Shown piece by piece: positions 1 through 64,000 of a stretch of 64,000 nucleotides of DNA (positions are counted from its first letter, which is position 1; the number at the start of each line of letters is the position of its first letter). The notes beneath the pieces were generated by a model. It ran no database searches. It saw only the letters and a program-made list of their open reading frames with translations, and was not told the origin of the DNA. This DNA is from Eledone cirrhosa (lineage: Eukaryota), in NCBI GenBank assembly GCA_964016885.1, contig OZ024743.1, forward strand, positions 33,790,001 through 33,854,000, read 5' to 3'. Made by a program: the position numbers and the translations under genes.

Positions 1-174
1 TTTTATGTTCACGATTAAACACCTTATTGACAAATATTTTGCATATTGGATTTTAATATCATCATTTTACATCTGCTTTCACATTTTGTATGAATTGTTA
101 CAGATCAAGTCAGTATCTTCTAGACTGGTGGGGGAACCTCGTCTCCTTTAATACATCTCATTTTTGGCATGAAT

Positions 175-250
175 TCTTTGGCTGGATACCCTTCCTAATG
201 CCAACTCCTTTTCAGAGTGTACTGGATGCATTTTATCATAGCACCAGCTA
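175..250 (-). mobile_element. Decayed SINE body fragment
   Basis: ctggatacccttcctaatgccaac resembles the ctggatgcccttcctaacaccaac block of the intact SINE copies in this window. Confidence 0.55.
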
Positions 251-1810
251 TAACAAAATTGTATACAAAAATACTTTGAGAGCTATTGTATAAAGAGAAT
301 TTCTTAAATTATCTTGAAATAGAACATCTGAAAATGAAAAAAAAAATTAAATCTATTAAGATATTTTGGAATAAATATAAAAATGAAGTTGATTTATTCT
401 GGTGAGCTATACTGTGTTAAAATGTTGTTTTAAATTGAAACACTTGACTAACTTGCATTCATTTATAACACAGTTGTTACTCTAAAATAGGATACTGTTT
501 AATATTTTTGCAATTAACTAAAGTAGACATAGCTTTAATTATCTTATTTCATTTCTTTGCTGATATTAAGATTGAACTTATCAGCATTAATAATTGAGAA
601 ATAGGTGATGCAGTTTTGGAATGAGAAAATATTTACTATATTAGCTATACATTTCATCAAACATGAGGTCAAGACAAGATTGAAATTTTATTGAAACTCT
701 ATCTTTCTACAATAAGCTGTGTATACAATAAAATATGAAAGTAATGTTTAAGCTTTTCATAACCATATTTCTAATGAAATAATTTTTACAAAGTAATCAA
801 GAACTTGAAGGGATGTAGTAATATAACTAACCTTCTCATTATCAAGTCAGTGTTTGGAACATAACTTAACAAAAGTTCTTTCATAAATTTTTGATGGAAC
901 TGTTTTTAGAGAAATATAAACACTTTAAAGCAGTTTTAAATGGTAGAACCAATGGTAGTTTCAGATGATTTGGTAGATAACTACTAGTACTTTATTAATA
1001 ATTAATCTGAAAACATATTGATTCATATAGATTAATTATTGGTGCCTATAATAGTGTGCGAATATAAAATATGGGTAATCTTTCAAGAAATTAGTTTGAT
1101 TTTCTAGTTTGGTTTTCTATTTTTCTTCAGCTTCATTTATCTGTCCTGTAGTAATAATTGATGCTATTTTATGAAACTGTGTCCCAAGCAAGGGCAACTA
1201 CTTATGAAACAAATGTGCTATAACATAAACATATTACTTTTAAAACAAATCCAATAATCACTGCTTCTATTCCATTCTTTCTGTTATGTTTTCTTGTCAA
1301 ATAATAAAGAAAGAGTAGAATTATAGAATTAAAGGGATTCTTTCAAACTACTGAAATAAAAACAATTTCAAACAACCAATACATCATTAGTGTTAGAATT
1401 ATTAAGGACAAACTGCCTAATTCTGCTACATAAAGTTATTGACTTCTTTTTGTGGCCATTAACTAATATTTATTTTGTAAGGAATAGGCTAATTCTTTTT
1501 ATATCGATTCTAAATTAAAATTATCTCAGTTTGATTTGTATTCTTGTTTTGGGTCGATTTTATCAATGTGTTTCAGTTGATTTCATATTTCCTATCAATG
1601 AAAAAGAAAATCAATATGATAAAATTACCTATGCTACACCCTCTCATTTCTTCCTTTCTTAACCTTTCCGCTTCTCTGTAGCTCCTCTCTAACCTCACTG
1701 TTGAGTGTTTACTGACAGAATCTAGCCATAAATACATTTACTCATAGTCAAACCACCAAGCATGAAAATAAAATGGATGTAAAAGAATAAAATTCAAAAG
1801 CAGAACTTAT

Positions 1811-2009
1811 CCCTTTAGTATTTAAACTGGCCGTATCTGGCCAGAATGATCTCACCCCTTTCTGCTCAAACCAGCTGTAACTAGTTGTAACTGGTTGTAG
1901 ATACTGTCAAAATCTCACAGATTCAATATTGTGTGAAATAATTATGTGAGCTAAAGTCTTTACTGTGAAAATATAATAGTAAATATAGAGGAATGTAAAT
2001 GCTAAAGGG
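1811..2009. mobile_element. piggyBac-type MITE
   Basis: Inverted termini CCCTTTAGTATTTA / TAAATGCTAAAGGG, flanked by TTAT and TTAA (TTAA-type target). Confidence 0.65.
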
Positions 2010-2685
2010 TTAAAGAAATCAATTGACTTATATAAGCACGTTATCTAGAAGTAAATTGTGTGATATTCACATACTTATAAGCACATTTTGTGTATGGAAT
2101 TATACACAATATTGTGAAGTTCTTAAAATTCTGTGTAAGCAAAATCAATATTTTTTGTAGAATTTCTGGGTACCTTGTTTTATGAAATAAATGAAATGAG
2201 TAATTAGTTTGTGGACACCCATTTTTTTAAATTTAATTCTTGCCATGCGACCATCAACTCCGTTCTTTTGGTAAAATAAGTTCCAGAATTTAATAAAATT
2301 AACTTAATCAAACTTGATCCCTCTCCTACAAAAATTTGTCTAGATCAATATTTATATTTAAAATTATCGATGTGTGTGTGAAAATGTGAACATCTCGTAC
2401 AGAATACTACTGTAATAAGTTGAGAAAAATCTGGTATACTACCCTTAAGGACATAACAATGTGGACAGATACATCTACCTACAAGTTATTGAACCTCACT
2501 TCTCTCTCAAATGTGAGGTTCAGTTACTTGCAAGTGCTTCTGTTCCCTTTTTGTCATCTGAGTGGTGTACCCGATTTTTCTCAACTATTATATCTAGTGA
2601 TTGGCTTTCATTACAACCATTTTCTTCCTTTGGGATGCTCACATTTTCAGACTTCCCACCAGCAATTTGTAAATTCATAAAGTTT

Positions 2686-2747
2686 GTCTATCTATCTATC
2701 TATCTATCTGTCTATCTATCTATCTGTCTATCTATCTATCTATCTAT
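2686..2747. repeat. (TATC)n microsatellite
   Basis: Direct tetranucleotide run. Confidence 0.95.
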
Positions 2748-2802
2748 ATGTATATATAACAGCTACCAGCCATTATATATATTTATATTATCATATATAT
2801 AT

Positions 2803-3133
2803 ATCATCATCATCATCATTTAATTTTACGTCCGCTTTTCCCTGCTTGCAAGGGTGGGACGGGAACTGATTCTGGCTTAATTTCTACAGCTGGATGCCCT
2901 TTCTAACACCAACCTCATTTGCAGTGTGGGCTGGGTGCTTTTTTGCCGTGGCACCTCCACGACCACTTTGCAGTGGAATGATATGGACCCCAGTCCTATC
3001 ATCTCATTTCTACAGCTGAGTAAACTGGAGCAATGTGAAATAAAGTGTCTTGCTCAAGGAAACAACACATCACCCGGTCTGACAACCTTTCGATTGCAAG
3101 GCCAATGCTCTAACCACTAAGCCATGTGCCTTC
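2803..3133 (-). mobile_element. tRNA-derived SINE (family A) with (GAT)n tail
   Basis: Reverse complement of the 28506-28837 and 35319-35664 copies; A-box TGGCTTAGTGG, CORE-like CCTTGAGCAAGACACTT, (ATC)n tail on +. Confidence 0.9.
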
Positions 3134-3219
3134 ATATATATATATATAAATTATAGATGCCAGCCATAACTCTCTCTCTTTCTCTCTCTTTTTAAAAATG
3201 TTTTTCTTTCTCTCTCATT

Positions 3220-3269
<50 letters not shown>

Positions 3270-3899
3270 AAGAGGAGTTAGAGCTGGCTGCTAAATAAGT
3301 GTATTGTTAACTCATAAACTATCCATAGCTTCCCTTATATTTATTAATAATTAAATTTATTTCTTTATTATATGTCTGCAAAAACATCATTTAAACATTC
3401 ACTGCATACTGCATGTTACCAGCTTCCATAAATATACTTTGCCAGTTCAAATTGAAACTCACATTCTGTCTAGAATTCATGGCTACACAAAGATAACAAC
3501 ATTGATTTCCCTAGAAAACTGATAATGCTAATTTTTTTTTTTTTTACATCCACAGTTATGCTATTAACAGTTAAGGTTCCTCCACAGCTCTCTATTGATA
3601 ATAATGTTTGAAATATATGTTGTTCAAGGAAACTTTTTTTTTGAAAAGTATTTTTATGTGAAGAATGAAATCATTATGTTTGTTGGTGAGCAACACTACC
3701 ATTAAATCTACACAATGATTCACATAAGTATCTGATTCCATATCTAGAATCCTGCCTCAAATAACTACTTGCATATCTGCATAAACTATTGTATGGATTT
3801 AATCGTATTGTTGCCTACACTTATATAACACACCTTTCACTAATATATAATGATAAACTAACAGTGTGTGCAGTTAACTTTTTTTATCTAATATATATA

Positions 3900-3997
3900 C
3901 AGAGTGTCCCCAAATATGTATACATACTTTGATTACCTGTACAGGCAATATTTATTTGAATGCTACTGAAGTGTGTGTACATTTTGGGGACAACCTG
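3900..3997. mobile_element. Tc1/mariner-type MITE
   Basis: Imperfect TIRs CAGAGTGTCCCCAAA / TTTGGGGACAACCTG preceded by TA. Confidence 0.6.
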
Positions 3998-4007
3998 TGT
4001 GTGTGTG

Positions 4008-4432
4008 TCATCATCATCATCACCATTTTACGTCCGTTCTTCCATGCTAGCATGGGTTAGACGGGTTGTCCTGTTGTGGGCAGTGTCCGGTCGGCTGACC
4101 TTGTCTTGCTCATATGGGAACTGATTCTGGCGCGATCTACAGCTGGATGCCCTTCCTAACACCAACCTCATTTACAGTGAGTGCTGGGTGCTTTTTATCC
4201 GTGGCGCCTACACGTCCACTTTACAGTGTGGGCTGGGTGCTTTTTTGCCATGGAACCTTTGTAGTGGAATGATAGGGACTCCAGTCCTATCATCTCATTT
4301 CTACAGCTGAGTAAACTGGAGCAATGTGAAATAAAGTATCTTGCTCAAGGAAGCAACACATCACCCGGTCCAAGAATTTAACTCACAACCTTTCGATTGC
4401 AAGCCCAACGCTCTAACCACTAAGCCATGCAC
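4008..4432 (-). mobile_element. tRNA-derived SINE (family A, longer variant)
   Basis: Same head and body as the other copies, with an internal duplicated block and the alternative tail ...catgctagcatggaagaacggacgtaaaatgg(tga)n. Confidence 0.85.
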
Positions 4433-4465
4433 TTGTGTGTGTATGTATATGTATCATCATCATCA

Positions 4466-6050
4466 TTTTACTGTTGAAAATCAGAATGTACCATCTCCAC
4501 CATCTCTAACATCAAATTCCATAACAACTATGGAATTTACACCTGCAATGTTGCGACGTCACCTTAAGAATAAGCGCAACTATGCCTCCCCTGGTCTTGA
4601 TGGTGTGACATACCTGCTTCTCAAATGTGGCGGGTATTTCCTTTTGCGCCAGCTTTCTTTCTTCTTTCAATACTGTCTCAACAATGGTGCTACTCCGGAG
4701 CAGTGGAAAACTGCCAGTGTCATTCCCCTGTTCAAAAAGGGCAACCGCATGTCACCTGTCAACTATCGTCCAGTCAGTCTTACTAGCTGTATGACCAAAC
4801 TGATGGAATCCTGTGTCAGAGAAACACTTTGGAACTTCTGGAGCTCTCACAGCCTCATCCAGCCCTCACAGTTTGGATTTATCCCTAACTCCAGCTGCTG
4901 TGATCAGCTTATCGAGTTCCTTGAAGACATCACCCGGATCACTGACAGCGGCTCATGGGTGGATGTTGTTTACCTTGACTTTGCTAAGGCTTTTAATTAT
5001 GTGCCACACAAAAGACTTATGGCAAAACTCTCTGCAATGGGTGTGAGGGATGATCTTTTCGACTGGTTGAAATCCTTCATTCTCAGCCGAAAAGAAGTAG
5101 TCACGGTTCTAGGACAGCATTCTTCACCATATGAGATGTCATCTGGTGTACCACAGGGATCTGTTCTTGGTCCCCTTTTGTTTGTGGCATATATTAATGA
5201 CATAGATGCCAACTTACAGAATGCCACGGTACTGAAATATGCAGATGACATCAAGCTGTACCTTGAAATCAAAAGGACTGATCCTGAAATTTACAACTCT
5301 TTCCTACAATCAGACCTGGACACAATGCAGCAATGGATCACAGACTGGCAACTGAAGCTGGCTGTGGACAAGTGTACCACCATGCATTTTGGGAGGAAAA
5401 ATCCAGCGTCCACATACTCCCTCCACAACACTGATATCAAGAAGTCCTCTTGTGAACGTGACCTGGGCATCACTGTCAGCAGCGATTTGCGTTGGACAAA
5501 GCATTTCTCTAAGATTGTCAAGAAGGCCGAGGGTGTCTTGGCATCACTCAGCAAGACCTTTGTTAGCCGCTCTCCAGCCATCTATTTAAAACTGTATACA
5601 GCTATGGTACGACCACACTTGGAATTCGCATCATCAGTCTGGAACCCCTATCTTGCTCAGAACATTGACCTCCTGGAAACTGTTCAGAGACGTGCAACCA
5701 AGCGCATACCCTCCATCAGACACCTACCATACTCTGAACGCCTTGCTTCCCTGGGCATGGATTCATTGAAGCTCCGACGTCTGGCAATGGACTTGGTGAA
5801 TACCCACAAAGTTATTAACCATCTCGCCAATTGCAACTCTGAGCACCTTTTTGATCTCCATGTGTCTAACACACGTGGACATGACTACAAAATCAGAAAA
5901 CAGCACAGCTCCCATGACTTTCGTAGTCATTTTTTCACGCTCAGAGTTGCTGAACCATGGAACAAACTGTCTGCGTCAGTTGTTAACTGCCGAGACACTG
6001 CATCCTTTAAGACACTCATGCTTCCCGAAATACGCCAAAACTACACCTGA
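4466..6050 (+). CDS. Non-LTR reverse transcriptase, partial ORF2
   Basis: Motifs SPGLDG, NYRPVSLTS, QFGF, YLDFAKAF, GVPQGSVLGPLLF, YADD, RDLG, RPHLEFASSVWNP; the N-terminal ~40 aa of the called ORF are SINE read-through. Confidence 0.9.
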
Positions 6051-6190
6051 TGTACCCCTTCCATACACATGCACACGTGTGTATCATGACTCGTGCACTG
6101 TTCATTTTCCTGATGTTTGTGCATTGCCCTATGCACTGTACATGCACTTTTTGATGAGTTGTGGTGCACCTGGGCACTGTACACAATATT

Positions 6191-6224
<34 letters not shown>
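4466..6224 (+). mobile_element. 5'-truncated CR1/L2-group LINE
   Basis: RT ORF, then 3' UTR with GTGC-acctgg-GCAC stem-loop and (TAT)n tail. Confidence 0.92.
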
Positions 6225-6225
<1 letters not shown>

Positions 6226-6226
<1 letters not shown>

Positions 6227-6350
6227 CATGACTCATACACTGTTCATTTTCCTGACATTTGTACATTATTCTATGTACTATACATGCACCTTTGATGAGT
6301 TGTAGTGCACCTGAGCACTGTACACAATAATTTCATTATTATTATTATTA
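6226..6350 (+). mobile_element. Second short 3' UTR fragment of a related CR1/L2 subfamily
   Basis: Diverged direct repeat of 6084-6224, ending in (TAT)n. Confidence 0.8.
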
Positions 6351-6620
6351 TCATCATCATCACCGTTTTACGTCCGTTCTTCCATGCTAGCATGGGTTAG
6401 ATGAGTTGTCCTGTTGTGGGCAGTGTCTGGTCGGGTGACCATGCCTTGCTCATACAGGAACTGATTTTGGCTTGATTTCTACAGCTGGATGCCCTTCCTA
6501 ACACCAACCTCATTTACAGTGAGTGCTGGGTGCTTTTTTCCGTGGGGCCTACACGTCCACTTTACAGTGTGGGCTGGGTGCTTTTTTGCCATGGCACCTC
6601 CACGACCACTTTGCAGTGGG
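6350..6620 (-). mobile_element. 5'-truncated SINE family A
   Basis: Near-identical to the tail and body of 4008-4270. Confidence 0.85.
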
Positions 6621-6717
6621 AGGGTGTGGGGGCATATTGTCTATATACTTCAGCTTGTACCCATGGGAGGTCGGGTACTCTGTATTACTGCGTGACGCCA
6701 GAGGTCACGGTCGTGTG

Positions 6718-6748
<31 letters not shown>

Positions 6749-6756
6749 ATATATAT

Positions 6757-6933
6757 ATGGTACAATGAGCCCAGCACTATGTGTCAATAATTGTCGCAAG
6801 TGTAGTGTTTGTACCAGAGTTTTCAAGTCGCTGGCTGGACTAAAAAGTCACACTCGTTCAGTGCATCGGTAGGGGTTCTCCTACATGGATATAAAGTAGT
6901 GGCCGTACTCGAAAACGAGTTGGCAGCCACCAT
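6757..6933 (+). mobile_element. Non-autonomous RTE derivative, copy 1 (5'-truncated)
   Basis: Matches the 3' part of 7612-8218; ends tggccgtactcgaaaacgagttggcagccaccat. Confidence 0.88.
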
Positions 6934-6942
6934 ATATACATA

Positions 6943-6973
<31 letters not shown>

Positions 6974-7000
6974 GTATGTATGTATATGTATGTATGTATG

Positions 7001-7032
<32 letters not shown>

Positions 7033-7085
7033 TATGTATGTATGTATGTATATGTATGTATGTATATATATATGTATGTATGTAT

Positions 7086-7131
<46 letters not shown>

Positions 7132-7132
7132 G

Positions 7133-7275
<143 letters not shown>

Positions 7276-7611
7276 GTATATATATATATGTATGTGTATA
7301 TATATATGTATGTATATATATATATATGTGTATATATATATATGTGTATGTATATATATATGTATGTATATATATATATATGTGTATATATATATATATG
7401 TATGTATATATATATGTATGTATATATATATGTATGTATATGTATATATATATGTATGTATATATATGTGTATGTATGTATGTATGTATATATATGTATG
7501 TATATGTATGTATGTATATATATGTATGTATGTATATATATGTATATATATGTATGTATGTATATATATGTATGTATGTATATATATATATGTATGTATA
7601 TATATATGTAT

Positions 7612-8218
7612 GTCAGGTCACCACTTGGTGCTACTGGTAACATGTATCCCAGTACAACCTGTCCCATGGTCGGGTCGTTGGCGACTAAACTGGCAACCCC
7701 ACTAAGGTTTCTTGGTGAGGAGGGTGACTTTGGACATCCTGCAGGACTAAAAACAAAACCTGTCAAAGGGCAAAGATCTCTTAAGAGTCAATGGCCATCC
7801 AAAATCACCGGGAGAGATGACCCCTTAGCCTTTGTCAAGGCAGAACTTTAGGAGAAGGAAAACTCTGATATAACACCTGCAACTCTGATGGTATCCAATG
7901 ATGTTGACTTGTTCTTCTTTTTGGTAAATATCATCTTGGTTAAGAGAGTGGGACTGGCTTTGTGCAGTACCTGTGCTCACTATAAAAGCTTCACGGCACA
8001 GGCATTGCTTTATATCTGGAGATCTCTCTGCACTTGTCGTCACATGGTACCATGGGCCCAGCACTATGTGTCAATAATTGTCACAAGTGTAGTGTTTGTA
8101 CCAGAGTTTTCAAGTCGCTGGCTGGACTAAAGTCATATTCGTTCAGCGCATCAGTAGGAGTTCTCCTACATGGATATAAAGTAGTGGCCATACTCGAAAA
8201 CGAGTTGGCAGCCACCAT
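7612..8218 (+). mobile_element. Non-autonomous bipartite RTE derivative (~605 bp), copy 2
   Basis: RTE-5'UTR-like block (taggagaaggaaaactctgat), decayed C2H2 coding remnant, and 3' end shared with the RTE at 46266-46299, followed by (GTAT)n. Confidence 0.88.
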
Positions 8219-8486
8219 GTATGTATGTATATGTATGTATATATATATGTATGTATATATATATGTATGTATGTATATATATATATATATATATGTATGT
8301 ATATATATATGTATGTATATATATATGTATGTATATGTATGTATGTATATATATGTATGTATGTATATATATGTATGTATGTATATATATATATGTATGT
8401 ATATATATATATGTATATATATATATATGTATGTATATGATGTATGTATGTATGTATGTATGTATGTATGTATGTATATAGATATC

Positions 8487-11400
8487 ACTTTCTCTTAATT
8501 TCGAGTATATTTTTTTTGACCGGCCACCTTCCTGGTGGCAAGGTTATAAAAGAAAAGAAATTGTCATCCCTTGAATCTCAAGAATGTTTTGCAAATTTTG
8601 AAGGTGCCAGCTATCGCAGCCATTTGTAGACTATGAATTAGGGAGCTGCGCTTTTTGTCCGCAAATCCAAGTTCAGTCATACTTTGGTCCAAGCGGGTTG
8701 GTATATAACCCGTAGCTCCAATAATGATGGGTATGAAGCTAAAGGTGTATCTTGCATACTGGATTTGTAAACTCCTCATCAATGGTCCGTAGATGTCCTC
8801 CTTCTCCTGTATTTTTCTGACAACGTTTACATCAAGTGGGCAGCTAATCTCCACAACAGAACACGTTTTCAATGTGTGGTCCCAAACAACAATATCAGGC
8901 CGGTTGAGCTTTAATTTGGTGGCAGTTTTTATTTTCAGGTTCCACCAGTATTCCTTAGTGCCATCTGTCTCAATATATTCCTCCTCGTTTGTTGTTAATT
9001 TTGTTTTCCGAAGTGCGTTCCAGATGGTTCTAGCTATCCCATCGTGTCTCATGGAGAGGTAGTAGCGAGATGACATTCTTTTGCAGCTGGCAACAATGTG
9101 GCTTACATCCTCGATCTTTGTTTTACATAGCCTACATTTATTGTCAGCTGCTGGCCCTCCTCTTTTGTGCAGCAGATATTTGGTAGGGAGTTCTTGTTCC
9201 TGTATTGCATAGAGATATCCCTCAAGGTGTGATGTCATAAACTTGTCGGAACTTCATGCCAGGCTTTTTGAGTGGTTTATCCCCTCTATGGTCTGTGTTT
9301 TACGCCTCAAGTATCCATGCACAACTTTTTCTGTAAATTGGTCAATTTTTTAATCTTGTTTGAACATTGAATAGGATCTTCCGATTTCTCTGGGTGAGAG
9401 ATTTATATCAGGCTTTATTCCATATCTCTCCTCCAGATCAGTTGCTATTCTAATGATATTTTTTTTTCATGCTCATAAACCTGGGCAAGATGGTTGCCAA
9501 CCTTTTTCCTCTGTTGTAGGTGTTGCTTCAATGTTACTATCCGGGTCTCATATGTTGTTAATATTGATTTTAGACCCCGGCCACCTTCATTGCATGAGAA
9601 GTATAGCCTATCCACATCACCATTGATGTTAAAGTTCCCAGTAACACTGAGAAGTTTTCGAGTTCTAACATCCATCTCACTTAGTTCTTGCAATGACCAG
9701 TTCAGCAGGCCAAATGTTGGCGTTAGAATTGGCACAGCATAAGTATTGTGGGCAATGTATTTGTTGTATGCTGACAGTTCTGATGACCATATTTTCTTTA
9801 CTCTTCTGAGGTATTCAGTTCTGGTTCTCTCCTTATTTATGGGTCCATCATATCTGACATTCTCATCCTGTCCAAGATATCTGTAGTTGTCACCTGACTG
9901 CAGAGGTCTGATGTCGGTTGAAAATTGTGTAATGAGGTCCAATTGTTTCTTGATGTCATTGATATTTGGCCCATACAACTTCAGGTCATCAACAAAGAAA
10001 AGATAGGAGATACTTCTGGGCCCACTTCTTTGTCCACCTTGTTTCCTGAGTAGGTAAGATAGTGGATTCAGTGAGAGAACGAAGAGTAGCACTGACAAGC
10101 TATCACCCTGAAAGATGCCCTTCTGGTAATGTATCTTATCAGTCTTAACTTGCTCCTTCTCACCTCTAAGGATCAAATTGGTGTACCAGTTCTTGGTCAG
10201 GCGTTCAACAGCAGCTACCAATGGTTGTGGGATTTTAGCTAACTGTAAAGCCTTAATAATCCACCCATGAGGTACACTATCAAATGCTTTTTGATAGTCC
10301 AGTCACACCACAGTCATGTTTCTGCGATTCTTTGTTGTTTTTTCCTGAATCATTGTGTAAGTTAGTAAGTGATCTATGCAACCCCACACCTCCCTCTTTC
10401 CACCAGCTTGCTCAGGTGTTATGATGTTGTTGGTAGCACAGTGATCCTGTAAGAACAGGTTAAGGCACCCAGTATATAATTTATTCATGATGTTTTGGCA
10501 GGCAAGGGTGGTTTGGCTATTTTGGGGAATGAGGAGAGTATTGGCAGTTGATAACCATCTGGGCAGTTCTTGTGTGCCTTTAATGGTTTCTGTAAACAGC
10601 CGTATGAGATCTTGCCGATAGAAAGTGAAATTCTTCAACCAGTATCCTGTAATGAGGTCTGGGCCTGGCGATTTCCTATTCGACATTTTCTGTAGAGCTG
10701 TTTCCAGTATTGACCCATCTATGTCATATTGTTTTATCTGGACATGTTGGCAGTAGTCCTGTTCCAGTTCTTTTAGCCAATTAGCTTGTCTGTTGAATCC
10801 GTCATCCGTTTCCCATACAGATCTCCAGTAGCTCTCAACCTGTTCTTTTGAAGGGGTGTCGTTTACAGGCATTGAGCTTTTGCCACCGAAGCTGCGATAA
10901 ACTGATTTAGGATCTCTGGCAAACAATCTATTTAGCACTTGTCGTTTATGTGCTGTTGACTTATATTTTAGTCTTTCTGTTGTAGCTGTGAGTTGTTGTT
11001 TCAACTGGTGTAATTTGGAGTTCAAAGTTTTTAATTTTGTATCTCCAAATCGTCTCTCTAACTTTTTCTTTAGGTCTTCCTGGTGTCGTGTGAAGTTGCT
11101 CTCTATGTTGCATTTCATAACGACTGTGATCTGTGAGATACTTCGTCTCAGGGACAAAATTTTTGTTTTTAAATTTCGCATCCACGCTGGTTCAGGCTTT
11201 CTGTTTGTATCTTGATTGCGTGGTTTTAGATGTTTGTTATATGCTAGCAATGTGACAGCTGAAACATATAACAAAATATTAAGCGTTCCAAATGTCGTTT
11301 CTACACCTTTAGATAGTATAGCCTTCAGATAATTACCAGTTATTTCGTTCACCGCTTCCAATTCCAATTTAGTGGGTTCTTTACTGATTCTGGTGTTGTA

Positions 11401-11540
11401 TGGGCTGTGTATCTCTTGAAACATATCGTTCCATATCACTTGTAGGGTGTGCACAAGTTTTTGGTGCTCTGTTTGTTCAGTAGAGTCATGAATTTCAGCC
11501 TCGTTGTTGATGTGGTGACAATTACTACTAGAGTTACTAC
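8487..11540 (-). mobile_element. R4/Dong-like non-LTR retrotransposon with restriction-like endonuclease, decayed
   Basis: ORF pieces 10303-11540, 9445-10221 and 8564-9238: KSPGPD, GIFQGDSLS, FVDDLKLY, GGRGL, CCHC (CRLC..H..C), RHD, PD..E..K. Frameshifts and internal deletions. Confidence 0.9.
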
Positions 11541-11680
11541 TATATATGTATGTATATATATATGTATGTATGTATATATGTATGTATGTATGTATGTATA
11601 TATGTATGTATATATGTATGTATATATATATATGTATGTATATATATATGTATGTATATATATATATATATGTATGTATG

Positions 11681-11731
<51 letters not shown>

Positions 11732-11732
<1 letters not shown>

Positions 11733-12184
11733 GGGCAAAGGAGCTCTTAAGAGTCAATGGCCATCCAAAATCACCGTGAGAGATGACCCCTTAGCCTTTG
11801 TCAAGGCAGAATTCTAGGAGAAGGAAAACTCTGATATAACACCTGCAACTCTGATGGTATCCAATGATGTTGACTTGTTCTTCTTTTTGGTAAATATCAT
11901 CTTGGTTAAGAGAGTGGGACTGGCTTTGTGCAGTGCCTTTGCTCACTATAAAAGCTTCACGGCACAGGCATTGCTTTATATCTGGAGATCTCTCTGCACT
12001 TGTCGTCACATGGTACCATGGGCCCAGCACTGTGTCAATTATTGTCACAAGTGTAGTGTTTGTACCAGAGTTTTCAAGTCGCTGGCTGGACTAAAAATTC
12101 ACACTCGTTCAGCTCATCAGTAGGGGTTCTCCTACGTGGATATAAAGTAGTGGCCGTAATCGCAAACGAGTTGGCAGCCACCAT
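11732..12184 (+). mobile_element. Non-autonomous RTE derivative, copy 3 (5'-truncated)
   Basis: Near-identical to 7767-8218; retains [22 protein letters not shown]. Confidence 0.88.
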
Positions 12185-12246
12185 GTATGTATGTATGTAT
12201 ATATATATATGTATGTATATATATATGTATGTATGTATGTATATAT

Positions 12247-12590
12247 GTAACAAATAAATAAATGAACATAAACACTCACAGACACCCGGATGTGGTGCAT
12301 GCGCAGACTGAGCACACAACACACACACAGAAACAAAATGGCGTAGGACAGAACAAAGGAGAGGTTCAGAAAGAAAGAAAGGAATCCCCAGTCACTGAAG
12401 AGGTCACAGAGTGTGTGACGAAAGAACTATGACTATATATAAACAACTATCTGGTTGTGGAACCAACCAACCAACCAGAAATTTATAAATTTGTAAATTT
12501 ATAAATTTATAAATATATATTAAATTGAAGTGAAAGCAACTGGTGCGTGTGTTTCTTATTGGCAATATGACCCTCCCAAAGTATAACAAT
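12247..12590 (+). mobile_element. Short hammerhead-bearing non-coding insert (retrozyme / PLE pLTR-like)
   Basis: Unique ~340 bp between microsatellites, containing an HHR motif. Confidence 0.7.
12390..12434 (+). ncRNA. Type I hammerhead ribozyme
   Basis: AGTCA-CTGAAGA-g GTCACA gagtg TGTGAC-GAAA-G AA C-TA-TGACT; stems I and II pair perfectly. Confidence 0.85.
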
Positions 12591-12955
12591 ATATGTATGT
12601 ATATATATATATATATGTGTATGTATATATATGTATGTATGTATATATATAAGTATGTATATATATATATATGTATGTATGTATGTATATATATATGTAT
12701 GTATATATATATATGTATGTATATATATATGTATGTATATATGTATGTATATATGTATGTATGTATATATGTATGTATGTATATATGTATGTATATATGT
12801 ATGTATGTATATATGTATGTATGTATATATATATGTATGTATATATATATGTATGTATATATATATGTATGTATATATGTATGTATATATATATGTATGT
12901 ATATATGTATGTATATATATATGTATGTATATATGTATGTATATATATATGTATG

Positions 12956-12989
<34 letters not shown>

Positions 12990-13145
12990 TGTATGTATAT
13001 ATGTATGTATGTGTATGTATGTATGTATATATGTATGTATGTATATGTATGTATGTATGTATATATATATATATGTATATATGTATGTATGTATATATAT
13101 ATATATGTATATATATATGTATGTATATATATATGTATATGTATA

Positions 13146-13181
<36 letters not shown>

Positions 13182-13398
13182 TATATATATATATATGTAT
13201 GTATATATGTATGTATGTATGTATGTATATGTATGTATGTATATATATATATATATATATGTATGTATATATGTATGTATGTATGTATGTATATGTATGT
13301 ATGTATGTATGTATATATATATATATATGTATGTATGTATGTATGTATATATGTATGTATGTATATATATATGTATGTGTATGTATGTATATATATAT

Positions 13399-14007
13399 GT
13401 CAGGTCACCAGTTGGTGCTACTGGTAACATGTATCCCAATACAACCTGTCTCATGGTCGGGTCGTTGGCGACTAAACTGGCAGCCCCACCATGGTTTCTT
13501 GGTGAGTCGGGTGACTTTGCACCTCTTGCAGGACTAAAAACAAAACCTGTCAAAGGGCAAAGATCTCTTAAGAGTCAATGGCCATCCAAAATCACCGGGA
13601 GAGATGACCCCTTAGCCTTTGTCAAGGCAGAATTCTAGGAGAAGGAAGACTCTGATATAACACCTGCAACTCTGATGGTATCCAATGATGTTGACTTGTT
13701 CTTCTTTTTGTTAACTATCACCTTGGTTAAGAGAGTGGGACTGGCTTTGTGCAGTGCCTTTGCTCACTATAAAAGCTTCACAGCACAGGCATTGCTATAT
13801 ATCTGGAGATCTCTCTGCACTTATCGTCACATGGTACCATGGGCCCAGCACTATGTGTCAATAATTGTCACAAGTGTAGTGTTTGTACCAGAGTTTTCAA
13901 GTCGCTGGCTGAACTAAAAAGTCACACTTGTTCAGCGCATCGGTAGGGGTTCTCCTACATGGATATAAAGTAGTGGCCGTACTCGAAAACGAGTTGGCAG
14001 CCACCAT
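13399..14007 (+). mobile_element. Non-autonomous RTE derivative, copy 4 (full length)
   Basis: Same 5' start (gtcaggtcacc) and 3' end as copy 2. Confidence 0.88.
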
Positions 14008-14120
14008 ATATATATATATGTATGTATATATATATGTATGTATATATGTATGTATATATGTATGTATATATATATGTATGTATATATGTATGTATATATA
14101 TATGTATGTATATATATATG

Positions 14121-14155
<35 letters not shown>

Positions 14156-14172
14156 GTATGTATATATATATG

Positions 14173-14203
<31 letters not shown>

Positions 14204-14211
14204 GTATATAT

Positions 14212-14588
14212 GTCAGGTCACCAGTTGGTGCTACTGGTAACATGTATCCCAGTACAACCTGTCTCATGGTCGGGTCGTTGGCGACTAAACTGGCAACCCC
14301 ACCAAGGTTTCTTGGTGAGGAGGGTGACTTTGGACATCCTGCAGGACTAAAAACAAAACCTGTCAAAGGGCAAAGGAGCTCTTAAGAGTCAATGGCCATC
14401 CAAAATCACCGGGAGAGATGACCCCTTAGCCTTTGTCAAGGCAGAATTCTAGAAGCGTAGTGTTTGTACCAGAGTTTTCAAATCGCTGGCTGGACTAAAA
14501 AGTCACACTCGTTCAGCGCATCCGTAGGGGTTCTCCTACATGGATATAAAGTAGTGGCCGTACTCGAAAACGAGTTGGCAGCCACCAT
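14212..14588 (+). mobile_element. Non-autonomous RTE derivative, copy 5 (internally deleted)
   Basis: Same termini; jumps from ...gaattctag to ...gtagtgtttgtacc near 14452. Confidence 0.88.
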
Positions 14589-14772
14589 ATATATATATAT
14601 ATGTATGTATATATATATGTATATATATATATATATGTAAGTATATATATATATATGTATGTATATATATATATATGTATGTATATATATATATATGTAT
14701 GTATATATATATATGTATATGTATGTATATATATATGTATATATATATATGTATGTATATATGTATGTATAT

Positions 14773-14823
<51 letters not shown>

Positions 14824-14833
14824 TATGTATATG

Positions 14834-15023
<190 letters not shown>

Positions 15024-15027
15024 TGTG

Positions 15028-15062
<35 letters not shown>

Positions 15063-15087
15063 GTATATATATATATGTATATATATG

Positions 15088-15201
<114 letters not shown>

Positions 15202-15221
15202 TATATGTAAATATATATATG

Positions 15222-15254
<33 letters not shown>

Positions 15255-15353
15255 ATATATATATATATGTATGTATATATATATATATGTATATATATAT
15301 GTATGTATGTATATATATATATATATGTATGTATGTATATATATATATGTATG

Positions 15354-15386
<33 letters not shown>

Positions 15387-15391
15387 GTATA

Positions 15392-15436
<45 letters not shown>

Positions 15437-15865
15437 GTGTATATATATATGTATATATATATATGTATATATATGTGTATATATATATGTATATATATGT
15501 GTATATATATATGTATATATATGTGTATATATATATGTATATATATGTGTATATATATATGTATATATGTGTATATATATATGTATATATATGTATATAT
15601 ATATGTATATATATGTATATGTATATATATGTATATATATGTATATATATATGTATATATATGTATATATATGTATATGTATATATATGTATATATATAT
15701 GTATATATATGTATATATATATATATATATGTGTATATATATATGTGTATATATATATATATGTATATATATATGTATATATATATATATGTATATATAT
15801 ATATGTATATATATATGTATATATATATATATGTATATATATATATGTATATATATATGTATATA

Positions 15866-15912
<47 letters not shown>

Positions 15913-15943
15913 GTATGTATATATATATGTATATATATATATG

Positions 15944-15974
<31 letters not shown>

Positions 15975-16077
15975 GTATGTATATATATATGTATATATAT
16001 ATATATGTATATATATGTATATATATGTGTGTATATATATGTATATATATGTATATATATATATGTATATATATATG

Positions 16078-16112
<35 letters not shown>

Positions 16113-16113
16113 G

Positions 16114-16144
<31 letters not shown>

Positions 16145-16241
16145 GTATATATATATATATATGTATATATATGTATATATATGTATATATATATGTATAT
16201 ATATGTATATATATGTATATATATATGTATATATATGTATA

Positions 16242-16290
<49 letters not shown>

Positions 16291-16389
16291 GTATATATAT
16301 ATGTATATATATATATATGTATATATATATGTATATATATATATATATGTATATATATATGTATATATATATATATGTATATATATATG

Positions 16390-16502
<113 letters not shown>

Positions 16503-16549
16503 GTATATATATATGTATATATATGTATATATATATGTATATATATATG

Positions 16550-16650
<101 letters not shown>

Positions 16651-16693
16651 GTATATATATATATGTATATATATATGTATATATATATATGTA

Positions 16694-16966
<273 letters not shown>

Positions 16967-16967
16967 G

Positions 16968-17074
<107 letters not shown>

Positions 17075-17085
17075 GTATATATATG

Positions 17086-17124
<39 letters not shown>

Positions 17125-17135
17125 GTATATATATG

Positions 17136-17166
<31 letters not shown>

Positions 17167-17169
17167 GTA

Positions 17170-17210
<41 letters not shown>

Positions 17211-17247
17211 GTATATATATATATATGTATATATATGTATATATATG

Positions 17248-17316
<69 letters not shown>

Positions 17317-17327
17317 GTATATATATG

Positions 17328-17364
<37 letters not shown>

Positions 17365-17375
17365 GTATATATATG

Positions 17376-17436
<61 letters not shown>

Positions 17437-17465
17437 GTATATATATATATATATGTATATATATG

Positions 17466-17496
<31 letters not shown>

Positions 17497-17501
17497 GTAT
17501 A

Positions 17502-17578
<77 letters not shown>

Positions 17579-17579
17579 G

Positions 17580-17636
<57 letters not shown>

Positions 17637-17671
17637 GTATATATATGTATATATATATATGTATATATATG

Positions 17672-17775
<104 letters not shown>

Positions 17776-18007
17776 TGTATATATATGTATATATGTATAT
17801 ATGTATATATATATATATATGTATATATATGTATATATATGTATATATATGTATATATATGTATATATATGTATATATATGTATATGTATATATATGTAT
17901 ATATATGTATATATGTATATATATGTATATGTATATATATGTATATATATATGTATATATATATATATGTATATATATGTATATGTATATATATGTATAT
18001 ATATATG

Positions 18008-18038
<31 letters not shown>

Positions 18039-18051
18039 GTATATATATATG

Positions 18052-18088
<37 letters not shown>

Positions 18089-18101
18089 GTATATATATAT
18101 G

Positions 18102-18134
<33 letters not shown>

Positions 18135-18147
18135 GTATATATATATG

Positions 18148-18184
<37 letters not shown>

Positions 18185-18267
18185 GTATATATATATGTAT
18201 ATATGTATATATATATATATGTATATATATGTATATATATATATATGTATATATATGTATATATGTA

Positions 18268-18300
<33 letters not shown>

Positions 18301-18499
18301 GTAGATAAATCTACCAAGAGTTTACGGTAGTGTCCAATCCGTATGAAGAACTCAATGTATTCCGGATATCATGGAAAGAAGAGATGTAATGAAAAATCAC
18401 TTTCGGTGAAAGATAAACGGTATACAGAGTCAAGATAAAATATTAAACAAATAATGAATAAAACAATGAAACAGTTCCTTATATTAAACAAAAAAAGTT

Positions 18500-18649
18500 C
18501 ATTATTTAACGATCGTTTCTAGGATATATATGTGTTAGAATTGGCATGCATATTCAACAGATCTATGTACAAAATTATACAAAATTATACAAACTATCAA
18601 GATTAAATATACATATCAACACATATATACGCCGTCTTCAGAAATAATG
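18500..18649 (-). ncRNA. Type I hammerhead ribozyme with long stem II
   Basis: Reverse-complement copy of 19472-19611. Confidence 0.75.
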
Positions 18650-19471
18650 AAATATATTTATTGATAATAACAACAATTCAAAATTTCAGGTCCGTTTGGG
18701 AACAAAATTGACCAATGAAAATACAAAAGGTTTAATGCAGTTCGGTGTGTGTATATACATGTAACTACCCTTACACATATTTTACAAAAATGTATGCTCA
18801 ACTTGTATATATTTCTTTTTTCTTTTTTCTTTTTCTTCTCTTTCCTTTTTAATGTTTATTTTTTTTATTTTCTTAGTTTATAGATACATCTATAATAAGC
18901 AGTCTGCCCAAACCGTTGAATACTGACCTCTCCCCCCCTCCCACCTAATTTCTGTATCTTGATCTAAATGTGTGTGCCAGTGTTTATGTGAGTGAATTAA
19001 TATCCATGTGCTTATGACATTATATCCACATATATATATGTGAGTGGGGGTGTGTGTGTGTTTGTATGTTCGTAGTTATGTGTATGTTTATGCATTCGTA
19101 GTTATGTGTATGTTTATGCATTCGTAGTTATGTGTATGTTTATGCATATACGCGCGCGTGTGTGTGATTGTACGGATATGTGTGAGTATGAGAATATGTG
19201 TATACACTTATTTCATATTTATGTGTCTATACGCATCTTATCTGTGCATTATAAACTTACAGAGACATTAACCTTGAAATTTTGTATTTGCATCCATCCT
19301 TTTGGTATGCGTATACAAGTTGAGCATACATTTTTGTAAAATATGTGTAAGGGTAGTTACATGTATATACACACACCGAACTGCATTAAACCTTTTGTAT
19401 TTTCATTGGTCAATTTTGTTCCCAAACGGACCTGAAATTTTGAATTGTTGTTATTATCAATAAATATATTT

Positions 19472-19611
19472 CATTATTTCTGAAGACGGCGTATATATGT
19501 GTTGATATGTATATTTAATCTTGATAGTTTGTATAATTTTGTACATAGATCTGTTGAATATGCATGCCAATTCTAACACATATATATCCTAGAAACGATC
19601 GTTAAATAATG
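19472..19611 (+). ncRNA. Type I hammerhead ribozyme with long stem II
   Basis: CATTATTT-CTGAAGA-[~105 nt; tatatatgtgtt pairs with aacacatatata]-GAAA-CGATCG-TT-AAATAATG; 8-bp stem I and palindromic stem III. Confidence 0.78.
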
Positions 19612-19673
19612 AACTTTTTTTGTTTAATATAAGGAACTGTTTCATTGTTTTATTCATTATTTGTTTAATATTT

Positions 19674-19813
<140 letters not shown>

Positions 19814-19877
19814 TACATATATATACATATATATATATGTATATATATGTATATATATGTATATATATATATGTATA

Positions 19878-19927
<50 letters not shown>

Positions 19928-19939
19928 TGTATATATATG

Positions 19940-19999
<60 letters not shown>

Positions 20000-20011
20000 T
20001 GTATATATATG

Positions 20012-20044
<33 letters not shown>

Positions 20045-20151
20045 GTATATATATGTATATATATGTATATATATGTATATATGTATATATATATATATAT
20101 ATGTATATATATGTATATATATATATATATATGTATATATATGTATATATG

Positions 20152-20202
<51 letters not shown>

Positions 20203-20213
20203 GTATATATGTA

Positions 20214-20246
<33 letters not shown>

Positions 20247-20283
20247 ATATATATATATATATGTATATATATGTATATATATG

Positions 20284-20314
<31 letters not shown>

Positions 20315-20315
20315 G

Positions 20316-20426
<111 letters not shown>

Positions 20427-20431
20427 GTATA

Positions 20432-20558
<127 letters not shown>

Positions 20559-20563
20559 GTATA

Positions 20564-20698
<135 letters not shown>

Positions 20699-20781
20699 GT
20701 ATATATATATATATATGTATATATATGTATATATATATATATATTTATATATATGTATATATATATGTATGTATATATATG

Positions 20782-20844
<63 letters not shown>

Positions 20845-20868
20845 ATATGTATATATATATGTATATAA

Positions 20869-20986
<118 letters not shown>

Positions 20987-20997
20987 GTATATATATG

Positions 20998-21028
<31 letters not shown>

Positions 21029-21057
21029 GTATATATATATATATATGTATATATATG

Positions 21058-21115
<58 letters not shown>

Positions 21116-21261
21116 TGTATATATATGTATATATGTATATATATGTATATATATATATGTATATATATGTATATATACATATATATATGTATATATATGT
21201 ATATATACATATATATATGTATATATATGTATATATATATATATATATGTATATATATGTA

Positions 21262-21310
<49 letters not shown>

Positions 21311-21339
21311 GTATATATATATATATATGTATATATATG

Positions 21340-21375
<36 letters not shown>

Positions 21376-21462
21376 TGTATATATATGTATATATATGTAT
21401 ATATATGTATATATATATGTATATATGTATATATATGTATATATATGTATATATATATATGT

Positions 21463-21494
<32 letters not shown>

Positions 21495-21503
21495 GTATAT
21501 ATG

Positions 21504-21536
<33 letters not shown>

Positions 21537-21555
21537 GTATATATATATGTATATA

Positions 21556-21644
<89 letters not shown>

Positions 21645-21717
21645 GTATATATATATGTATATATATATGTATATATATATGTATATATATATGTATATAT
21701 ATATGTATATATATATG

Positions 21718-21752
<35 letters not shown>

Positions 21753-21753
21753 G

Positions 21754-21786
<33 letters not shown>

Positions 21787-21787
21787 G

Positions 21788-21884
<97 letters not shown>

Positions 21885-21897
21885 GTATATATATATG

Positions 21898-21932
<35 letters not shown>

Positions 21933-21945
21933 GTATATATATATG

Positions 21946-22054
<109 letters not shown>

Positions 22055-22179
22055 GTATATATATATGTATATATATGTATATATATATGTATATATATAT
22101 ATATGTATATATATGTATATATATATATATATGTATATATATGTATATATATGTATATATATATATATGTATATATATG

Positions 22180-22216
<37 letters not shown>

Positions 22217-22369
22217 GTATATATATGTATATATATATATATATGTGTATATATATGTATATATATATGTATATATATGTATATATATGTGTATATATAT
22301 GTATATATATGTATATATATATATATATGTATATATATGTATATATATATATATATATGTATATATATG

Positions 22370-22400
<31 letters not shown>

Positions 22401-22541
22401 GTATATATATATATATATATGTATATATATGTATATATGTATATATATGTATATATGTATATATGTATATATATGTATATATATGTATATATGTATATAT
22501 ATGTATATATGTATATATATGTATATATATATATATATACG

Positions 22542-22576
<35 letters not shown>

Positions 22577-22635
22577 GTATATATATGTATATATATACAT
22601 ATATATGTATATATATATATATATGTATATATATG

Positions 22636-22692
<57 letters not shown>

Positions 22693-22753
22693 GTATATAT
22701 ATGTGTATATATATATATATATGTATATATATGTGTATATATATATATGTATA

Positions 22754-22798
<45 letters not shown>

Positions 22799-22869
22799 GT
22801 GTATTATATATATATATGTATATATATGTGTATATATTATATATATTATATATATATATATATATATGT

Positions 22870-23041
<172 letters not shown>

Positions 23042-23061
23042 TGTTATATATATATATATAT

Positions 23062-23636
23062 GTTGTAATAAAATGAAAACGAAATTTTTTTCTCACTCTT
23101 AGTACGGCACTTACTTAAATGTAAGTATGTATGTATACGTACATACATATATGTATACAGACGTACAGTAGCATGCATATATATATATATATATATATAT
23201 ATTATACATACAGGTACACATACATATATGTACGTATCAGTTTAGTGGACGCTTATTATAGCGCCCGCTTTGTTCGTTTGTAAACAAACTGAACAGCCTG
23301 AATTTATGCCGTACGGTGTTAAGGCAACCACGTCACCTTTTTGTTCAACACTGACACAGGAACGATGTACTAGTTTCAAGCTTGTTAGCTATCATCAGCA
23401 TCGTATACCCTTCTGCCAGATGGTTGAACGTTCGAAAGTATATACTTTCCTTATGAAAATTAACGGCTGAGCAGCCTAATTTGCATATCGAGTGAGTTCG
23501 GCCAGGCGTACCGAGAACGACAAGTTGTAATAAAATGAAAACGAAATTTCATTTCTCACTCTTAGTACGGCACTTACTTAAATGTAAGTATGTATGTATA
23601 CGTACATACATATATGTATACAGACGTACAGTAGCA

Positions 23637-23678
<42 letters not shown>

Positions 23679-23812
23679 CAGGTACACATATACATATATG
23701 TATGTACGTATACATACATACTTACATTTAAGTAAGTGCCGTACTAAGAGTGAGAAATGAAATTTCGTTTTCATTTTATTACAACTTGTCGTTCTCGGTA
23801 CGCCTGGCCGAA
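23062..23812 (-). mobile_element. Hammerhead-bearing partial-tandem element with inverted end
   Basis: Direct repeats starting at 23062 and 23524 (period ~462); ~23690-23812 inverts ~23497-23615; HHR lies between the repeats. Confidence 0.78.
23362..23404 (-). ncRNA. Minimal type I hammerhead ribozyme
   Basis: Minus strand ACGATG-CTGATGA-t AGCT aaca AGCT t-GAAA-CTAG-TA-CATCGT. Confidence 0.85.
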
Positions 23813-24203
23813 AAAAATACCACGAAAAAAATACCACGGAGGCGGAGGGGGTATTCATATCGAGGCCGTAGAAGAGGTAGTGAAGAAGGCGAGAAGTATG
23901 AGTAATGGAAGCTTTCCAGTTGTCCCCACACTTCAAAGATTGCTCGACCAGAGGGAGTTATTAATATATTTAGAAACACACAGATACATGCGGACACACA
24001 CATATATACATGAATGCATCCGCACCCAACTGTGAGTTAAGGGTGCCAACTTCACCGATGTTGCTCAATGAATGACTGGGACAGACCAATTCAGTTTGAA
24101 CCAGACTGAACCAGTATCGGAGTTAAAAATACATTATGAAGAGAGAAGAAACATTTAGATATAATTAGTAGTAAAATGTATCATACCTAAACTGTTCCTA
24201 AAT

Positions 24204-24291
24204 TCCTCGACTACGTAGTTTCATGGCATAAACAAAAACAATATATCAAAGATATAGAGTCCTTGCGAGGTCTGCCGACTTATCAAGAGGA
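24204..24291 (-). ncRNA. Hammerhead ribozyme, U3-A8 core variant
   Basis: Minus strand TCCTC-TTGATAA-gtcggca...tgccat-GAAA-CTACGTAG-TC-GAGGA. Confidence 0.72.
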
Positions 24292-24805
24292 TACCTCATT
24301 TTACTAGTCTCAAGAACGCGTCTACACGACGTGAGAAAGAATCATATCTAAATGTTTCTTTTCTCTTCATAATGTATTTTTAACTCTGATACTGGTTCAG
24401 TCTGGTTCAAACTGAATTGGTCTGTCCCAGTCATTCATTGAGCAACATCGGTGAAGTTGGCACCCTTAACTCACAGTTGGGTGCGGATGCATTCATGTAT
24501 ATATGTGTGTGTCCGCATGTATCTGTGTGTTTCTAAATATATTAATAACTCCCTCTGGTCGAGCAATCTTTGAAGTGTGGGGACAACTGGAAAGCTTCCA
24601 TTACTCATACTTCTCGCCTTCTTCACTACCTCTTCTACGGCCTCGATATGAATACCCCCTCCGCCTCCGTGGTATTTTTTTCGTGGTTATAAGAGGCTTA
24701 GCTCTGTTTCTCGACCGTTATATCGCGTGACTATCTCCCCCTCCGCCTTTTGGGATTCTTTCTCACGTCGTGCAGACGCGTTCTTGAGACTAGTAAAATG
24801 AGGTA

Positions 24806-24893
24806 TCCTATTGATAAGTCGGCAGACCTCGCAAGGACTCTATATCTTTGATATATTGTTTTTGTTTATGCCACGAAACTACGTAGTCGAGGA
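24806..24893 (+). ncRNA. Hammerhead ribozyme, U3-A8 core variant
   Basis: TCCTa-TTGATAA-gtcggca...tgccac-GAAA-CTACGTAG-TC-GAGGA; one stem I mismatch. Confidence 0.68.
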
Positions 24894-25136
24894 ATTTAGG
24901 AACAGTTTAGGTATGATACATTTTACTACTAATTATATCTAAATGTTTCTTCTCTCTTCATAATGTATTTTTAACTCTGATACTGGTTCAGTCTTGTTCA
25001 AACTGAATTGGTCTGTCCCAGTCATTCATTGAGCAACATCGGTGAAGTTGGCACCCTTAACTCACAGTTGGGTGCGGATGCATTCATGTATATATGTGTG
25101 TGTCCGCATGTATCTGTGTGTTTCTAAATATATATG

Positions 25137-25256
<120 letters not shown>

Positions 25257-25266
25257 TGTGTATATG

Positions 25267-25394
<128 letters not shown>

Positions 25395-25426
25395 TGTATA
25401 TGTATATATATATATGTATGTATATG

Positions 25427-25613
<187 letters not shown>

Positions 25614-25648
25614 GTATGTATATATATATATATATGTATATATATATG

Positions 25649-25782
<134 letters not shown>

Positions 25783-25783
25783 C

Positions 25784-26002
<219 letters not shown>

Positions 26003-26014
26003 TATATTTATATG

Positions 26015-26219
<205 letters not shown>

Positions 26220-26270
26220 ATATATATGTATATATATATATATATGTATATATATATGTATATATATATG

Positions 26271-26305
<35 letters not shown>

Positions 26306-26327
26306 GTATATATATATGTATATGTAT

Positions 26328-26377
<50 letters not shown>

Positions 26378-26381
26378 GTAT

Positions 26382-26413
<32 letters not shown>

Positions 26414-26417
26414 GTAT

Positions 26418-26449
<32 letters not shown>

Positions 26450-26521
26450 GTATTTATATATATATATGTATATATATATATGTATATATATATGTATATG
26501 TATATATATATGTATATGTAT

Positions 26522-26571
<50 letters not shown>

Positions 26572-26617
26572 GTATATGTATATATATATGTATATGTATA
26601 TATATATGTATATGTAT

Positions 26618-26649
<32 letters not shown>

Positions 26650-26665
26650 GTATATATATATGTAT

Positions 26666-28157
26666 AAGGTTAGAATTAACAACGAATATAGTGAAGAGTT
26701 TAGCGTAAAAGTTGGCGTCCATCTGTTCTCAGCCCCCTACTATTTATTATTGCCCTTCAGGCTATAACAGAGGAGTTCAAGACAGGCTGCCCATGGGAAC
26801 TCCTATACGCAGACGACCTGACACTCATAGCGGAATCAATGGCCGAGCTAGAGAAGAAATTCCAAACATGGAAGCACGGCCTAGAGTCAAAAGGACTTAA
26901 AATTAACCTGGCTAAGACCAAAGTTCTAGTTTGTAGGAAAGAAAACAAGGCGGCGGTCCCTTCTGGGAAATGGTCGTGCTCGGTGTGTAGGAAAGGCGTA
27001 GGTAGAAACTCCATTTTATGTCCTAAATGCAAAGTATGGGTGCATAAAAGATGTAGTGGGATCACAGGTAAGCTAACTAAGAACATAGATTTTACATGTG
27101 GCCGGTGTTCTGGTGCAATAAGTAGCGGCAAGTGCCCACAAAATACTAGCTCTTTCAATTGCGCAGAGGGTTCTATAGAAATAGTGGACAGCTTCCGTTA
27201 CCTGGGCGATAAAATCAGCAGTGGGGGAGGGTGCTCTGAAAGTACTGTAGCTAGAGTCAGAACTGGTTGGAAAAAGTTCAGAGAGCTTATACCACTATTA
27301 GCTGCTAAAGGGTTCTCCCTAAAAATGAAAGGCAGGTTGTACGATGCCTGCATACGAACAGCAATGCTGCATGGCAGTGAGACCTGGGCATTGTGTGCAG
27401 AGGATATACGCAGACTAGAGAGGAACGAAGCTTGCATGCTCCGCTGGATGTGTAACAGTAATATACGTGAACGGCAAAGCATAAACGAACTAAGGAAAAA
27501 AATTAGAGATAAGAGGGATCAGATGTTGTTTACTCGAGAGAAGGCTACGTTGGTATGGACACGTGATGCGCATGAAAGTCGATAGCTGTATAACAAAGTG
27601 CAGGGCAATAAAGATAGACGGTAGTCACGGAATAGGCAGACCTAGAAAAACCTGGGACGAGCTGATAAACTCCGACATCACACACTTACACCTCTCCAAG
27701 ACGATGTCACTGGACCGAGACCTTTGGCGGTACTCAGTAACAGAGAAGACCCGCCTTACCTAAATATATAGTAAAACCTACTCCAGCCAGTAGGCATCTC
27801 TAACAAAATACACCCCGTCCCACCACGACCACCCCCACCCCATCCACACCACCCCGTTCTATGTAAAGTTATGTTGGTGCCGCGCCATCCAGGCCGAAAC
27901 AAATGAGATCGTGTAGGTGTCACGACAAAAAAACACACAGTCAACGCTGTAATGTGGCCGTGTAGGCAACACGGTAAAAACCTCCCAGACCCACACTGTA
28001 AATGTGGTTGGTGTTAGGAAGGGCATCCAACTGTAGAAAACCTGCCAGATAGTCCTATGCGAGCAAGACAATCACTCTTGCCTCAAGTGGGGACTACCCC
28101 CGTCCAAACCCATGTAAGCGTGGAACACGGACGTTAAACGTTGATGATGATGATGAT
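26666..28157 (+). mobile_element. 5'-truncated RTE-clade LINE with PHD-like finger, frameshifted
   Basis: VKVGVH/VLSPLLF, LLYADDL, GLKINLAKTKVL, FRYLG, HGSETW, WYGHVMR, GRPRKTW; 3' UTR ending (GAT)n. Confidence 0.9.
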
Positions 28158-28248
28158 ATATATATATATATGTATATGTATATGTATATATATATGTATA
28201 TATATATATATGTATATATATATGTATATGTATATGTATATATATATG

Positions 28249-28281
<33 letters not shown>

Positions 28282-28376
28282 GTATGTATATATATATGTA
28301 TATATATATGTATATATATATATATGTATATATATGTATATATATATGTATATATGTATATATATATGTATATATG

Positions 28377-28407
<31 letters not shown>

Positions 28408-28432
28408 GTATATATATATGTATATATATATG

Positions 28433-28469
<37 letters not shown>

Positions 28470-28505
28470 GTATATATATGTATATATATGTATATATATA
28501 TATAT

Positions 28506-28837
28506 GGAGGCACATGGCTTAGTGGTTAGAGCATTGGCCTTGCAATCGAAAGGTTGTGAGTTCAATTCTCAGACCGGGTGATGTGTTGTTTCCTTGAGCA
28601 AGACACTTTATTTCACATTGCTCCAGTTTACTCAGCTGTAGAAATGAGATGATAGGGACTGGGGTCCATATCATTCCACTGCAAAGTGGTCGTGGAGGTG
28701 CCACGGCAAAAAAAGCACCCAGCACTCACTGTAAATGAGGTTGGTGTTAGGAAGGGCATCCAGCTGTAGAAATCAAGCCAGAATCAGTTCCCGTCCCACC
28801 CTTGAAAGCAGGGAAAAGTGGATGTAAAATGAAATGA
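28506..28837 (+). mobile_element. tRNA-derived SINE family A, full length
   Basis: A-box TGGCTTAGTGG, B-box GAGTTCAATTC, CORE-like block, ggaagggcatccagctgtagaa block, RTE-like tail. Confidence 0.92.
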
Positions 28838-28905
28838 ATATATATATATATATATATATACATTATTCCGGGTTGAATCGGAGGTAACCACAGTAAATAT
28901 ATATG

Positions 28906-28936
<31 letters not shown>

Positions 28937-29131
28937 GTGTATATATATATATATATATGTGTATATATATATATATATATGTGTATATATATATATATAT
29001 ATGTGTATATATATATATATATGTGTATATATATATATATATGTGTATATATATATATATATGTGTATATATATATATATATATGTTTATATATATATAT
29101 ATATATATATGTGTATATATATATATATGTT

Positions 29132-29170
<39 letters not shown>

Positions 29171-29284
29171 GTATATATATATTTTTATATATATATATAT
29201 ATATATGTGTGTATATATATATATATGTATATATATATTTATATATGTATATGTATATATATATGTATATATATATGTATAAAT

Positions 29285-29523
29285 ATGATAATAATGGAGC
29301 TGCGGCGTTGCAAATGGGTTACATATAAAAAAGGGGGGAGTCCTTCATCAGTGACCCTCCAACCGTCCCAGGCATTTCATCGCTTTAAGGGCCATATACC
29401 TCAGGTTGGTGCGAACAACGGCTAAAAAAAGTCGTTGGGACACGTAAATAAAGAGAACGTTAGGGTGAACAAACAAAATGGTTTAAGCAACAGAAAGTGA
29501 GAGGAAAGAGACAAGTCCCAGAT
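29285..29523. other. Unassigned unique insert in microsatellite
   Basis: ~240 bp of complex sequence; minus strand has CTGATGA but no downstream GAAA. Confidence 0.4.
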
Positions 29524-29772
29524 TATATATATGTATATATATATATATGTATATATATATGTATATATATATGTATGTATATATATATGTATATATATAT
29601 ATGTATATATATATGTATATATATATATGTATATATATATGTATATATATATATGTATATATATATGTATATATATGTATATATATATATATGTATGTAT
29701 ATATATATATGTATATATATATATGTATATATATATATGTATGTATATATATATATGTATATATATATATGT

Positions 29773-29813
<41 letters not shown>

Positions 29814-29973
29814 TGTATGTATATATATATATGTATATATATATATATGTATATATATATATGTATATATATATATGTATATATGTATATATATATATAT
29901 GTGTATATGTATATATGTATATGTATATGTATATATATATATGTATATATATATGTATATATATATATGTATG

Positions 29974-30046
<73 letters not shown>

Positions 30047-30105
30047 GTATATATATATGTATATATATGTATATATATATGTATATATATGTATATATAT
30101 ATGTG

Positions 30106-30161
<56 letters not shown>

Positions 30162-30167
30162 TGTATA

Positions 30168-32199
30168 TAACTTTGAATAACTTTGAAATGTTTTCGCCAG
30201 TATTGGCCCAGGCCATGTCTAACTTAATAGCACCACCTGGCGAAGTCTTTCAATTCAGGATTTGGGCACCATGGCCCATTCGAGAAGAGAATTACTGTTT
30301 GCGGAGACATATCCGGGTGTGGGTGGTTTGTCCGGGATTACTTGGAGGAATTTGTCCAAAGACTTCTTGAATTTTGTGTGGTCAGTTTCTGTTTTGACGT
30401 GTCCTGGTGTGATGTTGAAGAGAGCAGGGCCGATTGAGGTGAAATAATTGTGCCGTATTGTTGTTATGAGTTGCGATTTAGATTTTTGAATGGGACGGAT
30501 AGCACGGGGCCCAAGCCTTGGGTGTATCTTGAAGGCGATGCCAACATCATTTGGGCAGTGATGATGGAACATTTTCCACATCATGCAGATAATATAACGC
30601 TCACGGCGACGTTGGAGTGAGTAAAGTTTCAGGTTTTCCAATCGACCCCAGTAGTCAAGGTCTGACATGCCATCTATCTTTTTCGTGATTGCCCTTTGAG
30701 GAGCTTCAAGTTTCATGATACTTTGTTTCGTGTGGGGAGACCACAGTGGACAACAGTATTCAAGGTGTGGTCGGGCGAAAGTAGAGAAGAGAAGGATAAT
30801 GGTGCGGGAATCTCTCGACTGGAAGGTTCTGAGGATCCAGGAACACATTCTGCGGGCCATGTCAACTTTGCTGCTTATATGCGTGGTCCAGCTTATGTTG
30901 CTGTCCACGGTTACTCCCAAGTCTCTGATGTTGTTAGATGCCACGAGAGTTTCCCCGGAGGGAAGGGAGTACGGGAGTTTCAGAGCATCCTCTTTTCCAA
31001 AGTGGATCAGTTCGAATTTGTCTTCGTTCAGTAACATGTTGTTCTTTTCTGCCCATTGGGTAACAGCCAGTAGGTCTGACTGAAGGCTTATCCGGTCATC
31101 CACGCCATTGATGACCTTTTGGAGCTTGGAATCATCAGCGAAAATTTTAATGTTGCTGTGTTTGATGATGTCAGTGATGTCATTAATATAGATGATGAAG
31201 AGAAGTGGGCCCAACACAGTGCCTTGTGGGACTCCACTACTGACTTTGGCTGGGCTTGATTTGACTCCCTCAACTACAACATCTTGGGTTCTGTTTGACA
31301 GGAAGCTCTTGATCCACTGCAGCAGCTTTCCAGTGACACCAATATTGGACAGCTTTCTCAGTAGAATGTTATGATCAACCCTGTCAAAGGCCTTGCTGAA
31401 ATCAAGGTAGATAACATCAGTGTTGGAACCCTCTCCCAAGGCTCTCAAAATGTCATCAAAGTGATGCAGTAGTTGCGTCAGGCAATCCCTTCCATTACGG
31501 AATCCATGCTGGTTGGAGTTCAGCATATTGTTACTCTCAAGGAAGTGGGTCATTCGCGATCTCACCACTCGCTCAAATACCTTAATGATATGAGAGGTGA
31601 GTGAGATTGGACGGTAATTCACGGCAAGGGATTTGTTTCCCTTTTTGAAAACTGGGACAACAGACTGGGATAGAAGGTTTTCTGGCACATATCCAGCATC
31701 CAGTGAGTTCCGCCACAGATTGGCAAGAGGAGAAGCAAGTTGGTGTTGACACGCCTTCAAGACACAAGCAGGGAACCTATCGGGACCTACTGCTGAATTA
31801 TGCTTGATTTCCTTTATTGCTGCCAAGACATCAGGGGCGCCAAACGTTATGTCCGATAAGGTGTAATGGGGAGTAACATCGCCGATACAGCCCAGATCGG
31901 CCATATCAGGATTGCTGAAAACAGAGCAGTATTGTTTCTGCAGTATCTCACCCATGGTTTTAGCATTGTCTTGAAGAGTGCCATTTTCATCAATTAGAGG
32001 GCCAACAGTAGAGCCAGTGATTTTGTGTTTTTTTGCAAATGAAAAGAACACTTTGGGATTGAGTTTGATCTTCTCAATGGCCCAGGCCTCTTCAGCTCTT
32101 CTCTGATTGTTGATGAGGGACATTATGTTGTTTTGGAGGTTATGTTTTTTAATCTCTAGTGATGAAATGGCAGTCAAGTTGATGTGTTGCTGCTGACAG
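30168..32199 (-). mobile_element. 5'-truncated CR1-group LINE with open RT frame (30255-32199)
   Basis: [67 protein letters not shown]; tail (TTCAAAGTTA)n. Confidence 0.93.
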
Positions 32200-32242
<43 letters not shown>

Positions 32243-32255
32243 GTATATATATATG

Positions 32256-32335
<80 letters not shown>

Positions 32336-32633
32336 TGTATATGTATGTATGTATGTATATATATATGTATATGTATGTATGTATGTATATATATATATAT
32401 ATGTATGTATATGTATATGTATATATATGTATATGTATGTATATATATATGTATATGTATGTATGTATATATGTATATGTATGTATATGTATATGTATGT
32501 ATATATATATATATATGTATATGTATGTATATATGTATATGTATGTATATATGTATATGTATGTATATATGTATATATATGTATGTATGTATATATATCT
32601 ATGTATGTATATATATATATATGTATATATATG

Positions 32634-32672
<39 letters not shown>

Positions 32673-32695
32673 GTATGTATATATATGTATGTATG

Positions 32696-32726
<31 letters not shown>

Positions 32727-33155
32727 GTATATATATGTATGTATGTATATATGTATATATATGTATGTATGTATATATGTATATATATGTATGTATGTAT
32801 ATATGTATATATATATATGTATATATATGTATGTATGTATATATGTATATATGTATGTATGTATATATATATATATATATGTATATATATGTATGTATGT
32901 ATATATATATATATGTATATATATATATGTATATATATATATGTATGTATATATATATATGTATATATATATATGTATGTATATATATATATATGTATAT
33001 ATATGTATGTATGTATATATATATATATGTATATATATATGTATGTATGTATATATATATATGTATATATATATGTATGTATGTATATATATATATGTAT
33101 GTATGTATATATATATATGTATGTATGTATATATATATGTATGTATGTATGTATG

Positions 33156-33188
<33 letters not shown>

Positions 33189-33392
33189 ATGTATGTATAT
33201 ATGTATGTATATGTATGTATATATATATGTATGTATATATGTATATATATATATGTATGTATGTATGTATATGTATGTATATATGTATATATATATATGT
33301 ATGTATATGTATATATATGTATGAATATGTATATATATGTATATATATGTATGAATATGTATATATATGTATATATATGTATATATATGTAT

Positions 33393-33985
33393 GAATACTG
33401 TTGTCCACTGTGGTCTCCCCACACGAAACAAAGTATCATGAAACTTGAAGCTCCTCAAAGGGCAATCACGAAAAAGATAGATGGCATGTCAGACCTTGAC
33501 TACTGGGGTCGATTAGAAAACCTGAAACTTTACTCACTCCAACGTCGCCGTGAGCGTTATATTATCGGCATGATGTGGAAAATGTTCCATCATCACTGCC
33601 CAAATGATGTTGGCATCGCCTTCAAGATACACCCAAGGCTTGGGCCCCGTGCTATCCGTCCCATTGAAAAATCTAAATCGCAACTCATAACAATACGGCA
33701 CAATTATTTCACCTCATCGGCCCTGCTCTCTTCAACATCACACCAGGTCACGTCAAAACAGAAACTGACCACGCAAAATTCAAGAAGTCTTTGGACAAAT
33801 TCCTCCAAGTAATCCCGGACAAACCACCCACACCCGGATATGTCTCCGCAAACAGTAATTCTCTTCTCGAATGGGCCATGGTGCCCAAATCCTGAATTGA
33901 AAGACTTCGCCAGGTGGTGCTATTAAGTTAGACATGGCCTGGGCCAATACTGGCCAAAACATTTCAAAGTTATTATTCAAAGTTA
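33393..33985 (+). mobile_element. 3' fragment of the same CR1-group LINE in opposite orientation
   Basis: Near-identical reverse complement of 30168-30761. Confidence 0.92.
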
Positions 33986-34342
33986 TATATATATGTATGT
34001 ATATGTATATATATGTATGTATATATATATATATGTCATATATATGTATGTATATATATATGTATATATATATGTATGTATATGTATGTATGTATATATA
34101 TATATGTATGTATATATATATGTATGTATGTATATATATATATGTATATGTATATATATGTATGTATATGTATATATATGTATGTATATGTATATATATG
34201 TATGTATATATATATATGTATGTATGTATGTATGTATATATATATATGTATGTATATATATATATATATGTATGTATATATATATATATATGTATGTATA
34301 TATATATATATATGTATGTATATATATATATATATGTATGTG

Positions 34343-34391
<49 letters not shown>

Positions 34392-34723
34392 ATATATATA
34401 TATATGTATGTATATCTGGATGTATATATATATATGTGTATATATATATATATGTATGTATATCTGGATGTATATATATATATCTGTATGTATATATATA
34501 TGTATGTATATATATATATATATATATGTATGTATATATATATGTATGTATATATATATATATATATGTATGTATATATATATGTATGTATATATATATG
34601 TATGTATATATATATATATATATATGTATGTATATATATATATATATATATGTATGTATATATATATATATATAGTATGTATATATATATATATATGTAT
34701 GTATATATATATATATATGTATG

Positions 34724-34759
<36 letters not shown>

Positions 34760-34831
34760 TATGTATGTATATATATATATATGTATGTATATATATATAT
34801 ATGTATGTATATATATATATATATATGTATG

Positions 34832-34868
<37 letters not shown>

Positions 34869-34929
34869 ATATATGTATGTATGTATGTATATATCTATAT
34901 ATGTATATATATATATATATATATGTATG

Positions 34930-34966
<37 letters not shown>

Positions 34967-35014
34967 ATATATGTATGTATGTATGTATATATCTATATAT
35001 GTATATATATATAT

Positions 35015-35046
<32 letters not shown>

Positions 35047-35055
35047 GTATATATG

Positions 35056-35168
<113 letters not shown>

Positions 35169-35216
35169 ATATATATATATACATATATAGATATATACAT
35201 ACATACATACATATAT

Positions 35217-35281
<65 letters not shown>

Positions 35282-35318
35282 CATACATATATATATATAT
35301 ATATGTATGTATATATAT

Positions 35319-35662
35319 AGGCACATGGCTTAGTGGTTAGAGCATTGGCCTTGCAATCGAAAGGCTGTGAGTTCAATTCTCAGACCGGGTGATGTGTTGT
35401 TTCCTTGAGCAAGACACTTTATTTCACATTGCTCCAGTTTACTCAGCTGTAGAAATGAGATGATAGGGACTCCAGTCTCTATCATTCCACTGCAAAGTGG
35501 TCGTGGAGGTGCCACGGCAAAAAAGCACCCAGCACTCACTGTAAATGAGGTTGGTGTTAGGAAGGGCATCCAGCTGTAGAAATCAAGCCAGAATCAGTTC
35601 CCGTCCCACCCTTGCAAGCAGGGAAAAAGCGGACGTAAAATGAAATGATGATGATGATGATG

Positions 35663-35664
<2 letters not shown>
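35319..35664 (+). mobile_element. tRNA-derived SINE family A, full length
   Basis: Near-identical to 28506-28837, with (GAT)n tail. Confidence 0.92.
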
Positions 35665-35760
<96 letters not shown>

Positions 35761-35927
35761 GTATATATATGTATATATATATATATATGTATATATGTAT
35801 ATATGTATATATATGTATATATATATATATGTATATATATGTATATATATATATATATGTATATATGTATATATATGTATATATATGTATATATGTATAT
35901 ATATATATATATGTATGTATATATATG

Positions 35928-35961
<34 letters not shown>

Positions 35962-35969
35962 TATGCATA

Positions 35970-36018
<49 letters not shown>

Positions 36019-36186
36019 GTATATATATGTATATATATATATATATGTATATATGTATATATATGTATATATACATATGTATATATGTATATATGTATAT
36101 ATATATATGCATATATATGTATGTATATATATATATGCATATATATGTATATATATATATATATATTTGTATATATATATATATGT

Positions 36187-36219
<33 letters not shown>

Positions 36220-36220
36220 G

Positions 36221-36251
<31 letters not shown>

Positions 36252-36267
36252 GTATTTATATGTATAT

Positions 36268-36323
<56 letters not shown>

Positions 36324-36349
36324 GTATATATATGTATATATATATATGT

Positions 36350-37132
36350 AGGGCTTTCTTCTCACTACTAGATAAAAACTTCCCTCTAGGACACAAGTAC
36401 CACAACCTCTTAAACAAAAACACCATTAAAATCTCATACTCCACGACGCCTAACTTAGCATACCACATAGCTAGCAGCAATAATAGTAAAATTAGTTCTT
36501 ACTTCCAACAAACAAAATCGCAACGGGATGCAAACCCTCTAAATACCACTGTAGCAAGCAACAATAGCAACGGCAGTAACAATAGAAATAACACTAGTAT
36601 AAGTAATAACACCAGGGTTGTCAACCTGAACACCCAAAATCCTATACCCACCACACAGACTTCCGCATTGCATTATAACCAGCGGACTAACGCACAGAAT
36701 AATTGTAACTGTAGAACTAATAGAACCTGCCCTTTAGATAAAAAATGCCTAACCAAGGATGTCATATACTCATGCACAGTCACGACTAATAACTCTTCAG
36801 AAACCTATGTAGGCTCCACTTCTAACTGCTTCAAAATTAGATATAACTCGCACATCCACTCGTTCAAAAAGCACAGCCTAGCCAACTCCACCTCACTTTC
36901 TAGCTACATTCACTATCTAAAATCTAAAAATAAACCATACACACTCAAATGGGAAGTGATAGGCAGCGCGACCTCGTACAAACCACCTAATAAATTCTGT
37001 AACCTCTGTATACTAGAGACACACAATATTATCTTCTCCAACCGTAACCTACTTAACAAAAAATCTGAGGTGTTTGCAACTTGCCAGCACCGCCTCAGAC
37101 ATTCCTTCCAAAACTTTAAGCCCCATATATAG
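36350..37132 (+). CDS. Penelope-like RT C-terminus, Asn-rich linker and GIY-YIG endonuclease (partial)
   Basis: KISYSTTPN; CNCR..CPL..C; VIY...YVGST..FKIRY..H; CNLCILE; LLNKKSE; C.H. Confidence 0.88.
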
Positions 37133-38574
37133 CAATGTTGGACTGGAACCTAACACCACATCTAGCATCAAACACCAGAGACACACCCTATACTACATAC
37201 CCAACACTAGCTGATCCATTATAACACAAACAACGACATCCCTCTGGAACCCTTCGCAGGGAAAATACCCATTTATACCTCTACGGCAGGTGTGACAACA
37301 TCCACCCACCTGGACGGCACTACACCGCTCTAAGGGTAATTTGAGCATGATTGATCGGTTGGATGGTGTTGGGCAGAGGAAACACCTTCCTTAGACAGAT
37401 GTAAAATGATTTAATCGAGTAGCGCTGTTGACCAGTAGGACCAGGCTGCTGAACGCAGTGAGTGAATGCAGTGCAACTGCCGTGCGGGTTGTACGTATAT
37501 GGATGATCTGACGGTCAGAGAGGGGTCGCGAGGACTGCGGATTGACCTTTGGCCTGCCTGGGGATGATTATCTTTCGACATCCAATGTAGCAAGCGATGA
37601 CCCAGATCTTACCAGAGATCATTGGGTCCTGAAGCAATCCTGCAATCACCGCGCCTGGTCATATGAGCAGACTACAACCATAGAGATCATTAATTTAGAA
37701 TCCTCGCTCATCATCTATAATTTCCATTTGTAGCACCTTAAGATGGGTTAATCCACCCTAATAATAATATGATCACCTTCAGCATAATTTAGTTAAACTA
37801 CTCTATAGTTAGTACACTTTATGCTTTAAAAGTCTCTCTTGGAAGGTGCACCTCGCCATAGAATTTAGGGTCTATATTGAGACACATTTTAATGGCTAGA
37901 TATAGAAACCCCAGAGTTACCTCCCCGCATGCATTAACTCCCCTTAGCCACACACACACTTCCGGTATTCAATGGCGTCTCTCGAAACGTAACACCCTCC
38001 TGTATCGAACTAAAGAACACCAGACTACGATCTCTAACTGGATTGTCGTGGATTATGTGAAAGGCATATAATCGAAATATACACTCCCTTGACCATGAAA
38101 ATACCGAAGTACATGAATTACTTGACATCCCTGCGCTGTGCATCTCCAATACTTATAACACTTTTAATGCTTGCACTATCTTTAATGCTTATAATATTTC
38201 TCCACACACAGACTATATCAATCATATAAAGACTTTGCCACCAGATCTACCAACCTAACACTCTTATTTACCTACCTAAGTGCCTCTACCACACATATCT
38301 CTCTGCCACACTATATAAACAAGACGCACATGCGTGCCACACATATAACATTTGCACTATATAACCACTTATCTTCATGTTGTACTTTAACCTATATCTT
38401 TGATTTTTGATTGTACCTATTAATATAAATGTAATCTCGAAGTGTGTACTGCCACTCTAAATTCTGTAATGAATGTTGACCCACAATGTTTGAATATGTA
38501 TCAATGTTTGAATATGTATTGGTATGTCTCTCGGCTGAAAAGGAGGTCATATAACTGTCCATGCATTAATAAAT

Positions 38575-38621
38575 TGCTCCGAAGAATCCAAACCTCGGTT
38601 TGGAGGAAACAGCTGTAAGCA
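38575..38621 (+). ncRNA. Minimal hammerhead ribozyme of the PLE (U4C core variant)
   Basis: TGCT-CCGAAGA-a TCCAAACC tc GGTTTGGA g-GAAA-CAGCTG-TA-AGCA. Confidence 0.78.
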
Positions 38622-38832
38622 CAATAATGTTTTGAACAGTTCTTTGATTCTTATATTTCATATAACTGCTCTGTAAATCATCTGATGTTTTTACATTGAG
38701 CTACTTAACTTACTGGTAATAAGGTAGTAATACATTACTGCCTACCACTATTTAGGGTGTGTGTAAAATACTTACAACTGCTTAAGGTTTTGTGTTTACA
38801 TAACCATAAATAGTATAACTAATACTATATAT

Positions 38833-38943
<111 letters not shown>

Positions 38944-38981
38944 TATATGTAAATATATATATATGTAAATATATATATATG

Positions 38982-39012
<31 letters not shown>

Positions 39013-39027
39013 GTATATATATGTATA

Positions 39028-39135
<108 letters not shown>

Positions 39136-39143
39136 TATATATG

Positions 39144-39193
<50 letters not shown>

Positions 39194-39205
39194 TGTATAT
39201 ATATG

Positions 39206-39236
<31 letters not shown>

Positions 39237-39397
39237 GTATATATATGTATATATATGTATATATATATATATATGTATATATGTATATATATGTATATAT
39301 ATATATATATGTATATATATGTATATATGTATATATGTATATATATGTATATATATGTATATATGTATATATATATATATATGTATGTATATATATG

Positions 39398-39442
<45 letters not shown>

Positions 39443-39453
39443 GCATATATATG

Positions 39454-39503
<50 letters not shown>

Positions 39504-39691
39504 TGTATATATATGTATATATATATATATATGTATATATGTATATATACATATGTATATATGTATATATGTATATATATATATGCATATATATGTATGT
39601 ATATATATATATGCATATATATGTATATATATATATATATGTATGTATATATATATATGCATATATATGTATATATATATATATATATTTG

Positions 39692-39741
<50 letters not shown>

Positions 39742-39747
39742 TATATG

Positions 39748-39882
<135 letters not shown>

Positions 39883-39906
39883 TATATATATATATGTATA
39901 TATATG

Positions 39907-40005
<99 letters not shown>

Positions 40006-40030
40006 GTATATATATGTATATATATATATG

Positions 40031-40129
<99 letters not shown>

Positions 40130-40154
40130 GTATATATATATATGTATATATATG

Positions 40155-40189
<35 letters not shown>

Positions 40190-40220
40190 GTATATATATA
40201 TGTATATATATATATGTATA

Positions 40221-40285
<65 letters not shown>

Positions 40286-40338
40286 GTATATATATATGTA
40301 TATATATATGTATGTATGTATATATATATATATGTATG

Positions 40339-40369
<31 letters not shown>

Positions 40370-40542
40370 GTATGTATATATATATATATGTATGTATATA
40401 TATATATGTATGTGTATATATATATATGTATGTGTATATATATATATGTATGTATATATATATATATGTATGTATATATATATATATATGTATGTATATA
40501 TATATATATATGTATGTATATATATATATATATGTATGTATG

Positions 40543-40575
<33 letters not shown>

Positions 40576-40580
40576 GTATG

Positions 40581-40611
<31 letters not shown>

Positions 40612-40959
40612 ATATATATATGTATGTATGTATATATATATGTATGTATATATATATGTATGTATGCATATATATATATATGTATGTATGTATATATATA
40701 TGTATGTATGTATATATATATATATGTATGTATATATATATATATGTATGTATATATATATATATATATGTATGTATATATATATATATGTATGTATATA
40801 TATATATATGTATGTATGTATATATATATGTATGTATGTATATATATATGTATGTATGTATATATATATATGTATATATATATATATGTATATATATATG
40901 TATGTATGTATGTATATATATATATATATGTATATATATGTATATATGTATATATATAT

Positions 40960-41690
40960 GAAAAAGAACACAAGAGCGTCTACAACATCAAAAGATTTTT
41001 ATTGGCTAACAATGTTTCTTCCTTACGTGTAACCGTAGGATTCATCAGAGCTATAAAAGGGGTTTGATTGGTGTTATGGACTCTACCAACCAAACACCCA
41101 AGAACAAAGAGTAAAGAGAGTAAAGAGCAAAAGTAGGGGACGATAAGTCTAATTTTGGTGCGGGAGGGTGGGGTGTTGGTCCTTGTTTACTAGCTGCGGT
41201 CATCGGGGGTCGGGTGGTTAGCTGAACCACAGATGGGGTGGCGTGGATAGTATGGTGCAGAGGCTACACAAACACAAAGGGCGTAGAATACATATATACA
41301 TATAGCGGAGGAGAAGGTACATGAGGTAATTAGAAGTGGAAAAAGAGTAATAATAATAATCTATAATTAATAGTGTATAATAAGGCATGGGGAAGATTAC
41401 ACTATAATAAGGTATAAAGGTAAGAATAAGGTAAAATATAAAGGAGGATAAAAGTGGAAATAATAATAAAGATAAAAAAATATATAGAGAATATATAAGG
41501 AAATATAAGCGAATATTTGGAGGGGAAAACACAATGTAAAAAAAAAAACGATTTTTTTCAAACAATAATAAAAAATAATAAAAATATAATAATTATGGGG
41601 GGAGAAAACAGGATAGAGAAATATGATCAAGTGTGATTCGTTGAGAGAATATAAGATGATAACAGTTGTGTCCGGTTTATACATCATCAT
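40960..41690 (-). mobile_element. Hammerhead-bearing non-coding insert (PLE 3' end / retrozyme-like)
   Basis: T-rich on the minus strand, HHR about 45 nt from the microsatellite junction; right boundary approximate. Confidence 0.65.
41005..41051 (-). ncRNA. Minimal type I hammerhead ribozyme
   Basis: Minus strand GCT-CTGATGA-a TCCTACG gttaca CGTaAGGA a-GAAA-CATTG-TT-AGC; stem I extends by ttttat/ataaaa. Confidence 0.8.
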
Positions 41691-41693
41691 CAT

Positions 41694-42762
41694 CTATGTC
41701 CTAATTTCACACTATATCATATTTTCACCATTCTATATCATATCTTTTCTCTAAAAATCATATTTTCCCTATCACCGCATTTTCTCTATCGTATTTTCTT
41801 AAACAAAACAAATCTTGTATTTTCGTTTATTGTTAAATTATGCCCAAAATACGGCGATCTTATCTTAAACCTTACATTCTGTCATATTTTCATATTCTGT
41901 CGTATTTTCATATCAAAACAAATCACTATTATATATTCCTTTAAATATAATTTGTTAAACTTGCTAAGTTTTACGCAAAACTTCGAGTACCTATTTAAAC
42001 TTTTAACCTCTGCTTCATCCCATATTCTACCCCCTACCCATTCATCATGCTGGTTCCTGCCCCCCCCCCTCCCTATACATATAAGATAAAACCCTACCAA
42101 AATTAATCAAAATCGCCAACTCGCTATTTCTGGGATGGCTGTTCCCTTCGGTATAAAGTAACGTTCAAATTTTTCTCGATTCTTCTCTCCATTCGAACCC
42201 ATTCATTCAATCACTTCTATGTCCTAATTTCACACTATATCATATTTTCACCATTCTATATCATATCTTTTCTCTAAAAATCATATTTTCCCTATCACCG
42301 TATTTTCTTAAACAAAACAAATCTTGTATTTTCGTTTATTGTTAAATTATGCCCAATTTTTTCTCGATTCTTCTCTCCATTCGAACCCATTCATTCAATC
42401 ACTTCTATGTCCTAATTTCACACTATATCATATTTTCACCATTCTATATCATATCTTTTCTCTAAAAATCATATTTTCCCTATCACCGCATTTTCTCTAT
42501 CGTATTTTCTTAAACAAAACAAATCTTGTATTTTCGTTTATTGTTAAATTATGCCCAATTTTTTCTCGATTCTTCTCTCCATTCGAACCCATTCATTCAA
42601 TCACTTCTATGTCCTAATTTCACACTATATCATATTTTCACCATTCTATATCATATCTTTTCTCTAAAAATCATATTTTCCCTATCACCGCATTTTCTCT
42701 ATCGTATTTTCTTAAACAAAACAAATCTTGTATTTTCGTTTATTGTTAAATTATGCCCAATT
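41694..42762. repeat. ~202-bp tandem repeat (3 units plus an upstream partial unit)
   Basis: Units at ~42168, ~42356 and ~42558 (periods 188 and 202); partial copy 41694-41847. Confidence 0.9.
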
Positions 42763-43051
42763 TTCATCTTAATAATAAATAATAAACAATATGTGTATCA
42801 GAGTTTCAGAACCTTCAATTCACTTACGGGTTCAAGCCACGTGGCATGGTCCATTGTTTATCTGTGCGGTCATGTGCGTTTGTTTTTGACACCACAGCAG
42901 ATTGACAAGTTTGTAAATTCCATTGCAGATAGAAGTAAATTTTTGCTCACCCGGACATTGACCGAGGATCCAATATGTATATATATATATATGTATATAT
43001 GTATATATATATATATGTATATATGTGTATATATATATATATGTATATATG

Positions 43052-43082
<31 letters not shown>

Positions 43083-43889
43083 ATATATATATATATATGT
43101 ATGTATATATATATATATATGTATGTATGTATATATATATATATATATATGTATGTATATATATATATATATATGTATGTATATATATATATATATGTAT
43201 GTATATATATATGTATATATATATATATGTATATATATATGTATATATATATATATGTATATATATATGTATGTATATATATATATATATGTATGTATAT
43301 ATATATATATATATGTATGTATATATATATATATATGTATGTATATATATATGTATATATATATATATGTATATATATATGTATATATATATATATGTAT
43401 ATATATATGTATGTATATATATATATATGTATGTATATATATATGTATGTATATATATATGTATGTATATATATATGTATGTATATATATATGTATGTAT
43501 ATATATATGTATGTATATATATATATATGTATGTATGTATGTATATATATATATATGTATGTATGTATATATGTATGTATATATATATATATATGTATGT
43601 ATATATATATATATATATGTATGTATATATATATATGTATGTATATATATATATATGTATGTATATATATATATATGTATATGTATATGTATGTATATAT
43701 ATATGTATATGTATGTATATATATATGTATATGTATGTATATATATATGTATATGTATATATATATGTATATGTATATGTATATATATGTATATGTATAT
43801 ATGTATATGTATATATATATGTATATGTATATGCATATGTATATATGTATATGTATATATATATGTATGTGTATGTATATATATATGTG

Positions 43890-43928
<39 letters not shown>

Positions 43929-44153
43929 GTGTATGTATGTATGTATGTATGTATGTATATGTATGTATGTATATGTATGTATGTATATGTATGTATATAT
44001 ATGTATGTATGTATATATATATGTATATATATATATATATGTATGTATGTATGTATATATATATGTATGTATATATATATGTATGTATATATATATGTAT
44101 GTATATATATATGTATGTATATATATATGTATGTATATATATATGTATGTATA

Positions 44154-45803
44154 AGTCAATCTGGTTTTCGTGTTGGACGCGGCACTACTGATATGATCTT
44201 CTCAGCTAGACAGCTCCAGGAGAAGTGCATTGAACAGGGCTTGGATCTGTATCAGGTTTTTGTCGATCTGACAAAGGCTTTCGATACTGTCAACAGAGAT
44301 GCATTATGGAAGGTTCTCCAGAAACTTGGTTGCCCTGATAAGTTCCTTGCTTTAGTTAGGTCTTTCCATGACGACATGAAGGCTTGGGTTAATGTCGGAG
44401 GTAACATGTCGGAGCCTATCTCAGTAAAAAATGGAGTGAAACAGGGGGATATTCCAGCACCGACCCTGTTTGCCATATACTTTGCAATGGTTTTCTGTAT
44501 TGCATTCAGGAATTGCGAGCATGGTGTTTACATCCGATATCGAACCTCAGGCAGCATATTTAACATCAGGCGCTTTGCTGCGAAGACAAAAGTATTTACA
44601 TCAGTCATAAGAGACCTCTTGTATGCAGATGATTGCGATCTTGTAGCGCACACAGAGAGTGATATGCAGCACATTTTGAATGTATTTTCTGACGCTTGCA
44701 CTGCCCTGGGTTTGACTGTCAGTCTCAAGAAAACCGTCGTCATGTACCAACCTGCACCTGGTAGGCAGTACACTGAACCAAACATCTATGTGTATGGCAA
44801 ACGACTTGGAGTGGTTGATCAGTTTGTCTACCTGGGAAGCACTGTCAATCGATACGGCAACCTTGACAGTGAAATCTCACTTAGGATTAGGAAAGCAAGT
44901 GATGCTTTCGGAAAGCTAGAAAGGCGACTCTGGGGTCGGCGAGACATATGCAGGAGGACAAAGGTAAGGGTGTACAGGGCATGTGTACTCTCTTGTCTTC
45001 TTTATGCCTGCGAGACCTGGGTCACATATCGACGCCACCTTAAGCAATTGGAGCGTTTCCATCAGATGTGTCTCAGACGGATACATGGCGTTCGCTGGAG
45101 GGGCCACATCAGTGATGTCGAGATTTTGGAAAGCTCTATGTGTGACAGTATAGAAGCTCTTGTGCTTAAGCAGCGACTCCGTTGGAGTGGTCACCTTGCC
45201 AGGATGAAGGATTCTAGAATACCAAAACAACTCTTCTATGGAGAGTTGGTTAAAGGAAAACGACCGCCACATAAACCAAAAAAGAGGTATAAGAATTCCT
45301 TGAAGGCCTCTCTGAGAGACGCTAACATCTCTGCTGATACATGGGAAAATGTTGCTGCTGATCGTAATAAATGGAGAAAGACTGTATATGAGGGAAAAGT
45401 TGCCTTTGAGGCATCTCGAATCGCACACGAGAAAGTAAAGCGGGACGTGAGGAAGGGTATTGCTGTTGCACTTCCAGACGGCGAGGGTCCTCCTATGTTT
45501 CTGACATGCAGCGTCTGTGCGAGACTCTGCCTAAGCAAAGCTGGACTCGAAAGTCATCTTCGCAGTCATAAAGTAAGACCAGTGGTTGACTACCAGGCTG
45601 CTGTTGGAGATGCTACTCATCATGCTTGCCAAACATGTGGTAGAGAATGTAAATCAGCAGGAGGACTCAAGCGACATGCAAAAGTACACGAACTCCAACC
45701 ACAGCCGACTATTCCCAGTAAATGTTTTGGTTGCCGACTCTGTGCAAGACATTTTGGATCATTGGCTGGGCTAAAAAGCCACATTCGATCGCAGCACTGT
45801 TAG
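44154..45803 (+). CDS. RTE reverse transcriptase with three C-terminal C2H2 zinc fingers (partial)
   Basis: QSGFR, DLTKAFD, GVKQG, YADD, FVYLGS, YACETW, LRWSGH; CSVC..HLRSH, CQTC..HAKVH, CRLC..HIRSQH. Confidence 0.92.
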
Positions 45804-45811
45804 TTGCTATC

Positions 45812-45855
<44 letters not shown>

Positions 45856-45934
45856 GCTTATGTGCGTGCGTGTGTGTGTATATATATATGAATATGTATA
45901 TTATTATTGTTGTTGTCGTTATTATTATTATTGC

Positions 45935-45977
<43 letters not shown>

Positions 45978-46087
45978 GTTATTAATGTATATGTGTGAGT
46001 GTATGTGTATGTATGTGTGTGTATATATGTATGTATGTGTATGTATGTGTGTGTGTATATATATGTGTATATATATATATGTGTATA

Positions 46088-46120
<33 letters not shown>

Positions 46121-46121
46121 C

Positions 46122-46187
<66 letters not shown>

Positions 46188-46299
46188 TTTTTTTTTATTT
46201 TTTTATTTTTTTTTTTTATTTTTTTTTTTATTTTTTTTATTTATTTATTTTTTTTTATTGTGCAATGGCCATACTCGATAACGAGGGGGCAGCCATCAT
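44154..46299 (+). mobile_element. 5'-truncated RTE/BovB-type LINE
   Basis: RT ORF, microsatellite-rich 3' UTR, terminal tggccatactcgataacgagggggcagccatcat + (GTAT)n. Confidence 0.92.
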
Positions 46300-47028
46300 G
46301 TATGTATATATGTATGTATGTATGTATGTATATATATATGTATGTATGTATATATATATGTATGTATGTATATATATATGTATGTATGTATATATGTATG
46401 TATGTATGTATATATGTATGTATGTATATATATATGTATGTATATATATATGTATGTATGTATATATATATATATGTATGTATATATATATATATGTATG
46501 TATATATATATATATGTATGTATATATATATATATGTATGTATGTATATATATGTATGTATGTATATATATATATGTATGTATATATATATATATGTATA
46601 TATATGTATGTATGTATATATGTATGTATGTATATATATATGTATGTATGTATATATATATGTATGTATGTATATATATATGTATGTATATATATATGTA
46701 TGTATGTATATATATATGTATGTATGTATGTATATATATATGTATGTATGTATATATGTATGTATATATGTATGTATGTATATATATATGTATATATGTA
46801 TGTATGTATATATATATGTATATATGTATTTATGTATATATATATGTATATATGTATTTATGTATATATATATGTATATATGTATGTATATATATATCTG
46901 TATGTATATATATGTATGTATGTATGTTTGTATATATATATATATATATATATATGTTTGTGTATATATATATATGTTTGTACATATATATATATGTATG
47001 TATGTATGTATATATATATGTATGTATG

Positions 47029-47071
<43 letters not shown>

Positions 47072-47077
47072 GTATAC

Positions 47078-47115
<38 letters not shown>

Positions 47116-47122
47116 GTATGTG

Positions 47123-47155
<33 letters not shown>

Positions 47156-47162
47156 GTATGTG

Positions 47163-47193
<31 letters not shown>

Positions 47194-47200
47194 GTATGTG

Positions 47201-47235
<35 letters not shown>

Positions 47236-47242
47236 GTATGTG

Positions 47243-47403
<161 letters not shown>

Positions 47404-47406
47404 GTG

Positions 47407-47523
<117 letters not shown>

Positions 47524-47526
47524 GTG

Positions 47527-47561
<35 letters not shown>

Positions 47562-47570
47562 GTGTATATG

Positions 47571-47691
<121 letters not shown>

Positions 47692-47724
47692 GTGTATATA
47701 TATATATATATATGTATGTATGTG

Positions 47725-47757
<33 letters not shown>

Positions 47758-47758
47758 G

Positions 47759-47791
<33 letters not shown>

Positions 47792-47824
47792 GTGTATATA
47801 TATATATATATATGTATGTATGTG

Positions 47825-47855
<31 letters not shown>

Positions 47856-48270
47856 GTGTATATATATATATGTATATGTATGTATGTATATATATATATG
47901 TATGTATGTATATATATATATGCATGTATGTATATATATATATGTATGTATGTATGTATATATATATATGCATGTATGTATATATATATGTATGTATGTA
48001 TATATATATATGTATGTATGTATGTATATATATGTATGTATGTATATATATATATGTATGTATATATATATATGTATGTATATATATATGTATGTATGTA
48101 TATATATATGTATGTATATATATATGTATGTATATATATATATATATGTATGTATGTATGTATATGTATGTATGTATGTATATGTATGTATGTATGTATG
48201 TATGTATATATATATATGTATGTATGTATATATATATATATATGTATGTATGTATATATATATATGTATG

Positions 48271-48301
<31 letters not shown>

Positions 48302-48347
48302 ATATATATATATGTATGTATATATATATATATGTATGTATGTATGT

Positions 48348-48381
<34 letters not shown>

Positions 48382-48540
48382 GTATATGTATGTATGTATG
48401 TATGTATATATATATATATATATATGTATGTATATATATATATGTATGTATGTATATATATATATATATATATGTATGTATATATATATATATATGTATG
48501 TATATATATATATATATGTATGTATATATGTATGTATATA

Positions 48541-48995
48541 TCATCATCATCATCAGGTTTAGCGTCCGTGTTCCACGCTTGCATGGGTTTGGACGGGGGT
48601 TTTCCCACTTGAGGCAAGAGTGGTTGTCTTGCTCGCATAGGAGTGTCTGGCGGGTTTTCTACAGTTGGATGCCCTTCCTAACACCAACCACATTTACAGT
48701 GTGGGGCTGGGAGGTTTTTACCGTGTTGCCTACACGGCCACATTACAGTGTGGACTGTCTGGCGGGTTTTTTACAGCTGGATGCCCTTCCTAACACCAAA
48801 CACATTTACAGTGTGGGGCTGGGAGGTTTTTACCGTGTTGCCTACACGGCCACATTTACAGCGTGGACTGTGTGTTTTTTTGTCGTGACACCTACACGAT
48901 CTCATTTGTTTCGGCCTGGATGTTGTGGGACCAACATAACTGTACATTGAAAGGGGCGGTGTGGATGTGGTGGAGGTGGTGGGACGGGGGGGTGT
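48541..48995 (-). mobile_element. 3' UTR fragment of the PHD-RTE family with internal ~113-bp duplication
   Basis: Reverse complement of ~27800-28157; the ggatgcccttcctaacacca block occurs twice. Confidence 0.85.
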
Positions 48996-49004
48996 TTTGA
49001 TAGA

Positions 49005-49240
49005 GAATTTCTGTACACAAATTTTCTGTCTGTAGGATAAATATTTAACCAATATATATATATATATATATACACATACATATATATATATACAAACATA
49101 TATATATATATATATATATGTTTGTATGTATATATATATATATATATATGTTTGTATATATATATATATGTTTGTATATAATATATATGTTTGTATATAT
49201 ATATATATATATATATATGTTTGTATATAATATATATGTT

Positions 49241-49274
<34 letters not shown>

Positions 49275-49361
49275 TGTATATATATATATGTATGTTTATA
49301 TATATATATATATATTGGTTAAATATTTGTCCTACAGACAGAAAATTTGTGTACAGAAATT
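49005..49361. repeat. ~47-bp inverted repeat enclosing microsatellite
   Basis: gaatttctgtacacaaattttctgtctgtaggataaatatttaaccaa and its reverse complement at 49316-49361 (one mismatch). Confidence 0.9.
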
Positions 49362-50094
49362 CCCATTTCTCAACTTAATTAAATATTCAAATAACTTAGG
49401 TTCCATTTGCAGAACCTCAATGATTTATTTCCTTTATATGTACATACATTATCATAAGTGTATTTTGTATATATTTACTCACATTTGCATATGCCTCTGT
49501 GTGTGTGTGTATATACACTCACACACACAAACACATTTACTTGCATTTCTAAATGTTGACATCGATATACAACATATGCTTTTCTTTTAATAAATAATCC
49601 TTTTTACATTTACATTACTCCTTCCACTCTATTTTCTTGATTCTCTCACAATGTCTTGTTCTCTCAGTTTTTGTTTCCCTTTATCAAATCTCTGTCATCC
49701 TTTAACACCCCCCCACCCCCATCCTCACACTTCCTCAAAAGGGCAGTTTCCCTACATTTATATCTATATTGATTCAGGAAATTTAATTTTGTGATAATCA
49801 ATCTAGAGTTGTGCTTATACAAAAAGCATGTTCTACAACTGTAGATGTTCACAGAAAAGGTGCATGTATATTTCCTATCCACTGACATAATATTGAATCA
49901 TCATCATCTGTCTATTTCCCATGCTTGCAGGATTGTTTATTCAATATGAAATTCTGGAAAACATGTAGAATATCTAATTTTTTATCTTAATGAATAAACA
50001 TAACTAAAGAAAAATCCAAAAGTAAGGCATAAAATGAACTGTTTAAAATAAAAGTAGGCTTTTGTCAAGTTTATTAACATAGGTTACTGGCTCT

Positions 50095-50425
50095 GAAGTG
50101 TCATGAACATTAATCAGTATACACTGAGGACGAAGAACTCAGAGCTGTACGAGAGTCTCCCAAAAGTCAGCTCGAGAGTAACACAGAGGAGAATGAGGTT
50201 AGCTGGACATGCTCAATGACATTGAGTTGACACTGCACTCAGTGCTCCTGTGGTAGCCCCAACATAGACATACTAGAAGATGGAAACTGAGGTTGACATA
50301 TATTGATGCCCTAAGAACAGACACTGGTCTCTGGGAGACGCAGGACATGGCGGCGATGATGAAGGACAGAGACTGCTGGAGAGAACTCGTCCATGGATCT
50401 CTGGAATTTTACCCAACCTAGATAG
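50095..50425 (+). pseudogene. Decayed RTE-like LINE 3' end
   Basis: Translatable remnants RMRLAGH and MMKDRDCWR. Confidence 0.6.
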
Positions 50426-50709
50426 ATTGCAAAACATTTGTTTTATATTATGTCTACTTTTAAGGTTCTTGTGAATGGAGCAGTAAAATTTAAAATGCTT
50501 TCAAAATTAATTTTCACTAAATATAATGAAACAAACACGTGTTAAATTATGTAAGATATTATTTTAAGGGGTATAATTTGGCAGATGCATATAGATTTGT
50601 ATGTGTGAGCATAAGTATGTTTAAATATCTGTATTTGTGTTTACGTCAAGAGTTTAATCTGTTATCAGATGTACCTCTACTACTAAAGGTTATTATTAAA
50701 TTTGTTTGT

Positions 50710-50888
50710 GGATTGGCAGTATCGGTAGAGGGTCAGATGCCATGCTTTGACGCTTAGTTATGGCCGTTTCCATTCTGAGTTCAAATCCTGCCAAGTTTAA
50801 CTTTGCCTTTCATCCTTACAGGGGTCGATAAAATAAAGTACCAGTAATGCACTGGGTAATTGCTGGCCTTGTGCCACAAGTAGAAACA
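50710..50888 (+). mobile_element. tRNA-derived SINE family B (Nin/Deu-like body)
   Basis: B-box GAGTTCAAATCC; gcctttcatcctt..ggggtcgataaaataaagtaccag; 20-bp TSD ttattattaaatttgtttgt (50690-50709 / 50889-50908). Confidence 0.9.
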
Positions 50889-53800
50889 TTATTATTAAAT
50901 TTGTTTGTATATATAGTGTAATCTGTTGATCTCCCACACTATTTTCTCTCAAATTTTGTCTCCCTTATCAATTCTCTTTATCCCTCTCTAACATTTCCCT
51001 GAAAACCGTTATGCACACACATGTTCTCTCTCCTTTGCTTATCTCTTCCTCGACTTTGATCAAGACAGATCTGGGATCAAGTGGATGTCAATAGTTCAGG
51101 TTTTTAAGCATTTGAAGATGGTGTCAAGAATGATGTAAGATCTAATTATATAGAAAAAATATTTTCTCTGGGACTTGTCAACCAATTTATAAATAATATT
51201 GTGGAGGATAGATCAATGTTTTAGTACACTTCTCATCCCACTTTCTATACAGCGAGGTTTTCCAACTGAAGTGTTGTGTTTCATTGGACAGTGTCAGTGA
51301 AAGCTGCTAGTCAAGAGAGTGACCCTTTAAAAGATTTTGTGGCAAGTTCAATGCAGCTATTTGAGGCTACTTCAATTATGTTTGTGCCAGAAATCTTATT
51401 TGTCATTTAGCTTTACCAGACTTTTCATTGCCTATAATAGAAGCATACAGATGTGCCACACACACACACACTCACATACATACATATATAATATAGATAT
51501 ACAAATACAAAGATATTGCCTTCACATGGCTTCCTAAATCATATTTTTTGGAAATTATATTTAATATTCATTCAATTTCTTTTTTTCTGAAAATGTATTT
51601 TATCTTGGAGATTGGTTTAAAACAAAGCAGATGTATTATTAATATATATTTCTTTGAAATTTCTCATTAAATGTTATTTTAAATCCTCTTTCATCCTGAA
51701 CATAAAATATTTTTTCTGCTTTAGTTTAAGAAAATATTTCCAGTTTACTTGCTTTTATAATGTTTTGTTGTATTTTTGTGGTTGGTTTTCTGTTTTTTTT
51801 TTTTCTCTGAAAATTTTTGATAAAATATTTAAATTTCTAATGATATACACATCTTATACGTACATCAGTAAATGATTTGTTTATCACAAGTTTGAGATAA
51901 TTCTATGTATGCCATTCAAATATTCAAGTGAAGTAAATTACTGTAATTTTTAATAAATAAGCACACTCAGGTGCCAAATAGGTCATTTTTTAATGTTATT
52001 GAAACTTTAACATATGAACTAGCAAAGTACTATATGGCTACTTGGATTGGTGTATTTATGTGTGTGTATATAATTGTTTATTATTAACATTTAATCAATC
52101 ACATATTAACTCTAAATCATTCACAACCAATTCTATTTTTTTAGCATGCACCTGGAGTATGTATAATACTTTTTACTTCCCTTCACATAAACACACACAC
52201 ACATATATATACTACATTATATGCATGCATACATCTGTCTACATACTTATGTATGTATGTATATGTAAAGTAGCATTCCCCCTGCATAATCTTATAATCA
52301 TGAACTTTATAGTAAATAAACATATGGAAAAAATAATAATCTAGGCAAATTAAAAACTTTATACAAAGCATGAATATGTTTTGTACATTAGAGTTGTAAC
52401 TCGACATAAGAATTAAACATATACATACATATCATTACATATACATACATATAATTTCATGTATTTTGGTTTTATTTTGCATGAATATACAAATATATTT
52501 TCTGTTAATTTTGTTGTTGCTTTTTTCTTTTCCAAAATTAAACTCTTATAATTAACATTTGGTGTATTGTTTTGTTCTTATTTTGTGCTAATGAAGCATC
52601 AAATGTTAACACAGAAATGCTTTTATCTTTTAAAAAAAAAACAATGTACAAAATTAACATACTTGCATAATATTTGTTGTTTTGTTTTAAACATGTTTTA
52701 ATGTTTGATGTTTTGTGTATATTTGTTTATTTTGTAAAAAAAAAAATTCCGTTTTTTGGCATTGGTTCTGTTTTTATTTTGTGTCATCTTTAGAATGAAC
52801 TTCCGGTTTGTATTGTTTTGTTATCATTACATATTGCATAATTTATCGATTAGTTCATATTTTTATGAATTTTAAATGATTTTAGTACAAGTTTCAACCT
52901 TAAATCTTTTATTTAGAACCTCAGTTGTTATGAATTTAGTGATAATTATTATAAAAACTCTTTAACTAAAATATCTTTTTAGGGTTATATTGTTAAAGTA
53001 TGAATTATTGGATAAAGAAACTATCAGAAAGAGAATTATTTATAAATACAGGACTTTTTAAAACGTTATTAGGAGTAGTAAGGGCAGACTAATGATGTTG
53101 ATGTTGTTCAATAACTTTAATATCTGTCAGTCAGTGTTTATATGAAAAAATTAGGTGGGGTGAGAATTCCATAGTAACTCTATTTTAAGGATGAAGGATT
53201 TAGTAAAATATTTGGTTTGGAGTCTGGGAAGGGATGATCAGTGGAGCACATAGGCCTAGAAAAGGTCTGGAGATAACTATTTCAGGAAATCAGAAGTCAT
53301 TGTAGCACTAACAGATAAGGTAAAAAGAGGAAATATTACATCTTTAAGGTAGTTTTTGTCAATCAACCAAATAGCTTTCTTTTGGATTCAGTCATGGATA
53401 TTAGTGTGTGAAACTACAACACCAACCCATATATGCCAGTAATTCTCTTGGGTGAGTCTTCTTTCAATTTTGTTGAAAGCTAGCAACTGATCAAGGTTGA
53501 AATAATCCCTAGATCTAAAGTTTTATGATGTAGTTTGCAAGATATTATATATGTAGTGTCATCATGAGAGTTCTTCAGACATTGAGATGCTTAGCATTTT
53601 AATTATCTATTGTTTTGCGTTTTAATTATTGATTGTTCATGATTAGTGTTTTAAGGTACTAGAGTGTCTTGTTGATATGTGTCGTGAAGGGCTCTGTCAT
53701 GTCCTCATTGAAGGGTGTCAAGAATTTTGCTCACAGATTCAATGTATATCTTGCATGAAGGTATTTAGATTGTGTTTAGATAATGTCTGGATATAGTAGG

Positions 53801-54914
53801 TGAAAAGGCTAAGTGTATCATTTGAATTATGATAGAGATATTTATGCATATAACTATTTTTTTTTATTTTGAAAACACTATATTAGTATTTTATCCCATA
53901 TGCTATGTCAATTTATTATACAAATTACATATTTAAAAACAATTCTTTACAACTTATTGTTATTCAAAATGGTTATAACTTTCTACTAAATAAATAAAAT
54001 ATTTGATGACTCATTTCTATTATGTGTCATGTAATAATGAGATTTCAATTCAGGTTTTTAATTTTATTTGTAGCACTTTAATATAGGCAGTTAGGTGCAG
54101 TTTGATGCTTAAAGGGTTAATATAAGCTTTCCAGTAAAGATTGTTGGAGATGAGCAGTTGTTTTAAAGAGGATCATATAAGTTAGATGTTCAAAAGAAAT
54201 GAAAATGAGATGCAAATCTTCCTTCATGAAAGAAATCTGTACTTTGTTATACTAATATTTACTCTCTTTATCTCCTCCATGCTGTTGTGTCTATATTGTT
54301 ACATCATACATTGTTCTCAGTTAATGTCTAACACTAAAGAAAATCTTACTTTTGAAAGATTTTGAAGTTGCCAGTTGTGCTTTGTTCAGAAATGATTGGT
54401 GATGGAAACTGTGTAGAAGCCCCATACTGGGGGGTTCATATGACTGACTAGATCCCTTCAATGTGGTATTTAATCATAGCCACAGGCTAATGACTGAAAC
54501 CAGAAACCATTAAAAGGACATGAATATATGTTGGGAAAATAGGAGCTAGAGAAGCATCCTGGATGAACTACATAGAAAGGATAAAGAATTGTTAAACATT
54601 CTAACAATAAAAGTGTTATTAGCAGAATATTACAATCTTCATGATCAATGTGGCATTTTATTGCTGAATTAATAACAAAAGCGATTTCATCCATTGTTAT
54701 GGCTGTACTCTATAAAGAGTTGATAACAAAGATGAATGTGAGAAAATGGGTTCTGTCATATGTAATCTATATATGGATTGATAACTAAAGAGTCTTAAGT
54801 TAAAACTCTGTTGTGGCTTGTATAATTTTGCAGAACATTTAACTCTTAATGTTTCTGATTTTAAGTCATTCTATGACTATTTAGTTTATTGCTTACCAAT
54901 ATTTGTTCTGGCCT

Positions 54915-54992
54915 TCTGCACTCTGAGTTCAAATCCCATTGAGGTCAACTTTTGCTTATAACCTTTTGCTGTCGATGAATAAAATACCAGTC
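54915..54992 (+). mobile_element. SINE family B fragment
   Basis: ctctgagttcaaatccc..gaggtcaacttt...gtcgatgaataaaataccag. Confidence 0.7.
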
Positions 54993-57139
54993 CAGGCGTG
55001 AAGGTTTGATGCATTCCAGCTCTGTGCATTCTAAGTTGAAATCCTACCTCCTCCTGCTAGGAGTTGCAATCAGCAGATAGTATCAGCAATGAAAAGATCA
55101 ACAGAAACATGGTGTGATATCTTTAGTTCGATCTGACGATTGTCTCATGTATATTTTTAGTATATTATGTGCTACAAGTTTGTTTGATAAAACCATTAAC
55201 TAATTATCTATTTGTTCTAACATTATTTGGCCAGAGTTGGCTATTCAGATATTTCATTCATACTTGGAAATTTCAATCCATCTGTCAAATAACTGCTGAT
55301 TTTGTTTCAGTGTATTTGTTATATTATTAACTATACTCTTGTTTTGCTTATCAATGAATTAATCTAAATAACATCTAATTTTCTATTGGAATTGGTAAAT
55401 TCAATTATATTACTATGTATATATTATGATTAAGTAATGGAACTATTAGAGCAAGGCCTCTTCATTATATAATGGATGACTAAATCCTCAATACATTCCA
55501 CTGATTTATTCCCAACTCTGACCCCTAGTGATCTATAAATAATATATATGAACAAAGGTTAAGTGGCGAAGTACAATGGACCAAAATATATCTCTGTTTC
55601 TCTTTGAACATACTTCAGTATAATGTCATTGTTTCTTTCTTATTTTGTTTTCATAGTTTATATGATGCTACAACTATTTAACATTGAGTTGAAGTAATTC
55701 TTTCTCACACACAAATGGTTAATATTGAATTCTATTCCAGTTTTCAGGGTATTTTGTTTGCTACTGTATAGTTTTCGACTTCGATAAAATTTCTAAAGAA
55801 ATTTCAGAAATATGCTAGAAAGAATTCAGAATACAAATCTAATAAGTTCATTTAATTTTGTTTTATCAAATAATGGCATGCTTTTCAATTATGTTGGTTG
55901 TTTTCTTTATAGAACATATTTGAATAATTTTTGTGTATATGTGTACCTATTGGTGTGTGTATATGTGTAAGTGTTTGCTATATACCTACATACATAGCTA
56001 AAGGGTAGTTATTTGCATTGAAACTACTGATATATGATGATATAAAAAAAGTGTATGTATTTTGTATTCGTAGCTATGTAAATAAACTAATATTTTGTTT
56101 TCACAAAATAAAGTTGCATTATAAATCAGGCTTTTAGTTTATTTCTCATTGCTTATGTTCATAAGTGCTGCACTTAAAATTTGTATGAGACCTAACACTA
56201 CCAACTAGTCTTGAAATGATGTATGTGAGTTTTCTTGTTTGAGGATTGAATTAAATATTTTTAACCCTTTCACGATCATATTTCTAATGAGATTGTCTAT
56301 GATTTTCAAATAGTTTTGAAAATAACCAAGTTTGGAAGGATTTAGTAATATAACTAACTTTCTCAATATTAAACTGGTGTTTAGAGCATTATTTAACAAG
56401 GGTTTTAACATAAAGTTATGTTGAAAGGCTTTTAGATAAACAGCTTTGTATCATAGAGCTAAGATCCTTAAAATAACAATTGACTATAGCATTTTTGATC
56501 TATGATGTTCTGTATATTTGTTACTTTTATGATAGGCATTACTTTTTAATAAGAGTGGAGCTGTTGTTTAATAACATATTCCAAAAGTATTTTGAAAACT
56601 GCTCAAACTTCATAGATGGAGTGACGATTGTGTAACATCATGTTTCTTAACATTTTCTCATATTTAAACAAACACACACATTTACATTAGTGTTTATACA
56701 AAAGTATTTAGGATATGTATTAATTGATATAGAAATGTTTGGTTTATCACACACACAGTATTCAATTGGTCATGTGCTCATTTCTAAGAATAATGTGATT
56801 GTATAAACAACCATATATAAAATCACATTAGCTGAATTAATTGAATACTTTTAAAATTATATTTTGATAAAGGTTCATTTCATACTAATGCCATTTTTTA
56901 CCATTTTAATTTTACAAATAGAACATTTTCAAATGTAAAATCTTCATGCAAAATATGCCAAATAAGGTTAAGTTTGAATATGTAGAAATACAGGTTTTAC
57001 AGGCAAGAGATCCAGGGATTGACCCTGTGCAAGATGGTTGGATAACATCCAAGAGATTTGATGATCTTGTTTGGGGATCCAGTCAGATCAATTGCTGAGA
57101 AATATCTAACCAAATAAAAAATAAATAAAAATAAAATCA

Positions 57140-58031
57140 ATGGTAAAATGGGAGTAGTCTTATATTCAAGGTCAATATTTTGTCAATTTTCACCAAATTC
57201 AAATTTATGTAAATAAAGTGTTAAATATCTGAATGAAGAGGATGAGGAGTAATCTGGTTTTGATGAAAGCCTCATATCTGATTGGGATCAGGAGGAGAAA
57301 ATTACTCACAAAGAATGCTTACAGCTTTTTGGAGACTCAGATGACTCAGATTTTGAAGGATTTGATATTGAAAATAATTGTTTCTACTTTTGGCACAAGG
57401 CCAGCAATTATTCCAGTGCATTACTGGTACTTTATTTTATCGACCCCGTAAGGATGAAAGGCAAAGTTAACCTCGGCGGGATTTGAACTCAGATCATAAA
57501 GAGAGGTAACTCTATGCTTCAAAGCATGGCGTCCAACCCTTACCGATACTGCCAATCCACCGCCCTATTTAATATTGAAAATAATGTGAATTAGTGTTTT
57601 CAATAATTCTGTGAATGTTATATATAAAGTTTTTTTTTTTTTTGCACAAGCTTTTATTTACCTATTGTACAATATGTGTGTATCAAGTTAATTGCTCTTG
57701 TTTCACATTAGAGGTGAAATGTGTGTTTTTCCTATGGTTTTTGATGTATTTTGAATTATTCTAACCTTCAAAATCATTGAAAATTATTCGTTTTTTGGGG
57801 GGTGTTTTTTAGTTAACACAAAGTTACGTAATGTAGTTTAAAAAATAACTATACTCTAAATGGTACTTAAGAAATTTTAAATATCAAAACTTCATAAGTA
57901 TATTCTCCACTGTGCCATCTAAACGTGTTGATTAGCTGCCTTGGCTTAAAAATGGGGTTAGGATTTTTACCCATTTCTTAGATATAAAATAGGGTTATAT
58001 TTGAATCGACTTTATTTAAATATATATGGTA
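57140..58031 (+). mobile_element. Old pogo/Tigger-like DNA transposon remnant
   Basis: Acidic C-terminal remnant LFGDSDDSDFEGF* (57325-57364) and a terminus cgactttat..atatatggta; boundaries uncertain. Confidence 0.4.
57379..57571 (-). mobile_element. SINE family B
   Basis: Reverse complement of the 61758 copy; 14-bp TSD atattgaaaataat (57365-57378 / 57572-57585). Confidence 0.9.
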
Positions 58032-59211
58032 AATATTAGTATAGCATTAAATCCTACTGAAGTTTTTTTTATATAATGCTGTTTTTTTTTTTTAGATAAA
58101 TATAAATACTTTAAAATAAACAACTGTATATTTTAGAACCAGGCAAATTTGTATCAAAACTGTTCATGAAATATTTTCTAGATAAAACATTTTTCAGAGC
58201 TTTTTATTTGAGAGTGTGTTACTAAACTACTGTTTTATTATTGTTTTGTTTGTTGTTAAGATTATTGATGTGTATCAGGAATATTTTATATTATGAACAT
58301 GAAAATGTTTTGTTTCAGTTTTCAGTCTCTTGTGAAAGTATAAAGTTTTCCACTAATGTTTTTCATTGTTTTACAGATTCAATTGTTATCTGTTATATTT
58401 GTATTTATATGGACTTCTCTTGTATTTTACTTTCTAATGATGATGATGATAGTCACTAGTTTCACTAAATTTGTTCTTTTAAAACAATTCAAATTTCCCC
58501 CTTTCTATACAGACTATCACTTCAAATGTTGTGTCAGTCAATCTTAATGTTATTTATCATTTATATGATTTGTAACAAGTTGAAAATGTTGTTATTGCTA
58601 AGCTGTTGTTTTAGTATCTATGCTATAAATCTTGAGATGAAGCAAGGTCAATTTGGTATCATTCAAAGCTAACTCAATCTTAAAATATTGAATGCAAATA
58701 AATCTTTATTTCTAAACAATAAAAGAGCCATTTGTTTAGAGTTTTAAACATCTATGAACATACAGATTTGTTTAAGTTTGCTATTTATTCTTTAAAAAAA
58801 ATGTATATATATTTATAACAAACTCATTGTTTTATAATATATAAATAGCAAGTTACGAAATACTTTTCTCAGTTAAAATGTTAAATAATTTTACTTAACT
58901 CATCATCAAAGTAAAGATTATCATTTAATGATAGATTTATGATTAAAGTGATATATTTTCTATATAAATGGAAATATATAAATATATTTATTGGTCTGCT
59001 GCTGTATATATTGGCAAATGAATTACTTTGTTCCTGCATGTATAATTTATCATTAAAGACACCAATGCAGTAAATTATCTGTTAATACATGTTTCACTAT
59101 TATAGTCTATCAATCAATATATACTTTAACAAAGTTGAATGTTAATCATTACACAATCTCACTCACACATATATTTCCTCACATTCACTCTGCCCTCATC
59201 ATTTTCATGCT

Positions 59212-60040
59212 CTATCTACCTCCGTATCTGACCAGCAGCTGAGATGTGAAACATCAGATTTGATGACATTGGATGGCAACAGGCCACTTTACCTGTCAGA
59301 TATGGCGACCTTGGCCTCCGGTCCCCGATCTCCCTTGCTTTGTCAGCGTGTCTTTCATTGGTAACCTCAAGCCGTGTGCTCGTCAGCAGGGTTTTCCAAA
59401 ACAATGGAACCCTCTGTGATCAGGGAATGTGAGGTTGCTTGTGAGACATGGGACCGGCTGGGACTTAGCTCAGTAGACGTCCCTCCTCCTCCCTCTGCTG
59501 ATGTCAAGTCACCCCAAAGCATTTGGGATGCCATCCAGTGCAGCCTGGCCTCAGACAGGCTCACGTGCCAGCACCACCTTGCTTGTTTTCGTGCGGCCTC
59601 CAAGTGGTGCCTGGTTCCATGCCTTGCCCTCTTTCTCCACTGGCACACAGCTGGATAACAATAGCCTGCACATTGGTGTTTACTTGAGGCTTGGCCTCCA
59701 GATCTGCGAGCCATACCAATGTCGCTGTGGATCCACCGTGGACTCTTTCGGCCTCCACCCGCTTCCCTGTCGCCACAATGCCGGCCACTTTCCACGTCGT
59801 GCTGCCCTCAATGTCTCTGACAGGTTTGCAGTCATACCCATGGCAGTAGAGACCTCTGGTGTCCTCGTCCCTCGTCCCTAGAGCTACCTACCTACTCACC
59901 ACCATAGGCGCTGAGCCGGCCAGCCACAGGTGTGAGCCTCATGAGTTGGAATGGCTCTTCCAGCGCGTCTCCCTTGCCGTCCTCTGAGGAAACACCTTCT
60001 CCATTCTGTCCGCTGGGGCTGTGGGGAGGCCACCAATATG
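59212..60040 (+). pseudogene. CRE-clade non-LTR retrotransposon 3' remnant, internally deleted
   Basis: WQQATLPVRYGDLGLR; LRLGLQICEPYQCRCGSTVDSFGLHPLPC; PMAVETSG; LFQRVSLAV across broken frames. Confidence 0.8.
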
Positions 60041-60719
60041 ATTGACTGACTTGTCATTTTATCAGTCAACCTGCTATTTGTTTCAATATATCTATCTGTT
60101 TCCTTCAGTAAACTTTACAGACAAAAATACTTCCTGGATCTTGTTTATGTTGTCACCTATATTTATATTATGCACATAGTGATTCCACATTTTATAGTCC
60201 AGCTGATTGTAGTTGAACTGCCTTATCCTCATACCCAAAACCAAGCAGCTTCTCTCACAGCCATACCATGAAATGAAATATATAAGACTATGATCATATT
60301 TGCTACTGCCTTACTTCCTCTACAACCCCTTCTCATTCCTTCTGTATGTCATATCTGTGTATGTGTATGATGCATCGAATTTCATTTACATATTTGTACA
60401 CCTGCATACTTTGGCTAGTTCATATGCATGTGGTCACTCACACCTCTACCCTCCCACAGCAGCCAAATAGACTAGTTTTTGAAACATAAATACTCTTTTC
60501 CTACTATATCAAGCGTTAAAATAATATATTTCTTCATCGTACTGTGTTGTTTGTTATATTGTTTCTGTTTACTTTTTGCACACACATACACACACATTGG
60601 GTAATCAATATGTTGGGTCACGATGATATCTTTTCAGTTGCAGATCATGGGTTAGTGGCAAAAATGCTCTCTTATTTGTAAATAATCTTTAAGACTATTG
60701 TCTTGTCTATTGTCCATTT

Positions 60720-61210
60720 GTTACTGTCTCCTGTGACTGTGCTTGATGATGTCAGTAATGTCATTGATATAGATAATCAAGAGATGTTGGCCTAACACAG
60801 TGCCTTGTGGAACGCCATAACTGACTTTGGTTGGGTTTAATTGTACTCCTTCAACTACAACATGTTGGGTTCTGTTTGTCAAGAAACATTTGATCCATTG
60901 CAGTAACTTTCCAGAAACATCAATGTTGGATAGTTTTTTTTTCAGTAGAATGTTGTGCTCAACCCTGTCAAAGGCCTTGCTGAAATCAAAGTATATGACA
61001 TCAGTGTTGGATCCATCTCCCAAAGCTCTTAAACTGTCGTCAAAGTGATGCAGGAGCTGAGTTAAGCAGTCCCTTCCATTATGGAACCTAAGTTGGTTGG
61101 AGTTCAGCAGATTGTTGCTTTCAAGAAAGTGAGTTATTTATGATCTAACCACCCTCTCAAATACCTTAATGATATGAGAGGTGAGTGAGATTGGACGGTA
61201 ATTCACTGCC
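60720..61210 (-). pseudogene. Older fragment of the CR1-group LINE family at 30168-32199
   Basis: [33 protein letters not shown]; clear nucleotide similarity to 31155-31625. Confidence 0.88.
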
Positions 61211-61757
61211 TAATGGCTAAAACTGATAAAATAATAAATATATCTAACACATTTTGATGCATCAATATGACATGTATGGTTATATGGAATGTTAGGGCAT
61301 TATTTTTCTTGTTATAACAGAAAACAGAAAATTATTGTGCAGTGTTCGGTAAACCCATACGTACACATATATATATGTGTGCATGTATGTATATATATAT
61401 ACATACTACTGTACGTCTGTATACATATATGTATGTACGTATACATACTTATATATTGTGCAGTGTAATACTTGTTTAAAATGTAATAATAGCAGTGTGA
61501 AATGTTCACCTAATAATTTTAAAATACTAAACAATTTCAATAAAAACTAAGAAGTGCATTGACTATCATTTCTTCAAATGTGTTTTTGTATAGGATTTCC
61601 AACAAACATGCACACGCACACACACACGCACACACACACGCAGAGACAGAGACAGACATTTAACATAGATGTTATTTGTGTGTTAGTTGTGTTATTGAAG
61701 TAGGGAAAGCAATCTCCCTTAAGCATTCAAATTCAAGTGGTAGCCTTGGATGTAACA

Positions 61758-61943
61758 CAGGTGGATTGGCAGTGTCGGTAGAGGGTCGGATGCCATGCTT
61801 TGACACATAGAGTTACGGCCCTTGCCATTCTGAGTTCGAATCCCACTGAGGTTAACTTTGCCTTTCATCCTTACGGGGTCGATAAAATAAAGTACCAGTA
61901 ATGCACTGGGTAATTGCTGGCCTTGTGCCAAAAAGTAGAAACA
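61758..61943 (+). mobile_element. SINE family B
   Basis: Similar to the 50710 and 57379 copies. Confidence 0.88.
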
Positions 61944-62234
61944 ATTTGTTTAGAGAGAGAGAAAAAGACAGATTTAATGTGTGAGTGCAGAGCTGTTAAG
62001 AAATTAGGCAGCTTCTGTCTGTGTTAGGGTGGCCAAAAATGTTGAACCACAAGTAGCAGTCATAGGTGACCATAGTGTGTTTGTGTTAGATGAAGGAGAG
62101 GGAAGGAATTGCCAGGGTCTGTCATGCCATATATACTTTTAGATGACGTCATGGCTATTTTTGTCAGTGTCGTCATAGTTATTTTAGTCTGCATTTTCAT
62201 ACCAGCCAATTTAACCCAGGGATAATTTTGCTGC

Positions 62235-62275
<41 letters not shown>

Positions 62276-62984
62276 TATATGCAACCCCCCCCCCCCCCTC
62301 CCTATACACATACATTTTCCTCATTCATTGCATTTTTTTCCTATTCAAATTTTATTGCTGTCTAGGTAGGAAACACAAAAGCTATATTTTCAATATAATG
62401 AATAAGATAGATGATGTCTTTTTTTTTAAAATATCAATGTCATTATAATTATAGAACTCACATTATTCAATATATATGCTTTTAGAACTGCTATTATTTA
62501 ACTAGAACATATAAATCAACACCTTATTGAAACCACCCAAACCTAGAACTAAAACTGATACATTCTAGAATAAATGAAAATTAGAACAGACATTTGAGCT
62601 AGTAATAAATGTTTTAAAGCCTGCGTCTTACAGATCCATAAGCTAACAGCAGTAGTATTCACAGTGTGATTGTAGGAATTCATATCTTTTCTTAGTGTTC
62701 TTACCACACACATTATAAATATGTATGTATTTATGTATCTGAATATGTACATCAAGCGATTACATGCTATATATTTTTAAAAAATAGATCTCTTTAGAGA
62801 TTTACCATCATGCATGCACAGTAATATGCAAATGCATAGCTGGACTGTTTTTGATCAATGTCATTTCAGCCACGACCACCCTTTCCTTTTAAACATGTGT
62901 CTTGGATAACATTATTCAACAAATCTTTAAGAGTGTGGTTACTGCTATTTCTAGCAGGTTCAGCGATTATGTAGAAAATGAAAA

Positions 62985-63190
62985 GAAAATGTATTATGCT
63001 CCGATACTATGGGCATGTGGTTAGAATGTCTCAGAAAAGAATTGCTGGACAGATTTTACGAGCAAAACCAACCGGCAGGGGACAAAGGTTTAGATCCCAA
63101 GCAAAATGGTTGGGGATCCAACCAGATCAGCTGGTAGGAGTGTTTAAAGACACTTCCCCCACGGCCTTCTTAAGAATAAGTGGGTGAAGA
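62985..63190 (+). pseudogene. RTE-like LINE C-terminal remnant
   Basis: LRYYGHVVRMSQKRIAGQIL..PTGR. Confidence 0.65.
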
Positions 63191-64000
63191 AGGGGAAGAC
63201 AATTAAGAAATGTTCTAAATCTGGTGCATGCATGTACTTGATGGAAATAAATCCTCCATTCAATTTCTGTTGTGATAATGGACAGGTGCTATAACCACCC
63301 CCTCCTGAGATTATTGAACTGTTAAATTAAACTACTGACAAGTGTATCTAATTTAGATATAATATTAGGGCTTATAGCTCATACTTCAGCTATCACACTC
63401 AACAACTGGTACTAATTAAATGTATTGTAATTAATTAGACAATAGATGGTGAAGTCTTCCATCGATTACCCTTATATTGAATTGCCTCCACATAAGAACC
63501 ATGACCATTGGCAGTTTCCATTGCTATTTCCATCTAAACTCACACACACTTATATAAGATAAAGGGCCTTTAATTCATGATTGTGTCATATATGAAGCCT
63601 TAATGGAACAAAGGATGGTAGCATGAGAAACAAAAATTATGGTTTTGCTGCATGTAGTTTGAACTATAATGTTAAAAACACAATAAAAACCAAGAACTTA
63701 GTATTGTTTTATGCTAGGGGTGAAGTGTTCTAATATTGTTATATACCACCATCTCCTCAAGGAAGAATTTAGCCAGTTTATCAGTGTCTCTATAAATTAG
63801 TTTTTCCAAAATTCAGTGTCTCTCAGTGGGTGTCTACCATATTGATTTCTTGGGATAACAGAAATATAACATTCTTTGCAGTAGGCAGGTTGATGTTGAG
63901 AATATTATTGACAGAAAAGTAAGGAAAATAAAGGATAGAACATTTAAATCCTGATGGAATTGTAGAGATACCATCCTGATACAAGACATATCTAGGGCAT

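Follow-up and report, generated by a model that had tools for sequence, protein, structure and literature searches.

A hammerhead-bearing, non-coding element of probable PLE origin, with direct and inverted partial copies, in the genome of Eledone cirrhosa

Organization of element A

The stretch of DNA analyzed here (the window) covers 64,000 nt of contig OZ024743.1 from Eledone cirrhosa (assembly GCA_964016885.1, positions 33,790,001 to 33,854,000). The DNA is AT-rich and of animal type, with pieces of mobile elements interspersed between long (TA/TG)n tracts, and 6 of the 14 frames scanned matched the Pfam RVT_1 model. The insert considered in this work, element A (23062-23812), comprises 1.36-1.39 copies of a 462-nt non-coding unit and begins where a microsatellite tract of ~3.4 kb ends. 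Its left flank is (TA/TG)n, and on its right lies another insert, element B, with (TA)n past the latter. The features of element A and its left flank are as follows.

19674..23061, no strand: (TA/TG)n microsatellite, target site left of element A
23062..23523, minus strand: full 462-nt unit, non-coding; the sense strand is the minus strand and the 3' end is at 23062
23062..23232, minus strand: 3' copy of the direct repeat (3' pLTR), with internal (TA)n at 23172-23202
23362..23404, minus strand: type I hammerhead with a 6-bp stem I, CUGAUGA core and GAAA; predicted cut after GUA, 23368/23367
23479..23486, plus strand: ATTTGCAT octamer, at chance frequency
23497..23523, minus strand: initial 27 nt of the unit, from which the tail derives; the segment stops at the 3' base of a small hairpin (predicted)
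23524..23702, minus strand: 5'-truncated upstream copy (5' pLTR), ending 128-140 nt short of a would-be second hammerhead cut (~23830)
23689..23702, no strand: head-to-head joint of the direct and inverted arms; overlap of 2 nt (strict) or 14 nt (with slip)
23689..23812, plus strand: inverted 5'-truncated copy made up of 97 nt of pLTR and a 25-27-nt tail (23786-23810/23812); last 2 nt common with element B

Repeats were mapped by masked self-BLAST; a repeat finder applied to the 21-26 kb region was swamped by microsatellite. In a strict alignment the direct repeat pairs 23062-23222 with 23524-23690 (161/167 nt), and it extends to 23062-23232 and 23524-23702 (171/179 nt) when a 2-nt slip at the joint is allowed. 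The start-to-start period was 462 nt, both by masked self-BLAST and in exact alignments. An earlier, sequence-only reading of this DNA had described a terminal direct repeat of ~175 bp, a period of ~462 nt and a (TA)n tract inside the unit, all of which were recovered, the tract at both 23172-23202 and 23635-23680. Over their first 110/111 nt the two repeats differ by one substitution and a 1-nt gap, at one site, and a 5-nt gap separates their (TA)n portions. The 3' end of the unit (23062) abuts (TA)n, 306 nt past the predicted ribozyme cut.

When read on the minus strand, element A presents an inverted arm, followed by the head-to-head, 5'-truncated upstream copy and then by one full unit. 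The arm, noted earlier as an inverted segment of ~120 bp, is an exact reverse complement of 23497-23620 (124/124 nt), and its polarity (5' end, head to head) is set by the strand of the hammerhead. Three features were absent from the earlier description: the arm overruns the unit junction by 25-27 nt, stopping at the base of the small predicted hairpin; a perfect palindrome of 12 nt (23691-23702) lies within the joint; and element B, not (TA)n, follows directly on the right. The 25-27-nt tail occurs on one end only and is shorter than the 30-40 bp described as usual for the tails of Penelope-like elements (PLEs), and it may have been shortened by the joint with element B. Classical twin-priming inversion was rejected for this arm, which repeats sequence already present and does not invert the next upstream stretch. 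No target-site duplication was readable at element A.

Neither a linear nor a circular reading of the unit revealed coding potential, the longest stop-free frame being 74 aa (75 aa spanning tandem copies), and the RT and GIY-YIG ORF of an autonomous PLE is missing. The predicted fold gave z-scores of -8.7 for the whole unit and -5.3 without its microsatellite part. The octamer pointed out earlier near 23479 is indeed present, but it has no evidential value: 7 matches to ATTTGCAT occur in the window versus 6.19 expected, and 7 were reached in 40 of 100 shuffles, so that a role as a promoter signal was rejected. By eye, the upstream repeat offers a donor-like GUAAGU and the unit an acceptor-like site (23577-23450, minus strand), which would delimit a 128-nt intron across both presumed RT starts, like PLE 5' introns; the pair could be a chance occurrence.

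No second full copy of element A was detected in the 64-kb window by BLAST (word size 7) or nhmmer. Its sole relative there is a microsatellite-rich relic of ~105 nt (~61350-61455), identical over its best part at 44/45 nt, which suggests that the internal (TA)n of element A belongs to the element and not to a former target.

Predicted hammerhead ribozymes

Element A holds a single hammerhead, located outside the direct repeats, between the two, as the sequence-only reading had placed it, although without its strand (minus). A strict scan for the core plus stems, run on both strands of the 64 kb, gave no other match. A U-U pair is followed by a 4-bp stem II with a 4-nt loop, and stem III is minimal and palindromic. 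Among the 26 Hydra-clade rows of File S2 of PMC8557442, counted by eye, 14 have a U-U pair next to stem II, 10 of them together with a 4-bp stem II and a 4-nt loop; stem III of element A is shorter than the 3-4-bp stems of the Hydra table.

The window contained no Rfam match at the gathering score. In a 181-nt search the HH9 model weakly matched 23350-23412 of the minus strand (19.3 bits versus a gathering score of 52; E 0.014). Rfam miRNA matches at the E-value level lay far under their thresholds and were dismissed as products of the inverted repeat and (TA)n.

A relaxed scan of the window, to which two variant cores were added after inspection, returned 7 sites versus 0-8 in 30 shuffles (7 being reached in 1 of the 30), an unfiltered count that is not striking. 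Sites with a palindromic stem III and a stem I of at least 4 bp numbered 6, two of them the arms of element C (see below), versus 0-2 in 30 shuffles. The hammerhead-like site at 55354-55248 is probably due to chance. The hammerheads of elements A, B, C, D and E each face a (TA)n tract 70-306 nt downstream.

Neighboring elements

The other elements of the window that were compared with element A are listed below; none of them shares sequence with it within the window.

23813..25127, plus strand: element B, 1.33 copies of a 591-nt unit, built on the plan of element A in unrelated sequence; (TA)n on its right
18304..19673, no strand: element C, inverted arms 18438-18809 and 19312-19673 with one hammerhead per arm; (TA)n on both sides
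36351..38825, plus strand: element D, 5'-truncated protein-coding PLE with a C-terminal GIY-YIG-like domain; (TA)n on both sides
12250-12588: element E, 339 nt inserted between (TA)n tracts; a type I hammerhead, well formed, lies at 12395-12429, plus strand
40961-42972: element F, degenerate, with a degenerate minus-strand hammerhead near 41048, its core facing (TA)n, and 190-200-nt tandem repeats at 41693-42764

Element B carries a 197-nt direct repeat (24340-24536 and 24931-25127) and an inverted arm (23819-24343) with an extension of ~151 nt. Its hammerhead is a variant in the U3-A8 core positions, a covariation known from PLE ribozymes (PMC4209133), with a predicted cut at 24888/24889 and a minus-strand copy at 24286-24209; the element ends ~45 nt before a second cut site. 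At the left end of the element, a duplication of 14 nt resembles the outcome of slippage during initiation. The fusion with element A involves 2 common bases, within a 4-nt match of the end of element A to the continuation of element B, and no (TA)n lies between them. Each of the three copies in element B bears one private change. The segments of the inverted arm follow an order that only a longer tandem or a circle would contain, and the unit junction of element B must have pre-existed in its template.

This last point bears on the view of element A as a one-off product, in which a longer PLE would have had its 3'-terminal 462 nt copied, followed by a jump to the start site of a second RNA and then by fold-back. 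Such an event would suit the single copy found within the window and an inverted arm that matches the internal repeat exactly and might have arisen by folding back across the junction, and self-priming of PLEs at palindromes has been proposed (PMC3846280). However, the arm stops in a tail-like manner, 25-27 nt beyond the junction at the hairpin base, and the unit retains no ORF remnant; together with the pre-existing junction of element B, these features render a one-off origin improbable.

In element C, the left arm alone has an extension of 134 nt, longer than the tails described for PLEs and without a second copy in the window, and the stem II region is unusually long (105-115 nt). The inverted arms of elements B and C diverge by 1-3%, with private changes. 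In all inverted-arm cases (A, B and C) the polarity is the same, the 5' ends meeting and the 3' ends pointing outward. A duplication and inversion by DNA repair after insertion, or an assembly or library artefact in a microsatellite-rich region, might be suspected at element A, where the inverted arm is 100% identical and 3.4 kb of (TA/TG)n lie alongside, and assemblies are known to struggle with such structures (PMC8557442). The divergent arms of elements B and C, the single-copy extension of the latter and the constant polarity argue against either cause, which we regard as very improbable.

The arms of elements B and C, by their order and their kind, respectively, are not obtainable by simple fold-back, so that second priming on a longer template presumably occurs in this genome. 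For the arm of element A, fold-back of the first cDNA would be an equal reading; this does not apply to the arms of elements B or C.

Element D is the protein-coding member of the set. Its motifs (CxCX5C linker, CxxC and CxH, with no CCHH) were judged by eye, with the RT missing, to follow the Hydra-clade pattern. Its match to the Pfam GIY-YIG model is weak (E 0.019, under the curated cut-off), and its one database relative gave an E-value of 0.00021. The element bears a hammerhead variant with a CCGAAGA core, 208 nt from the 3' end, in a 3' region of ~1.7 kb. An asparagine-rich stretch precedes the endonuclease. A search of solved structures returned nothing meaningful for element D, and the Atlas search gave no result. 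By shared sequence, no autonomous partner of element A was found within the window, element D included.

Further repeats were seen elsewhere in the window. The interval 6760-14585 contains an element of ~600 nt in several nearly identical copies (7614-8215, 13401-14004 and partial ones), with (TA)n after each. A LINE-type RT fragment lies at 30170-33983, its 3' end being repeated in inverted orientation past a (TA)n tract (30170-30760 and 33394-33983; 97.8%), and a TA-rich tract at 49005-49362 is enclosed by 47-nt inverted repeats. A tRNA-derived SINE was considered and set aside, no tRNA gene having been called in the window under bacterial settings, which are a weak test for a SINE head. A SINE motif near 61.8 kb may point to a cephalopod host, a matter that plays no part in the present argument.

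Comparison with known systems

Formation as a PLE partial tandem, which the sequence-only reading had offered as one possible origin, is well supported, the structural features of element A being largely in keeping with PLE insertions as described in PMC3846280 and PMC8557442. The element Pen2a_Av, as presented in PMC3846280, combines a pair of direct pLTRs with an inverted one that overlaps by 15 bp and has a tail of 31 bp, and palindromes are described there at inverted joints; in element A the corresponding features are 161-179-nt repeats, an overlap of 2-14 nt and a tail of 25-27 nt on one end. The canonical insertion in the legend to Fig. 2 of PMC8557442 likewise includes a head-to-head, inverted 5'-truncated pLTR. 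Element A departs from it in having ~290 nt of non-coding sequence in place of the RT-endonuclease ORF and an upstream pLTR that ends before the hammerhead. The general plan, including the bias toward (TA)n, is reported in the same source also for Naiads, which lack canonical hammerheads.

Within the PLEs, a likeness is seen to the Hydra clade, the members of which target (TA)n according to PMC8557442. Element A resembles them in its (TA)n target, in a hammerhead near the 3' end and in a 4-bp stem II flanked by a U-U pair, and Penelope-13_HM of that clade also carries an inverted 5'-truncated copy. It differs in its lack of an ORF and its shorter stem III, the comparison having been made from published descriptions. 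On these grounds, element A is very probably an insertion of PLE-type origin, and it would be classed as a new non-autonomous, retrozyme-like PLE family member. Its mobilizer would be an autonomous PLE with (TA)n as target, most likely of the Hydra clade, supplying both the RT and the GIY-YIG endonuclease.

Non-autonomous Chlamys PLEs such as MRC1 are similar in being non-coding PLE derivatives with pLTRs and head-to-tail insertions, as described in PMC8557442. They come, however, from green algae, canonical hammerheads are mostly absent from their autonomous clade, and their 3' ends match known partners, whereas no such partner of element A was found within the window.

Animal non-LTR retrozymes share with element A a short non-coding unit, one type I hammerhead, a structured RNA and co-occurrence with PLEs (PMC7229834; preprint 10.64898/2026.07.22.740005). 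Its 462 nt fall within the range of 51-972 bp given in the preprint and just over the 170-400 nt given in PMC7229834. In contrast to the two hammerheads in tandem of such retrozymes, the locus of element A has one; it also displays the inversion-and-tail footprint of a PLE. The definition of an active non-LTR retrozyme locus in the preprint, in which retrozymes are argued to derive from pLTRs, calls for at least two consecutive hammerhead-bearing units, and element A, with its one hammerhead, falls outside it. Plant LTR retrozymes are likewise non-coding, with terminal direct repeats and a hammerhead (PMC7229834; preprint 10.64898/2026.07.22.740005), but as described there they carry a type III ribozyme inside both LTRs, a PBS and PPT and a 4-bp TSD, versus the type I ribozyme between the repeats of element A.

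Proposed mechanism of insertion

The insertion of element A may be pictured in four steps. A multi-unit RNA would first be transcribed from a tandem or partial-tandem donor elsewhere. The PLE enzyme would then nick both strands of AT-rich DNA, and RT would begin at two fixed internal sites, which in the case of element A would lie 25-27 nt apart. A first cDNA of 629-641 nt would start at 23062 and cross one intact hammerhead and then the unit junction, and a second cDNA, or fold-back of the first, would give the 124-nt inverted arm with its tail. Finally, the cDNAs would be joined head to head at the palindromic microhomology, the sequence of which is present at the joint and the order of events conjectural.

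This scheme follows what has been described in vitro for a lizard PLE, in which both target strands are nicked and extended, and in which RT starts at two internal sites, the spacing of which equals the tail (PMC11167929). The ends of element A resemble two such fixed starts, and its earlier characterization as a permuted structure was therefore overstated.

Linear or circular template

Because the continuous 629-641 nt span an intact ribozyme and the unit junction, either the template of element A was longer than one unit (at least 1.4 units) or the enzyme jumped. The letters of element A would be identical for a linear multimer, for a monomer with a jump and for a circle, and sequence cannot separate the three. 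With one ribozyme only, the locus of element A cannot itself release a monomer or a circle. We favor an uncut linear multimer, or a monomer combined with a template jump, which we judge somewhat likelier than a ligated circle.

The main rival reading invokes the same enzyme with a 462-nt circle as template. Two hammerhead cuts in a tandem transcript, followed by ligation, would have produced this circle, around which RT would proceed ~1.4 times from a fixed internal site. Retrozymes of corals, mussel and axolotl accumulate as abundant small circles according to PMC7229834, and the unit of element A is short, non-coding and strongly structured. In the circular fold, stems I and II of its hammerhead are predicted to pair (probabilities 0.58-1.0), and the palindromic stem III accords with cleavage in multimers and silence in the monomer, as discussed in PMC4209133. 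Internal initiation would require RNA 3' of the start, as a circle provides, and the neighbors A and B both amount to 1.3-1.4 units, each having a single intact ribozyme in its direct portion.

Other published observations weigh against the circle. PLEs without canonical hammerheads make equal partial tandems (PMC8557442), and for the lizard PLE in vitro, as reported in PMC11167929, hammerhead mutants inserted unaffected, cleavage was dispensable and the main substrate was uncut RNA; the same paper found the cut site to coincide with the end of none of the RNA-seq reads. Of nine retrozyme dimers from Xenopus, eight showed no cleavage in preprint 10.64898/2026.07.22.740005. Elements A and B both end before the second cut (by 128-140 and ~45 nt, respectively), as linear RNA might, although two cases say little. 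The repeats of element A differ at one non-microsatellite site, as against a perfect inverted arm; divergence between repeats was set aside as a test for a circle, one site in element A and one private change in each of the three copies of element B being uninformative. Taken together, a circular template at element A is conceivable but on the doubtful side.

Either shape of template would be expected to give fixed ends, and finding them would therefore not refute a circle; similarly, in divergent RT-PCR, a linear RNA longer than one unit should yield the product of a circle as well. A circular template was proposed in 2014 for PLE tandem copies of more than one unit (PMC4209133), and again for animal retrozymes, with PLEs named as likely mobilizers (PMC7229834). 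It is thus a published hypothesis and not a new idea, and our literature search found no experiment demonstrating a circle as the template for PLE tandems or animal retrozymes.

The architecture of element A is well known, and its locus alone adds one more example with no answer on the template. As a young, non-coding family of 462 nt that shows the whole PLE footprint, it would be a convenient substrate for testing a circular template. More broadly, elements A and B could tentatively, and somewhat against the odds, be taken as footprints of rolling RT by a Hydra-clade PLE enzyme, from fixed internal starts, on small circles made by hammerheads. If so, retrozyme circles would be tied to PLE insertion chemistry in one genome, and the two start sites could lie far apart, the extensions being ~151 nt in element B and 134 nt in element C, versus the 30-40 bp described.
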